Made by a program: the position numbers and the translations under genes. Positions 1 to 64,000 of a DNA stretch of 64,000 nucleotides are shown here, in pieces. The DNA comes from Spirochaetia bacterium (GTDB lineage Bacteria; Spirochaetota; Spirochaetia; SP-2023). The DNA lies in NCBI GenBank assembly GCA_965263485.1, contig CBDHHO010000003.1, positions 26,359 through 90,358 of the forward strand, written 5' to 3'. The notes beneath the pieces were generated by a model, which saw only the letters and a list, made by a program, of their open reading frames with translations, had not been told where the DNA came from and made no database searches. Each line of letters opens with the position of its first letter. Positions within the stretch are counted from its first letter, which is position 1.

Positions 1-954
1 AGCCTGGAGAACACCTTTAAGGAATTGCCATCAAGTGAAGGAAAAAGCGGAAGGGATATCGGGTTGGAATTTCAGCGTTTGCTTTCCGAGATCGAAAAAA
101 TTAAACCGAAACGCTCCCTTGCAGAAAATCAGGAAAAACTTGTAAATGAATTAAGAGGTAAACGGCGTGCGATTTTATCTGATTTATCAGAGCAGAGAGC
201 AGCACGATCAGCCCATTTTGAAAGATCATTGAAAAAGATAAAAAAGAAACTGGAAGGACAATTAAAACTTACCGTACTACCGGAAGCAGATAGAACTCCT
301 TTAGTCAATTATCTTATTGGTTGTAACCTTGAAGGTGTTGGCGAAAAACGACTGTCATGGATAAAAGATAAGGATCAAGTGACACCGATTAGATTAGCAG
401 AACTGATAAATTCAGGATCCAAGGCATTAACTAACGCAGGTTGGGGAATAACCCAGTCAACAGCAAACTCCATGACTAAAATGACCAATCAGGAAATTCT
501 GAAAATGGAAGAACTGGAACTGCCTGATATTATTAAGATTGAACTGAATGTGGCTCACGGAGAACAGGAAAACTATCGGAGCCTTGATAAATTATCTACG
601 GGACAACAATGTACAGCTATTTTACACTTGTTGCTTTTACAGAATAAAGATCCTCTCATTATGGATCAGCCCGAAGATAATCTTGATAATGCCTTTATTG
701 CCGATAGAATTGTGACTGAACTAAGACATGAAAAGATTAACAGACAATTCCTCTTTGCAACCCATAATGCCAATATTCCGGTTTTTGGTGATGCTGAGTG
801 GATTGGAATACTGGAATCTTCCGAAAATCAGGCCTATATGTCTGAAGAAAATCAGGGAGCCATTGATGTGTCTGCAGTTTGCGATAAAACCGCAAACATT
901 CTTGAGGGTGGAAAAACAGCGTTTAATCAAAGAAAAGAGAAATACGGGTTTTAG
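1..954 (+). CDS. C-terminal part of an SMC/ABC-type ATPase (TrlF/Ppl-like, defence-island type); runs off the window start
   Basis: Signature LSTGQ, Walker B/D-loop PLIMDQPEDNLDN, H-loop FATHNANIPV, ending LEGGKTAF. Confidence 0.75.
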   Translation, partial: SLENTFKELPSSEGKSGRDIGLEFQRLLSEIEKIKPKRSLAENQEKLVNELRGKRRAILSDLSEQRAARSAHFERSLKKIKKKLEGQLKLTVLPEADRTPLVNYLIGCNLEGVGEKRLSWIKDKDQVTPIRLAELINSGSKALTNAGWGITQSTANSMTKMTNQEILKMEELELPDIIKIELNVAHGEQENYRSLDKLSTGQQCTAILHLLLLQNKDPLIMDQPEDNLDNAFIADRIVTELRHEKINRQFLFATHNANIPVFGDAEWIGILESSENQAYMSEENQGAIDVSAVCDKTANILEGGKTAFNQRKEKYGF

Positions 955-1233
955 GGCACCTCTAAAAACTCCAATTTCGCGCCAGACTCGGTCTTTTTCA
1001 CGGAGCAGCTTTGTCACGAAAGAGAGGAAGCAGGCTCTTTGCTGCGCACGGCCTGCTGGTCACCAATGCTGCGCCAGCTCACATTGGTGCCATACAGCAA
1101 AGTATGGCTCGGCTTCCGTTCCTCGCTGCCACAAAAAATCCCTTCGTCTGGCATCAAAACGCGGTACAATCGCTGCGGCAAAGCAGAGCGATTGTACAAT
1201 GCTCGCGAAGCGATACCATTTTTAGAGGCCCCC
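954..1233. mobile_element. MITE copy 1 (280 bp)
   Basis: Ends GGGCACCTCTAAAAA / TTTTTAGAGGCCCCC; TTTA on both flanks (950-953, 1234-1237). Confidence 0.85.
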
Positions 1234-1247
1234 TTTAAGGAAATATT

Positions 1248-2483
1248 ATGCTGAAATCAGAATTATTAGAGATAATCTCCAATGGGGAGAGTTCCGGAGT
1301 AGAATTTAAAAGAGATGATGTCAGGCCGGAACAGCTTGCCAAAGAAATTGTCGCCATGGTGAATTTTCAGGGAGGCCGTGTTTTTCTAGGGGTTGAAGAT
1401 GATGGAGCAATCTCCGGGCTTCAACGAGAAAACTCGGAAGAATGGGTAATGAATGTCATTCGCGATAAAGTCCACCCAGCTGTGCTTCCATACTATGAAA
1501 AAATAAAAATTGATGAAGATACCTCTGTTGCAGTAATTACATTTCCACAGGGGATTTCGAAACCCTATGTACTGCGTCATTCTGGTAGAGAAGAAATTTA
1601 TATTCGTGTTGGAACAACTTCACAGATTGCAACGCGGGAACAACAAATGCGGCTCTTTGAGCTCGGAGGCATGCTTCATACCGAATCACTACCTGTTCCC
1701 GGTACTGCTTTTGATAATCTGGATCTGGCCAGGTTAGAGAATTATCTAAAAGATATTATTAAAGATCCTACTAGGCCAAAGCTTCAGGAAGACTGGATCT
1801 CGCGGCTGTCGGGATTGGGATTTATGACAGAATCCTCAGGAGAGAACTATTGTACCATTGCCGGTCTGGTTTTATTCGGTAAATCTCCCAGAAGGTTTCT
1901 AAGACAAGCAGGTCTCCGCGTGTTTGGTTTTGACAGTGAAGACAAAGAATATAAAGCTCTATTAGATGAAATACTGGACGCTCCATTGGTTGGGCGCTGG
2001 GAGATAAAAGATTCTGAAAAAGTCTTAATTGATCCCGGAATCATTGAACAGTTTATAGATATGATTAAACCATTCATATCTGAGGAATCCGGTTCTGTTG
2101 ATAAGAATTTTCGTAGAGATTATCTTTGGTATTACCCATTGGAAGCTATAAGGGAAATTTTTATAAATGCATTGGCTCATCGGGATTGGACCCGGTTTGT
2201 TGAGATTGAAGTCGGTAGTTATTCAAACCGAATGGAAGTAATCAGTCCTGGCACTTTACCTAATTCCATGACTATCGAGAAAATGATTGCAGGTCAAAGA
2301 TCTCCAAGAAATCCCATCATAATGGAAGTTTTAAGAGATTATGGCTATGTAGATTATCGAGGTATGGGTATAAGGACCAAGGTAGTTCCATTAATGAAAG
2401 AACAGAATAATATTGATCCTCATTTTGAATCCACAGAAGACTATCTGAAAACCGTTTTTTATCGAAAAAAGATAACCGATTAG
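1248..2483 (+). CDS. AlbA_2 (Schlafen-like) plus HATPase_c_4/RecG-C domain protein
   Basis: GESSGVEFK..LAKEIVAMVNFQGG..GVEDDG; YPLEAIREIFINALAHRD; ISPG..PRNP..GMGI. Confidence 0.85.
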   Translation: MLKSELLEIISNGESSGVEFKRDDVRPEQLAKEIVAMVNFQGGRVFLGVEDDGAISGLQRENSEEWVMNVIRDKVHPAVLPYYEKIKIDEDTSVAVITFPQGISKPYVLRHSGREEIYIRVGTTSQIATREQQMRLFELGGMLHTESLPVPGTAFDNLDLARLENYLKDIIKDPTRPKLQEDWISRLSGLGFMTESSGENYCTIAGLVLFGKSPRRFLRQAGLRVFGFDSEDKEYKALLDEILDAPLVGRWEIKDSEKVLIDPGIIEQFIDMIKPFISEESGSVDKNFRRDYLWYYPLEAIREIFINALAHRDWTRFVEIEVGSYSNRMEVISPGTLPNSMTIEKMIAGQRSPRNPIIMEVLRDYGYVDYRGMGIRTKVVPLMKEQNNIDPHFESTEDYLKTVFYRKKITD

Positions 2484-2627
2484 TTTATGGGAGATTTAAA
2501 GCCATGGGCAGTGGGCCCCTTCGAAATGCTCTATCATGCAGAGACGCATTTCCTTAAAGGTGAAGATTTCGACCGAAGGATTGTTGTCTTTGCAGGAGCC
2601 TGATGAAGAAAATACGGAGGACTCCTG

Positions 2628-2822
2628 ATGGGCAATATGCGAGACGAAGCCGATGTGACTCAACTCGTTTGTCTATCCAATCTTGAAAACCTCAACGCTC
2701 TTTTTATTGCCGAAGGTTTGTCGCAACAGGAACGCTTGGAACGGCTAAACAAGATTGCTATTCATCAGATGACACTACTTGCCGGTGATGAACGGATGAA
2801 ACTATCGGGAGGGGGGAAATGA
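2628..2822 (+). pseudogene. C-terminal remnant resembling KilA-N-domain proteins
   Basis: GNMRDEA..QLVCLSNLENLNA..QERLERLNKIAIHQM; N-terminal domain absent. Confidence 0.55.
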
Positions 2823-2942
2823 AGAAAACTTATCCGCAGATTACACAGATGAACGCAGATTCTAAACCCGTCGAATTCGACCAGTTTGGAACCTTTCACC
2901 CTTCACAGTTCACCCTTCAAAATTCAAAGGAGGTGCTGGGCT

Positions 2943-3407
2943 ATGGAGAATAATTGGTCGCCAGTCAAACTTAGTGAAGTTGCATTTGTTCAATCCGGAT
3001 TTGCATTCAAGAGCAAGGACATGGGGAAAATAGGTGCTCCAATCATTAAAATTAAAAACATCAATCCACCTAACGTTGACGTTTTTGATGTTCAACGAGT
3101 GCCATATCAGATTATTAAAGCAAACAATCGTGTTTCACGTTTTGAACTATCAAAAGGCGACATCTTGATTGCTATGACAGGAGCAACACTTGGAAAAGTA
3201 GGGAGAATGCCACAGACCCAAGAAATCTGCTATCTAAATCATCGTGTTGGAAAAGTTTACCTCAACGACAAGAATCGATGTGACTACAATTTTTTGTATT
3301 ACGTTCTTTCTCAGGAAAAGAATGTAATACAAATGTTCGGGGTTGCTGATGGCAGTGCGCAGGCAAATATTAGTGAAACTCAGAAGAACTCTACGACAGC
3401 AGTTTGA
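2943..3407 (+). pseudogene. hsdS: Type I R-M specificity subunit fragment (single TRD, truncated)
   Basis: SGFAFKSK..IIKIKNI..GDILIAMTGATLGK..LNHRV..GSAQANIS, then breaks off. Confidence 0.8.
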
Positions 3408-3457
3408 GACATCTAAAGCTCTTCAAGACCAGATCGAAACTCAATTGGGGCAAGTCG

Positions 3458-4227
3458 ATGCTGATTGAACTCAAGAGTGTGTTGGATTGTGTGATTGACA
3501 ATAGAGGGAAGTCTCCACCAACAACGGAAACTGGAACACCTTTTGAGCTTCTGGAAGTTAACAGCCTCAAAGGCTCCGACAGAAACCCAAATTATGGGGC
3601 TGTTCGGAAGTATCTGACCAGAGAAACCTATGATACATGGTTTCGTGCCGGGCACCCGAGGCGCGACGACATTCTGATCTCTACTGTTGGCTCGATTGGC
3701 GAACTAGCTATTTTGGACGACGACCGGGATCAATCGCTCAGAATGTCATTGCGATGCGCCCCGACCCAAAACTCGTAAACCCTGATTTCTTGTTTTATCT
3801 TCTGTCGTCAGCGATAATCAAAAACCAGCTTGTTTCTCTAAACATCAGCTCAGTGCAACCAAGCATCAAAGTCCCTCATTTGATGGCAGTTGAATTCGAC
3901 TTGCCTAATTTACATGACCAACAGCACATAGGTAAAATTCTAAAGGTACTAGACCAGAAAATCGAACTGAACCGGCGGATGAATGAAACGCTGGAAGAAA
4001 TGGCGCGGGCGCTGTTCCGGGATTGGTTTGTCGATTTCGGCCCCACCCGCCGCCAGGCGGACGGCGCAACCGACCCCGCCGCCATCGTGGACACAAAAGC
4101 GATAGAGAAGATCGGGAATAACGAAAAAGCCCAGATCATAAATTATTTAAAAATTACAGGCCTGCGAGTAGGCCTGCTACTGAACTTTAAACACGCCAAA
4201 CTGGAATGGGAGCGAATTGTACTATGA
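3458..4227 (+). pseudogene. hsdS: Second HsdS fragment (frameshift ~3727) fused to a GxxExxY-protein C-terminus (~4084-4227)
   Basis: DNRGKSP..DILISTVGSIG..SVQPSIK..LDQKIELNRRMNETLEEMARALFRDWFVDF, then AQIINYLKITGLRVGLLLNF..LEWERIVL. Confidence 0.75.
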
Positions 4228-4282
4228 AAAATATTAGTGAAAATTCGTGTTCATTCGTGGTTACAAATAGAGAGGTTTAATC

Positions 4283-6223
4283 ATGGAAAAAATGGATGGT
4301 AAAACAATGGACATCGTAGCCGAAAACGTTGGCAAGCTGAAGGTGCTGTTTCCGGAAGCCTTCACCGAAGGCAAGGTGGACTTCTACGCCCTGAAGGAAG
4401 TGCTCGGCACGTTTGTGGACGACCGCGATGAACGCTACAGCTTTGCATGGAACGGCAAGAGCAACGCCCGGATGCTCGCCCAAACACCCAGCACCGGCAC
4501 GCTGCGCCCCTGCAAGAAAGAGTCGGTAGATTGGGACACCACGCAGAACATTTTCATTGAAGGCGACAACCTTGAGGTGCTCAAGCTCCTGCAGAAGAGC
4601 TATCACAAAAAAGTAAAGATGATCTATATCGATCCACCTTACAACACGGGCAAAGATTTTGTGTATAAGGATAATTTCACGGACAGCATACAGAATTACA
4701 AGGAGATTACCGGACAGGTAGACGGCAATGGCCGTAACCTCTCAAACAATCCCGAAACCAGTGGGCGCTATCATACCGACTGGTTGAATATGATGTATCC
4801 ACGTTTGAAGCTTGCCCGAAACCTGCTGAAGGATGATGGGGTTATTTTTATAAGTATTGATGATAATGAAGTGGCAAATCTCCGAAAAATGTGTGACGAG
4901 ATTTTTGGGGAAGAGAATTTTATTGCGGAATTGATTTGGAAAAAAAGAAGCACCCCACCAAATGATAGGGTGATTGCCGCTCAGCATGAATACATTCTAT
5001 GTTTTGTTAAAAATAGCAATCAATCAGGTTTAAACCTTCGCCCTCGGACAGAAAAACAAATCGATAGATACAAGAATCCAGATAGTCACCCCAAAGGGCC
5101 TTGGACGGCAGGTGATTTAATGGCCAATGTTAAAGGTGGAAGATATGTAGACTCCTTGTATTTCCCAATAATTAATCCACGAACAGGGAAAGAACATTAT
5201 CCTTCGTCAAATGGAAATTGGCGGTTCAATAAAGAACGAATAGAGCAACTTATAAAAAATAATGAGATTTACTTTGGAGAAGATGACAATGGCCGCCCCA
5301 AACTAAAACGTTTCCTTTGTGATGTCAAAGAAGGCATAACTTGGACTACGCTTTGGGATTTTGTTCCTTTTAATACCGCTGGCTCATCTGAAATGACAAA
5401 TATTTTTGGAAAATTAACAACCTTCGAAAATCCAAAACCTACAGAGCTAATATTTGAAACTCTTCGTGCAGGAAGTGATAAAGATTCAATTATTCTCGAT
5501 TTTTTTGCAGGTTCAGCAACCACGGCGCATGCTGTCATGCAACTAAATACAACGGATCAAGGAACTCGGAAATGTATAACAGTTCAACTCCCAGAAACAT
5601 GTGACGAAAAATCTGAAGCCAACAAAGCAGGCTACAAAACCATCGCGGAAATAAGCAAAGAACGCATCCGCCGGGCTGCCGCCAAAATCAAAGAAAACCA
5701 CGAATCAACACGAATAGACACCAATACAAAAAAAGATGATTTGTTCCAAGATAAGAATGATAATTCGTGTAAATTAGTGTCCATTAGTGGTTCCAAACTC
5801 CCCGACCTTGGCTTCAAGGTATTCAAACTCGACTCCACCAATATCAAACCATGGGAAGTTGACTTTGAAATGACGGAGCGCACCCTCGAAGACTTTATTT
5901 CCAACATCAAAACCGACCGAAGTGAAGAAGATGTCCTTTACGAGATCCTGCTTAAATATGGCCTCGACCTGACCCTGCCTATCACAGAACACAGCATTGC
6001 TGGACAAAAGGTGTTCGACATCGGCATGGGAGCACTCATTATCTGTCTTTCAGATGCCATCTCTCTCGAAGTGGTTGAAGGCATTGCCAAGCTAAAGGAT
6101 GAGCTCAATCCGGAAATCATGCGCGTGGTATTTAAGGACTCTGGGTTCAAAGATGACGTGGTCAAAACCAATGCGGTTCAGATTCTCAAACAGGCTGGCA
6201 TTGTCGATGTTAAATCAATTTAG
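4283..6223 (+). CDS. mod: Type III R-M adenine methyltransferase (Mod); no res gene follows
   Basis: IEGDNLEVLK, IYIDPPYNTG, WLNMMYPRL, ILDFFAGSATTAHA; typical Mod C-terminus. Confidence 0.92.
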   Translation: MEKMDGKTMDIVAENVGKLKVLFPEAFTEGKVDFYALKEVLGTFVDDRDERYSFAWNGKSNARMLAQTPSTGTLRPCKKESVDWDTTQNIFIEGDNLEVLKLLQKSYHKKVKMIYIDPPYNTGKDFVYKDNFTDSIQNYKEITGQVDGNGRNLSNNPETSGRYHTDWLNMMYPRLKLARNLLKDDGVIFISIDDNEVANLRKMCDEIFGEENFIAELIWKKRSTPPNDRVIAAQHEYILCFVKNSNQSGLNLRPRTEKQIDRYKNPDSHPKGPWTAGDLMANVKGGRYVDSLYFPIINPRTGKEHYPSSNGNWRFNKERIEQLIKNNEIYFGEDDNGRPKLKRFLCDVKEGITWTTLWDFVPFNTAGSSEMTNIFGKLTTFENPKPTELIFETLRAGSDKDSIILDFFAGSATTAHAVMQLNTTDQGTRKCITVQLPETCDEKSEANKAGYKTIAEISKERIRRAAAKIKENHESTRIDTNTKKDDLFQDKNDNSCKLVSISGSKLPDLGFKVFKLDSTNIKPWEVDFEMTERTLEDFISNIKTDRSEEDVLYEILLKYGLDLTLPITEHSIAGQKVFDIGMGALIICLSDAISLEVVEGIAKLKDELNPEIMRVVFKDSGFKDDVVKTNAVQILKQAGIVDVKSI

Positions 6224-6238
6224 AATGGAGAATTGAAA

Positions 6239-6310
6239 ATGGATAATTATATCAGTTCTCCAAAGCGAGAAAATATCGTCAAGGACAAGTCGTTTGCATT
6301 TGCCCTTCGG
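6239..6310 (+). pseudogene. N-terminal stub of a four-helix-bundle (IVS-type) protein
   Basis: [24 protein letters not shown] preceded by heptamers AATGGAG-AATTGAA-AATGGAT. Confidence 0.6.
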
Positions 6311-6339
6311 CCGGAGCTTTCGAAAGACTGCACTGCCAG

Positions 6340-7721
6340 CTGACGTAAACACACCCGCCGTCTTTGGTGAGTATGTCGATATTTACGACATCAGCCGCGC
6401 GGTCGAAGACAAGGCTACCGTCCCGATCTATTACGAAAGTCGCCTTGCGCGTGTGGAGCTAGAGCAAGACAAGCTGCCGGAAATCGATGCTGCCGTGGAT
6501 GCACTCTTCGATGACGAAACGCTCTCGGAGCAGGAGAAGGCCAAGTCGAGCTGGAGCAGCGTCGAGCGTCTGGTGGGTGCGCCCCCAAGGCTGGAAAAGG
6601 TCGCAGAGGACATCGTCACCCATTTTGAAGACCGCGTGGAGGCGATGGCCGGCAAGGGAATGATTGTCTGTATGAGTAGGGCAATCTGTGTTGGTCTTTA
6701 CAATAGGATCACCGCGTTGCGGCCAGACTGGCACTCAGAGGATGATAAGGCAGGTGCGGTAAAAGTGGTCATGACTGGGTCAGCGACTGACCCGCTGGAT
6801 TGGCAACAACATACCGGCAGCAAGATGCGCCGTGACCTCTTGGCCAGGCGGGCGCGTGATCCCGATGACCCGCTCAAGCTCGTGGTCGTGAGGGACATGT
6901 GGCTGACCGGCTTTGACGCGCCCAGCATGCACACGATGTACATCGACAAACCCATGCGTGGCCATGGCTTGATGCAGGCGATTGCGCGCGTGAACCGGGT
7001 CTTCAAGGACAAGCCGGGTGGGTTGGTTGTCGATTACATCGGTATCGGCCAGAACCCATATCGACCAGAGACTGTAATTTGTTCTGGTCAAGGAAGAGGT
7101 GGGCTTCTTCTCTCAGACGCCATCGCCGATGCCAGCATCATCGACGTGTTGGCTGCAGCAGGCATGAAGACGCCCGAAATCTCGGTGCTGTCCGAAGAGT
7201 TTTTGTCCGAGATACAGAATATGGAACACAAGAACCTGGCGCTGGAAGCCCTCAAGAAGCTGCTGGCGGGCGAGATCAAGGCACGGGGGCAACGGAACGT
7301 GGTGGAGGCCAAGGCCTTCTCAGAGCGCCTTGAGGCTGCTGTGGCGCGCTACCATGCCAATGCCATCACAAGCCTTGAGATGATCCAAGAACTGATCGAC
7401 ATGGCCAAGGACTTGAAAGCCTCGGTTCAGCGTGGCGATGACCTTGGCCTGGGCGAAGAAGAACTCGCTTTCTACGATGCACTGGCGCAGAACCAAAGCA
7501 CCGTTGAAATGATGGGCAACGAAGAGCTGCGCAAAATTGCGCATGTGCTGGTGGAGCAGCTCCAACAAAACGTCACCGTTGATTGGCACCTCAAGGAAAG
7601 CGCGCGTGCGAAATTGCGCGTCTTGGTACGTCGCATCCTGAAGAAGTATGGTTACCCGCCAGACCTTGCACCAGTCGCTATCAACACCGTGCTAAGTCAG
7701 GCTGAAACTTTGTTGAGATGA
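6340..7721 (+). pseudogene. hsdR: Type I restriction endonuclease R subunit, C-terminal half with internal deletion
   Basis: [32 protein letters not shown]; DUF3387-like tail LKKYGYPPD; nuclease and Walker A missing; junk at ~7055-7110. Confidence 0.85.
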
Positions 7722-7889
7722 CAGGCTTGATTGCATTGCTACACAAAGCTACTATAATAACCGCACATCGCAGGTTTTTAATGCGTTGAAATTAAACGTT
7801 TTTTGAGAAAGCTGGACAGCTCCCATCACCCGCTTCAGGAGCCGCAACTTTTTGCAGGGGCACACCGGTTGTTGACCAGTTGCAGGTGC

Positions 7890-8110
7890 TCAATCTTCCA
7901 GCGTCAGCCGGTCGCCGCGCTTTTGGTAGGCTGTCAATGATTCGAGAAATTGCTGGCCGAGTAGGCTTTGATCAAGTTTGCCGCGCCGGGCGACCATGAC
8001 GGGAACATTGCGGCGCTGGATATGGCCAAGCCGGAGTGTGTGCAGGCGGGTGCGGGCGGAACGACCGGTGCCATTGGCTTCGAAGTGGCCATTGGGTGCG
8101 CGGTATGGTA
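7890..8110 (-). pseudogene. Fragment of a clan AA (retropepsin-like) aspartic protease
   Basis: Frame absent from the ORF track: YRAPNGHFEANGTGRSARTRL..NVPVMV..DQSLLGQQFL..GDRLTLED*; catalytic DTGA segment deleted. Confidence 0.6.
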
Positions 8111-8336
8111 TTCCGGAGCTGATACTGCCTTTGAAGATGGCCTTCGGTACACCTTGAATTTCTGCCCTTCGTTCCTCAAGGGTTCCTCAAAGCGAAATTC
8201 TGCGGCACTCAGGCAGCGTAGTTGTAGAGGGGGCACGCAAAATGAAAAAGACGGTGAAATTTTCAAAATTCTACTGGACTTTGGGTGTCATTCATGTTAT
8301 AATCGTGACACCAAATCAGTGAGGCATTTGAATCAA

Positions 8337-8460
8337 GGGCACCTCTAAAAATGGTATCGCGGTTTGATGGCTCCAATGCGAGCTGGCGCAGCATTGGAGA
8401 AATGGGGAGGGCCGTGCGCAGCCAGGCCCGACCTTCCTCTCTGCGAGCTGGCGCAGCATT
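8337..8460. mobile_element. MITE, truncated (one end only)
   Basis: GGGCACCTCTAAAAATGGTATCGC plus GCGAGCTGGCGCAGCAT module as at 25898. Confidence 0.8.
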
Positions 8461-8469
8461 ACAGGCATA

Positions 8470-8612
8470 ATGCGCAACATTTTGGCGGATCCGCACATTC
8501 TGGGCGTCAATTCCGGTGCCTCCTCGGGTGCGGCCTTCGCCATCCTGGTATTTGGTGGTTCGAGTGGCGGGCTGTTCGTACTCTCGGGCTTTTCCTTTCT
8601 CGGAGCGTTGCT
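8470..8612 (+). pseudogene. FecCD-family iron-chelate permease fragment
   Basis: RNILADPHILGVNSGASSGAAFAI. Confidence 0.65.
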
Positions 8613-8687
8613 GAACCTGAAGAAGATGCCTGAACAGCCTTTATCTTCGCCTATTTATCCAAATCTGGAAGTCAAAGGAGGCAAACC

Positions 8688-10212
8688 ATGTCCATTTGGA
8701 AGCGGGTTGCTATTTCATCCGCACTGCTAATTTCAATGGCATCGCCAACTTTGGCCCAGGACGACGGCCTGTCGATTGCTGTCCCCTGGGGCCCCAGCGC
8801 CGAAGTGCCGGATCCAAGAGCCGGATATAACGGATGGTTGTCGAATCAAACCGGTGTTACCGAAACGCTGATGGGTATCGACCATGATCTCAATCTCTAT
8901 CCAAGGGTGGCGGAAAAGATCGAACAGGCCGGGCCAACCACCTGGCGAGTGACTCTCAAAGAGGGTGTGAAGTTTCATGATGGCTCACCTGTGACTGCAG
9001 AATCAGTCGTCAAGGCAATCTCGGCCATTTCCCAGGAAGGAAACGCCGGGCACAACAAACGAGTTGCGAAACTGCTTGATCTCAAAGGTATGACTGCCGA
9101 TGGCGACAAGGTCATAGTTTTTGAGACCAATAGCCCCAACGCGGCCTTTCCATGGACGCTGTCTGAACCAGCGATTGCTGTACTCGGCTCCGCTTCAGAA
9201 AAATTCCCGATTAACGCGACCGGGCCATACATCTTCCGTGAAGCGGTCCCGAAGCAGCTGTATCGCGCAGAGGCAAACGCAGATTATCGTCTTGGAACAC
9301 CGGGCCTGAAAGAGGTGCGTGTGGTTGTCTCCGGCAATCCGGCAACCGCCGCGCTCGCGTTTGAGGCAGGTGAAGTGGATATGGTAATCAACTATCCCGA
9401 AGCGGATTTCAAACGCATTCAGCAAACCGGCGCCAAAGGTTATTCAGCACCAACAGCCCGGCTTTATTTCTATACGGTCAATGCCGCCAGCGGACCGTTG
9501 TCAAATCCACTCATCCGCCGCGCCGTATCGCTGGCCATTGATCGACAGGGCATTGTTGATGCTGTTCTTTCCGGTGTGGGCGGCGTTCCCGCAGGAACAA
9601 TCTATCCTGAGGGCAAAGGATGGGCTGCGGACATTCCTGCAACTTATGATCCCGCCAAAGCCGAAGCATTGCTCGCAGAAGCCGGAGCCACCAAAGAAGG
9701 TCGCGCGTGGATGCTGGACAGCAAACCGTTGGAGATCGACATTGTCACTTATTCCTCCCGTGCCGCATTGCCGCCGACAGCAGAATTAACACAGGCATTT
9801 TTGCAAGCTATTGGCATCCAGGCGACTGTCCGGGTTGGTGAATATGGTGCAAGCAATGATGCCATTGTTGCCGGTGAGGCAGACCTGTTCCTGCAAGCAT
9901 GGGTGACATTGCCTCAGGGGGGACCCGGGCGGCGTACTGGAAACCCTGCTGAAATCGGATGGCGGTTCGAACTCCGGCAAATACAAAAATGCCGAGCTTG
10001 ATCAATTGCTGGGGAAAGGGCGTACAACATTTGACCAGAAACAGCGCAAAGCGATCTACGACAAAGTGCAGGAGATTATTGCCTCGGAAGCAGCTTTGAT
10101 CCCGGTATTCCATGTCGCTCAAGTCAATGTGGCGAAAGAAGGATTGACCGGATATGCGGTGCATCCCGCAGAAAGCTACTGGATCACCCACGAGACTAGG
10201 TTTGGCAAATGA
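8688..10212 (+). pseudogene. Ni/peptide ABC substrate-binding protein (family 5), split by a +1 frameshift in G6 at 9917-9922
   Basis: Signal peptide, LKEGVKFHDG, GTGPY-like NATGPY, IRRAVSLAIDR; removing one G joins ORFs 8688 and 10006. Confidence 0.85.
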
Positions 10213-10892
10213 CACTTTCTGTTTCCGGTTTGAGCGTTATGCGCTCGGGCCGGAAGATTCTTCAACCAACATCGCTGGATATCGAACCTGGACAGAGGGT
10301 CGGACTCATCGGAGCCTCCGGCTCCGGCAAGTCAACGTTGGGCCATGCGTTAATCGATGACTTGCGCCTTCAGGGGCAAAGCGTTGCCCATGTTCCGCAG
10401 AGCCCTGATGAGGCGTTGGATCCCCTTCGAACCATGGCCTTCCACTGGCGCGAGGCAGAGCGCGCACTTGGTCTGAACAAAGACGAAAAGCGCCAAAATG
10501 CGCTGTTTCAGGCATTGCACCTGGCTGAAGGCGGCACGGGCAGGCGACCCTGGGGGTGGAGCCGCGGCATGCAGCAGCGTTTTGTGATTGCCATGGCATT
10601 GATAGGATTGCCCGACCTGCTTGTTCTGGACGAGCCTACATCCGCTCTCGACCCGATTGTTGCGGTCAAGACGATGAAACTGCTGGACGACTACCTTTCC
10701 AGCCGTTCAACGGCAATGCTTCTTATCACTCACGATCTGGGACTGGCATCGCGCCATGTTGATCGGTTATTGGTTATGCGTGAGGGCCGCATTGTGGAAG
10801 ACGCACCGACAGATCTCTTGCTAAAGTCACCTGCAACCGATGCAGCGCAGGCTCTTTCGGCAAACCGAAGCTGGTTGCGCATCGCATGCTGA
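10209..10892 (+). CDS. Peptide/nickel ABC ATP-binding subunit
   Basis: GASGSGKST, WSRGMQQR, LDEPTSALD, ITHDL. Confidence 0.9.
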   Translation: MTLSVSGLSVMRSGRKILQPTSLDIEPGQRVGLIGASGSGKSTLGHALIDDLRLQGQSVAHVPQSPDEALDPLRTMAFHWREAERALGLNKDEKRQNALFQALHLAEGGTGRRPWGWSRGMQQRFVIAMALIGLPDLLVLDEPTSALDPIVAVKTMKLLDDYLSSRSTAMLLITHDLGLASRHVDRLLVMREGRIVEDAPTDLLLKSPATDAAQALSANRSWLRIAC

Positions 10893-11611
10893 CGATTGAC
10901 AATGTTTCGGTTCGCCGGGGAAAAGCTGCCACACTTCGAAACATTACTTTGTCGACCGAAGCGGGCCAGACACTTGCCGTTGTCGGGGAGAGCGGCGCGG
11001 GCAAGTCAACACTTATCGCCGCAATTCTGGGCCTCGTCAATTTGACCAGTGGTGGAATAACCTGGAACGGGGCACCTGTTCGCTCCTGCCGCCCTTCTCT
11101 GGTGATGCAAGAACCCCGCGCTGCTTTCAATCCGGCAATTTCGTTGCAGCGATCGGTGATGGAGCCTTTGACGGGGCGCGGATTGAAGCTTTCCGCTGGC
11201 AGGTTGGAACGCTTGAGCGCTGAACTGGACTTGCCGCAAGAATTACTCGAACGGCGACCCGATGAAGTCTCTATCGGTCAGGCCCAGCGCGTCGGAATTT
11301 TGCGCGCCCTGATTGCCGAACCATCACTTGTTCTTTTTGACGAACCTTTATCCGCGCTCGATGCGGTGACGCAAAAACAAACGGCACGATTGATTTCTCA
11401 ATTGCAGGCAGAAGAAGGTTTTGCGGCGATTCTGGTGACTCATGATTTGGGATACGCGGCGGCGTTTGGTGACCAGATTGCAGTGCTAAGAAACGGCCGC
11501 CTTGAAGAAGTGGCGTCAACGCAGGATTTCATCCAGTCACCGAAGACCGAATATGGCCAAAGCCTGTGTGACGCGGCTTTTGCGCTCGGTTCGCTGGAGC
11601 GCGATGCCTGA
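10886..11611 (+). CDS. Peptide/nickel ABC ATP-binding subunit
   Basis: GESGAGKST, VSIGQAQR, FDEPLSALD, VTHDL. Confidence 0.9.
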   Translation: MLTIDNVSVRRGKAATLRNITLSTEAGQTLAVVGESGAGKSTLIAAILGLVNLTSGGITWNGAPVRSCRPSLVMQEPRAAFNPAISLQRSVMEPLTGRGLKLSAGRLERLSAELDLPQELLERRPDEVSIGQAQRVGILRALIAEPSLVLFDEPLSALDAVTQKQTARLISQLQAEEGFAAILVTHDLGYAAAFGDQIAVLRNGRLEEVASTQDFIQSPKTEYGQSLCDAAFALGSLERDA

Positions 11612-12546
11612 TGCGCATTCTGCTTGAATTTCTGGTGCGCGCACTCGTGGTTCTGGGCGGCGTGGCCCTAGTTACATTCGCGCTTCTTTGGAACGCGCCA
11701 GGGGATCCGGCTCTCGCAATCGCGCTGGCACGGTACGATGCGATCGTTTCTCCCGAAATTGTCGCTCAGATCAGGGCGGAGGCAGAACTGGATCGCGGCT
11801 TCTGGACAGCATTTTTGGGCTGGACAGGGCCACTTCTCAGAGGCGATTTTGGCAACTCGTCCGTGACGGGTCGCCCGGTATGGCCGGAACTGGCAAATGC
11901 CGCATCCTACACAGTGCCGCTTGCTTTTGCCGCACTGGCTGTCGGACTGGTTCTGGCGATTTGCCTTGCCTTTATGGCTGCTGGACGTTCCGGCGGATGG
12001 ATAGATCGTTTGGCAGTGGCGCTTGCATCTCTTGGGACTGCGATACCCTCCTTCTGGCTCGGCCTGCTGCTCATATGGCTGTTTGCCGTTCAACTTTCCT
12101 GGCTTCCCGCGATGGGCGCGAGAACTCCAGCCCACGCCATCCTTCCGGCACTAACACTGGGACTGGGTGTCACTGCTTCCCTAACCCGCATCATCCGCTC
12201 CGGCATTCTTGAAGCCCGCGCTATGGCTTTTCTTCCCGCTTTTCAACGACGGGGCGTCCGTCAATCCGCAATTGGCCGCGACCATGTTGCGCCCCATGCC
12301 GCCATTCCTGTGATCACAGTCGCCGGCCTCGAACTGGCCTTTCTTCTGGAAGGTTTGGTGGTTGTTGAGGTTATCTTTGCCAGACCTGGCCTTGGAAGCC
12401 TTCTCGTGGACGCTATTTTCTCCCGCGACTTTCCTGTCGTGCAGGCCGTTGTGGTTGTCACAGCACTCATTTTTGTCACAATCAATCTGCTGATTGATCT
12501 TTTCTACCGCCTCATTGATCCCCGTATCGGAGAAAGGGATGCGTAG
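11611..12546 (+). CDS. ABC permease (NikB/DppB type)
   Basis: APGDPA, GDFGNS, IPSFWLG, EVIFARPGLG, RDFPVVQ, IDPRI. Confidence 0.9.
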   Translation: MRILLEFLVRALVVLGGVALVTFALLWNAPGDPALAIALARYDAIVSPEIVAQIRAEAELDRGFWTAFLGWTGPLLRGDFGNSSVTGRPVWPELANAASYTVPLAFAALAVGLVLAICLAFMAAGRSGGWIDRLAVALASLGTAIPSFWLGLLLIWLFAVQLSWLPAMGARTPAHAILPALTLGLGVTASLTRIIRSGILEARAMAFLPAFQRRGVRQSAIGRDHVAPHAAIPVITVAGLELAFLLEGLVVVEVIFARPGLGSLLVDAIFSRDFPVVQAVVVVTALIFVTINLLIDLFYRLIDPRIGERDA

Positions 12547-13333
12547 TGTAGCCGTTCTGTTCGCCTGCCTGGTTTTACTGGTTCTTTTCGGGCCGATGCT
12601 TGCGCCCTGCGATCCAGCGGCCATCGACATTCCAAACCGCCTGCGCCCACCGGGAACAACTTGGCTTTTGGGAACCGACGCCTTCGGTCGGGACATCTTG
12701 TCCCGGCTGCTTCACGGTGCCCGCTGGTCTCTGGGGCTTGCTTTCCTCATTTCGGTCATCGGACTTTTTGTTGGAACCCTTGTCGGGCTCGCTGCGGCAC
12801 TCGGGGGCAAATATGCTGACTGGCTGGTGATGCGCGCAACCGACACTTTTCTTGCTTTTCCCGAGCTGGTTGCCGCTGTGGTTATCGCGGGTTTGCTTGG
12901 TTCCGGTACCGGGGGCCTGATCCTGGCACTTAGCGTGGTCGGCTGGATGCGGTATGCGCGGGTAGCCAGAGGAATCGGCCTGTCGCTCGCTACGCGCGGT
13001 TATGTTGTTCAAGCGAAACTCGCAGGCCTTTCGGCGCTGTCGATTGCGCGATGGCATTATCTTCCATCTCTCGCGCCATCTCTTGCGGTCGTCTGGACCG
13101 GAATGTTCGCCCGCGCAATCCTGGGCATATCCACGTTGGGCTTTCTGGGGTTTGGCGTTCAACCGCCACTGCCAGAATGGGGAACCATGTTGCTTGATGC
13201 CCGCATCCACATGCGGTCAACCCCCCTGCTGATGATTTGGCCTGGCCTTGCGGTGCTGATTTGTGTGTTGAGCATTAATCTGGTCGGTGACGCATTGCGG
13301 GACAGACTGGCTGTCAAGAGGCAAGACACATGA
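12539..13333 (+). CDS. ABC permease (NikC/DppC type)
   Basis: LGTDAFGRDILSRLLHG, LGFGVQPPLPEWG, NLVGDALRD; ATG 12539 overlaps the upstream gene. Confidence 0.9.
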   Translation: MRSVAVLFACLVLLVLFGPMLAPCDPAAIDIPNRLRPPGTTWLLGTDAFGRDILSRLLHGARWSLGLAFLISVIGLFVGTLVGLAAALGGKYADWLVMRATDTFLAFPELVAAVVIAGLLGSGTGGLILALSVVGWMRYARVARGIGLSLATRGYVVQAKLAGLSALSIARWHYLPSLAPSLAVVWTGMFARAILGISTLGFLGFGVQPPLPEWGTMLLDARIHMRSTPLLMIWPGLAVLICVLSINLVGDALRDRLAVKRQDT

Positions 13334-14241
13334 ACGAGACAGATCGACCGGGTCTTGGCATTGCTCTTCGCATTCTATCGGGTGTGTTCTCTGCGGGAAT
13401 GTACGTCACTGTGAAGGCGGTAAGCAACGACATACCCCTTGGTGAAATTGTCTTTTTCCGCTCATTTTTCGCACTTGCGCCCTTGATATTGTTTCTTTGG
13501 GTGAGACATGAATTTCCACATGGCCTGGCAACCAAAAGACCTCTAGATCATTTTCTGCGGGCGAGTTTCGGGGTTATGGCACTATTTGGTACTTTTGCCG
13601 CTATCGCCCGGCTGAATGTGGCGGAAGCTGTCCTGATCGCCCAATTGTCGCCCGTGATCATGGCCGTTGCGGCGGTACCCGTCCTGTCGGAACGATTGAC
13701 CATCTGGCGCATCGCCGGCTTGGCACTCGGCTTTGCCGGTGTCATTGTACTGGTTTGGCCGGAATTGAGAGCGGGCGGTGCAAGCGGTGCACGGCTGACT
13801 GGTTATATCATCGCACTTTGTTCTGCAGTTCTTATAGCGTTCGCGCTTCTTGTGGTACGCAGCCTCAACACAACCGAAAGCCCGGGTGCCATTGCATTCT
13901 ACTTCGTTCTTGCCGCCATTATCGGTTCGCTTTTTACCCTTCCCCGGGGTTGGGTTTATCCCGATGGACAATCATTGTTACTTCTGATTGCCTGCGGGCT
14001 ATTTGGCGGCTTCGCCCACATCTCCATGACATTGGCGTTCCGCTATGCTGAAGCTTCCCGCCTTGCCCCTTTCGAATATATCGCCATTCTTTGGCCAGTC
14101 GCCGCTGATCTGTTGATCTTTCGATTGCCACTTGCCACTAGCTTTCTGCTCGCCGCGCCGCTTGTACTCGTAGGTGCTGTGGTTGCTGCCAGTGAGGGCA
14201 AGCGCAAGATGAATGGCGGAAAAAGCCAGGCGAAACGCTGA
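13330..14241 (+). CDS. DMT/EamA-family transporter
   Basis: About 10 TM segments, EIVFFRS, AEASRLAPFEY. Confidence 0.85.
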   Translation: MNETDRPGLGIALRILSGVFSAGMYVTVKAVSNDIPLGEIVFFRSFFALAPLILFLWVRHEFPHGLATKRPLDHFLRASFGVMALFGTFAAIARLNVAEAVLIAQLSPVIMAVAAVPVLSERLTIWRIAGLALGFAGVIVLVWPELRAGGASGARLTGYIIALCSAVLIAFALLVVRSLNTTESPGAIAFYFVLAAIIGSLFTLPRGWVYPDGQSLLLLIACGLFGGFAHISMTLAFRYAEASRLAPFEYIAILWPVAADLLIFRLPLATSFLLAAPLVLVGAVVAASEGKRKMNGGKSQAKR

Positions 14242-14924
14242 ACGCCGGTGCGAAGCAGACATTTGTCGAGCTTTGGCAAAAAATATTCGAGGATGAACGA
14301 TCCTCAAGTCAAACGGATCGGCTACCCCCTGAATTGTACGTGTTTTCAGATTAGCTTGTTCCCCGACAAAGGAGACAGGCAATGAAACGGTCACGGTAAA
14401 CAAGAGAGCGATAATAAAAGTAAAAACGTGCGATAAGTCGGGGAACGGTGCGAATAGCTGAGGCAGAAAAACACACGGAATGTGTGCATTCACCACAAAC
14501 GGCCCCGGCTGGTTTTGCTGTCGGTTTTGCACGGGCTGTGTGTATTGTTCACTGCTGGCCGTCACTTCCAGGGTTGTTCGCCGAGCTGTCTGGCGGTCAC
14601 TGGCAGGCCTCGCAGTCGGTGTCGGTAAGGGGGCAGGCCGGGCTGGCGGCGGCGGGTTGGCGATTAAAAACAATGCGGATAAAACGGCAATGAAATCGAA
14701 GTACCGGACTGGGCGTGATTGTCAAGGACAGCCTCGCAAGAAAAGCAAATTTTTAGGGATTTTCTTACAATCTTCTTGCCCTCCGTTGGGAAATCATATA
14801 TTCTTTGAGGAGGTTCGTCTATTTTATAATCCTATTTCATCTTTTATCAAAACCATTCTGACCTTGGTCAGAATATCATATTTATGCGTTATTTCGCGTA
14901 ATAATACAATAGGAGTATTGCACT

Positions 14925-15681
14925 ATGGAACACAAGTTCAGTAAAATTCGCTCATCGCTCATCGCTCATCGCTCATCGCTCATCGCGTGAATCAAGGCTA
15001 TACTGCAGGAAAATATATTTTTCTGCGGTCTTTTTGCGCCTGTTTCTCCTCCTGCTCTTTCCGGCCCTCCTGCTCGGCTGCGACCCGCCCGGCGGATCCG
15101 GCGGAGGCTCCGCCCCAAACCCGCCTGCCCCGCCGCCCGAAGAGGCGGATTCCCCGCCCTCGCCACCACCACCCACTTTGCTTGAGCGTCTGGTCAAAGC
15201 CAGCCCTGTTGCTGTTGCTAGAGGGATTGCCCGTAGTTCGCTGACTTTTGCGGACGATGGCTCTTTCAAGGTATCCCATAAAGAGTACACCACCGGTTTG
15301 CCCGATAATAAACCTATCAGCGAACAAAGTATTGAGGATATTGCCAAAGTCCAGGGAGAGGAGTACTCAAACCTTCGTGTTCTCAACAGTAATACTCCTG
15401 ATTTTGTGGTGGAACATAATAGTCTGAATTATTACCGCCTCACAGATGAGAGACTGGAGGTGAGTCTGGTAAAAGCATTTGCTATAGTTGATATTTCGTA
15501 TATTCAAGTGTACAAACTGCTTATTGAGGGCAATAATATCAGCCTGACGAAAATGCGATATTATGGTAGGCAGCCTGGTGGAAGTGTATCGACTTATGCT
15601 GCTGCTCAGTCTTTTGCCGCAGAAATTGCTGGAAAGAGTGATAACGTTGATTTCGTAATGCAATATTCAGGAAGTTTTTAG
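14925..15681 (+). CDS. Surface lipoprotein with Pro-rich tether; out of frame at the SSR (phase-variable, OFF state)
   Basis: AGGAG 14911, ATG 14925; lipobox LLG-C; with 4 or 7 repeats the frame reads through to 15681. Confidence 0.75.
14948..14986 (+). repeat. Heptamer SSR (TCGCTCA)x5 + TCGC
   Basis: Perfect tandem repeat 23 nt after ATG 14925. Confidence 0.95.
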
Positions 15682-15699
15682 GATTTTAAAGCGCGAGTA

Positions 15700-15732
15700 A
15701 AACCTGTAAGGTTTTGAAAACCCTGCAGGTTT
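15700..15732. repeat. Palindromic REP-like/terminator hairpin
   Basis: AAACCTGTAAGG-TTTTGAAAAC-CCTGCAGGTTT between convergent ORFs. Confidence 0.55.
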
Positions 15733-15754
15733 GGGCATGATTGCCGGGAACAGC

Positions 15755-16047
15755 CTATCCCGTCACCACATCAATACCAAACCCCGGCCAGTAAAAGGAT
15801 AATGAAGAAGTTGGACTACAATTGGATTTTTCATAGATTACCTGTAAAACCGGACCGCTAGACCCTAGTCTCGAATCTGTGAGGCCCTGAACACCATGCA
15901 TAAGGTCATAATAGTTCCTTGTTCCAAACTTACCCGTAAATAAGACCGAGCGATCAGCCCCTGGATTCAAACTCTCATAGTCCGACTGCGGATATTGCAA
16001 TCTTAGCGCATTATAATTACTGGGATTCCCCTGATACAAAATAAGTA
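15755..16047 (-). pseudogene. 3' remnant of an unknown gene, cut by IS1595
   Basis: Open frame that begins at the IS left end. Confidence 0.4.
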
Positions 16048-16075
16048 GGGTCTTGACTATCTAAGAAGATCTTGA

Positions 16076-16239
16076 GGGAACCTCTAAAAATTCCAATTCC
16101 GCGCTGAATCGCGATCTTGTTGCCGAATAGCTTCGTCAGCAAAACCTTACCATACAACAAAGTATGCTTCGGCTTCACTTCCTCGCTATCGGCAAAATCT
16201 CGCTGATTCAGCATCAAAAGCGAATTTTTAGAGGTGCCC
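16076..16239. mobile_element. MITE nested inside IS1595
   Basis: GGGAACCTCTAAAAA / TTTTTAGAGGTGCCC with TTGA on both flanks. Confidence 0.9.
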
Positions 16240-16267
16240 TTGATTCTCTCTAAAAGTCGGGGAGAGA

Positions 16268-16939
16268 ATGAAAAATAAATATTTTTATCGTTCACGGATT
16301 TCAGAAGCAAAATTTAGAGATATTGTCCGTTGTTTTACCAACGACATTGATGCTTCAAAAACAGCCATATTCTGCAGCATTAATCGAAATACAGTCAATT
16401 CAATCTATCAAAAAATACGATTGAAAATTACTCAGCTAAGTATTGATGCTCACCGGGAAGTCGGTGATTTTGAAGTTGACGAATCGTACTTTGGCGATGC
16501 GCAGAGTCCGGGGAAAACGGGACGTGGTGCCGCAGGTAAAACCCCTGTGTTTGGTATATTAAAGCGTGATGGCAAGGTTTTTATTAATGTTGTTAAGAAC
16601 TGTACAAAAGAAAAGTTATTACTTATAATTGAGGGTAGAGTTTTAGAAAGATCAACAATTTACTCAGATGGCTGGAAAGCATATGATGGACTGGTATTAA
16701 ATAGGTATAAACATTATCGTGTATACCATAGTCACAATGAATTTGCAAGAGAAAAAAGCCATATTAATGGGATTGAATCTTTCTGGAGCTTTGCAAAAAG
16801 GAGATTAGCTAAATTTAATGGTTTATCAGATGAGACTTTTCATTTACACCTTAAAGAGTGTGAATATAGATGGAATTATCGCGACCAGGATCTATACCAA
16901 ATCCTGTTGAAGTTACTTAGAGAATCACCTCTTAACTAG
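16268..16939 (+). CDS. IS1595-family DDE transposase
   Basis: EVDESYFG, YSDGWKAYDGL, HINGIESFWS, HLKECEYR. Confidence 0.92.
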   Translation: MKNKYFYRSRISEAKFRDIVRCFTNDIDASKTAIFCSINRNTVNSIYQKIRLKITQLSIDAHREVGDFEVDESYFGDAQSPGKTGRGAAGKTPVFGILKRDGKVFINVVKNCTKEKLLLIIEGRVLERSTIYSDGWKAYDGLVLNRYKHYRVYHSHNEFAREKSHINGIESFWSFAKRRLAKFNGLSDETFHLHLKECEYRWNYRDQDLYQILLKLLRESPLN

Positions 16940-17183
16940 TCAAGACCCTTTCTTTTATTCCAGAAGTAAGCGGCTTCAGTAACTTGGGCGGCGCACTGTT
17001 GATTCTGTTCGCCTTCGGGAAGAAGCAAAATTGCCGAGGCGAAGCAGGGTAATAGCACAATACCCACAGAAAGCGACACCCTTTTTTAGAGCAACCATAA
17101 TTTTTGACTCCCCCAAAAACCAAATGGAACCGGGACTCCGCTGCGGCTTTTTTCTCCAGCCTCCGAGAAGGGTTATCTTTTAA

Positions 17184-18713
<1,530 letters not shown>

Positions 18714-18782
18714 ACGCCAAAATCTGCTCTAAGGGACCCCTAAAGTTTTTGTTGGTGAATTTATAGATTATAAGGACACATT

Positions 18783-20387
18783 ATGACCACATATGACGTG
18801 GCCATCATTGGTGCTGGAGTGCTGGGAGCAGCAATCGCACGCGAACTTTCCCACTACGAGCTGGCTATCCTGTGGTTGGAAAAAGCCGGAGATGTGGCCA
18901 CGGGTATCACACGGGGCAACACCAGCATTGTGCACAGCGGTTTTGACGATGCTCGGGGCTCGGTCAAAAGCCGCTACTCGCCCCAAGGGGCGGCTTTATT
19001 CGAAGAGTTAGACCGGGAGCTGCGCTTTGGTTTTCTCAAGTGCGGTTCGCTGGTCGTGGCTTTGAATAACGAAGAGCAACCCCGGCTCGAAGCCCTGTTG
19101 GCCAATGGCCAGAACAACGGAGTACGCGGTTTGGAACTATGGGGACGCGAACAGCTGCTGGAGCGCGAACCCAAGCTGAACCCGGAAGCCTGCTTTGCCA
19201 TGTACGCCCCTAAGAGTGGAGTGGTGATTGCCCCGGAATTCTGCATCGCCCTAGCCGAAAATGCGGTTGCCAACGGCGCAGAGCTGCATTTAAACGAGAA
19301 ACTGCGGGCCACCCATGCACAGAGTTCCGGGGGATACACGCTGGAAACGGCACGGGGCAGCTATCGTTGCCGCTATCTGGTCAATGCTGCAGGCTGGGGT
19401 GCGGCAGCGATCTCGGATTTGATCGCGAGCAACGGGCAAAGCAGCAAAAAAAAGGAGTCCTTGCGGGCCGGGCTCGACTACGAACTGGAGGCGGTCAAGG
19501 GCCAGTACCTGGTCTTTGACCGCAGCTGCGGCCAACTGGTCAAGCACGTGCTTTTCCCCCTGCCCGACAAAAAGAAGGGCAAAGGCGTAACAGTCTGTCC
19601 TACTTACCACGGCAACCTGCTGCTCGGCCCCGATGCGGAAATCGTGGCAGAATCATGGGAACAGACAGAAAAAATTTCGGATCTCTCAACTCAGCTGGAA
19701 CGCTTGCAAGGCATTTATCGGCAAGGGCTGCGCTTGGTACCAGGCATTCCACACTCCAAAGTGATTCGCAGCTACGCCGGCATGCGACCCCGCCTGAAGC
19801 GCCTGAATCCTTCTCTTTGCCAAAAGGGAGAGGTGCCTTATGGCGATTTTCTGATCCACTACCGGGCAGACTGCTGCGAACTGTTGGGCATCGCCTCGCC
19901 AGGGCTCAGCTCAGCCCCGGCAATCGCCCGCGAGATGGCGGAGAAACTGGCAGTTCGGAGGCGTGAACAAGGGCAGAGCTGGTATAAAAAAAACCACTTT
20001 CTGCACGAACGAACGCCATATATTAGCAGCCAACGCGACAAAGTTCTGATACCAGTACGCGAACTGAAACACTACACCGAGCTGCCCCTGAACGACCCCG
20101 AATGTCTGATCTGTCGCTGTGAACAGGTTAAAAGCAGCACAATTCAACAAACATTGCGCCGCTTCCCCACACCCTTGGGCGATGGGAAGGCTCTAGCAAG
20201 CAATTTGGACTTCATTAAATGGCGCACCCGTGCCACTATGGGTTTCTGTCAGGGACAGTTCTGTAAACCGAGGCTCCGGAGCTTGCTTGCGGAGCTGATG
20301 CAGCTGGATGTTTCACAGATTGTCGAAGCTCAAGGCCGCGATTGGCCGCGTGTAAGTGCCGAAGTACTGCGGCGCGAGCTCAGCTGA
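18783..20387 (+). CDS. FAD-dependent oxidoreductase with BFD-like [2Fe-2S] tail, probable glycerol-3-phosphate dehydrogenase
   Basis: IIGAGVLG, NTSIVHSG, ICRCE, MGFCQGQFC; adjacent to glpK. Confidence 0.85.
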   Translation: MTTYDVAIIGAGVLGAAIARELSHYELAILWLEKAGDVATGITRGNTSIVHSGFDDARGSVKSRYSPQGAALFEELDRELRFGFLKCGSLVVALNNEEQPRLEALLANGQNNGVRGLELWGREQLLEREPKLNPEACFAMYAPKSGVVIAPEFCIALAENAVANGAELHLNEKLRATHAQSSGGYTLETARGSYRCRYLVNAAGWGAAAISDLIASNGQSSKKKESLRAGLDYELEAVKGQYLVFDRSCGQLVKHVLFPLPDKKKGKGVTVCPTYHGNLLLGPDAEIVAESWEQTEKISDLSTQLERLQGIYRQGLRLVPGIPHSKVIRSYAGMRPRLKRLNPSLCQKGEVPYGDFLIHYRADCCELLGIASPGLSSAPAIAREMAEKLAVRRREQGQSWYKKNHFLHERTPYISSQRDKVLIPVRELKHYTELPLNDPECLICRCEQVKSSTIQQTLRRFPTPLGDGKALASNLDFIKWRTRATMGFCQGQFCKPRLRSLLAELMQLDVSQIVEAQGRDWPRVSAEVLRRELS

Positions 20388-20506
20388 TGGGAAATTTCTC
20401 AGAAACCGTTCGGAACCTTTATTGCCGTTCTCACAGCAATAGCAAGGGACTCTAAATGCATCCATTACGAAACCTCCGAGGCGGGGCACAAACTCCGGAA
20501 CATATC

Positions 20507-20553
20507 TTTTAAAGGTACCCTTTAAAGGATATACATTAGGGTACCTCTAAAAA
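20507..20553. repeat. Degenerate back-to-back MITE ends
   Basis: TTTTAAAGGTACCC and GGGTACCTCTAAAAA. Confidence 0.6.
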
Positions 20554-20589
20554 GATTGCCCGGACAGTTTCCGGGAGGAGAAAGGGCGG

Positions 20590-21590
20590 ATGGAGCTTAC
20601 TGTAAACAGAAGATTCGGTGGCTCAAAGCGCAGTTGACGACTGCTGAATTACAAGCATTGAACCAACGCAGCGATCGGCTGGGGCTGCTCCAGTCTGTAG
20701 GCTACCTCGCAGTTTTGAGCGCTACCGGATTCCTTTCCTGGTGGTGCTACGGCACCCGGCGATGGGTTGCCATGTCGCTGCTGCTCTATCTTCATGGAGG
20801 CCTCTTTGCTTTTTCAATCAATGGCATCCACGAGTTGAGCCATAATACGGTATTCCGTTACCGATATCTCAATTCGTTATTCAGAGTGCTCTATGGCCTG
20901 CTTTTCTTTGGCTCCAACCCCTACCTATTTAACTTGAGTCATCGCCTGCACCATCGCTACACCCTCTATAGAGATAGCGATGGCGAAGAAGTACACCCGC
21001 GCCGCTATGGCAGGCGGGAAATAGCAAAGAGCTGCTGCTCTCTGATCAGCCTGGTGGGGCTCTTATCTACATTCCACAGCACTTTTGTTCTCTCTGCTTT
21101 GCCCCTTGAGCACAACCGCCACCTGAGTGACTGGAACAAATACATCCTGACTGAGGCAAAAGCTTCAGAGAAGCGGGCCGTTCAGCGAATGGCCCGGGCG
21201 CAATTATTCGTTCATCTACTGTGGATGCTTTATGCCATAAGCAACGGGCATTGGTTCCTGTTGCTGCTGACCACGGGAGCCCCTTTTTATGGTGCTAGGT
21301 GGTACCAAAACCTGATAAACAATACCCAGCATGTCGGCATGCGAGCAGGAGTTCCTGATTACCGCCTCAACAGTCGTTCGATCCGGCTGGATTTGGCAAC
21401 ATCTTTTCTGTACTGGCATATGGGATAGCACATTGAGCATCACAGCTATGCTTCGGTACCGTGCTATCGTCTGAGAGAACTTTCCCGCAGGCTGGGAGAA
21501 CAGTTGCCTGAGAGGAAGGGCCTGATCCAAGCCGCAAGGGAAATGATCCAGCACTCGCTACAAAGGCAGTACTCAAAATTGGAATTTTGA
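20590..21590 (+). pseudogene. Fatty-acid desaturase family pseudogene
   Basis: His boxes HELSH, HRLHH, HIEHH; in-frame TAG 21426-21428 before the third box; RBS-led ATG 20590 is out of frame. Confidence 0.85.
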
Positions 21591-21644
21591 GTACTGCCCT
21601 ATCTTCCTCAGCAGGATTTTTCTCCGGGCTCCCCCGCAAAAATA

Positions 21645-21717
21645 TCGGGCTGGGCGGATTCGAACCGCCGACCACAAGTCCCCCAGACTTGTACGCTAAC
21701 CTCTGCGCTACAGCCCG
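21645..21717 (-). tRNA. tRNA-Pro(GGG), CCA not encoded
   Basis: CGGGCTGTAGCGCAG...CAAGT-CTGGGGG-ACTTG...GGTTCGAATCC..CAGCCCGA cloverleaf. Confidence 0.95.
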
Positions 21718-21759
21718 CAATCAAATGTCGGCACATGATTGTCAGAACCGCTTTGAGGG

Positions 21760-23208
21760 TCAAGAGCCCTTTCCCGCAACAGAAAGCTCCTGTTGCAGGA
21801 AATCGCTGAGCAGAGACGCCTCCCCTTGAATGGCCTCGCCATACGCCAGTGGCAGGACCAGGCGCAGCATGGTCAGCGACTTGCGAAAATCATCCAGTGT
21901 GCCGGGCTGTAGCACGGTCGAAGTCTGGGCAAACGGTACAGGGCCTGGAGCCTTGTCAGAGCCGAGGGGTCGCGAAACGTAGATATCCTGAATCTGCATC
22001 TTCTTAGGGCCGGTCAGGTCCAACAGCACCTGCCAGTCCTGCAAACCCCGGAGCGGCCCAGGGTAGCGTTGCCGGAGATAGCGGCACAGAGAGTGTGATA
22101 TCCCGTGCCGCTCCCGGCCATCGCGCAGGCGGCTCAGCAATGCGGGGTGCTGTCCGGGACAAAGTTCATCAGCCACCACGAACTGACGTGGCTCCTGAGC
22201 CAGCAGGCACAGTTCTTTTTCGGGCATCTTTAAGTTTGCAAATAATTGGGGAAAGCTCAGGTCGCAGCTGCCAAAAATTTGCTCTTCGTTGAGCAGACCC
22301 AGTTCCAGAGCCCGCGCCGCGCTTTCGATTACGGGAGCTGACAGGGCGCGGACGTTGCGGTGCCAGTAGACTGTGCGGAACATCAGGTAGCGTGAGAAAA
22401 TCAGGCTTTCGATGATGGTCAGGCCGTGCTCCGGGATGCAGATGCGGAACGGTGAGCGCTCGGGAAGCTGCTCCGGGCCGGCTGCCGGATCTCCGCCCGA
22501 TTGCTCCTCACTCAGGCGGCATAGGTGCACCTGTGAGAACAAGTACTCCAAATCCTGAATGCCGTAAGGTACACCGCAGTAATAGGCATCGCGGTTCAGA
22601 TAGTCCAGTTTGTCGGGGTCGAGCGTGCCGGAGAGCAGAGAGCGGTAAAACAGGCCTTCGTTCCGGTACTCCGCCGGTACCGCCAAGGTCTCATCGACCA
22701 GAGCCGCCACCAGCAAAGGGTCCGTGCCCAACTCGCGCGAGAGGATGCCGGCCAGTGGTTCGTCCAAGATGTGGCGCGCTGAGAGCTCCTCATGTTCGCT
22801 TTGCAGACCCTCGAGCACATGGGCGTAGGGGAAGTGCCCCAGGTCGTGCAGCAGGGCCGCCGCCAAAAAGGCTTTGGCTCCGTGCAGGCTGGGTTCAAAT
22901 TCGGCTTCGGTGCTGTGCCTGCTGCACAGCAGGGCCAGCAGCAGGCGGCGCGCTATCGAGAACACACCGATGCTGTGCTCAAAGCGCGTGTGGCGCGAGC
23001 CGGGATAGACCAAGGTCGCCGAGCTGAGCTGGCGGATGCCTCCCAGCCGCAGAAAGACTTCGGAGTGAATCAGTTTCTGAAAAGGTCGGTTGAGATAAAC
23101 ATGCTTCCACAGCGGATCGCGCAACGGAATGTCGAAAGCGTTGCCCAGGTAGTCGAGGACTTCCCGCAGCGGGCCGCTGCCCGCATTGCTCATACGCTTC
23201 TCCATCAC
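21760..23208 (-). CDS. HD-domain phosphohydrolase (SAMHD1/YdhJ-like)
   Basis: HTRFEHSIG, LLHDLGHFPYAH, DPDKLDYLNRD, VYWH. Confidence 0.9.
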   Translation of the reverse strand: MMEKRMSNAGSGPLREVLDYLGNAFDIPLRDPLWKHVYLNRPFQKLIHSEVFLRLGGIRQLSSATLVYPGSRHTRFEHSIGVFSIARRLLLALLCSRHSTEAEFEPSLHGAKAFLAAALLHDLGHFPYAHVLEGLQSEHEELSARHILDEPLAGILSRELGTDPLLVAALVDETLAVPAEYRNEGLFYRSLLSGTLDPDKLDYLNRDAYYCGVPYGIQDLEYLFSQVHLCRLSEEQSGGDPAAGPEQLPERSPFRICIPEHGLTIIESLIFSRYLMFRTVYWHRNVRALSAPVIESAARALELGLLNEEQIFGSCDLSFPQLFANLKMPEKELCLLAQEPRQFVVADELCPGQHPALLSRLRDGRERHGISHSLCRYLRQRYPGPLRGLQDWQVLLDLTGPKKMQIQDIYVSRPLGSDKAPGPVPFAQTSTVLQPGTLDDFRKSLTMLRLVLPLAYGEAIQGEASLLSDFLQQELSVAGKGS

Positions 23209-23228
23209 TTCTCTGCCCCCCCGTTGGC

Positions 23229-25061
23229 TCAGGCACGCACAGCTGCGTTGATCTGCTCGCGGGCAAAGGTTTCCACAGCGGCAATTTTAGCTGCTGTTTG
23301 GGTCCTGGCCTGCCCGGGGTCACTGCTGCGGCAAGAGGCGTAGAACTTGATCTTGGGCTCGGTGCCTGAAGGGCGCGCGGTGATGATCGAACCATCTGTG
23401 CCGTAAAATTGCAGCACGTTGGACGAGGGCAGATCGATGTCCCGGGCTGTCCCCGCTACCCGGCCATTGCTGAGCCGGGTGGTAGTACCGGCAGCGTAGT
23501 CCTTAATCGCTTCTATCTCAATCTCGCCGATGCTCCCCGGGCTTTGTGTGCGTAGTCTGTCCATCATCGCCCGCATGGTGGCAATGCCCTGAGAGCCCTC
23601 AAAGTAGTGATCGAGCAGGAGCTCCTGGTAATAGCCATAACGCCGGTAAATATCGTTGAGGAACTCCAACAGAGAGCGGCCTTGCTGCAAATTCCACAGC
23701 GTCATTTCCACGGTCATGGTGCTGGCGGAAACCGCATCCTTGTCGCGCACCTCGCTGCCTGCATTACTGCCCACCAGGTAGCCGTAGCTCTCTTCGCACC
23801 CAAAGAGGAACTGCTGTGCTCCACTCTCTTCCCAGCTGCGGATCAGGGCCCCGATATGCTTGAAGCCGGTCAGTACCTTGAAGTCGGCCACACCATAGGC
23901 CCGGGCAATGCGGTTGTGTAAATTGCTGGTAACGATGGTGTTGATGATGGCGCCATTGGCGGGAAGGCTGCCCTGCTCCTTGCGCGTCAGCAGCAGATAT
24001 TCGCAGAGCATCGCGCCCAGCTGATTGCCCGATATCAGCACATATTCGCCATTATTGGCGGACTCTCGGGGGACATCCGCGGGAACGGCGATGCCCAGCC
24101 GGTCGGAGTCCGGATCGGTGCCCAGCACCAGGTGGGCCCGACGCTCTTTGGCGTATTTCAGGGCGAATTCCATTGCCGGGGCGATCTCGGGGTTGGGAAA
24201 GGATACCGTGGGAAAATTGCCGTCCGGCTCGGCCTGTTCGGGCACGGTAAAGACGCTCACGCCCATTTGGGCCAGGGCCTGTTCCACGCTCTGCCGTCCG
24301 GCCCCGTGCAGCGGCGTGTAGACCAGACTCAAGCGCGGAGCCTCTTGCCTTACCAGTTTGGGGCGCAGCGACAAGGCTCTCACCATGTCTAGGTATGGCC
24401 GGTCGATCTCTTGGTCAATCCAGTGCAGGAGGCCTTTGTCTGTGGCTTCCTGTTCCGAAATCGCGGGCAGCGGGCCGTTGACCGCTGCCACTTTGGCGAT
24501 GATGCCCTTGTCGTGCGGAGCCACAATCTGGGAGCCGTCTTCCCAGTAGACTTTGTAGCCGTTGTACTTGGCCGGGTTGTGGCTGGCCGTAACTACGATA
24601 CCGGCGCAGCAGCCCAGCCTGCGCACTGCGTAGGATAGTTCGGGAGTGGGTCGCAGGGCGCTGAAGATACTGCTGCGAATGCCGTTCGCCGCCAGAACCA
24701 GGGCCGCTTCTTTGGCAAAGAGATCGGAGTAGTTGCGGCTGTCATAAGCCAGACAGACGTCCCGGTGCTCCGGGGCCACTTCTTGGCGAATATAGTCTGC
24801 CAGACCCTGAGTCGCTTTGCGGATGGTATAGCCGTTCAGGCGATTGAGTCCGCCTCCCATTTCGCCGCGCAGGCCGCCCGTGCCAAAGTCCAGCGACTTG
24901 TAGAAACGTTCGTACAATTCTGCGGCCGCCTGTTCGCTGGTGGTCTCAGAGTCCAGTTGCCCCAGCAACTCTGCCACCTGCTCCCGAAAAACGGGGAACG
25001 GTTCATCCTGGATGTATTGTTTTGCCTGTGTTCTCAGGCTTTGAATCAAGTCGCTGTCCAT
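23229..25061 (-). CDS. pgm: Phosphoglucomutase/phosphomannomutase
   Basis: FGTGGLRG, TASHNP, DPDSDR, GCEESYG, RPSGTEPKIK; start set at the RBS-led ATG 25061. Confidence 0.92.
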   Translation of the reverse strand: MDSDLIQSLRTQAKQYIQDEPFPVFREQVAELLGQLDSETTSEQAAAELYERFYKSLDFGTGGLRGEMGGGLNRLNGYTIRKATQGLADYIRQEVAPEHRDVCLAYDSRNYSDLFAKEAALVLAANGIRSSIFSALRPTPELSYAVRRLGCCAGIVVTASHNPAKYNGYKVYWEDGSQIVAPHDKGIIAKVAAVNGPLPAISEQEATDKGLLHWIDQEIDRPYLDMVRALSLRPKLVRQEAPRLSLVYTPLHGAGRQSVEQALAQMGVSVFTVPEQAEPDGNFPTVSFPNPEIAPAMEFALKYAKERRAHLVLGTDPDSDRLGIAVPADVPRESANNGEYVLISGNQLGAMLCEYLLLTRKEQGSLPANGAIINTIVTSNLHNRIARAYGVADFKVLTGFKHIGALIRSWEESGAQQFLFGCEESYGYLVGSNAGSEVRDKDAVSASTMTVEMTLWNLQQGRSLLEFLNDIYRRYGYYQELLLDHYFEGSQGIATMRAMMDRLRTQSPGSIGEIEIEAIKDYAAGTTTRLSNGRVAGTARDIDLPSSNVLQFYGTDGSIITARPSGTEPKIKFYASCRSSDPGQARTQTAAKIAAVETFAREQINAAVRA

Positions 25062-25244
25062 AATCTCTTTCCTCGCTTTTCCCAAGGTGCTGGCTTCCAT
25101 ACCTGTAAAGCTCCCGACTCTTTTGCTGCCGGTGGACCATACTGACCCAGAGGCGGAGAGCAGAAGCATTCGGCGGGGGCAAAGGTATTTGAGAACATGC
25201 AGGGCGCGCAGCAAAATGAAGATTTCGGACCGTCTTTGCCCCGC

Positions 25245-25742
25245 TTATGCTTCGTCATTTTTGAACAACAGTTCCAGTTCGGCATCGGAGACCATGCTTC
25301 CATCATCATCGCGCCCTTCGCTGTGGTTGCGAAACTCTTCGGCCAGCTTCTCGTTGCCCTCGCTGATCCGGACAATCACCTTGTGCCATTCGCTGCTGTA
25401 TTCTTGGAGCAACTGCTGCAAAAAGCTTTTCCGCGAATACATGGCACTGCGCAAAAACACCAAGAACGCATGCTTGATGCGGAACAGCTGATGAGCCAAC
25501 TCGGCAAAATCCTGCAGTTGGTTGCGCTCGTTCAGCAACGCTTCGTGTCGTTCCAGCAGCTCAGAGAGTTGGCGCACTTCCCCCATAATCTGCTGGTTAA
25601 ACAGCCGGGCATTGATTTCCAGCTCGAGCAGTTCTTGCAGTACCTGGATGCGGTTGCGCAGCAAAAAGAAATTGTCGCTAAAATGGATTTGTTCCAGTGG
25701 CTGTAAGCCTTCGGGCTGCTGTATTTCTTCCATCAATTCCAT
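25245..25742 (-). CDS. Hypothetical helical protein
   Basis: Coding-like ORF co-oriented with pgm; start uncertain. Confidence 0.65.
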   Translation of the reverse strand: MELMEEIQQPEGLQPLEQIHFSDNFFLLRNRIQVLQELLELEINARLFNQQIMGEVRQLSELLERHEALLNERNQLQDFAELAHQLFRIKHAFLVFLRSAMYSRKSFLQQLLQEYSSEWHKVIVRISEGNEKLAEEFRNHSEGRDDDGSMVSDAELELLFKNDEA

Positions 25743-25897
25743 AGGGAGCCTCCCGGGCGGGGAGGCATGCAAATATTTAGGGCGTCTCTAAAAAAGCGGC
25801 TGATGGGGGCCCTAATCGCTACTTTAAGCTAGGGAGATTGCATAAAACAACCGCAATATAGATGACTCTGACTAAAAATGCAACATTAAGGCCTTTA

Positions 25898-26233
25898 GGG
25901 CACCTCTAAAAATGGTATCGCTTCGCAAGAATGGTACTGCGTTTTGATGCTCCCATGCGAGCTGGCGCAGCATGGGAGAACGGGGGAGGGCCGTGCGCAG
26001 CCATGCCCGACCTTCCGTTTCCGCGAGCTGGCGCAGCATGGGAGAACGGGGGAGGGCCGTGCGCAGCCATGCCCGACCTTCCGTTTCCGCGAGCTGGCGC
26101 AGCATGGGAGAACGGGGGAGGGCCGTGCGCAGCCAGGCCCGACCTTCCGCACAGAGCCTGCCGCCTCTTCTTAGGAAGCTGTTTGTTTCAAAAGAGCGAG
26201 CAAGAGCGCAGAATGGAATTTTTAGAGGTTCCC
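25898..26233. mobile_element. MITE (336 bp) with an internal 66-bp unit x3 (25957-26149)
   Basis: GGGCACCTCTAAAAA / TTTTTAGAGGTTCCC; units start at 25957, 26023, 26089. Confidence 0.9.
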
Positions 26234-27430
26234 TTATAGGAAACCCTTGGCACTTACGGCCGGTTCCTTGGTCAGCAGCGGATACGGGTCGCTACCGGAG
26301 TAGAGCGGGCTCCCATCAGCTTCACTCAGGGCCGCAAAGTCCCGTGCGGAAAATGTGGGGGGCTCGGTAAAAAAATCAGACTCCGGCCATGGCAAGCCGT
26401 AAGTATATAAGGCTTTGCGGTAGCTCAAAGCGGCCAATCGCTCTCGGGACAAACCTGCTGCGCACAACTTGGTGTAGAGCAAATTTATACCACTGAGCCC
26501 CGGAATGCCGGAAGCAACCGCCTTCCCTTCCCGACCCAGTTTTTCCGGGAGTGCATGGGGCGCGTGATCGCTTTCGATCCAGTCGATTTGTCCCTCTAGC
26601 AGCAATTGCCACAGACCGGCCCGCCGCTGCTCATCGCGCAGCGGCGGATTGACTTTAAGCAGGTTGCCATTCACATTGTTCTGGCCTATCGCCCGGTTTC
26701 CCAGTTCGGCCTGGGTCTTCAGGCTCAGCAGGCAGTGGTGTGGGGTTACACCACAGCTGACCCGCCTGCCTGCCTGCCTAGCTTCTTGTATCAAGGCCAC
26801 TCCTTCGGGTGTGGAAATATGGGCGATGTGCAGGTGGCCTTGAAAGCCCGTGAGCTTTGTCAAGGCCAACTGCTGCTCAATCGAGCGCCACTCGGCCTCA
26901 ACCGGCCTCGCCTCACTGTGGCTCTCCGGGCGCATCGCATCAAAAAATCCGTTGTCGATCAGTTCCTCAGCCTCACAGTGTGCTACCAAAACGCCATCGT
27001 AGCCCTCTCCGACAATCGCGGCATAGACTTGGTGCTGAGCCGAAGCTTCGATAATTCCCATTTCACCGGTCGAATGCCCGGCATAGATCTTCAAACCGGC
27101 AATTTGAGGGAAAAACTCGCGATGCAGGCGCACGGCCTCACAGGCCTGCTGCGGCTGGCGCGAGAGCCCGATATGCATGGCATAATGAGGTGGCGCAGCA
27201 GATCCACCAGTTTCTCCGACTTCCCGGCACAGGGACTGTGCTGCTTGCGCTGCCAGTTCCAGCCGCTGTTCCACCGCCCGGCGCGAGGTGAGCGGTGGAT
27301 TGGTATTGGGCATCTCAATCAATCCGGCGATACCCAACCGGGACGCGAGCCCAAAAGCATGGGAAATGGTTTCTTTATAATCCTGGGACCAGTCGCGCAA
27401 ATGCACGTGGGAATCGAGAATCATGGGCAC
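26234..27430 (-). CDS. pyrC: Dihydroorotase
   Basis: DSHVHLR, EMPNTNPP, VAHCE, HIAHIS, KVNPPLR, SDHAPH. Confidence 0.9.
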   Translation of the reverse strand: MPMILDSHVHLRDWSQDYKETISHAFGLASRLGIAGLIEMPNTNPPLTSRRAVEQRLELAAQAAQSLCREVGETGGSAAPPHYAMHIGLSRQPQQACEAVRLHREFFPQIAGLKIYAGHSTGEMGIIEASAQHQVYAAIVGEGYDGVLVAHCEAEELIDNGFFDAMRPESHSEARPVEAEWRSIEQQLALTKLTGFQGHLHIAHISTPEGVALIQEARQAGRRVSCGVTPHHCLLSLKTQAELGNRAIGQNNVNGNLLKVNPPLRDEQRRAGLWQLLLEGQIDWIESDHAPHALPEKLGREGKAVASGIPGLSGINLLYTKLCAAGLSRERLAALSYRKALYTYGLPWPESDFFTEPPTFSARDFAALSEADGSPLYSGSDPYPLLTKEPAVSAKGFL

Positions 27431-27454
27431 TCCTAAAAGGGAATTCAGAGATAA

Positions 27455-27503
27455 GGGTACCTCTAAAAATGGCTGTTGAAAAATGAGATTTTAGGGGACG
27501 CTC
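27455..27503. repeat. Minimal, degenerate MITE
   Basis: GGGTACCTCTAAAAA..TTTTAGGGGACGCTC abutting the sbcC stop. Confidence 0.55.
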
Positions 27504-30500
27504 TAAAACAGCTCACCGGAATGCCCCGGACTGTTTGCCGGTGGCTGTTCCTGTGGTACTGCTTGCCGTGCGGTCACTGCTTTTTTCCTGCGGGGAAGGG
27601 CCCTCCCCTCGTTCCGACCCTGCTGGATTGTCCGTTTTTTCTGCTTGGATTTGCTTTCCGATTTGCTTTCCGATTTGCTTTCCGTCTGGGTCTCAATATT
27701 GTTCATCGGGCTCTGTTCTGAGAGCAAACCCACCCTCTGTACCAGCTGCTCAAGTCCCTGACTGCGGATTTCGCTGCGCCCCTGTCCCAGACTTTCGAGT
27801 TGAATCTGGCAGATTATGCGCTCCTTCAGGGCCGGAACATGTGAAATCAGGCCGATCAGTTTGCCGTCGCTGTGCAGAGAGCCGAGCGCCTCTAGCGTGC
27901 TGTGCAGGGCCTCTTCATCGAGGGTACCAAAGCCTTCGTCCAGAAACAGCGACTGGATCGGGACTTCGTTGACCGAAATGCGCGCTAGGGCCAATGCCAA
28001 TGCCAAGCTGACCAGGAACTTTTCTCCTCCCGAAAGGTTGCTGGACGGGCGTATACTTTGATCGGACTGCAGTAGTTGGCCAGGGGACTGTTCCAGCGCC
28101 CCCGCTTGGGCTGCCGGGGCTGTGGCCAGGCTCTGTGGCTGGTAAAGGTCAATGACAAAGAACTCCAACGGCGCATCGCTGCGGCTGTAGAGCAAGTAGC
28201 GCTCACTGATTTTTTCTAGATAGAGGTTGGCGTGGTAGAGCAGTTGCTCAAACGAGAGCTGCTGGGCAAACTTGCTGAACTTATCGCCATCGGCCGAGCC
28301 AATCAGTTCCCGGAGTTGCTGCCAGTGCTTGCTGCGCTGCGTCTGCTCGCGCAGCTGTGCTGTGCCCTGCTGCTGCTGCAATTGCAGCTCATCGTCGTCT
28401 TGCAGCTTCTGTTTTTGAGCGCCCAGGGCCTCGCGTGCCGCCGCTGCCGCCGTTTTGACCTGTTCCAAGGCTTCGCTCAGATACTCTTCCAGTCGCACCA
28501 GCTGTTCTCCAAGTTGTTCTCCGGGCGGGCCTTGCCCCCCGGTGAGCTGCTCTGACGCGTTCTGGGTGTCGGGCAGGCCGGCCGGGAAATCCGGAGAGTC
28601 CCGGAGCCGCCGGAGGGCAGCTTCGGAGCTGTGGTCAAACTGTTGTAAGGTTTGCTGCCATTGATTTTGGCGCCCCTGCTGCGCAGGGACTTCACTATCC
28701 TGAGCGTATCGGGCTGCCAGCGCGCCGGGCTCGGATGTCCGGAACTGCTTTTGCAGCTCCGGCAGCGTTTCCTCTAGCCGGGCGCTGTTTTCGAGCCAGA
28801 GGCTTTGCAGTCGGGCGCGGGCTTGCTCCCAGTCAGCGATCGCCTGTTCGCAGTCCGCCCGTGTTGCATCATCGAGTTCTGCTCCGAGGAAGTCCGCCTC
28901 ATCGCGGAAGTCCGACTGCGCCAAGGCTTCCTGCCAGGCTTGCTGTGCCGCTGCCGCCTGTGCCATCGTCAGCTCCTCTTGCAGTCGTTTCAGCTCACGT
29001 TGTTGCAAGGTGAGCTGCTGCTCGCAGTGCCCCAATCGCTCCCGGCAATTTTGCCGGGTTTCGTCCGCAGCCAGGCAGCGGGCCTCGGCTTGAGCAAACA
29101 GTTCCTGTAATGAGAGCGAATGCCAGTCGGTGGGGGCTTGCTCGTCCTGAGTCCGGGCAGGAAAAGGTAGTTGTTCGAGTTGCCGGCGCAGTTGCTCTTT
29201 TGAGTCGTTCCATTCGCATTCGGTTTCCCGGATGAGTCGGGCGGTCTTGTCCCGTGCCGCCTCGGCGGCCCCGAGCTGCTGCTGCGCGGCTTTGCAGCGC
29301 TGCTGCACCAACGGCAGCTCGCCGAGCATCTGTTCCTGCTGCTGCCGGGCCACTTGCAGCTGCTGCAAGTGGCGCAGATAATCTTCCAGTAGTGCCTGCA
29401 AACTGCTTCGCTGCGGCTCATCGACAAAGAACAACAGCTCCTCGGCCTCTTCCATTGCTTTGCTTGCTGCTTGCACTGTGTCTGTTTTTTCTGTCGGCGA
29501 AGCGGAGGCTCGCAGGCAAAGTTGCAGCCCTAGCAATCGATCCTGCAACTTTGCCTGCGAGCTGCTCAGCGGCGGCAGCGCAGCTGCCAGGGCACCGGAG
29601 TGGTCCCATCGGGCCTTCCATCGCAGCCATTGGAAATAGGGCTCAAAGGCCCGATTGAAATCTTGGCGCAGGCGCTGCGCAAAATCTTGCAGCAGGCCCT
29701 TGCAGTGCGAGACTTCGGTGCGGGCCTGCTGCGAGCGCAGTTGACTCTGCTGCTGTTCGGCCTCCCACTTCGTCAGTTCATCGCGCAGTTCCTGTTGTTG
29801 TTGCTGCCAGTGCTCGCGAGCTTTCTGGTGGGCTTCCCAAGCCCGGTCTTCGGCGCAGCGAAGGGCTCTCAGTTCCGCCCTTCGCGTCTCCAGCTCGCGG
29901 CGCAGGGCCGAGTCCGCTTGTTCAGAGCTGCTTAGCTCGACATCCGGCATGTGGGACGGCGGATCTGTTTCTTGCGCAGCGCGGGTTTGCAGTTCGCGAC
30001 ACAGCAGGGGAAGCAGGCCCTCCGGAGCCTTGGCCAGTATTTGGTCCAGCAATCCGGCCTGTTCTGCCATCTCACTGCTCAGGTGCCTGGCTTCCGCCTC
30101 GTGTTTGCGTTGGTTCTGCTTGCTGTTTTCGATCTGCAAGCGCAGTTTTGTGGCCTCTTCTTGGTCGCCGCGCACCGCATTTTGCAGTTCTTGCAGCTCC
30201 TGTTGCTGTTGCTCTAGGGCGGACTGCATCGCCAAAGGGTCCCGGGGTGCCGAAGGGGCCTCATCGAGACTGTGTTCGCGGGAGCCGCACAGCGGGCAAG
30301 GGCTGCCTTCATCCAGTTTTTCCCGCTCCTGTACCAGCAGCAGCAACAGCTGATAGTGTTCCAGCTCTGTCTGCAGAGTCTGGCAATAGCGTTCCTGCTG
30401 CTTGAGCCTGTTCTGCTGTTTTGCCAGGTCGGTCTCGACCCGGGCCAGCTGCTTCTGTTGCTGCTCCAGTTCGGCCCGCTGCCGGGCGGCTTGCCGGACG

Positions 30501-32248
30501 GCCTGCTCACCTTTGGAGCGTTCCATCAAGTAACGCTCCAAAGGCGAGAGCAAGAGACTGAGGCAGTTTGTGGCCTGCTGCAAAGCCGCATCGCGTTGTT
30601 CTGCCTGCAAAGCCACAGGGCCCAGCACCTGTGAGAGGCTTTCTGGTAAGGGTGGGAGTTCCCATTCCGGAGCGTAGGGAAAAGCCCGTTGTCGCTCTTG
30701 CAGCTCTGCGATTTCTCTTTGGTAGTCGCGCTGCTGCTCACGCTGCCAGAGCTCCTGCTTTTTCTGCCATTGTCGGCACAGTTGCTGGTATTGAGCCTGC
30801 CAGTTCTGCCACTCTGGCGGATCCTGCTGCTGTGCCTCCAACCAATCCCTCAGCTGTGCCAGTTGGTGCTGTTGTTGCCGCAGTTCGTCCCAGATCCGGG
30901 CATTCTGCTCTTCTGCCTCTTCGCCTGCGCTCTGCCCGGCTCCGAGCGGGGAGAGAGAGGCCAGGGGACCGCTTTGCAGTTCGGCGATGCGCCGCTGCAA
31001 AGCCTCGGTCTCTTGCTGCTGCTCGGTCAGCTCTGTGCCGGCCTCACGCAGTTGTTGCTCGCAGTTTTGCAGCTCACAGCGCAGCTCTGCTGATCGCTCT
31101 TTGCAGCTGTTGTTGCGCCATTCCAGCTGCTCCAGCTCGCTGCGTTGCTGTCGGAGCCGATCGCGAAGCTGCTGCTGCTCGTCCCATTGCCTTTCGGCTT
31201 CAGAGAGCTCCTTGCGGGCCACTTGGCGGCTTTGCTCCAGCTCAGGCAGTTGTCTACGGCTCTGGGCCTCCTGCTCTGTTTTTTGTCGGCGAGTCAGCTC
31301 TGCCTGTGCTGCTCCCTGATACAGAGGGTGCAGTTCGCGCCCGGCGCGATCCCGCTGTAAGCGAAACTGGTGCTGCTGATGGAGCTGCTGCTGCTCCGGG
31401 CCAAACTGTTGCCAACCTTGCTGCCACAGTTCGGTGCTGCGCTTCCAAAGCTGAGCCGCAGTCCGGCACGAATCGGCGGCGGCCCGCAGCTGTTCCTGCT
31501 CCGCCTCGCGCCGTGCCAGCTGCGCCTCCGCTTCTTGAAGCAACTGCTCTAAGGTTCTGCGCTCTTCGAGGCTCAGGGGCTGGAGCAGTTCCTGTTCTTT
31601 CTGCAGCAGTGCCAAGGCATTCTGTTCTTCCTTGCTGCGCTGAAAGCACAAGCGCGAGAGCCGGCGGTAGATACCCGTGCCGGTGAGCTTTTCCAAAATA
31701 TAAACCCGGTCGCCGGCCTTGGCCTCCAGAAAAGCCGAAAAGTCGCCCTGAGCCAGCAGGATGGAACGGGTAAACTGCTCATATTGCAGGCCGGTGTGGG
31801 CCACAACTGCGGCATCCACCTCGCGGACTTTGGAGGCCAGAATCCTGCCGCTGTCTGCCAGACCGAAACTTCGCTCGGGCTTCTGGAGCCTGCCGCCCGT
31901 CTTGCCGTGCGCCCGGCGCTGATACCAGCGCGCCAGATAAACAGGCGGCTCCTGCTCTCTTCCGGGGCTCCCGGCAGCGGGCGGGCCGCAGGAGAAACTC
32001 AATTCAGCGCTGCACTCGGCGGCCCCGCGCGACATGATCTCGTTCGAGCTCTGGCTGACGCTTTCCTGGCGCGGTGTTCGACCATAGAGTGCCAGGCAGA
32101 TCGCGTCCAGAATCGTGGTCTTGCCCGAGCCGGTCGGCCCGGAGATCAGGAATAAGCCCTCGTTGAGCAGCGCGGGCGAGGCAAAGTTAATTTCCCAGCT
32201 GCCGTATAGCGAATTGAGGTTGCACAGGCGCAGTTTGTGCAGTTTCAC
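27503..32248 (-). CDS. sbcC: Exonuclease SbcCD subunit C (long, 1581 aa)
   Basis: GPTGSGKT, LAQGDF, zinc hook CPLCG, LSGGEKF, FLDEGFGTLD, ISHV. Confidence 0.93.
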   Translation of the reverse strand: MKLHKLRLCNLNSLYGSWEINFASPALLNEGLFLISGPTGSGKTTILDAICLALYGRTPRQESVSQSSNEIMSRGAAECSAELSFSCGPPAAGSPGREQEPPVYLARWYQRRAHGKTGGRLQKPERSFGLADSGRILASKVREVDAAVVAHTGLQYEQFTRSILLAQGDFSAFLEAKAGDRVYILEKLTGTGIYRRLSRLCFQRSKEEQNALALLQKEQELLQPLSLEERRTLEQLLQEAEAQLARREAEQEQLRAAADSCRTAAQLWKRSTELWQQGWQQFGPEQQQLHQQHQFRLQRDRAGRELHPLYQGAAQAELTRRQKTEQEAQSRRQLPELEQSRQVARKELSEAERQWDEQQQLRDRLRQQRSELEQLEWRNNSCKERSAELRCELQNCEQQLREAGTELTEQQQETEALQRRIAELQSGPLASLSPLGAGQSAGEEAEEQNARIWDELRQQQHQLAQLRDWLEAQQQDPPEWQNWQAQYQQLCRQWQKKQELWQREQQRDYQREIAELQERQRAFPYAPEWELPPLPESLSQVLGPVALQAEQRDAALQQATNCLSLLLSPLERYLMERSKGEQAVRQAARQRAELEQQQKQLARVETDLAKQQNRLKQQERYCQTLQTELEHYQLLLLLVQEREKLDEGSPCPLCGSREHSLDEAPSAPRDPLAMQSALEQQQQELQELQNAVRGDQEEATKLRLQIENSKQNQRKHEAEARHLSSEMAEQAGLLDQILAKAPEGLLPLLCRELQTRAAQETDPPSHMPDVELSSSEQADSALRRELETRRAELRALRCAEDRAWEAHQKAREHWQQQQQELRDELTKWEAEQQQSQLRSQQARTEVSHCKGLLQDFAQRLRQDFNRAFEPYFQWLRWKARWDHSGALAAALPPLSSSQAKLQDRLLGLQLCLRASASPTEKTDTVQAASKAMEEAEELLFFVDEPQRSSLQALLEDYLRHLQQLQVARQQQEQMLGELPLVQQRCKAAQQQLGAAEAARDKTARLIRETECEWNDSKEQLRRQLEQLPFPARTQDEQAPTDWHSLSLQELFAQAEARCLAADETRQNCRERLGHCEQQLTLQQRELKRLQEELTMAQAAAAQQAWQEALAQSDFRDEADFLGAELDDATRADCEQAIADWEQARARLQSLWLENSARLEETLPELQKQFRTSEPGALAARYAQDSEVPAQQGRQNQWQQTLQQFDHSSEAALRRLRDSPDFPAGLPDTQNASEQLTGGQGPPGEQLGEQLVRLEEYLSEALEQVKTAAAAAREALGAQKQKLQDDDELQLQQQQGTAQLREQTQRSKHWQQLRELIGSADGDKFSKFAQQLSFEQLLYHANLYLEKISERYLLYSRSDAPLEFFVIDLYQPQSLATAPAAQAGALEQSPGQLLQSDQSIRPSSNLSGGEKFLVSLALALALARISVNEVPIQSLFLDEGFGTLDEEALHSTLEALGSLHSDGKLIGLISHVPALKERIICQIQLESLGQGRSEIRSQGLEQLVQRVGLLSEQSPMNNIETQTESKSESKSESKSKQKKRTIQQGRNEGRALPRRKKAVTARQAVPQEQPPANSPGHSGELF

Positions 32249-33915
32249 TGGGTTTCCGGCTTCCTTGAAGGTGCTACATCGTGCGTTTCGTCAGTCTCCA
32301 TATGATTTTTGGTGTGGGCTGCATCGCTCACTTCCGCTGCTTCTCGCTCCAAGGCGATGTCTTCGAGCAGGCTGTGATAGAGCTGCCATAGTACTTCAGA
32401 GCCCTGTTCTGCATTCGTTGTTTCGGTGAGCTCACCGGATGCCTGCTCTGTGCTACTCGTTTGCAGCAACAGTTGGCGGAACACCTCGGTCGGGCTCAAT
32501 TCGCGGAGCATCTGAGCGGGAATTCCGCGGTGGTTCTCTCCGGCATCGTTTGACCGGCCCTGGGCCAGGCGGGCGCACAGCGCTCCCAGACCGCCCGCTT
32601 GGCGCAGGGCCAGCAGGTTCAGGCTGCGGTAGTGCAGAATCTCCATATTGTGCTGCCGGGCCAGTTTGACCAGTTCTTCACGCAGATAGGTGTTTTCGGA
32701 CAGCTCGCCGCTGTGTTCCAACTCCAGCCATACGCCGGGCTTTACTGCATCATCGTTCGGGTCTCCGTTGTCCCGGGTCTCTTGGTCCCCTTGGATTTTC
32801 CGGTCTCCTTGGGTCTCCCCACTGTCTTGGGTGCGGGAAGGCTCCGCCAGCTCCCGGAGGCCTTGTTCCAGCTCGGTGGCGTTGCCGCGCAGCCGCACCA
32901 GAGGCTGCCACTGGGGTACGGTAATGGGAGAGCATTCACATTCTTTGCCCGTAAAGGTCAGCTTGAGTACCACTTTCTCGCCGGACAATTCGCTGAAGCT
33001 GAAGGGCAGGGGAGAACCGCAGTAGCGCAGCTGCCCTTCTCCGGGGGCCCGGAGCTGCTGGAGCTGGTGAATATGACCCAGGGCCACATAATCCAGCTCG
33101 GCTGGAAACAGCGATGCTGGAAAGTGTCCCAGCGAACCGATGTACAGTTCGCGCACTCCATCGTCTTCTTTGGTACTGGCACCGCTGGCAAAGAGGTGCC
33201 CCATGCCAATCAATGGCACCGTACTGCTCAGATTGGCAGACGGGCCGGGAGGCGGGCTGAAGGACGGGTCGGCAGACGAAAGAGTGCCCTGTTCGCACTG
33301 CCTCAGATAGCGTTGCGCTTCATCGGTGAGTACCCGGTAGTAGGCTGCAATTCCCTGGCGCAGCTTTTGTTCTCTGTCCTGCTCGCCCCAGGTACTGCTG
33401 CGCAGGTAGCTGTCCTTCAAATAAGGCAGGGCACAGACCAGGGCCTGCAAGCGGCCCTCGGCAGAGCGGATGGGCAGCAGTTCGGGGGGATAGATGTCTG
33501 TTTCGGCATCGGAGGCTGCTTCCTGCTGCTCTTCTGTTTGCAGATACTGCTGCACCTTGTGCTGCAAGAGGGCACTGGGGTTGCCGACCACATGGATGCA
33601 CATGCTTTTGAGCAGGGTGCGAGGGGCCTCCAAAAACAGGGCCGAGTCGTGGTTGCCGGCACAGACTACGATTTCGCAGTGCTGTGATGCCCGGTGCAGA
33701 AACCGGTAGTACAGTTCCTGGGCCCAGACTGGAGGAGCATTTGTGTCAAAAATATCTCCGGCAATCAGCAGCAAGTCGACATCTGTCAGCTGATCCAATA
33801 GCCAGTCGAGGAACAGGCGAAATTCTCGCTCGCGGCCTTTGTGGTAGAGTCGCTTGCCCAAGTGCCAGTCCGAACTGTGGAGTACTTGAAAAGGCATCTC
33901 TGGCCCCCCCTGCAC
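32245..33915 (-). CDS. sbcD: Exonuclease SbcCD subunit D
   Basis: HSSDWHLG, AGDIFD, AGNHD, YVALGHIH, YCGSP..FSE. Confidence 0.93.
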   Translation of the reverse strand: MQGGPEMPFQVLHSSDWHLGKRLYHKGREREFRLFLDWLLDQLTDVDLLLIAGDIFDTNAPPVWAQELYYRFLHRASQHCEIVVCAGNHDSALFLEAPRTLLKSMCIHVVGNPSALLQHKVQQYLQTEEQQEAASDAETDIYPPELLPIRSAEGRLQALVCALPYLKDSYLRSSTWGEQDREQKLRQGIAAYYRVLTDEAQRYLRQCEQGTLSSADPSFSPPPGPSANLSSTVPLIGMGHLFASGASTKEDDGVRELYIGSLGHFPASLFPAELDYVALGHIHQLQQLRAPGEGQLRYCGSPLPFSFSELSGEKVVLKLTFTGKECECSPITVPQWQPLVRLRGNATELEQGLRELAEPSRTQDSGETQGDRKIQGDQETRDNGDPNDDAVKPGVWLELEHSGELSENTYLREELVKLARQHNMEILHYRSLNLLALRQAGGLGALCARLAQGRSNDAGENHRGIPAQMLRELSPTEVFRQLLLQTSSTEQASGELTETTNAEQGSEVLWQLYHSLLEDIALEREAAEVSDAAHTKNHMETDETHDVAPSRKPETQ

Positions 33916-34044
33916 TTGCTGATTGAGCTTCGCTTTATCTCATATCGGGGGCATTCTAGCCATATTGCAGATGGAGGGGAAGTTCAGAGCTGTCCTGGGT
34001 GATGGAGAGAGCTTTTGGGGTATGGACACTTAGCATGCATTGGA

Positions 34045-34204
34045 GAAAAGCTCTAAAAATTCCCCACCACAGAAGGATGCTGCGCCAGCTCGCAAAGAGG
34101 AAGGTCGGGCCTGGCTGCGCACGGCCCTCCCCTGTTTCTCCCATACTGCGCCAGCTCGCATGGGAGTCTTCGTCTCCATAACAAGCCAATTTCTAGAGGT
34201 GCCC
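34045..34204. mobile_element. MITE between divergent sbcD and secA
   Basis: CTCTAAAAATTCCCCACC...ATTTCTAGAGGTGCCC carrying the reverse 66-bp module. Confidence 0.8.
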
Positions 34205-34477
34205 TTAAGCAGAACAGTTCAAACTGGTTGTTTTGAGCGATAAAAGGAAAGCTTCAAAAATTCTCCATAATTTCATCGGATTTCGATATATTTAGTGGTA
34301 CCCTTTGGCGCATTGAGTAGTAATCTTGCCGAGAAATAGTAGTTTCGAATGCGGTGAGAATGGCAGTAAAGCTCTTGTTGTGCACAGCCTTACTGCCTTC
34401 GGCGAAAAAAAAGCATGCTCTGGCAACAAAATCCCGGACGGTTTTTTTACCAGCTTTCCTTGGCCTGTGAGGATTCC

Positions 34478-37405
34478 ATGATCGACAAAATTCTGGCCGC
34501 ACTATTTGGCACCAAACAGGAACGCGACCTGAAGGCCATGGCCTCGCTGCTGCTCAAAATGAATGCGTTGGAACCTTGGGCGATGAGCCTCAGCTCTCAG
34601 CAGATCAAAGAGCAGACCCGAAAGTTCCAGCAGTGTCTGGTCGAGGCCCGAGGCAGGGATGGCGCAAAAGGTGGGCCAGTTGAGGATGCACTCTCGCAGT
34701 CCGCAAATCAATCCGAACCGCTCTCCGGGTCGGGAGGTGATCCCCTCACCAACAAAGCGGGCCCTCACTTGAAAAATGCGCTGGAGGCCATTCTGCCGGA
34801 GGCCTTTGCCGTGGCGCGCGAGTCGGCCCGACGCATACTCGGTGAACGGCCCTACGATGTACAGCTGCTCGGCGGACTGGTCCTGCACCAAGGCAAGATC
34901 ATGGAGATGAAGACCGGAGAGGGTAAAACGCTGTCGCTGGTGGCCCCGGCCTATCTCAACGCCTTGTCGGGGCAGGGTGTGCATATTGTTACCGTCAACG
35001 ATTATCTGGCCGAACGCGATGCTCAGTGGATGGGCCCGATTTTCGGCTATCTGGGCCTGAGCGTGGGGGCCGTGCTCTCGCACATGGACCGCGAACAACG
35101 GAAGAAGGCCTACAATTGTGACCTGACTTACGGTACCAACAACGAATTCGGCTTTGACTTTCTGCGCGACAACATGGTCGGCAGCTTGGCAGATAAGGTG
35201 CAGAGGCCTTTTGCCTATTGCATCATCGACGAAATTGATTCGGTCTTGATCGACGAGGCCCGCACTCCGCTGATCATTTCCGGCTCGGTGGAGGACGATA
35301 CGCCCAGGATTATGATTGCCAACCGCCTTCAAGGCTCGTTGAGTGAGGTCAAAAAAGATCCGAACACCGGCGAATACCCGCGCGACAACCCATTTGAAAA
35401 GGTGTTATTGGAAGGGGACTACAAGCTGGACGAAAAAAACAAGCGTATTTCTTTCACCGAGGATGGCATCACACGGATCGAAGAACTGCTCAGGCGCAGC
35501 AAGGCCATTGAAGGATCAATTTATGATGAGGGCAATTTTGAGTATGTGCACTATTTCAATCAGGCCATGCGGGCCCACAAGCTGTTTGATCGCGATAAGG
35601 AGTATGTAGTGCAGGCTGGCAAGGTGCAGATTGTCGATGAGTTCACCGGGCGCATTCTGGAAGGGCGACGCTACTCGGATGGACTGCACCAGGCCATTGA
35701 GGCCAAGGAAAACATCAAGATCGCCCAGCGCAACCGCACCCTAGCCACGATTACTTACCAGAAATACTTTGCCATGTACGGTAAGCTCAGCGGCATGACC
35801 GGCACAGCTGTTACCGAGGCCCGCGAGTTCGACAAGATTTACGGTCTGGATGTGGTGCTGCTGCCGATGCACCGTCCCTTGGCCCGCATCGATGCCAACG
35901 ACTTGATCTACCTCAACGGCGAGGCCAAGCACAAGGCCATCGCCGAAGAAGTACAGGCTGTACACCAGAGTGGTCAGCCCGTGTTGATCGGCACGGTGTC
36001 GGTCGAAAGTTCGGAACGGCTTTCTAGGGTTCTGACCAAATACCGGGTGCCGCACGAAGTATTGAATGCCAAGAACCATCACCGCGAGGCCCTGATTATT
36101 TCCGAGGCCGGGGCCTTGGGGGCGGTGACCATTGCCACTAATATGGCCGGGCGCGGTACCGATATCAAACTGGGCGGCAGTCCCGATATGCGGGCCCGGA
36201 GGCGCATGCGCGAGAATGAAGATGAGTCTGTCTACTTTCGCTTGCTGGGCGAAGAGACTCGTAAGTGGCAGGAGGAGCACCGTAAAATCAAGGAGCTGGG
36301 CGGGCTTTATGTGCTGGGCACCGAGCGCCATGAGAGTCGCCGCATCGACAACCAGCTGCGCGGCCGTTCGGGCCGCCAGGGCGACCCGGGCTTTTCGCGT
36401 TTTTACGTTTCACTCGATGATGATTTGATGCGATTGTTCGGTGGCGATCGCTTGAAAAATATGATGAGCCGCTTCGGCATGAGCGGCGATGAGCCACTGG
36501 AACACGGCATGGTTACCCGCGCCATTGAGCGTTCTCAGACCCGGGTGGAAACCCGCAACTACGAAGTCCGCAAGCATTTGATTGAGTATGACGATGTAAT
36601 GCAGAAGCAACGTGGATATATTTACCGAGTGCGAAATGAGTTGCTCTGCGATTCTCAGGTCATTGAGCGCATCCGCAAAACGGCCGGCCAGATGCGTGAT
36701 ATACTGCTGGACGATTTTGTTGAAGACTCCAATCACCGGGACTGGGACTTTGCGCTGGAGCGTCTGAGCGAGCGTGTGCGCAGCAATTTTGGCCTGCTGC
36801 TGGCCGAGCGTCAAGACGAGCTGTCTGTTCTTTTGGAGCGGCGGCGCGCCGATGAGGCACGCGCTGCGATGGACAGTCTGCTGAGTGAGCACTGCGAGCA
36901 GGACTACCGGCAAAAATGCGAACTGGCCGGTGCGGAACTGATCAACGAGCTGCTGCGTTTTGAATACCTGCGGGCCATTGATCTGCGCTGGCAGGAGCAC
37001 CTGGAGCAGATGGAGGCCCTGCGCGAAGCAGTCAACCTGCGGGCTATGGCTCAGAAGAATCCCCTGGTAGAATACAAGAACGAAGGGTTTTCGATGTTTG
37101 AAGAGCTGGTGGAGAACCTGCAAATCGGTGTGACTCGCAAGTTCTATAACATCCGCATCGCCCTTGAGCCCCAAAGTACAGAAGGGGCTAATGCTGCGCG
37201 ACAGCGCCGGGGGGCGACCCTGCAGGCCGACAGCAGCAGGCACCAGCAACTGCAATCCTTTGACGCGGTGCGCAATCGGGGCACCGCAATGCAGGGTGCT
37301 GAGAAGATACAGATCCGCCGCCAGGAGCCCAAGGTCGGGCGCAATGAACCTTGCCCCTGCGGCAGCGGCAAGAAATACAAACATTGCTGTGGTGCCAATC
37401 ATTAA
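34478..37405 (+). CDS. secA: Preprotein translocase SecA
   Basis: [57 protein letters not shown]. Confidence 0.98.
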
Positions 37406-37406
37406 A

Positions 37407-37601
37407 GGGGACCTCTAAAAACGGTTCAGGATCCTGCTCTCGTTGCGAGATATTTGGGGTGAGGGGCTGAGGTATGCTGCAGGGCCCCGATGCAGCTACC
37501 GAACATTTGTGATAGGGGCGGGTCTTCATCCGGAAGGTGCGAGTTTGGCCTAGAAGTTTGAACCGCTTCTCAACATGGAATTGGAATTTTCAGGGTTTCC
37601 C
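37407..37601. mobile_element. MITE with unique interior at the secA stop
   Basis: GGGGACCTCTAAAAA / ATTTTCAGGGTTTCCC; TAAA on both flanks. Confidence 0.75.
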
Positions 37602-37618
37602 TAAATAAGGAAAATAGT

Positions 37619-38251
37619 ATGAAAAAAATCATCCAGCTGTTGGTTTTATTTTCGTCATTGATCGTGGTGGCTTGCAGCAGCAATGCGAGGGCAGCTTCGT
37701 CACCGCAGAAGGATTGGAGCTGGGAAAGCCCGGCCTTGCAGCAAAAAGTATTGCGCCAAGCGCAAGAGCAGGATGGCTTGCGTCAGGCCCTGTTGCAGCA
37801 TTTGCAGGATCGCTACCCGGACGGAGCAACCGCAGAGTGGAAGCCACCCCGGCGCGATGAACTGCGCTACATTGATGCTGAATATGATCTGAACGGTGAT
37901 GGCCGCAAGGAGCTCATTACGATGCTGGTCGGGCCGCTGGCCTGCGGCACGGGTGGCTGCACAATGCTGATTTGGCAGCGCGAGGGAAAAGAGTTTCGGC
38001 TGGTTGGGGAAACCGTGCTGGTGCGGCCTCCGATTTTCGTTTCGCCGCGCAGTGGTCACGGCTGGCAGAATCTGATTGCCTACAGTGGCGGCGGCGGTGC
38101 TCCGGGGGGCTATGTCGAGTTGCAATACGATGGTACCGCCTATCCTGAGAGCAGCAATCGCGCGCGCGAGCAAGGTCTTGTCCGCGATCTGCAGGGAGCC
38201 GTACGTTTATTGACAGATCAGCATTATATGTACGGCAAACCTTTGCACTGA
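37619..38251 (+). CDS. Lipoprotein, unknown function
   Basis: Lipobox VVA-C; DLNGDG..E and CGTGGC motifs. Confidence 0.8.
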   Translation: MKKIIQLLVLFSSLIVVACSSNARAASSPQKDWSWESPALQQKVLRQAQEQDGLRQALLQHLQDRYPDGATAEWKPPRRDELRYIDAEYDLNGDGRKELITMLVGPLACGTGGCTMLIWQREGKEFRLVGETVLVRPPIFVSPRSGHGWQNLIAYSGGGGAPGGYVELQYDGTAYPESSNRAREQGLVRDLQGAVRLLTDQHYMYGKPLH

Positions 38252-38359
38252 AGCACTGGCAGCTTGTCACCGTCAGCAAAGCGGGTTGTTAGAAGTTCCC
38301 TATAGCTTGTCCCCATCTGATGGAGGCAGTGCCATAACAGAAAGCGTGCCATCAAAATG

Positions 38360-38395
38360 ATGGGGAATTTTTAGAGGTGCCCTTTAGAGGTTTCC
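38360..38395. repeat. MITE right end plus a stacked degenerate end
   Basis: GGGGAATTTTTAGAGGTGCCC-TTTAGAGGTTTCC. Confidence 0.7.
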
Positions 38396-38414
38396 TGTTA
38401 AAGGATACAATTTA

Positions 38415-39233
38415 ATGAATGCTACACTGGATAAAATACGCCGGGAAATGCACGACAAAGAGGCTTTCATCAGTGATATGGACGGAGTAATTTACCACGG
38501 CAACCACTTGCTCTCCGGGGCTAGGGAGTTTGTGGCCTGGCTCAAAGAGCAGAACAAAAAATATCTGTTCCTGACCAATTCGTCTGAGCGCTCGGCGCGG
38601 GAGCTGGCCGAGAAGCTGGGGCGTCTGGGGCTGGAAGTGGGCGAGGAACATTTTTATACCAGTGCGCTCTCTACGGCACTGTTCCTCTCCCAGCAGTGCC
38701 CCGGGGGCAGTGTCTACGTGATTGGCCAGCCGGGCCTGATCAATGCATTATATTCGTATGGTTTTTCGATGAATGATGTGAACCCGGACTATGTGGTGGT
38801 GGGCTTCACTCGCGACTATAACTACGAGAAAATTGCCCACGCCGTCAAACTGGTGCAAAAGGGTGCGCGGTTGATTGGTACCGACCTAGATACTACCAAT
38901 CCAACGGTGGATGGCATTATGCCTTCGACCGGAGCCCTGATTGCTCCGATTGCTCAGGTGGCAGGCGTGCGCCCATATTTCTGCGGCAAGCCCAACCCCC
39001 TGATGATGCGCAATGCCCTGAAGCTGCTGGACGCTCTGGCCAAAGACACGATGATTATCGGTGACCGTATGGATACGGACATCATTGCCGGGATTGAGTC
39101 CGGCATCACTACTACGCTGGTACTCTCCGGCGTGACCCAGCGCGGCGACCTGGCCCAGTACCCCTATATGCCAACCTATATACGGGACGGTCTGAACGAG
39201 CTGATGAAGGGTTTGCAGGATGAGGAAGGATGA
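38415..39233 (+). CDS. nagD: HAD-IIA hydrolase (NagD-like)
   Basis: DMDGV, LTNSS, GKPN, IGDRMDTDI, VLSG. Confidence 0.85.
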   Translation: MNATLDKIRREMHDKEAFISDMDGVIYHGNHLLSGAREFVAWLKEQNKKYLFLTNSSERSARELAEKLGRLGLEVGEEHFYTSALSTALFLSQQCPGGSVYVIGQPGLINALYSYGFSMNDVNPDYVVVGFTRDYNYEKIAHAVKLVQKGARLIGTDLDTTNPTVDGIMPSTGALIAPIAQVAGVRPYFCGKPNPLMMRNALKLLDALAKDTMIIGDRMDTDIIAGIESGITTTLVLSGVTQRGDLAQYPYMPTYIRDGLNELMKGLQDEEG

Positions 39234-39274
39234 AGCAGAGGCGTGGGGCGGGTACGCTCTCTGTCTGTTCTTCA

Positions 39275-39429
39275 GGGGACCTCTAAGAATTCGCTCTTCT
39301 TGCGAAGCTATTTGGGAGCGAGGGAAGTGAAGCTGAAGAATACTTTGTTGTATTGTAATGCTTTACTGACAAAGCTGTTCGTTTCAAAAGAGCGAGCAAG
39401 AGCGCAGAATGGAATTTTTAGAGGTTCCC
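39275..39429. mobile_element. MITE (155 bp)
   Basis: GGGGACCTCTAAGAA / TTTTTAGAGGTTCCC. Confidence 0.85.
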
Positions 39430-39454
39430 GAAAGTCCACCAGGAGAAATGCCAG

Positions 39455-40144
39455 ATGAATACCCTCAAAACGCTCTTCGACAACAACCGGGTCTGGGCTA
39501 AGACTCTGAGGGAAGAACAGCCCGGTTTTTTCGGGGAACGTTTGCAGCGGCAAAGCCCCAAATACCTGTGGATCGGATGCGCTGACAGCCGTGTATCAGC
39601 CAATCAAATCGTAGGGCTGCCACCCGGCGAAATCTTTGTTCACCGCAATATTGCGAATCTGGTAGTGCATACGGACTTAAACTGTCTCTCGGTGCTGCAC
39701 TATGCGGTGGAAGTGCTGAAGGTAGAGCACGTCATCGTGACCGGGCACTACCGCTGCGGCGGAGTGGCAGCGGCCCTGGCCTCCCAAGAATGTGGCGAGG
39801 AACACGGACTGATCGACAACTGGCTGCGCCATATCCGCGATGTCTATCGCCTCTATCGGAACGAGTTGCAAAGCATCAAGGATACTGAGCAACGCTGCCG
39901 ACGACTCTGCGAACTCAATGTGATAGAACAGGTGAACAACGTGGCAGGAAGCTCCGTGGTACAGCGGTCTTGGCGTCGGGGGCAGAATCTGCAGGTCCAC
40001 GGTTGGGTCTACAGTCTCGAAAACGGGCTGCTGCGTGACCTGGAAGTCACTGTTCCGCAAGTGGAGCCTCCTGTTGCCAATGGCCCGGGCAAAGGCAGGA
40101 ACTCTTCGGAGAAGCTCAAGAAGAGCTTTCCGGAGTTGTTGTGA
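39455..40144 (+). CDS. can: Beta-class carbonic anhydrase
   Basis: WIGCADSR, HRNIAN, GHYRCGG, LCELNV. Confidence 0.95.
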   Translation: MNTLKTLFDNNRVWAKTLREEQPGFFGERLQRQSPKYLWIGCADSRVSANQIVGLPPGEIFVHRNIANLVVHTDLNCLSVLHYAVEVLKVEHVIVTGHYRCGGVAAALASQECGEEHGLIDNWLRHIRDVYRLYRNELQSIKDTEQRCRRLCELNVIEQVNNVAGSSVVQRSWRRGQNLQVHGWVYSLENGLLRDLEVTVPQVEPPVANGPGKGRNSSEKLKKSFPELL

Positions 40145-40202
40145 CTCCCGGCCTGTTTCCGTAAAAGCACAGGTGAAAATGCGCTCTGTCATTTTCGCCT
40201 AT

Positions 40203-40477
40203 GGGGTCCTCTAAAAATTCGCTCTTCTTGCGAAGCTATTTGGGAGCAAGAAAGTAAGGCCGAAGAATACTTTGTTGTATGGTAAGGCTTTCGTGACAAA
40301 GCTGCTCCGTGAAAAAGACCAAGTCTGGCGCGCCATCCTTCTGTGGTGGGGAATTTTTAGAGGTACCCTGTAGAAGGTAAAACTATCTATGAGGAAGCTA
40401 CTCGGCAACAAGATCTCGATTCCACGCGAAATTGGAATTTTTAGAGCTGCCCTTTAGGGGTTCCCATTAGGTTCCCT
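40203..40477. mobile_element. MITE (40203-40368) followed by a partial copy and stacked right ends
   Basis: GGGGTCCTCTAAAAA / TTTTTAGAGGTACCC; TTTTTAGAGCTGCCC-TTTAGGGGTTCCC-ATTAGGTTCCC. Confidence 0.85.
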
Positions 40478-40500
40478 GCTTGTCAAACAGAGTACAGTCC

Positions 40501-41994
40501 ATGAGCCCGATTCTGTCCAAGCCTCTGATTCTTTCCGGTCGAACAATACTCTGCCTGGTCTTCCTGGCATCCTGTAAGACTCCTCCACCGGACTTGAGGC
40601 CGCAGAAACTGATTCAGGTTGCCGTCCTGCTCAATTATGAGCATCCTTCGGTCCATCGTAATGTGCTGGCGGGTCTGGCAGATGCTATGAGAGAGCTGAC
40701 CCAAGTCAATGCCGTTGTCTTTGGCCAGCCGCCCGAAACGCAGTTTGACCGGCGTGAAGCAAAATTAAACCGCAATATAAAAAGTAATTATCTGGAGTAC
40801 GGCAACTGGAAGAAAGAGCAAATTCAGCAAATCATCAGCCAAGGCTTTGACATCCTAGTCTTGTTTGGCGATGAACTGCCTGACTTGAATGAAAGCCTGC
40901 GTGCTGTTCGACAGGCGGGCTTGTTCATCATTTATTGCGGTTTTTCCCGCAAGCCACTGATTTTGCGTGAGGGAGTGGTGGCCCCGCGTTCTGCAACCGG
41001 GCCCTATCCTGAGGGCTCCCGGAATGGCATCCTGAATGAAAGTGCCGACCAAACAGAGAACGATAGGGTCAATCCTGGAGCTGATGCGAGTCTGCCTTAC
41101 CTGACGCAGGGATTGGAAGAAGAGGCGGTGAGCACTCCGCTGCATCCGGCAGCCCATTTGAATGATCATCAAGCACTCGGTATCCCCGCGGGAGAAGGGG
41201 CAGGTCAAGCAGAGCCAGGGCTGGTGCATATCAATATCCAGCCCGCCAGCCTGGAGGCTGTAACTCGCATGCTGACGCAATTTATGTTGAACAGTACTAC
41301 CGGTACGCCAGAGCTGAATGAAACGCAGGGGCCGGCGGGCACGGCTGTGGAAGCCGCGCAGAATATGGAGACTCGCCGACCGGCCCGATCCCTGCTGCTC
41401 TTTGGTCCCAGCGAGCTGCCTGCGACCCGCAGGCTTTACCGCCAAATGAGCCCGAGTATCCGCAAAAACCGCGATATGATACAGGCCGTGCGCTTTCTTG
41501 ATCCACTGCGCATCGATGCTCAGAATCAATTGCGCCAGCTAGTGCTGGACCTGCCGGCTGATGGCCGCATTATCGTGCTGGAGCCTTTATTGTTGTATAG
41601 CAGTTCGCAGATATTACAGCGCTATGGCCTGGGTCTGAAAGTTGCCGGGCTGGGTTGGCTGGATAGTAGTGACCCGCTGTTGGCCAGCGGCAATATCCAA
41701 TTATTGATTCCTTTGCAATATGAGGCGATGGCATATGCTTCTTTATATGCGGCATTTTTGTTGTACAGCGGTCAAAAACAGGGCAGGAGCGGAGAATATT
41801 TCCTGTTGGGGCGCTATGGCCAGCGTCAGGTGGGCCCGGAAGGCAGTCTGACGATTGCCCAGGCCTTTGGCGTAACTCAGAGCCAGGCCAGTTCTCCTCC
41901 GGGGCCAAGGACTCCCAACTATCTCAATCCCTCGCGCAGCCCCCGCAACCCCAGGCACCGCACGATTCTGAGTGAAGATGATCTGCGCTATTGA
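40501..41994 (+). CDS. Lipoprotein, possibly a divergent periplasmic-binding fold
   Basis: Lipobox LAS-C; weak sugar-binding-protein-like pattern. Confidence 0.65.
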   Translation: MSPILSKPLILSGRTILCLVFLASCKTPPPDLRPQKLIQVAVLLNYEHPSVHRNVLAGLADAMRELTQVNAVVFGQPPETQFDRREAKLNRNIKSNYLEYGNWKKEQIQQIISQGFDILVLFGDELPDLNESLRAVRQAGLFIIYCGFSRKPLILREGVVAPRSATGPYPEGSRNGILNESADQTENDRVNPGADASLPYLTQGLEEEAVSTPLHPAAHLNDHQALGIPAGEGAGQAEPGLVHINIQPASLEAVTRMLTQFMLNSTTGTPELNETQGPAGTAVEAAQNMETRRPARSLLLFGPSELPATRRLYRQMSPSIRKNRDMIQAVRFLDPLRIDAQNQLRQLVLDLPADGRIIVLEPLLLYSSSQILQRYGLGLKVAGLGWLDSSDPLLASGNIQLLIPLQYEAMAYASLYAAFLLYSGQKQGRSGEYFLLGRYGQRQVGPEGSLTIAQAFGVTQSQASSPPGPRTPNYLNPSRSPRNPRHRTILSEDDLRY

Positions 41995-42321
41995 GTGACT
42001 CTCGGGTACCTAAAATATTGTGGGCCGGGCAATGAAGGCTCCCTGAGAGTCAATTGTCGAATCTTTTATCGGAGAGGGTTTTTCTGTATGATGCGACGGC
42101 AATAAGTTTGATTGTGGGGCCCCCGCGAAAACGGCGCAGAAGCAAAGCACCGGACAAATTACCCGCCATTTCGGCAATTATAGCGCAAAGTGCGGAGAAC
42201 GGACAGCTCCCGGAACCTGCGCTGCAACCGGTACCGGAGAATCGGCTGATCTTGAGAAAGGCCTGAAAAATATCTCCGGCTGCACAGTGCCCCTGTGCCC
42301 GCCGGATAGCTGAATTCCTTC

Positions 42322-43863
42322 ATGCTCTTCCCCACCATTTCCTTTGCCGTCTTCTTCAGCATCACCATCTGCTTGTACTGGGCCTGTATCCATGGCAGTA
42401 GGCTGCTGGGCAGTAGTCTGGCCAATCAGCTGCGCAAAATTGTGCTGCTGTTGGCCAGCTATGTCTTCTACGGTATCTGGGACTGGCACTTCCTGCCTCT
42501 GCTGCTGGGGAGCAGCTCACTCAACTACCTGTTTGCCCGCATTTTGCTCAGAATTTATCGCGGTGTGTCACCAGCGCAAAGTGCGGATCTGTCGCAGCAG
42601 AGCCTGCGTCCGCAAAAGTGGGCCAGACTCTTGCTGGGGCTTGCCATCGGTCTGAATCTGGCCAGTCTGATCTTTTTCAAATACAGCAACTGGCTGCTCA
42701 TCAACCTCAATACCCTGTTCCATGCCGCCGGGCTACCGCTGCTGCTCAGTAAAACTACCTTCATTCTGCCCTTGGGAATCTCCTTTTTTACCTTTCAGAA
42801 CATCAGTTTCCTGATTGATATCTATCGCCGTAAATTGCAAAGAAGTGGTTCGTATGCTGATTATAGTTTGTATATTGCATTTTTTCCGCAGTTGATCGCC
42901 GGGCCAATTGTGCGAGCCAACAATATTTTACCCCAGTTACAGCGCCTTCCCGATGCGCGAAATATTTACCTGAGCGATGCCTTCAGCCGGATTTCCATTG
43001 GTCTGATCAAGAAGCTGTTCATCGCCAACACCCTCAGCACCAGCTTTGTCGACCCGGTATTTCTAGTGCCATCAGCTCACTCCGGCTGGGAACTGCTCTT
43101 GGCCGCCTACGCCTACGGTGCGGTAATCTACTGCGACTTCAGTGCCTATAGCGATATGGCGGTAGGACTGGGGCTGCTCTGCGGCATCCGCCTGATGGAG
43201 AATTTTGACCGGCCCTATGCCTGTTACTCGGTGCAAAGCTTCTGGCGAGGCTGGCATATTTCCTTGTCCACCTGGCTGCGTGACTACCTGTATATACCGC
43301 TGGGCGGCAATCGCAGGGGCCATCGCCATGCCAACATCATTCTGACCATGCTGCTCGGTGGCTTTTGGCACGGGGCTTCATGGACCTTTCTGCTGTGGGG
43401 TGCCCTGCACGGCATCATTATCAGCATAGAACATTTGGTGCGGAGTGCCCGGCGTAAAAAAAACAAATGGGAGGCAGCTGGGGAGCTCCACAAGAAACTG
43501 CCGAGAAATCTGGCAAAACTGAAGGTGTGGGGCGGCTGGTTCTACAGTTTCCATTTCGTCACGCTGACTTGGATCTTGTTCCGCGCTCCAAACTTTGATA
43601 TAGCAGGCCAGTACTTTGCCCGTCTGCTGAGTTTTGCCAACTCAACGGCCGGAGGCCTGACTCATGTGACCCACATAGCTCTGCTGGCCATTCTGTTGGG
43701 AATCCTGCCCCAGATACTGCTGCCGCGCACGACAGCTCTGCTGACCCACTTGCTGGACCGGCTGCCCCTTATAGTTCAGGTACTGCTCTTTGCCCTTAGC
43801 CTGGCCTTATTACAAGTGGTGCTGCCCGACGGGGTTGCGCCGTTCATTTACTATCAATTTTAG
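42322..43863 (+). CDS. MBOAT O-acyltransferase (AlgI/PatA-like)
   Basis: LPLGISFFTFQ, FFPQLIAGPIVR, FWRGWHISLSTWLRDYLYIPLGGN, GFWHGA, PFIYYQF. Confidence 0.93.
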   Translation: MLFPTISFAVFFSITICLYWACIHGSRLLGSSLANQLRKIVLLLASYVFYGIWDWHFLPLLLGSSSLNYLFARILLRIYRGVSPAQSADLSQQSLRPQKWARLLLGLAIGLNLASLIFFKYSNWLLINLNTLFHAAGLPLLLSKTTFILPLGISFFTFQNISFLIDIYRRKLQRSGSYADYSLYIAFFPQLIAGPIVRANNILPQLQRLPDARNIYLSDAFSRISIGLIKKLFIANTLSTSFVDPVFLVPSAHSGWELLLAAYAYGAVIYCDFSAYSDMAVGLGLLCGIRLMENFDRPYACYSVQSFWRGWHISLSTWLRDYLYIPLGGNRRGHRHANIILTMLLGGFWHGASWTFLLWGALHGIIISIEHLVRSARRKKNKWEAAGELHKKLPRNLAKLKVWGGWFYSFHFVTLTWILFRAPNFDIAGQYFARLLSFANSTAGGLTHVTHIALLAILLGILPQILLPRTTALLTHLLDRLPLIVQVLLFALSLALLQVVLPDGVAPFIYYQF

Positions 43864-43934
43864 AAGAGCCTTTAGATGTTCTCTTTAGAAATTGCCGTTT
43901 CTGACCGAATATTCAAGCACAAAGCACATATTTT

Positions 43935-44837
43935 ATGAAGATACTAATCACAAATGACGATGGCTACGATCATTTAGGGCATCGCAGCCTCAAGAAAATA
44001 CTGCAAGAACTGGATCATGAAGTCTGGAGTGTCGCTCCCCAGCAGAATCAGAGTGGTGTCGGGATGAAAATGACCATGGATCAGGATCTGGAATGTAAGC
44101 CTCTGGATCAGCGCAGCTGGGCTTGTTCCGGGACACCAGTAGACTGCGTGCTGTTCGCTATTCACGGCCTGCTGCCCATTCGTCCGGATGCGATGATTTC
44201 GGGAATCAACGGTGGCTCCAACCTCAGCGATGATCTGTGGTATTCCGGCACGGCAGCGGCGGCCCGCGAGGCCTCAAAGTGGGGGCTGCCAGCTCTGGCA
44301 CTGTCCTACAGCTGTCCGCCGCCCTATTGCGAAGCAGATTTTTCAGATTTTGCAGGCCTTCTGGGCGCACACCTTGAGGACTTGCTCCGGGCCTGTGAAC
44401 TACAGCAATTGTCCGGAGCAACGAAAGTCTCTGGACATAAGCATGGTATCGGAGCAGGATTCACTGGTTTTCTAAACATCAACATACCCGCCGACTGCAA
44501 CGGCAAAATCCAGTTTGTCAGTCGCTTTGAGCCACGCCCTTACCTCAATCACCTAGAACAGATCAGCGAGCATCGCTACGCGCTCCGCGGCGAAATTGAC
44601 AAGGATTCCTGTCTCAGACCAGTTTCACTCAGCGGCGTGGACACGGCAGCTGACGGGCTCTCGCAAATCAGCATCAGTCTGGGTTCGTTCCACGCACTAC
44701 AGCCGCTGCCATATCAGTCGGCCTTGCAGAGCATGAGGTCCGGGCCACTGCGGCTGGGTCCTTCCGAACGGGCTGAGCAGGCTGTGCGACGCATTGTCCA
44801 GGCGGCGGGGCAAGCAGGCCAAGTGGGTATGGGTTAG
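43935..44837 (+). CDS. surE: 5'/3'-nucleotidase SurE
   Basis: ILITNDDG, GTPVDC, SGINGGSN, YSGT. Confidence 0.92.
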   Translation: MKILITNDDGYDHLGHRSLKKILQELDHEVWSVAPQQNQSGVGMKMTMDQDLECKPLDQRSWACSGTPVDCVLFAIHGLLPIRPDAMISGINGGSNLSDDLWYSGTAAAAREASKWGLPALALSYSCPPPYCEADFSDFAGLLGAHLEDLLRACELQQLSGATKVSGHKHGIGAGFTGFLNINIPADCNGKIQFVSRFEPRPYLNHLEQISEHRYALRGEIDKDSCLRPVSLSGVDTAADGLSQISISLGSFHALQPLPYQSALQSMRSGPLRLGPSERAEQAVRRIVQAAGQAGQVGMG

Positions 44838-44841
44838 AAAA

Positions 44842-45516
44842 ATGGGGCTGATTTCCGAAGATCCGGATTTATTCCATTGCTATCGCAGAGGAGCCTATCG
44901 CCAATTGTTAAGTGCCGTTCAGAAAAAAAAGCACTACGAAATCAATGATTTGTTGATCGTGGGACTGGCCTATTTTAAACTAAAGGAATTTGCCAAGAGC
45001 CGCAGCTGTGTTGATTTTGTGATTGAACGCGCCAGCGAAGAAAATATTTGGGCCAAGCACGCCCGCTTTATTCGCAGTCAGCTTTCACTGGTCGACCTTG
45101 ACTGGGAGGGCGCGATCGTTTATCTGGAAGAGCTCTTGTGTATGGCCTACCCCCACGAGCGCGAGGTCAGCAACAGTTTAGCGTATGTCTACTGGCAGAG
45201 CGAGAATCCCTCTCAGGCGATATACCATTGGGAGCGGGTCTTACAAATGGATGCCGAGAACGCTTCTGCCCTTAATTCTCTGGGTTTTATCCTGGCCGAC
45301 ACCGATACGGATTTGCCCAAGGCCCACGAACTGTGTGTGCGTGCCAATCAACTGAAGAGCGATTACAGCCCCTACTTGGATTCCTTCGGCTGGACTCTGC
45401 ACAAACTGGGGCAGCGTGCCAAGGCCATTTACACACTGCGCAAGGCCATGATCCTGAGCCCGGAAAACCAGGAAGTGCGCCGGCACCTGAGTTGTGCGAC
45501 CGTTGCCACTTATTGA
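44842..45516 (+). CDS. TPR protein
   Basis: ALNSLGFILAD, YLDSFGWTLHKLG. Confidence 0.8.
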   Translation: MGLISEDPDLFHCYRRGAYRQLLSAVQKKKHYEINDLLIVGLAYFKLKEFAKSRSCVDFVIERASEENIWAKHARFIRSQLSLVDLDWEGAIVYLEELLCMAYPHEREVSNSLAYVYWQSENPSQAIYHWERVLQMDAENASALNSLGFILADTDTDLPKAHELCVRANQLKSDYSPYLDSFGWTLHKLGQRAKAIYTLRKAMILSPENQEVRRHLSCATVATY

Positions 45517-45646
45517 TTTGAGCAACATTTGTAGTGCGTTTTTATACTTTGCCAAAATGCAGAAAAATGATAGTCTCTGGTACTTTACAGAACCCCCCGG
45601 CTGCCTCACAGGCCCCGATTTGATTCTGCTGTCTTGAGGAGGGTGT

Positions 45647-47758
45647 ATGAAATTTTGTGTCTCCGCCTCACCGGAGTCAGGTATTATAAAGAACTTGAGC
45701 ATACGTTTACTACTGTTGTTCATAGTTGCAGCGATTCTTTATTTGACAATAAAGGGTTTCCTTTCTGCTCAAAGTACAGAAGGAAGAGCTGAATACAGTA
45801 CTATTCAGGCGCGTGAAAATTTCCGCTTGGGCGTGAATGCTTTTAATTATGGTTTCTATAATCGTGCTATTGTCTCTTTAGAACATTCTCTTGCCTTGCA
45901 TCCGGATGACCCGGCTGCCATATTCTGGTTGGGGCGCAGTTATTACGCCAGTGGCTATGTCCGGCTGGGGTTAGAGCAGTGGAAAACCTTGATTGATCGC
46001 AATGAGGCTAAGGCCGGTCTGCAAAGCTTCTATGAGACTTTGGACTACCGCTACCGCCAAGTGGCTAAACTGAACGTACCTGAAAATTATTCGCTGTTCA
46101 TGAAGCTGGAGTCTAACAAAGTCAGTTCACGGCGCAGTGCTTATTTTGTCGGCCCGACAGCCGCGCGCGCGGCGCAGGATCGAGACGAGATTTATATCGT
46201 TGATTATCGTGACAATAAAGTAGTTTCCATTGATGCGAACGGTTCGGCAAAGTCTCTGTTCCGTGGTTCGTTGAAGCAAGTCTACGACCATCCTTTCGAT
46301 ATTCTGCTGCGTCCCAAGGGTCAAGGCTTTATTCTCAGTCAGGAAGGGACCAACTCCCTGCTGTTCTGCGATGAAAAAGGCTACCCGATCCGAGAAGTCG
46401 GGAGCAAGGGCAGCGGGGCGGAGCAGTTTCTGGGGCCACAGCATTTGGCCGACGCGGGCAATGGTTATTTCTACGTCACTGACTGGGGCAACCGGCGCAT
46501 CGTCAAGCTGGATTATGAGGGCAATTTTATCTTCACCTTCGGTCTGGCTCAGGTCGGTCGGTCAGATTTTGGAGGGCTGAAAGGGCCGACCGGCATAGTG
46601 GTGCGGGATGACAAAATCTATGTGGCGGACACCCTGCAACGCAAGATTTTTGTTTTCAACCAAGAGGGTCGCTACCTCGAAACATTGCCTGGCTCTGAGC
46701 TGAGTGCTCCCGAATCTCTGCTGGTGAATCGCGAGGGCAATCTGCTGATTGCCGATGGCAATCAGATCAAGCTTTATGATTTTAACCAGCGAAGCTTGGA
46801 GACCATCTATACCGGTGATAAGAACCGCAGGTATATTGATCTGAACTATGACCGGAATCTCAATATTCTCGCCGTAGATTTCGCCAACGAAGAAATTGAT
46901 TTCATTACCCCGGTCAACAAGCTCTACACCGACTTATTTGTCCAAGTCGATCGGGTTGTCACCTCGCAGTATCCCAAGCTTAGCGTGGATTTGCTGGTCG
47001 AAGACCGGGAAGGCTCTCCGATTGTGGGATTGGGCAAAAGGAATTTTCAGCTTATTGAAAACAATCAAATTCAAGCTGCCGATTTGGCATACACCAGTGT
47101 TGATGATCGTTCTGTGGCTCTGGCCATCATCCTTGGCAGTAATATTGAGGCATACAAAGGCGCGGTTCAACATCTGGTGGACAGCATGCTGCCCGGTGAC
47201 GGCTTTTTGCTGGTGCAGGGAGCCAAGAGCCCCAGGATTCTGAGCGATGATCCGCAGTATCTGATGGAGGAATTGGCCACCTATCAGGCAGAGGAAGGAG
47301 CAGATTCTCCGGAAGCGAATTTTGATATTTCCCTGCGTTTTACTCTGGACAGCTTAGTGGGATCACGACAGCAGAAGATTGTGGTTTTTGTCTCTGGCGC
47401 AGCAACCCGGATTGTGGCTGAAACGTATAATATTTCGGACCTGAAGAGTTACTTGGAATTACAGAACGGTAATATGTACGGGGTTGTTTCAAACGAAAAC
47501 AAGATCATTTCGTATCTGGTGAACAATACCAATGGCCGGCTCTACTACGATGCCAACGTGCGCGGTTTTGCCCGTGATGTCCGGTTCAACCGCAATGAAT
47601 TGACCGGTTATTACACCCTGCATTATGAATCGCAAGCCTACACTGATCTGGCCCGGCGCTATATCCCAGTGGAAGTTGCGGTGCGTTATGTCCGGCGCAG
47701 TGGCATCGGAGAACTGGGTTTCTTTGCTCCGTTATCTTTGGCCAATGCTAAGCACTAG
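45647..47758 (+). CDS. Exported TPR + NHL beta-propeller + vWA-like protein
   Basis: N-terminal TM, TPR, repeats YVTDWGNRRI / YVADT, C-terminal domain starting YPKLSVDL. Confidence 0.8.
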   Translation: MKFCVSASPESGIIKNLSIRLLLLFIVAAILYLTIKGFLSAQSTEGRAEYSTIQARENFRLGVNAFNYGFYNRAIVSLEHSLALHPDDPAAIFWLGRSYYASGYVRLGLEQWKTLIDRNEAKAGLQSFYETLDYRYRQVAKLNVPENYSLFMKLESNKVSSRRSAYFVGPTAARAAQDRDEIYIVDYRDNKVVSIDANGSAKSLFRGSLKQVYDHPFDILLRPKGQGFILSQEGTNSLLFCDEKGYPIREVGSKGSGAEQFLGPQHLADAGNGYFYVTDWGNRRIVKLDYEGNFIFTFGLAQVGRSDFGGLKGPTGIVVRDDKIYVADTLQRKIFVFNQEGRYLETLPGSELSAPESLLVNREGNLLIADGNQIKLYDFNQRSLETIYTGDKNRRYIDLNYDRNLNILAVDFANEEIDFITPVNKLYTDLFVQVDRVVTSQYPKLSVDLLVEDREGSPIVGLGKRNFQLIENNQIQAADLAYTSVDDRSVALAIILGSNIEAYKGAVQHLVDSMLPGDGFLLVQGAKSPRILSDDPQYLMEELATYQAEEGADSPEANFDISLRFTLDSLVGSRQQKIVVFVSGAATRIVAETYNISDLKSYLELQNGNMYGVVSNENKIISYLVNNTNGRLYYDANVRGFARDVRFNRNELTGYYTLHYESQAYTDLARRYIPVEVAVRYVRRSGIGELGFFAPLSLANAKH

Positions 47759-49664
47759 GCATCCGACAGGCTCTCAGAGATCCGCGATTTCGGTCAGAAT
47801 AGCGACCTTATGCGCAAATAGTGGTTTTTGTGGCGAGATTACTGGCAGGGCCCTGCTATGTCTTGCCAGTGCCAATAAGACCTTGCAGAACCGCAAAATA
47901 TTCTGTGACTTGATTTCCTTGCTATCATGTCGGGGAAAATACCGGGCTCGCAAATTATGGCCCGGAGGGCCTATTCCCGTCAGTCTGTCGGCTTTTCTCA
48001 TTGTTGCTTTGGCAGCAGCCCCCGGTTCCCTGCGGGCTAAAGAAATTCACAATTATCGCTGGCGTTATTCGCTGAATGTCCCAGCCAGCTGGTTGCCAAA
48101 AGAAGGTAATGACAGCAGCGGCTTCCAGCGGTTTCGCAGCCTGAATGGGCACTTGGGCTTGGAGATACAGGCTTGGGAGCGGCGCGAAGTGCAGAGCCTA
48201 GATTCGATGTATATCTGGCACTTGCAGAGCATCAAAGGCAGTGGCGTGGTCAGCCGTTTCCAGCACATGGGTTATACGGTGCTGTTGGCACGCATTGATT
48301 ACTATCGCGATAAAGACTCAACGGACCAGGGTCGCGGGGATAATCCGGTGATGCCCGCCGCCGAGTCGGATCCCGGCATCGGCCCGGGGCGGCCCGAGAC
48401 GCTGCAGATCATTGAGTTTGAAGGTCGCTTGGAGAGTGACAATGATCCAAGTGGCGGAGTCGAAGAGGGGCACAGCCCGCTTACAGATTTGGATGGCAGG
48501 CTGGAGAGCAACGCAGACCAGAGTCTGAATGATCCCCATGATCTGAAGCTGGGGGGCGGCAGGCAAGCCAACGAGGCAGAGGATCGTTCTCTACAGGGGT
48601 ATCCCGAAGCAAATACGGTGGCGTATGTTTTGTATTTTTATGGAGCGCAATACGCCTATCGGGTGGCCAGTATCGGACCGCGCAATGCCACAAGTCTGGA
48701 GCGCGATATTCAGCAGTCGGTACTCGATTCCTTTGGCTTTGAAGACCATAATCACTGGCATTGGGGGCCGGTATCGAGCTTGTTCATTCAGTACGACCAC
48801 CAAGATGCCCGGACTCCTTCGAGTCCGGGCGGGGGGCAGGAGCAGTTGTTCAGTATCTGGCGGCTGGGAGACTATAGTTTTCGCATTCTGCGCAGATCCA
48901 AGGAAGAACAGGTTGCCAGACAAATACTGGAGCGGGAGAAGCGCATCCTACAAGCGGTAGAATCGATTCCGAGGCTTTATCCCTACGCGTTGGCGCGTTT
49001 TTATTACATGAATTTCCGGCAGAATTTTGCGTTGTTCAAAGATTTTGCGGTACTACTGCGCAGTAAATACCGTCAACACGCCCAAGAATCACGCAGGACT
49101 GATGAGGCGAACGGTATTTACCAGAATTACCGTGTTCAGGACACAGATTGGTCCCCGAAGGGTAATCGTGCTGATAAACAGGAGCTGTCTTTGTATGAAT
49201 ACCTGCTTTACGACTTGCAGGATCTGTTGCTCGACTCCGGGCGCAACACCGAGACGGTAGCCGGGATATCGCTGGAACTGCCGAGCCGGGCTTTAGAGCA
49301 CCTGCCGAACAGTAATGAAGTGCAAGCGCTCAATATCGAGACTCTGGCATTGGTCTACAATATAATCAATGCCCATTTTCAACATAATGGATTGATTTTA
49401 TACGCGCCCAAGTATTCGCAGTTGCTCGTAGGAGTGGAAGAACTGAATGTTGATGAGGGGTTTCTGGCCCGGAGCTACAGGCCGGAGCAGAGCCGGTTTC
49501 GGGAATACAATGGTATCAGCATCAGCTGGTATAATAATCGCTATCTGGTTGGCGAGCTGACGGCCCGGATTTATATCGGCTGGGCCCGGACACCGCTGCG
49601 TGACTTGCAGAACTGGATTCCGATCACCTTCCACCGCTATATGACACCTCGTTTCTTCCCGTGA
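47745..49664 (+). CDS. Hypothetical exported protein (start uncertain)
   Basis: Long ORF in the operon; hydrophobic signal-like stretch LSAFLIVALAAAP. Confidence 0.65.
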   Translation: MLSTRHPTGSQRSAISVRIATLCANSGFCGEITGRALLCLASANKTLQNRKIFCDLISLLSCRGKYRARKLWPGGPIPVSLSAFLIVALAAAPGSLRAKEIHNYRWRYSLNVPASWLPKEGNDSSGFQRFRSLNGHLGLEIQAWERREVQSLDSMYIWHLQSIKGSGVVSRFQHMGYTVLLARIDYYRDKDSTDQGRGDNPVMPAAESDPGIGPGRPETLQIIEFEGRLESDNDPSGGVEEGHSPLTDLDGRLESNADQSLNDPHDLKLGGGRQANEAEDRSLQGYPEANTVAYVLYFYGAQYAYRVASIGPRNATSLERDIQQSVLDSFGFEDHNHWHWGPVSSLFIQYDHQDARTPSSPGGGQEQLFSIWRLGDYSFRILRRSKEEQVARQILEREKRILQAVESIPRLYPYALARFYYMNFRQNFALFKDFAVLLRSKYRQHAQESRRTDEANGIYQNYRVQDTDWSPKGNRADKQELSLYEYLLYDLQDLLLDSGRNTETVAGISLELPSRALEHLPNSNEVQALNIETLALVYNIINAHFQHNGLILYAPKYSQLLVGVEELNVDEGFLARSYRPEQSRFREYNGISISWYNNRYLVGELTARIYIGWARTPLRDLQNWIPITFHRYMTPRFFP

Positions 49665-50566
49665 ATGCTTTACACATGGCCACTGAGAATCCGGAATCCT
49701 CTGCCCCTGAAGCCTGCTGGCAACAATTGGCTGCCCATTGCGGTAGCGAATTAAATATGCTGCTGCAAAGTACTTTGTATTTTTTGCTCTACCGATTCGC
49801 AGAATCTAAACCTACAGGGGGCCAAGTTCGGAACGGGTTGTTCCGAGACTGGCAGCAATACCGGTGTCTATTAAGACAAGCCGATCGGGAACGGCAGGCA
49901 AATCTGCTGCTCTGGCAGATACCGCTGGGCTTGCTGCTAAGTTTGAAGCAGCAGCAGCAGCACGCATTGATTGAACAGTTTTTTTCTGATACTTGGGCAC
50001 TGCCACTCTGGTATGAGAATCATTTTGTGGCCCGGTCCCGCCGCGCTTTGATATTGCGATCACAGCGAATTGAGCCGGAACTACTGGCCAAACTGCTGGC
50101 AGACAGGATTCCTGGCAGCTCACCAGAAACCTTGCCTCCCGCCATATCCGAGAATCCACTGCCCGAAAGTCTGCCTTGGGCACCACCGCGACTCAGCCCG
50201 GCAACCAAGGAGCAGCTGTTGTTTCAGCTCCGGGCTCTACCGTCCGGCTCGTCAACAGGACAACGACACAATGGGGGCTTCCGTTGCAGCGAGTCAGAGT
50301 TGCTGCTGTTTTTGGGCTTTGCCCCACTCTCGCAGCTCTTCCTTCCATCACGGAAGGCAGGGGGGCAAGCGAACCAGGCAAATCAAGTCCCCCGGCCGGG
50401 TTTCGGGGTGTGGCCTTCGATGGAGCTGGGCAGCTTACTGGCCCGGCTCGATTTTCAACTTTTTGAGTTGTACAGTGGAGTGTCTTGCCATGTAGAACAG
50501 ATGTTGTGTCAAGAGTACCGCGAGGGTTTGCGCGACTTTTGGCAAAGTCATTGGGGAAATTTCTGA
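49661..50566 (+). CDS. Hypothetical protein
   Basis: Start overlaps the upstream stop (GTGA). Confidence 0.6.
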   Translation: MNALHMATENPESSAPEACWQQLAAHCGSELNMLLQSTLYFLLYRFAESKPTGGQVRNGLFRDWQQYRCLLRQADRERQANLLLWQIPLGLLLSLKQQQQHALIEQFFSDTWALPLWYENHFVARSRRALILRSQRIEPELLAKLLADRIPGSSPETLPPAISENPLPESLPWAPPRLSPATKEQLLFQLRALPSGSSTGQRHNGGFRCSESELLLFLGFAPLSQLFLPSRKAGGQANQANQVPRPGFGVWPSMELGSLLARLDFQLFELYSGVSCHVEQMLCQEYREGLRDFWQSHWGNF

Positions 50567-50576
50567 AGGGAAGTTC

Positions 50577-50605
50577 AAAAAAAGCCCTGTATGAATACAG
50601 GGCTT
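50577..50605 (-). terminator. Intrinsic terminator downstream of groES
   Basis: AAGCCCTGTAT-GA-ATACAGGGCTT with a T-run on the minus strand. Confidence 0.6.
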
Positions 50606-50824
50606 GAGAGAATGAAGCAAATGCTGCCAGCAGATTTTCGGAGATGAGTACCCTCTGCTAGGATCTGCATCTTATTTGCGTTTGCGAATAGCTTTGTCAG
50701 GGAGCAGACTCTTGATACGTCTTCTTCTATGCTGAAGCGAGAGTCCTTACTACAAAGCCCGGCCCCTTCCCTAGCTACCCCGTGAAAACCTCAAAAACCC
50801 GGCTTGCCTGGTTACGATAACCTG

Positions 50825-51088
50825 CTAGTCAATGATGGCAATGATGTCATCGTTTTTGACAATCAGGTGTTCATCCCCGTCTATTTTGACCGAAGAGCCA
50901 GCATACTTATCGTACATGACTTTCTGGCCCGTTTTGACCACAATTTCCTTATCTTCACCAACAGCTACAACCGTGCCGGTCTGGGTTTTCTCCTGTGCGG
51001 TGTCAGGAATGTACAATCCGGAAGCGGTTTTGCTTTCGGCCTCCTGGATTTTGATCAACACGCGACTGCCCAGTGGTTTTACTGCCAT
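50825..51088 (-). CDS. groES: Co-chaperonin GroES
   Basis: [39 protein letters not shown]. Confidence 0.97.
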
Positions 51089-51218
51089 AGATTTCTCCCT
51101 CACTTCGGAAAATTTGGTTTCATGATTTTGCGCTGCAAATATAAACACGGGGAACAGACATCGTCAAGCAAAAAAATTCCGGCCGCGAATATCAGCCAGA
51201 TTCCAAGAATCTGTTTAA

Positions 51219-51445
51219 GGGAAGCTCTAAAAATTCCAATTCCGCGCTTGAAGCGGCGATCTTTTCACGAATAAAAGTTCTGCCTTACGGCAGGATTTGT
51301 GAGGAATGGCCTGCTTCGCCTCGCCATTCCTCACCGTCAGGAAAGCTCCGTGATACAACAAAGTATCATGGAGCTTTCCTTCCTAGCCATTGTGAAAATC
51401 TCACTCGCTTAAAACTTAAGGGACCTCTAAAAATTCGCTTTTGCT
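51219..51445. mobile_element. MITE with two strong hairpins, plus a second left end (51419) at the prophage boundary
   Basis: GGGAAGCTCTAAAAATTCCAATTCCGCG; GGGACCTCTAAAAATTCGC. Confidence 0.75.
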
Positions 51446-51905
51446 GTGAGGCTGTCCTTGACAACTGCGCAGCCCTATGGCCTGCTGCGCCATTTGCCCT
51501 CAGACTCCATGAGTCTGGTCGTCAAAGCAGATGGAGAAGAACGGCGCATTGCCGTGCTTGGTTATAGAAAGGAAGTTCCCTACGGTTTGGAAGAGGGCGA
51601 AGTTGCCCTGTACAGTTCGCACGGACAAGTTTTGTACTTTAAAGATGACGGCTCAATCCACCTAGAAGCGCGCAAGGCAAGTTGAGCCTGCACAGTGAAA
51701 AAGAAGACCTATACAGCCTGCTCAAGGACCTTTTATCGGCAATTAAGGGGCTGACTACGGCGCAGATCGATACAGCAGTAACGGGGTCGAGCAAGACGGG
51801 CGGCTCGGTCGAGGGCACAGGCAAGAATGCCGGTGTGGGCTTAAACGCCGAAACGACTCAGAAGCTGGACGAGCTTGCCCAGCGGTTGGAGAAGCTGCTG
51901 CAACA
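51446..51905 (+). pseudogene. Mu gp45-like baseplate spike, 5'-truncated, frameshift ~51680
   Basis: QPYGL..GLEEGEVALYSSHGQVLYFKDDGSI, continuing in another frame as DLYSLLKDLLSAIKGLTT. Confidence 0.65.
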
Positions 51906-52241
51906 GGGCCAAAAGCCCAGCGAGGAAGCGGAGAGGCAGCGCGAGGCCCAGCAAGCGCAAGAAAAGCAGCAGGATCAGAACGCTCAGAAACACGGCCAAA
52001 GATATTTTGGGAAGGCTCAAGCGAGTCGAAATGAACGAAGAGCAGCGCCAAAGGGCGCACAAACGGCTCACCGAGATCACAAAGTCCTTTCGCCCAAGCT
52101 ATATCGAGGGGATTCTGGAGGCAGAGGAGCGACGCTGGAACAGGGCCAACGACAATCTGCCCAGTTTTGATTATCTGGCACCAGAGCACAACAAGGCCTA
52201 TCAAGCGCTCGTTCGCGCCTTGTTTGCCATGAGCCTGCCCC

Positions 52242-53333
52242 TCACCTTTGCCGCCGAAACGGGAACATCAGGGCTGTGGGTCGTTGGCGCGGGGGCTGCG
52301 GGGGCTGCGGGTTCTGCGGTTCCTCATACAAATCAAGGTAATTTACACCGGATTCCTTCAGCTTGTCATCAATTTCACTGTCCGACAGATGCCGGTAAAG
52401 ACCCTTGAGCGCATACCACCGCGAGGCCAGATTGACTTTGTACTTTCTGTCCTCAGTCCAGTAAGCCTGGCAGTAACGACAGAGATAACGCACCTCGCCA
52501 ACCACCTGGCTGTGCTTGTGCCCGAAAGACAAACCATAAAGCAACTTGCGCTGGCCCTGCTCATCCTCCGGCCCCATCTCGCCGAAAATCATCTCTTGCC
52601 ACTGACCGCAAAGCGGGCAGGGCGACAACCACTTCTCGCGAGTCCCGGCCAGATAGTCCTTGTGGAAATCGTTGCCGGCCAGGGTTGGCGTGGAAACCGC
52701 CAGCATCGCACCGTCCGGATTCGCCTCCATGCGCCCGGCAATTAGATCCTTGGCCGTGCCCTCATTGGGGAAGGTAGGAAAAACATCGCGTTCGTCCAAC
52801 ACGGCAAAGTCCGCTTCGTGCTGGCGGAAATTATTCTGGTTGTTGGCCCCGGAAAACTTCAAATAATTGCCGTGGACAAACTGCCACAATTGAGCCGTTT
52901 CGCCGGTCTTTTTGTTCTTCTTCCTGTCGTTCTGCCGGTCCTTCAGGCCAATCTGCTCCATCGCCCCGGAGGCCAAAAAATGTGGCCGCACCTTGACCTG
53001 AATATATTCGTCCAGCAACTTCTGGTCCGCACTGACATAATACTGATTCTTGCGGGCCACCATCACATTGTAAAACAACACCGGAATGATCATGCCCACA
53101 GTCGCACCAATCTTCACCGCCTTGATAAAGTCCACCTGACGCACCGGAGAATAATAACTGCACAAGTCCATCGGACGCCGGAGATACGGCGTCTTGGAAA
53201 TGTCAAAACCCTCCCAATACAACGAACCGGGAGGCTGAACCCGATACTTCAGCGCAGCAAAGTCCGAAACACTCAGCGTAGTTGGCGTTAGCGAACGGAA
53301 AAACTGCGCGACCTGGGAATCTCTTGGCTCCAT
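52242..53333 (-). pseudogene. Terminase large subunit (lambda GpA family), ATPase part only
   Basis: KTPYLRRPMD, KAVKIGAT, VLDERD, VSTPT, PCPLCG..YLCRYC; nuclease domain missing. Confidence 0.8.
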
Positions 53334-53390
53334 AACGCCAGTGTAAAAGGGAAAGGCGCGGATGCAAGGGGGCGGGACTATCTTGAGTAA

Positions 53391-53948
53391 CTAAAAATTA
53401 TGGGAGACCCTCTCAAAGATGACGTAATGAGCCTCTGGTAGCCTGATTCTGCCTATGGCTGTGTCAAATAATACTGCGGGCATTGCCAACAACTCATCAT
53501 AATTAATCAGAAAGTAAAAATACCCAATTTCGTGGATAGTAATCTTATAGATATACTTCACATCAGGGGCGATACCTATTTCAGCAAAGGTATCAGAAAA
53601 GTATGCCATATGACCTGGGAACATACCTCTAAATTCATTGAAACAAATATACCCAATAGTCTGAATATCTTCTTTCTTGATTATTAAGTGGTTTTCTTCT
53701 ATTGCGGCAAATTCCTCTTTGGTAAGTATATGCTCTGAAGGAAGAACCCTCTGTTGGGCATCTGGCATAACCCGAATGTTCTTGACTCTCCATTCACCCA
53801 CCGCATAGCGATACATTCTCGTAGGATCATCTATGCACTCGGTAAATGGGGAAAAGTCTTTCGGCGTTTCAGCCTGAATCCCTTTGGTGATCAACAGAAA
53901 TACAGTAAGGCAAAGGTATAGATAAATTGACAGTTTAGACCCGGTCAT
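53391..53948 (-). CDS. Secreted protein, candidate lysozyme immunity protein
   Basis: Sec signal (..LLITKGIQA-ET), AT-rich, overlaps the upstream gene by 14 nt. Confidence 0.65.
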   Translation of the reverse strand: MTGSKLSIYLYLCLTVFLLITKGIQAETPKDFSPFTECIDDPTRMYRYAVGEWRVKNIRVMPDAQQRVLPSEHILTKEEFAAIEENHLIIKKEDIQTIGYICFNEFRGMFPGHMAYFSDTFAEIGIAPDVKYIYKITIHEIGYFYFLINYDELLAMPAVLFDTAIGRIRLPEAHYVIFERVSHNF

Positions 53949-55398
53949 CGGTGTTCCCTCCTCTTTTTTGTGGTATCAGATAGGTCTCCCTGGCGGGTAC
54001 AGGCCCCCCAAGGTCTGGCATATTTGCTAAATCCCTTGCTGTAAGGGCGACAAATGAAGTCTCAATATTGGCTGGGTTTATTCCATATTGGCCGCGAAAG
54101 AACATCTCCATTTCATCCTTGCGCCTGCGGATTAGACCCCGGAGTATTCTATCACCGCCTGTATGTTTTTGCCAATCTGCTAAAATGCGACTCTGAACGT
54201 TTGGTTCATCAAAATCTTCATGGCTTTGCACTGTCTGGAAAAAACTTGCATTCAATACTCGGTCTCTACTCGTGTTGAAGCCAAATGATACCAGAGCGTC
54301 AAACTCACATTGCCTCAAATGTCTGCCACTCGAATAAGCCTTAGCATTGCCAAGTTCTCTTAAGGCATACGTAGAGTCAGGTTTGCCACCCTCAAATCCT
54401 TTATTGATCCCTTCCTCAAGAGATTCTATATCTTTTTCAAAAATAGCCAATGCCATTGTTTCGGAAATACGGACGATGGTGATACTCGTCTTCCCATCAA
54501 CAATGCCAATATTCGCCGGATTATTTCTGTCTTTTTGATACTGTTGATAGAACTCGGTAAATCCTTCTATATGACTGAATCTCTCCGGCGCATGGGCATC
54601 AATTTCATGTCCATAACCTACCGTCCAATTCCCTCCTGCAGTGGCGCGGTAAGGGTTTGGCCGGAATCTCTCATACCCCTTGATAAAGGCACTGCCTTGG
54701 CTACTGGTAGAGAGTTTCATCGCTTTCCATACCACCTCTTGCTGCTCCGCACCTTCTGGACTGCCTTCCTCACTATTCACCAGATGCCGGTTGCTCTTCC
54801 CGCCCTCATTCTGCCCAGTTCCCGCCTCGCTGTCTTGCCCGACTTGGCCACTTTCCTCACCGCCCCCGTTTTCTTCCTCACTCTCCGCCCCGCTGCCGTG
54901 CAGCACCATCTCGCTTTCCACCTCGCTGTAGTCGGGTAACTCCAGACTCTTTAAACCGGCGACAACGTTGGCCTTGTATGTCGCACCACCATCCTGAGTC
55001 GCCGTCACCGCATCGCTCAGGGCATATTTAATTCCTTTCAGATAGTCGCTGACCTTCTCTAACTGGGTCTGCAACTCTTCCCATTTCACCAAACCACCAT
55101 AGTCATTGCCGGACAATTCCACTGTGCCGTCCTCCTTGACCGTCACATCATTTTTGTCGTTGTCCAGGTGGACATCAGCCACCGTCTCGCGTTCCACACC
55201 GACCAAAATATAATCACTGGCATTGTTGTTCACCCGCGCCACATAAATCGTCTCACCCGCAACCAGGTCCCGGCTGAGGCCGGGGGGATAAACCAAATTG
55301 ATCCCGGTACGGGCAGCGACTTCTCCCATAATCACAAATCGGGATTCGGTCTTGTCGCCAATTTCGTGCAAGCCGTCATATTTGGCGCGGTAGATCAT
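53935..55398 (-). CDS. Baseplate spike-like domain + acidic linker + GH24 phage lysozyme
   Basis: GGLVKWEEL..DGGATYKA; then FIKGYERFRPNPY..WTVGYGH..QCEFDALVSFGFN..GLIRRRKDEMEMF. Confidence 0.8.
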   Translation of the reverse strand: MIYRAKYDGLHEIGDKTESRFVIMGEVAARTGINLVYPPGLSRDLVAGETIYVARVNNNASDYILVGVERETVADVHLDNDKNDVTVKEDGTVELSGNDYGGLVKWEELQTQLEKVSDYLKGIKYALSDAVTATQDGGATYKANVVAGLKSLELPDYSEVESEMVLHGSGAESEEENGGGEESGQVGQDSEAGTGQNEGGKSNRHLVNSEEGSPEGAEQQEVVWKAMKLSTSSQGSAFIKGYERFRPNPYRATAGGNWTVGYGHEIDAHAPERFSHIEGFTEFYQQYQKDRNNPANIGIVDGKTSITIVRISETMALAIFEKDIESLEEGINKGFEGGKPDSTYALRELGNAKAYSSGRHLRQCEFDALVSFGFNTSRDRVLNASFFQTVQSHEDFDEPNVQSRILADWQKHTGGDRILRGLIRRRKDEMEMFFRGQYGINPANIETSFVALTARDLANMPDLGGPVPARETYLIPQKRGGNTDDRV

Positions 55399-55413
55399 GG
55401 TTGCTTTCTCCTC

Positions 55414-56367
55414 TCAAGCCTTGTCGAGTTCCTGTTCGCAGCGGACCAGGGTTTCCTCAAAGCTCATGACGTATTCGGTCATCAGCTCGGAGGCCTTTTG
55501 CTTCTGTTCTTCCAAGGGGATCTTCTCCAGGTATATCTCGGACAGACGCTCGGCAATGGGACTGGCACCGAAGTTGACCAATGGAGAGACAATCGCCTGC
55601 AGGCCCTCTAGCAAAATTTCCTTGGCCTTGGCCCGTTCAATGTAATTCCCCTTGTCTACACCCATCCGATGCATCAGGCGTTGGATCTTGGTTTGCACCT
55701 CCGAGACCTTGGAGGCCACCAGGGCCTTGTCGAGGTCTGGCCTCGATAATTGCAGCAAATCGTCAAGCTCGGCGTTATAGCTGGATAAAGTTTTACTATC
55801 TATAACGTTAAACGGGGGACTTTGTTCCTGATCCGCCGGATATGGCGTCCCCTTTTCGGGGGTCTGCTGCTCCCGGCTCAGCAACGGTGGTGATGCGGGT
55901 GCCGGGCCCGCCGGAGCATTGGGATCTGCGGCCTGCTCGCCCTGCTGCCGCTTCACCTGATCGATTTCCGGCCGGAACTCGACGAACTTCAGACTCACGC
56001 GATAGCTCTGTGCGCTGCCCTGATTGCTGGCCAGCTCCGTCAAGTAACAACGCCCGATCCCCCAAGAGCGCGTCTGCGGGAAAGACAGCTCGTACTGCAC
56101 CGCCTCCCCGCCCTCCGTTTTTTTGAACAGGGCCACTACGTTTTCGAGCACTGTATCCAGCTCTTCAGCCCCCTTGCCCAGCAGCACGGCTTCCACACTC
56201 ACCTCTGCGGGCTCCCAGCCCTTGAGCGTAAAGTCCCGCCCGCCATCGGCGCGCACATTGCGGTCGGCCTGCATCCGGGCGCTTACGTTCACACTGCGCA
56301 CGATGCCCGGCAAGATCTTCTGGTTCAGGGTCAGCTCTTTGCCCTGGGGTAAGGCAGCCAGGATCAT
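55414..56367 (-). CDS. Phage tail protein, apparently fused to a small-terminase-like C-terminus
   Basis: Follows the tape measure; ..YRVSLKFVEF, Pro-rich joint, then KGNYIERAKAKEIL..PIAERL. Confidence 0.55.
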   Translation of the reverse strand: MILAALPQGKELTLNQKILPGIVRSVNVSARMQADRNVRADGGRDFTLKGWEPAEVSVEAVLLGKGAEELDTVLENVVALFKKTEGGEAVQYELSFPQTRSWGIGRCYLTELASNQGSAQSYRVSLKFVEFRPEIDQVKRQQGEQAADPNAPAGPAPASPPLLSREQQTPEKGTPYPADQEQSPPFNVIDSKTLSSYNAELDDLLQLSRPDLDKALVASKVSEVQTKIQRLMHRMGVDKGNYIERAKAKEILLEGLQAIVSPLVNFGASPIAERLSEIYLEKIPLEEQKQKASELMTEYVMSFEETLVRCEQELDKA

Positions 56368-58610
56368 CAGGCTGCACCTCTTGCAGCTGCCTGCAACAAT
56401 CGTACAAAGTCGGAAATCTCCTCAATATCCTCTGCGTTGACCCTCAGATTCTCGATGTGAACCGACACGCTGTCATTCCCGCGGATGCGGGAATCCCCGC
56501 CGCCTTCTCCGGGCACATTGCGGATCCGCCCCCGGTGCAGCCGCTCCAAGTTATCCAGCCCAATCCGTTTTACCGAGTCCTGAGAAAAAACATACTCCCC
56601 GGCGTGGACCACCCCGGCAATCTGATTGACCGAGCCGGGGCCGGTATAACCGCCCCCGGTAAAGCCCTTGATGTTTCCGCCAGCCGGGACGCTCCCGGGG
56701 GCCTTTTTCCCGCCGCCCACCAACCATTGCCAGGCACCGGTCAGCATATTGATGCCCTTGCTCACGGGGGCAAATAATGTTTCAAAAAATTCCTTTACTG
56801 GTTTCCAAACACTAATAACCAACGAGGCTAGATTTGTAAATATTCCAGAAAACCAATCGCCAACCGTATGCAAAACCGACAGCAACCCCGACCACAGACC
56901 GACAAAAAACGCTTGTACCGGCTGCCATATCGTTATAATAGCATTCCCAATCGGGGCAAAGATATTCATCAAATAATTGCCCACCGCGCTCGCAGCGGCA
57001 GTGATCCCCTGCCATAAAGACGCGAAGAATGCCTTAATCGGCTGCCAGTGCGTCATAATCGTTTTGACAACTAGCACAGGTATCGTGACCCATGGAGCCC
57101 ATAGAACACCAATTGCCGCAAAAAAAGGGTTGTTCAATAAATTGCTGAACCAGCTGATTGCCGTCTTTACGCCGAAGACAATCCCATCCCACACCTTGAC
57201 TGCAAAGGCCCGAACCGTTTCCCAGTTTTTATACAGCAGCACACCAATCGCCACGACTGCCGCAATTCCGGCGGCTATCAGCAGTATCGGGCCCAGAGCT
57301 GCCCAGTGAGCCACCGCGAAGGCGTAGGCCTTGGGGATGGCAGCCATAAATTTACCCCCCAAATTCATGACAGCCCCCGCCACCATAGCCACCGGACCGG
57401 CAGCAACGGCAACCCCACCCAGCAAAAGCAACGTGTTTTGTATCGGTTGAGAGAGCTTGCCAAACCCAATAGCTAAATTACTAATTCCAGCTGCCAGCGG
57501 TTCGGCAACCCTCAAAGCCAAAGCCAACGCAGGCATCAAGCCCTGTCCAATATTCTGGGCACTCACTGCAACCTGGCTTTTTAACTGTTCAAACTGGAAT
57601 CCCAACTTATTGATGCCCCCGGTCTGCGCTGTGAAAGCTGCATCCAGTGCCCCACTGGAACTGTACATTTCCTTTAATTTTTCGTTATATGTATCCGCTG
57701 AGGCCCCGGCAAGCACCATAGCGACCTTCCCAGCTTCAGAGGAACTGAATAAATTGGTTATCTTCTGTCCTGAAGCTTGAGCAGAAGCCCCCAGAGCTTG
57801 AATGGCACCGCCAAACCCGAGTTGTGCAATCATCGCATCACTGGAACTGTAGCCCAAGTCGGCAATAGCCCCGGCTAGAGCCTTCCCCGGCTTTACCATC
57901 TCAGTGAGGATTGCGGCTGTGGAAGTACTTACCTCTGCTGCGGAGCCGACAACGCCGGTAGTCGTGGCAAACACGGCAAACAAGTCCTCCTGAGACACCC
58001 CCAGCGCATTGGCATTGCCAGTCACCTTGCCAATGCTGGCAGCCAGCTCCGGAAACGTAGTCTGACCCAGTTTTACCGTCTGAAAAGCCAGATCAGCGGC
58101 CTTCTGCATTGCGGTCGCGCTGGTATCGCCATAGCCTTTGGTTACCGCAGAAGTCAGGGCTATAGCCTCGCTGGTCGTGGCCATACCCGCAGCCGCCGCT
58201 TTGGTATTAATTTCCAGCGTTTTAGAAGTATCAGCGGTATCGCCAAATGCCGATATAACGTTGTACAGTCCGTCATTTAAACTGGCTGTGCTCTGCCCAA
58301 ATTGCACAGCCATATTCTGTACATTTTGCCCAAGTTCCTGCACCCGCTTCTCAGCAACACCCAAACTGGCTACATTGGCCAGACCTTTATTGAAATCTAC
58401 TCCAGCTTTAAGGGCGGCCACCCCGATTCCAACCAAAGGAACCGACATAGCCATTGTAGCCTTCTTGCCGACATCCACCATCTTTGCCCCGGCAAACTGG
58501 GCTCTCTGTGCCCCGGTCTCCAAATCTGCCCAGACTGCCTTGGCCTTAAGAGCCGGAGCAGAAAACTGATCGTGTAATTTAAGAGCTACACTTGCAATCA
58601 AATCGGCCAT
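56367..58610 (-). CDS. Phage tail tape-measure protein (TP901 family)
   Basis: FQTVKLGQTTFPELA, Trp/Phe-spaced repeats, GGYTG..AGVVHAGEYV. Confidence 0.9.
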   Translation of the reverse strand: MADLIASVALKLHDQFSAPALKAKAVWADLETGAQRAQFAGAKMVDVGKKATMAMSVPLVGIGVAALKAGVDFNKGLANVASLGVAEKRVQELGQNVQNMAVQFGQSTASLNDGLYNVISAFGDTADTSKTLEINTKAAAAGMATTSEAIALTSAVTKGYGDTSATAMQKAADLAFQTVKLGQTTFPELAASIGKVTGNANALGVSQEDLFAVFATTTGVVGSAAEVSTSTAAILTEMVKPGKALAGAIADLGYSSSDAMIAQLGFGGAIQALGASAQASGQKITNLFSSSEAGKVAMVLAGASADTYNEKLKEMYSSSGALDAAFTAQTGGINKLGFQFEQLKSQVAVSAQNIGQGLMPALALALRVAEPLAAGISNLAIGFGKLSQPIQNTLLLLGGVAVAAGPVAMVAGAVMNLGGKFMAAIPKAYAFAVAHWAALGPILLIAAGIAAVVAIGVLLYKNWETVRAFAVKVWDGIVFGVKTAISWFSNLLNNPFFAAIGVLWAPWVTIPVLVVKTIMTHWQPIKAFFASLWQGITAAASAVGNYLMNIFAPIGNAIITIWQPVQAFFVGLWSGLLSVLHTVGDWFSGIFTNLASLVISVWKPVKEFFETLFAPVSKGINMLTGAWQWLVGGGKKAPGSVPAGGNIKGFTGGGYTGPGSVNQIAGVVHAGEYVFSQDSVKRIGLDNLERLHRGRIRNVPGEGGGDSRIRGNDSVSVHIENLRVNAEDIEEISDFVRLLQAAARGAA

Positions 58611-58620
58611 CGCTTATAAT
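58592..58620 (+). promoter_or_regulatory. Sigma70-type promoter
   Basis: TTGCAA-17-TATAAT. Confidence 0.7.
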
Positions 58621-58626
58621 TCCCTC

Positions 58627-58776
58627 ATGAAGATGTGGCTCTGGTCAGCAATCTCCGTGGTATTCCCACCATTAATCATCATTCCTTTGATCTGGCTGCT
58701 ATGCCTTTTCTATAAGATGGTTAGAGAAATTAAAGCAGGCTGGCAGGAAATAGACCGTTCCAGCGGGAAATCCTAA
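58627..58776 (+). CDS. 49-aa single-TM peptide, leaderless, antisense to the tail operon
   Basis: MKMWLWSAISVVFPPLIIIPLIWLLCLFYKMVREIK..; ATG 6 nt after TATAAT. Confidence 0.6.
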   Translation: MKMWLWSAISVVFPPLIIIPLIWLLCLFYKMVREIKAGWQEIDRSSGKS

Positions 58777-59330
58777 TCCTCCCCCAGAGCCCGGCAAATC
58801 GCCTCCTGCACAATCCCGACCTCCAAGTCCCTCAAATACTCCGCCCGAACTACCAGGCCGGGCAAGCGGGACAACGGAACTCCCCCTCCTTCAGGAGGGG
58901 GCTGGGGGGAGGCTCCAACGGGGGAGGCTCCAAACCGCTCTACAAACAGCAGAGCCCGTTCCAGCTCACTTAAACGGCCACCAGAGGCTTGTGCTCCAGC
59001 GGCATTCCGTACAAAGGGTTGAGGTACTCCTGCACGAAGGTACCCAGAGCCGCCTTGTGCGGTCCGATCTGTTCTGCCAGGCTCAGGCCCGACTCATCCT
59101 TGCCGCACTCGAGGGCCAACTGGTGTAAGAGCTGCTCGTTGGCCCCCATTCCATCGCGCTGGGACTGCTCGCTGTATAGCTGCATCTGGGCCGTGGTCGG
59201 CTCGCAGAAGGCGAAGCACAAATGCTCCGTGCCCCCATCGCGCCGCTGGAAACTGTATTCCGCCAGGAACAAAGATTTGCTCCCGGCCTTCTCTTTGGCC
59301 CGAGTGATCAGCTCAATTTTCTGCTCTTCG
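58773..59330 (-). CDS. Tail assembly chaperone (stop 58970) with a -1 frame extension to 58773; 5' end cut by ISL3
   Basis: Directly upstream of the tape measure; overlapping open -1 frame. Confidence 0.55.
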
Positions 59331-59348
59331 CTCAGTGGATTTTATTTT

Positions 59349-60655
59349 GGCTCTTCGGTACGTCTTGTGGATTTTAGGTAAAGATGATACAATGGGGAAA
59401 TGAACGATAAGCAACTTTTAATTTTGGGCCTGGGACTGAGCGAACCATGGCAGATTATCAGTCAGGAACTCAGAGAAGACAAGAAGCCACATGAATTACA
59501 CATCGCAATTAAAGCTGAGCGTGGCTCCAAGTATCCGTGTCCCGAGTGTAAGAAAATGTGCCCTGCTCACGACTTTAAGGAACTTGAATGGCGGCATTTA
59601 AACTTCTTTCAACACCATTGCTACATCCGCGCAAAAGTACCCCGAACAAAATGTTTAGAGCATGGTATCAGGCGTATTCTGGTCCCATGGGCAAGAAATG
59701 GAAGCTCTTTTACCTTACTCTTTGAGCAGGCTGTTCTCATGCGTGAAATGCCTATGCTTTCAGTAGCCAGACAAACTGGAATCGAAGATAAAAGAGTTGC
59801 CAGAATTATCAAACATTACGTTGAAGAAGGCAAAAAACAAATAGATTTATCTAATTTAAAATCTATTGGACTTGATGAGACATCAAGCAAGCGAGGACAT
59901 AACTATGTGACTGTATTTGTCGATATGGATAAGAAAAAGGAATCTGTAATTTTTGCGACAGAAGGAAGGGATTCCAGTGTTGTTAAGGAGTGCAAAGACT
60001 TTATAGAAGAACATAATGGGGAAAAAGAAAATGTTGAAGAAGTAGTTTGTGATATGTCAAAGCCTTTTTTGAAAGGAATCAGAGAGAATTTTCCTGAATC
60101 TTCGGTAACAGCTGATTGGTTTCATATTTGTAAGAAGTTTGTAGAAGCATTAAATACAGTGAGGAAATCTGAGAGTAAACATAAGAATTTCCCTAAGCAT
60201 GCACGATGGGCAGTAGTAAAGAACCCGGCGAACAATGCCCTGACAAAGTCACAGTTGGAAGCTTTACTGGAGCTTGAAGCGGGAGGTTTTCAGACGATGA
60301 CGGGGTATCAGATAAAAGAGAAATTATCTTGGATAAGAGGCGCGAAAACTTTACAGGGAGCCAAGTGGAGGATTCGAAGATTTATCAATTATTCGAGAGA
60401 ACTGATAAAAGATCAGGATTTATTAGAGCCGATGGCTAAAGCATTGGATAGCTTGGAGAAACATGGGGATAAGGTGGTGGAGCGCTGGCGCTCAGGTAAG
60501 ACAAGCGCCCGTCTGGAAGGGTTGAACAGTATATTTCAAGCGGTTAGAGCCAGGGCTAGGGGTTACAGGAATACAGAAACATTTTTAATGATGATATACT
60601 TGCTCGCCAGTCCGGTAGCTGCGACTCTAAAATCAACTTGATATACCGAGGAGCC
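59349..60655 (+). mobile_element. ISL3-family insertion sequence, no target duplication
   Basis: IRL GGCTCTTCGGTACGTCTTGTGGATTTTAG; IRR reverse complement GGCTCCTCGGTATATCAAGTTGATTTTAG. Confidence 0.92.
59400..60641 (+). CDS. ISL3 transposase
   Basis: CPEC..WRHLNFFQ, GLDETS..GHNYVT, CDMS, DWFH, EGLNS..ARGYR. Confidence 0.95.
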   Translation: MNDKQLLILGLGLSEPWQIISQELREDKKPHELHIAIKAERGSKYPCPECKKMCPAHDFKELEWRHLNFFQHHCYIRAKVPRTKCLEHGIRRILVPWARNGSSFTLLFEQAVLMREMPMLSVARQTGIEDKRVARIIKHYVEEGKKQIDLSNLKSIGLDETSSKRGHNYVTVFVDMDKKKESVIFATEGRDSSVVKECKDFIEEHNGEKENVEEVVCDMSKPFLKGIRENFPESSVTADWFHICKKFVEALNTVRKSESKHKNFPKHARWAVVKNPANNALTKSQLEALLELEAGGFQTMTGYQIKEKLSWIRGAKTLQGAKWRIRRFINYSRELIKDQDLLEPMAKALDSLEKHGDKVVERWRSGKTSARLEGLNSIFQAVRARARGYRNTETFLMMIYLLASPVAATLKST

Positions 60656-60772
60656 AAAATGCCAAAATTTGGGATGGGTGGTGTTTAAAATTGACTTTTG
60701 AAAAGATTAGGGTTATGTTATAAAGGTAATCAGATTTGCATTGCAAAAATACAATGAATGAAGGAGTTTGTT

Positions 60773-60970
60773 ATGTCTAAAAGTGACTGGGAATTTTTCA
60801 ACTGTTCCGAACCGCACGAGCACGATTATGTCGTAGGGCTTTACCCTAAAGCTGAAAAGGAGGAAGTCCGTAATTTACTAAAGAAATGGTGTAAGGATGG
60901 GACAATCAATAATACCAAACATACAGAGATTTATGAGCTTTTAGAGAAGAAAGGCTATCATAGAAACTAA
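60773..60970 (+). CDS. Small hypothetical protein A (65 aa), copy 1
   Basis: TTGACT-17-TATGTT at 60691, AAGGAG RBS. Confidence 0.8.
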   Translation: MSKSDWEFFNCSEPHEHDYVVGLYPKAEKEEVRNLLKKWCKDGTINNTKHTEIYELLEKKGYHRN

Positions 60971-61132
60971 AGCCGGGGCCAGGTAGATAATCTTCCCGTC
61001 CACGGGGCTGAAAATCTTCTTCGCCGGAATTACAATGTCAATTCCGTTATGGCCGATCAGTCCGTACTTGGCATACAGCGGCAGCAGCTTCGGTACCGTG
61101 TTCGCTTTGCCGAATCTCTGTGTGATAATCAT
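60971..61132 (-). pseudogene. M23 peptidase 5' fragment, copy 1
   Basis: IITQRFG..GHNGIDI..IFSPVDGKI; HxH motif missing. Confidence 0.7.
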
Positions 61133-61278
61133 GCGCACAGCTTAGCGGCGGTATGGCCTTGGTTCTTTTGACCTGGGTGAAAAATTTAAGAGGGGGTGGG
61201 GGCGTTTTTTATTGACTTTTAGGAGAATTAGGTTTACGCTATAAGGACTAATTGATTTTCTAAAGGAGATTGAAAACT

Positions 61279-61320
61279 ATGGGTAGAGATAAAGCAAAAG
61301 ATGATAAGTACGTGGATTTT
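61279..61320 (+). pseudogene. Small protein B N-terminus, fused in frame to the ISL3 3' end (ORF continues to 61497)
   Basis: TTGACT-17-TACGCT at 61212, AAGGAG, MGRDKAKDDKYVDF. Confidence 0.65.
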
Positions 61321-61628
61321 GGGGATAAGGTGGTGGAGCGCTGGCGCTCAGGTAAGACAAGCGCCCGTCTGGAAGGGTTGAACAGTATATTTCAAGCGGT
61401 TAGAGCCAGGGCTAGGGGTTACAGGAATACAGAAACATTTTTAATGATGATATACTTGCTCGCCAGTCCGGTAGCTGCGACTCTAAAATCAACTTGATAT
61501 ACCGAGGAGCCAAAATGCCAAAATTTGGGATGGGTGGTGTTTAAAATTGACTTTTGAAAAGATTAGGGTTATGTTATAAAGGTAATCAGATTTGCATTGC
61601 AAAAATACAATGAATGAAGGAGTTTGTT

Positions 61629-61826
61629 ATGTCTAAAAGTGACTGGGAATTTTTCAACTGTTCCGAACCGCACGAGCACGATTATGTCGTAGGGCTTTAC
61701 CCTAAAGCTGAAAAGGAGGAAGTCCGTAATTTACTAAAGAAATGGTGTAAGGATGGGACAATCAATAATACCAAACATACAGAGATTTATGAGCTTTTAG
61801 AGAAGAAAGGCTATCATAGAAACTAA
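61629..61826 (+). CDS. Small hypothetical protein A, copy 2
   Basis: Identical to 60773-60970. Confidence 0.8.
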   Translation: MSKSDWEFFNCSEPHEHDYVVGLYPKAEKEEVRNLLKKWCKDGTINNTKHTEIYELLEKKGYHRN

Positions 61827-61988
61827 AGCCGGGGCCAGGTAGATAATCTTCCCGTCCACGGGGCTGTAAATCTTCTTCGCCGGAATCACAATGTCGATTC
61901 CGTTATGGCCGATCAGTCCGTACTTCGCATACAGCGGCAGCAGCTTTGGTGCCGTGTTTGCTTTGCCGAATCTCTGTGTGATAATCAT
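61827..61988 (-). pseudogene. M23 peptidase 5' fragment, copy 2 (diverged allele)
   Basis: As copy 1 with several substitutions. Confidence 0.7.
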
Positions 61989-62123
61989 GCGCACAGCTTA
62001 GCGGCGGTATGGCCTCGGTTCTTTTGACCTGGGTGAAAAATTCTGGGGTATTTTGGAGGGAGTATTGATTTTGGGGAGAATTAGGTTTACGTTATGGGGA
62101 CACTATGTAAGAAGGAGCTTATT

Positions 62124-62360
62124 ATGTCTGACTGGGATACTGTAAGTTTTTGGGATACTAATGCCCAAAATCCGTGCCATGAACTGGTTAATATAGCTAA
62201 GAAATATAAAGGGTCTATGCGTGAGATTGTTGGCTATTTACTTTTTTCTGAAACGGAGATCAAGGAGCATTTTGGGAAAAAGCGCAGCGAGCACCTGAAT
62301 CACGATCAAGTCTATGATTACTTGGACACGCACTCACACTATGATCGCAAGGATAAATAG
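62124..62360 (+). CDS. Small hypothetical protein C (78 aa), distant paralogue of A
   Basis: TTGATT-17-TACGTT at 62065, AAGGAG; shares SDW..HE..H-x-x-(I/V)Y-x-x-L pattern with A. Confidence 0.75.
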   Translation: MSDWDTVSFWDTNAQNPCHELVNIAKKYKGSMREIVGYLLFSETEIKEHFGKKRSEHLNHDQVYDYLDTHSHYDRKDK

Positions 62361-62397
62361 TTATAGGGGTTAATTAGAAGAATACTTCTAGTTGTCT

Positions 62398-62430
62398 CCC
62401 TTTAGCCTCCTTAATCAGGGGGCTAAAGGG
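62398..62430. terminator. Hairpin between convergent genes
   Basis: CCCTTTAGCCTCCT-TAATC-AGGGGGCTAAAGGG. Confidence 0.6.
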
Positions 62431-62431
62431 A

Positions 62432-63739
62432 TCAGGCTGTCTGTTCCCGCAGCTTTTCTGATTCGCGGAATTCTCTCGCCTGCGCTAACTTCGTGAAGTG
62501 TACTTCTGTATTTAGCTCATCTTTTACTGCATCTTCAATTTCTTGAATATTATCGATAAAGAAAAATTCTTTCCGGTCGTTAATCATATTTACCCGTCTG
62601 TTTTCGAAAATGCCGTGGAGTTTGTTTTCCAGGGCAGGTGCGTCATCTGTGCTAATCATCGCATGTACATCAAATTCAAAGGGCACCGATGCATCTCCAA
62701 GTTCTTTCACACGATCCATCGGTTCCAGCCGACGGGTCATCCCTATCTTAAAAACGCGCTCTCCAAAAGAACCTATGTTAGATATTACATATACGTGTCC
62801 TGTTCGGGTTTGCTGTGCCATTGATAAGGCCCGTTCTTTGCTTTCCTCTGCTTCTTTTAATTGCTGTTCCAGAAGGGCTATTTTCTCATTTAAAGTATTT
62901 AGTTCATCTCCCTGCAAATTCTGAGCTTCCTTCATAGCTTCGTCTAACGCTGTTTGGTATCGTTTCTCTTCTTCTATTGCTTCCTTTTCCGCTTTTGCAA
63001 TCTCGCGCCTGACTTTTTCTTCCTCGCGCATTTGTTCTTTTATCCGTCTTTGCTCTTCCTTTTCCTCATTCAGTTTCTCCTGGTATTCGTGAACCAGATG
63101 CAGCTCTTTTATTTTCCAGTTCCGATAATGGCCAGATATACGTATATCACTGCTTTCTCCCAGCTTATTTATCGTGTCAAAAGAGGTGCTTATTTTATTC
63201 TTCATGTGGTCAAAGTTATTCCACTTAACTTTTTTAATAACGCTATCACAATCATTATTAAAAACGCGCAGCATCAACTTCATTTGATCTCTACGTCTCT
63301 TTTTCTCCTCCTTGGAAATATTTCCATCGTGCAAAAGCATTGCTTTCTTTTCTTTAATCATTGCTTTTTCTTTCTCTATAATACGATTCAGCTCCTGCTT
63401 ATATTTTTCAGCCGTCTCAAAGTCATATTCGGCCTCATATACGCCCGTTTCTATAACAGCAATTGAGCTTTCCAATTGCTCTAAATATGCTTCTCGGTCT
63501 CCGATTTCCTGCTCTAAGATCTCCTGCTGTCTTTGTGTCTGCTGCATGTGGATCCCTGCTTCATCAAGCAAAGCCTGGACTCTTGCAAGCTCTTCATCTT
63601 TGTCTATAACACCCTTAAACCGCCTGCGCAGAGCTTTTGTCTTTCCAACATATATAAAAAGAATCGTTAGCGTAATTAAAAATGCAGCTAAAAACATAAT
63701 AAATCCTCCATCTATCAGAACACTTGAAATAACCCTCAC
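62432..63739 (-). CDS. Membrane-anchored DUF4041 + T5orf172 (GIY-YIG-like) protein
   Basis: N-terminal TM, coiled coil, GHVYVISNIGSFG..KIGMTRRLEP..RV.ELGDASVPF.FDVH. Confidence 0.9.
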   Translation of the reverse strand: MRVISSVLIDGGFIMFLAAFLITLTILFIYVGKTKALRRRFKGVIDKDEELARVQALLDEAGIHMQQTQRQQEILEQEIGDREAYLEQLESSIAVIETGVYEAEYDFETAEKYKQELNRIIEKEKAMIKEKKAMLLHDGNISKEEKKRRRDQMKLMLRVFNNDCDSVIKKVKWNNFDHMKNKISTSFDTINKLGESSDIRISGHYRNWKIKELHLVHEYQEKLNEEKEEQRRIKEQMREEEKVRREIAKAEKEAIEEEKRYQTALDEAMKEAQNLQGDELNTLNEKIALLEQQLKEAEESKERALSMAQQTRTGHVYVISNIGSFGERVFKIGMTRRLEPMDRVKELGDASVPFEFDVHAMISTDDAPALENKLHGIFENRRVNMINDRKEFFFIDNIQEIEDAVKDELNTEVHFTKLAQAREFRESEKLREQTA

Positions 63740-64000
63740 AACACCCTCAAAAATTCAGCATTGCAATACCACTGCTCCCCTTTGCTCGGGTAAATGCTGC
63801 GCCCAGAACCATCCATATACTCGAAATGAGGGCCGGTGTGGTCCAAGCGGAACTTCTTTATAGTCGCTTTTCCTTTGAGTGTAAAGACATAAACCCGCCC
63901 GCTGATAGGCTCCTGGCACACCCGCAGCAGTACGTTTGAGCCGTCGGGGATGATGTCGGCCATGCTGCCCCCCTCAATACGCACCGCAAAAACTTTTTCC
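63736..64000 (-). CDS. S24 peptidase domain of a CI/LexA-like repressor; runs off the window end
   Basis: FAVRIEGGSM..IPDG..ATIKKF (Ser-Lys dyad). Confidence 0.8.
   Translation of the reverse strand, partial: EKVFAVRIEGGSMADIIPDGSNVLLRVCQEPISGRVYVFTLKGKATIKKFRLDHTGPHFEYMDGSGRSIYPSKGEQWYCNAEFLRVL

What the first reader, a model, noticed from the sequence alone, without database searches (positions are those of the whole stretch)
53391..55398. Phage spike::lysozyme fusion with a coupled secreted gene: candidate effector-immunity pair on a phage tail
Seen: ~170 aa of baseplate-spike-like sequence, a ~55-aa E/G/S linker, then a GH24 lysozyme (E..Y..T.GYGH, FDALVSFGFN, GL.RR..E) with insertions. 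It overlaps by 14 nt an AT-richer 185-aa gene with a Sec signal peptide. Both are intact while neighbouring packaging genes are broken. Established: evolved VgrG/PAAR spikes carry C-terminal peptidoglycan hydrolases followed by periplasmic immunity genes; T4 gp5 has an internal lysozyme but no such partner. Inference: a polymorphic-toxin-like module delivered by a phage-derived contractile tail (tailocin-like) in a spirochaete, possibly with a new lysozyme-inhibitor family.
Basis: partly seen in the sequence, partly recalled or inferred. Interest (0 to 1): 0.8.

Follow-up and report, generated by a model that had tools for sequence, protein, structure and literature searches.

The report
Phage tail spike with swappable warheads
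A prophage remnant in a spirochaete encodes a tail-spike protein fused to a cell-wall lysozyme, relatives of the same spike carry a different toxin-type domain instead, and the next gene likely makes a periplasmic protector, so these phages would carry interchangeable weapons on their tail tips.

Summary
ORF 55398-53935(-) (487 aa) is a Mu gp45-like spike (1-168), an acidic linker and a GH24 lysozyme. It overlaps by 14 nt a 185-aa gene with a predicted signal peptide. GC3 is 0.65 in spike plus linker and 0.42 in both lysozyme and partner, so those two probably arrived as one cassette.

The spike is polymorphic. Close relatives (64-67% identical over the spike) carry GH24, DUF4329/Tox-JAB-2 or a tandem JAB-like domain, and the same DUF4329 also sits on a second spike lineage. 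105 of 117 family members have no extension.

Not shown: that the partner binds or inhibits the lysozyme (one homologue, context unknown), or that the lysozyme is active (E243 and T259 are kept; the Asp/Cys site is Ala).

T4 gp5 does have a periplasmic inhibitor (Spackle). 'Tailocin' is weakly supported: this locus lacks hub, wedge, sheath and tube, and the spike family sits in Mu-like prophages.

Verdict: probably a new phage-borne polymorphic toxin/immunity carrier (tail spike rather than MuF). The main rival is an entry lysozyme with a Spackle-like exclusion protein.

The parts
54895..55398 (-). Mu gp45-like baseplate spike domain (residues 1-168), ending in the family's terminal LHG motif (His167 at 54900-54898)
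   Evidence: phrog_27270 E 1.3e-20. Homologues lie between hub and gp46/J and hit PF06890 weakly. H167 is conserved in at least 90% of 97 aligned sequences. AF2 and Foldseek gave weak spike hits only.
54730..54894 (-). 55-aa acidic E/G/S linker
   Evidence: differs among homologues
53935..54729 (-). GH24 lysozyme domain with insertions and a conserved ~45-aa tail; E243 and T259 kept, middle catalytic position Ala252; GC3 0.42
53391..53948 (-). 185-aa partner with predicted Sec signal peptide (about residues 1-26); candidate periplasmic inhibitor; GC3 0.42
   Evidence: one homologue P0003, 55%; no Pfam, PHROG, NCBIfam or PDB match
55414..56367 (-). 317-aa ORF in the tube-initiator (gp43/gpU-like) position
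   Evidence: phrog_1398 E 2e-5; role inferred from position
56367..58610 (-). Tape measure protein
   Evidence: PF10145 and PHROG tape-measure hits
52242..53333 (-). Truncated lambda-type terminase large subunit (ATPase part only)
   Evidence: PF05876 E 2e-31, phrog_15
51446..52408 (+). Broken second spike of another lineage, followed by a fragment of the 'MNIF'-type spike-linked gene
59400..60641 (+). Multicopy transposase interrupting the prophage upstream of the tail genes
   Evidence: the ISL3-type label is recalled, not from a call

Best explanation
This is a Mu gp45-like tail spike fused to a GH24 lysozyme, one version of a spike whose C-terminal domain is swapped among relatives, and the overlapping gene likely encodes its periplasmic inhibitor, so the pair would act as a phage-borne toxin/immunity module. 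Shown: the fusion; alternative C-terminal domains (GH24, DUF4329, tandem JAB-like) on one spike clade; the same DUF4329 on a second spike lineage; the shared low-GC3 signature of lysozyme and partner. Inferred: the spike trimer caps the hub of a contractile tail and is driven through the outer membrane. The tethered lysozymes then cut peptidoglycan in the periplasm, helping entry and damaging cells that lack the partner. The lysogen exports the partner and is protected from sibling particles. In this genome the module is an orphan in a prophage remnant. It can act only if mounted on another tail or recombined into one, or the partner alone may be useful.
For: Five proteins share the N-terminal ~170 aa at 64-67% identity but differ after LHG: P0004 GH24, P0005 DUF4329, P0006/P0007 tandem JAB-like. 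These form one clade (SH-aLRT 99, quick tree). DUF4329 is Tox-JAB-2 of polymorphic toxin systems (PMC3482391, passages). P0010 joins a type-A spike end (31/42 identical to the G000 Mu-like spike, 15/32 to P0005's) to a DUF4329 close to P0005's (z 46), which indicates cassette exchange. 105 of 117 spike-HMM matches end at the apex with no extension. GC3: spike+linker 144/223, lysozyme 111/264, partner 78/185; p 8e-7 and 7e-6 against the spike, p 1.0 between lysozyme and partner. The partner has a predicted export signal, matching a periplasmic target. In other spirochaetes, 4 of 5 toxin-like GH24/pesticin loci are followed by a signal-peptide-like ORF, judged by eye.
Against: The partner has one homologue and its neighbours are unknown, as are those of P0004-P0007, so the linkage rests on one locus. 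The GH24 triad is non-canonical: Ala in 3 of 91 domains against Cys/Asp in 83 (motif from PMC8228626). Other extended spikes in the genus have no immunity-like gene: the G001 426-aa fusion and the MNIF-type genes are followed directly by gp46. The locus lacks hub, wedge, sheath and tube. The endolysin control is not clean: 2 of 4 endolysins with a visible downstream gene are also followed by a protein with a hydrophobic N-terminus. Only two domain classes are known on this spike clade.
Confidence: 0.55

Rival explanations
1. The lysozyme is an ordinary virion entry enzyme like that of T4 gp5, and the partner is a Spackle-like superinfection-exclusion protein or an unrelated moron. There is no weapon role.
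For: T4 Spackle is a periplasmic inhibitor of the gp5 spike lysozyme (PMC7677548). A second gene with recalled lytic-transglycosylase-like motifs (MNIF type) occupies the post-spike slot in other Haliotispira phages without an immunity gene. Only three enzyme copies would be delivered per particle (trimer, PMC11915804).
Against: It does not explain why the same spike clade swaps the lysozyme for DUF4329/Tox-JAB-2. The adjacent, overlapping, same-GC3 arrangement is typical of toxin-immunity cassettes, whereas Spackle is a separate early gene (gene 61.3).
Confidence: 0.25
2. The module belongs to a headless tailocin-like particle kept by the host.
For: G001 has two Mu-like tail+transposase elements with no gpT capsid or Mu portal match, and G000 has one head-deleted copy. 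No VipB/TssC match in 4 of 4 genus genomes, so no T6SS was found to explain the spike.
Against: The window locus has a terminase fragment and no tail machinery. G000 (C4 ~863-895 kb) and G002 have capsid genes next to their tails. Head loss can be simple decay.
Confidence: 0.08
3. The GH24 domain is catalytically weak or dead and serves as a peptidoglycan-binding or host-range module.
For: Ala252 replaces the Asp/Cys in both P0001 and P0004; the pair sits on a long branch and has two insertions.
Against: The catalytic Glu and Thr and the C-lobe motifs are kept at 61% identity between the two homologues. One stand-alone phage endolysin (L140) also has Ala there.
Confidence: 0.07
4. The partner's position is a chance result of rearrangement in a decaying prophage.
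For: The region is a mosaic of at least three prophages with an IS and an inversion junction; about 9% of long host ORFs have GC3 as low as 0.425.
Against: The 14-nt overlap has a ribosome site inside the lysozyme's conserved tail, and the GC3 values match.
Confidence: 0.05

Closest known systems
Evolved VgrG/PAAR spikes of T6SS with peptidoglycan-hydrolase domains and periplasmic immunity proteins (general knowledge; TssI2-TsiI2, PMC9620997, seen as search listing only)
   Same: Spike carrier, linker, variable C-terminal toxin, adjacent exported partner.
   Different: The carrier is a 170-aa Mu gp45-like phage spike without the gp27 hub part. No VipB/TssC was found in 4 of 4 genus genomes. 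The context is prophage.
MuF polymorphic toxins of temperate phages (PMC5576092; abstract and passages)
   Same: Temperate-phage structural protein with swappable C-terminal toxins and a downstream immunity ORF.
   Different: MuF belongs to the head/packaging module and its predicted targets are cytoplasmic. Here the carrier is the tail spike, and this allele would act in the periplasm.
T4 gp5 lysozyme and Spackle (PMC7677548; abstract start and passages)
   Same: T4-lysozyme-type enzyme on the tail spike plus a periplasmic protein (shown to inhibit in T4, only predicted here).
   Different: The gp5 lysozyme is internal and not swapped for other toxins (recalled). Spackle is a 75-aa helical early protein; the partner here is ~160 aa, predicted mostly beta, and overlaps the spike gene.
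Phage Mu gp45 / P2 gpV central spikes (PMC11915804; passages)
   Same: Same gene slot (hub-spike-gp46-gp47) in homologues, weak PF06890 match, conserved apical His.
   Different: The model has only a few beta strands and then a helical hairpin instead of a long beta-helix, and it carries a C-terminal extension.
eCIS / PVC toxin-delivery particles (PMC8213781; passages)
   Same: Contractile-tail delivery of antibacterial toxins, sometimes with immunity genes.
   Different: eCIS are headless domesticated operons with an AAA ATPase; this spike family sits in Mu-like transposable prophages.

Membership tests
Mu gp45/gpV-like central spike | Gene between baseplate hub and gp46/wedge genes | tested here: met
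   Met for direct homologues in L002, L003 and L012. The window copy itself lacks the hub and wedge neighbours.
Mu gp45/gpV-like central spike | N-terminal OB fold (PF06890) | tested here: inconclusive
   Homologues hit PF06890 at E 3e-5 to 0.03, 1 of 8 over the cut-off; P0001 itself does not. Foldseek ranks P2 gpV first and AFP second, but at E 0.12-0.14.
Mu gp45/gpV-like central spike | Long trimeric beta-helix with metal-binding apex | tested here: inconclusive
   The monomer model (pLDDT 70) shows short strands and a helical hairpin. One His is conserved in at least 90%. The trimer was not modelled.
GH24 (T4L-like) lysozyme | PF00959 above the curated cut-off | tested here: met
   54.2 bits against 22.3
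GH24 (T4L-like) lysozyme | Triad Glu-X8-(Asp/Cys)-X5-Thr | tested here: not met
   E243-X8-A252-X6-T259 (motif from PMC8228626)
Polymorphic toxin system | Constant carrier with variable C-terminal toxin domains | tested here: met
   GH24, DUF4329 and tandem JAB-like domains on one spike clade
Polymorphic toxin system | Cognate immunity gene downstream that changes with the toxin | tested here: inconclusive
   A candidate is present here; the contexts of P0003-P0007 could not be obtained; the G001 fusion has none.
Polymorphic toxin system | Toxicity neutralised by the partner | not testable with these tools
   Needs bench assays.
Polymorphic toxin system | Orphan toxin-immunity cassettes | tested here: inconclusive
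   Spike-end+cargo fragments exist in G000, but they look like prophage debris.
Tailocin | Complete tail operon without head and terminase genes | tested here: not met
   No hub, J or sheath at this locus, and a TerL fragment is present.
T6SS evolved VgrG | gp27-gp5 fusion and a T6SS core in the genome | tested here: not met
   The 168-aa carrier has no hub domain; no PF05943 match in G000 (89.6% complete) or 3 relatives.
MliC/PliC, Ivy, PliG, PliI or Spackle lysozyme inhibitors | Sequence or fold match | tested here: inconclusive
   No Pfam or PDB sequence hit. The low-confidence model (pLDDT 51) gives Z up to 4.8 to small lipocalin-like barrels.

The most novel reading that the evidence does not exclude
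Mu-like prophages of Haliotispira spirochaetes have turned the tail spike into a VgrG-like weapon platform. Three spike lineages exchange linker-plus-cargo cassettes (GH24, Tox-JAB-2, an unknown domain, or a separate cargo gene after a shared G(I/V)FELE tail), so that each virion or headless tail injects a toxin. The 185-aa partner would be the first member of a new lysozyme-inhibitor family.
Probability: 0.4. Interest if true: 0.85.

Novelty: new variant of a known kind. Interest (0 to 1): 0.62.

Why it matters
Toxin-tipped spikes are known from T6SS and eCIS, and phage-borne polymorphic toxins from the MuF head protein. A genuine temperate-phage tail spike with interchangeable toxin domains would link the two. 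It would show the 'evolved spike' design arising on phages themselves, and give a testable route by which lysogens arm their virions. The partner, if it inhibits, would be a new T4-type lysozyme inhibitor. No description of such spikes turned up in four full-text searches (listings only, open-access library only), which does not prove absence from print.

Tried and rejected
Complex prediction of lysozyme with partner: no verdict (score 0.00; alignments of 11 and 2 rows); not used as evidence. ESM Atlas: unavailable for both partner sequences. Partner as a homologue of the G162 immunity-like pair: pairwise z about 0 and HHalign probability 0.2; rejected at sequence level. No partner homologue in 5 other genomes of the order, IMG/VR or GenBank phages (best E 0.3). 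No P0001-type spike locus in IMG/VR, JGI metagenomes or GenBank phages, so no second context was obtained. VIA-align on the spike model returned only generic helical hairpins; the spike profile found nothing real in the PDB. The lysozyme tree (quick method; the careful search did not finish) did not place it with toxin-type or endolysin-type GH24. The motif count was mis-registered and is replaced. G001 versus P0009 C-terminal domains: not similar (z -0.7). MNIF-type protein: no Pfam, PHROG, NCBIfam or PDB match. Promoter scan at chance level (3 found, 3.3 expected). No RNA holder listed. Earlier findings: nothing returned. Read-through of the in-frame TAG between the type-A spike and MNIF was considered; a ribosome site overlaps the stop and the G002 equivalent overlaps out of frame, so separate genes are preferred.

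Full report
Observation. The window holds ORF 55398-53935(-) (P0001, 487 aa) and ORF 53948-53391(-) (P0002, 185 aa). They overlap by 14 nt and each has a ribosome-binding site. P0001 matches PF00959 above the cut-off and phrog_27270 over residues 84-170. The linker (169-223) has 13 E, 12 G and 7 S. Short-read contigs from one sample reproduce the stretch with no differences; this may be the source sample, so it checks the assembly and is not independent support. The same-genus genome G001 is titled Ca. Haliotispira prima, so the host is a spirochaete.

The N-terminus is a spike. Residues 83-194 match five other places in the genome. The two complete ones are 225-aa genes lying between a gp44-like hub and gp46/gp47 of Mu-like prophages. 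The same order holds in G001 and in one IMG/VR contig. Eight family members hit PF06890 (Mu gp45) weakly, one over the cut-off. A profile search gave 832 hits, of which the best 150 were returned; that profile also contained DUF4329. Among the 156 proteins fetched, 117 matched a spike-only HMM and 105 of these end at a terminal (K)xxH(G) motif. His167 is conserved in at least 90% of 97 aligned sequences. The AF2 monomer (pLDDT 70) shows N-terminal strands and a helical hairpin. Foldseek gave no significant hit, but P2 gpV ranked first, AFP second, and PhiTE, VgrG, R2 pyocin and Mu baseplate chains were among the top 20 (E 0.12-0.8). I take the assignment as secure from synteny and homology. 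The tip structure differs from the beta-helix described for Mu gp45 (PMC11915804, passages).

The spike is polymorphic. Two homologue searches (lengths 267-853 only) found four relatives at 64-67% identity over the spike. P0004 carries the same lysozyme. P0005 carries DUF4329. P0006 and P0007 carry two repeats related to it (z 12 and 6). DUF4329 is Tox-JAB-2 in PMC3482391 (passages). These seven sequences, with two cluster members, form one clade (SH-aLRT 99, quick tree). P0010, a fragment, joins the end of a different spike lineage (31/42 identical to the G000 Mu-like spike, 15/32 to P0005's) to a DUF4329 close to P0005's (z 46). The other extended matches are P0009 (a second spike half plus an unknown domain), two fragments from this genome, and one truncated match. 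A third spike lineage carries a fused unknown domain in G001 (426 aa, in a full hub-spike-gp46-J operon). In G002 that lineage, and in G000 the type-A lineage, ends in a linker with G(I/V)FELE followed by a separate, homologous 295-316-aa gene.

Lysozyme and partner look like one cassette. GC3 is 144/223 for spike plus linker, 111/264 for the lysozyme and 78/185 for the partner (p 8e-7 and 7e-6 against the spike; p 1.0 between the two; host median 0.62, with about 9% of 1442 long ORFs as low). The drop falls at the domain boundary. The partner has a hydrophobic N-terminus (Kyte-Doolittle 2.8) ending in IQA, read as a Sec signal without SignalP. Its only homologue, P0003 (55%), has a lipobox-like LFWIGC near its start (inference). 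It matches nothing in Pfam, PHROGs, NCBIfam or PDB. A two-sequence model (pLDDT 51) resembles lipocalin-like barrels only at Z up to 4.8, which is inconclusive. PF00959 occurs in 9 of 401 spirochaete-phylum genomes. Of 11 loci outside G000, five look toxin-like (two are cut by contig ends). Four of the five are followed by a signal-peptide-like ORF, and the fifth by a homologue of one of those. Six look like endolysins; the four with a visible downstream gene are followed by membrane proteins, two of them also hydrophobic at the N-terminus, so the control is imperfect.

Results against the reading. The GH24 motif is Glu-X8-(Asp/Cys)-X5-Thr (PMC8228626, passages). Here it is E243-X8-A252-X6-T259, as in P0004. 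Among 91 domains the position was Cys in 77, Asp in 6, Ala in 3 (including one stand-alone phage endolysin) and unassigned in 5. Passages of PMC5606550 did not settle tolerance of Ala. The G001 fusion and the MNIF-type genes have no immunity-like neighbour. The contexts of P0003-P0007 could not be retrieved, so the adjacency is seen once. The locus is a remnant: tape measure, a gp43-like ORF, spike, partner, half a terminase, a broken second spike and an IS. It has no hub, J or sheath. G000 (89.6% complete) does have a Mu-like prophage with capsid, portal, sheath and hub at C4 ~863-895 kb and a head-deleted copy, but with its own spike (about 38% identical). No VipB/TssC was found in 4 of 4 genus genomes.

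Mechanism. Most likely (0.55) this is a toxin-tipped phage spike with its cognate periplasmic inhibitor: tail contraction would place the lysozymes in the target periplasm, and lysogens exporting the partner would be protected. The fusion, the polymorphism and the cassette signature are shown; delivery, activity and inhibition are inferred. The main rival (0.25) has the same biochemistry but an entry/exclusion purpose, as with gp5 and Spackle; it does not account for the Tox-JAB-2 alleles. Tailocin (0.08), dead binding domain (0.07) and chance adjacency (0.05) are less likely.

Novelty. It works like an evolved VgrG or a MuF toxin (PMC5576092, abstract and passages; PMC8213781, passages) but is neither. 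The carrier is a Mu gp45-like spike of prophages. Four searches (listings only) showed no description of this; the genus appears once, in a nomenclature list. No supplements were read; those of PMC3482391 could list such architectures. Rated a new variant of a known kind, interest 0.62.

Noticed in passing
G000:C4:4047-4994 (L003), C4 ~867-868 kb, C4:1728604-1729527, C2:20282-21175, C1:544474-545361; G002 L045:8881-9795: A 295-316-aa gene ('MNIF/MNIQ') between spike and gp46 in two phage lineages. It has a Gly/Ala-rich hydrophobic middle that differs between two alleles in one genome, and E..GRGQI..AAYHG motifs recalled as lytic-transglycosylase-like. No library match.
   Followed up: partly
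L003:1543-2220 and L045:9792-10511: Two distantly related spikes (about 30% identical) both end in a linker plus G(I/V)FELE just before the MNIF-type gene; possibly a cargo-docking tag exchanged with the cassette.
   Followed up: partly
G001:C1 ~224-256 kb and ~2089-2112 kb; G000:C4:1-25000: Mu-like elements with transposase, repressor and full tail operon but no capsid gene found (0 gpT and 0 Mu portal matches in G001; ~3-kb head deletion in one G000 copy). Decay or tailocin-like domestication.
   Followed up: partly
L043:8018-9298 (G001) and P0009: Spike fusions with C-terminal domains of unknown family, not similar to each other.
   Followed up: partly
window 51446-52408 (+): Broken second spike of the G001/G002 type-B lineage followed by a fragment of an MNIF-type gene, head-to-head with the truncated terminase.
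   Followed up: partly
L056:664-1071 and L063:998-1459 (G162): Two related ORFs (z 7) downstream of GH24 domains, one with a lipoprotein-like signal; a candidate unannotated GH24 immunity family distinct from the partner here.
   Followed up: partly
window 51215-51410: A ~190-bp intergenic repeat dispersed in well over 100 BLAST matches across the genome.
   Followed up: no
window 60758-60970 and 61614-61826; 62432-64000: Duplicated 70-aa ORF after IS ends; a DUF4041/T5orf172 gene and a repressor end that belong to the Mu-like prophage family (the repressor region matches C4 ~18.6-19.9 kb).
   Followed up: no
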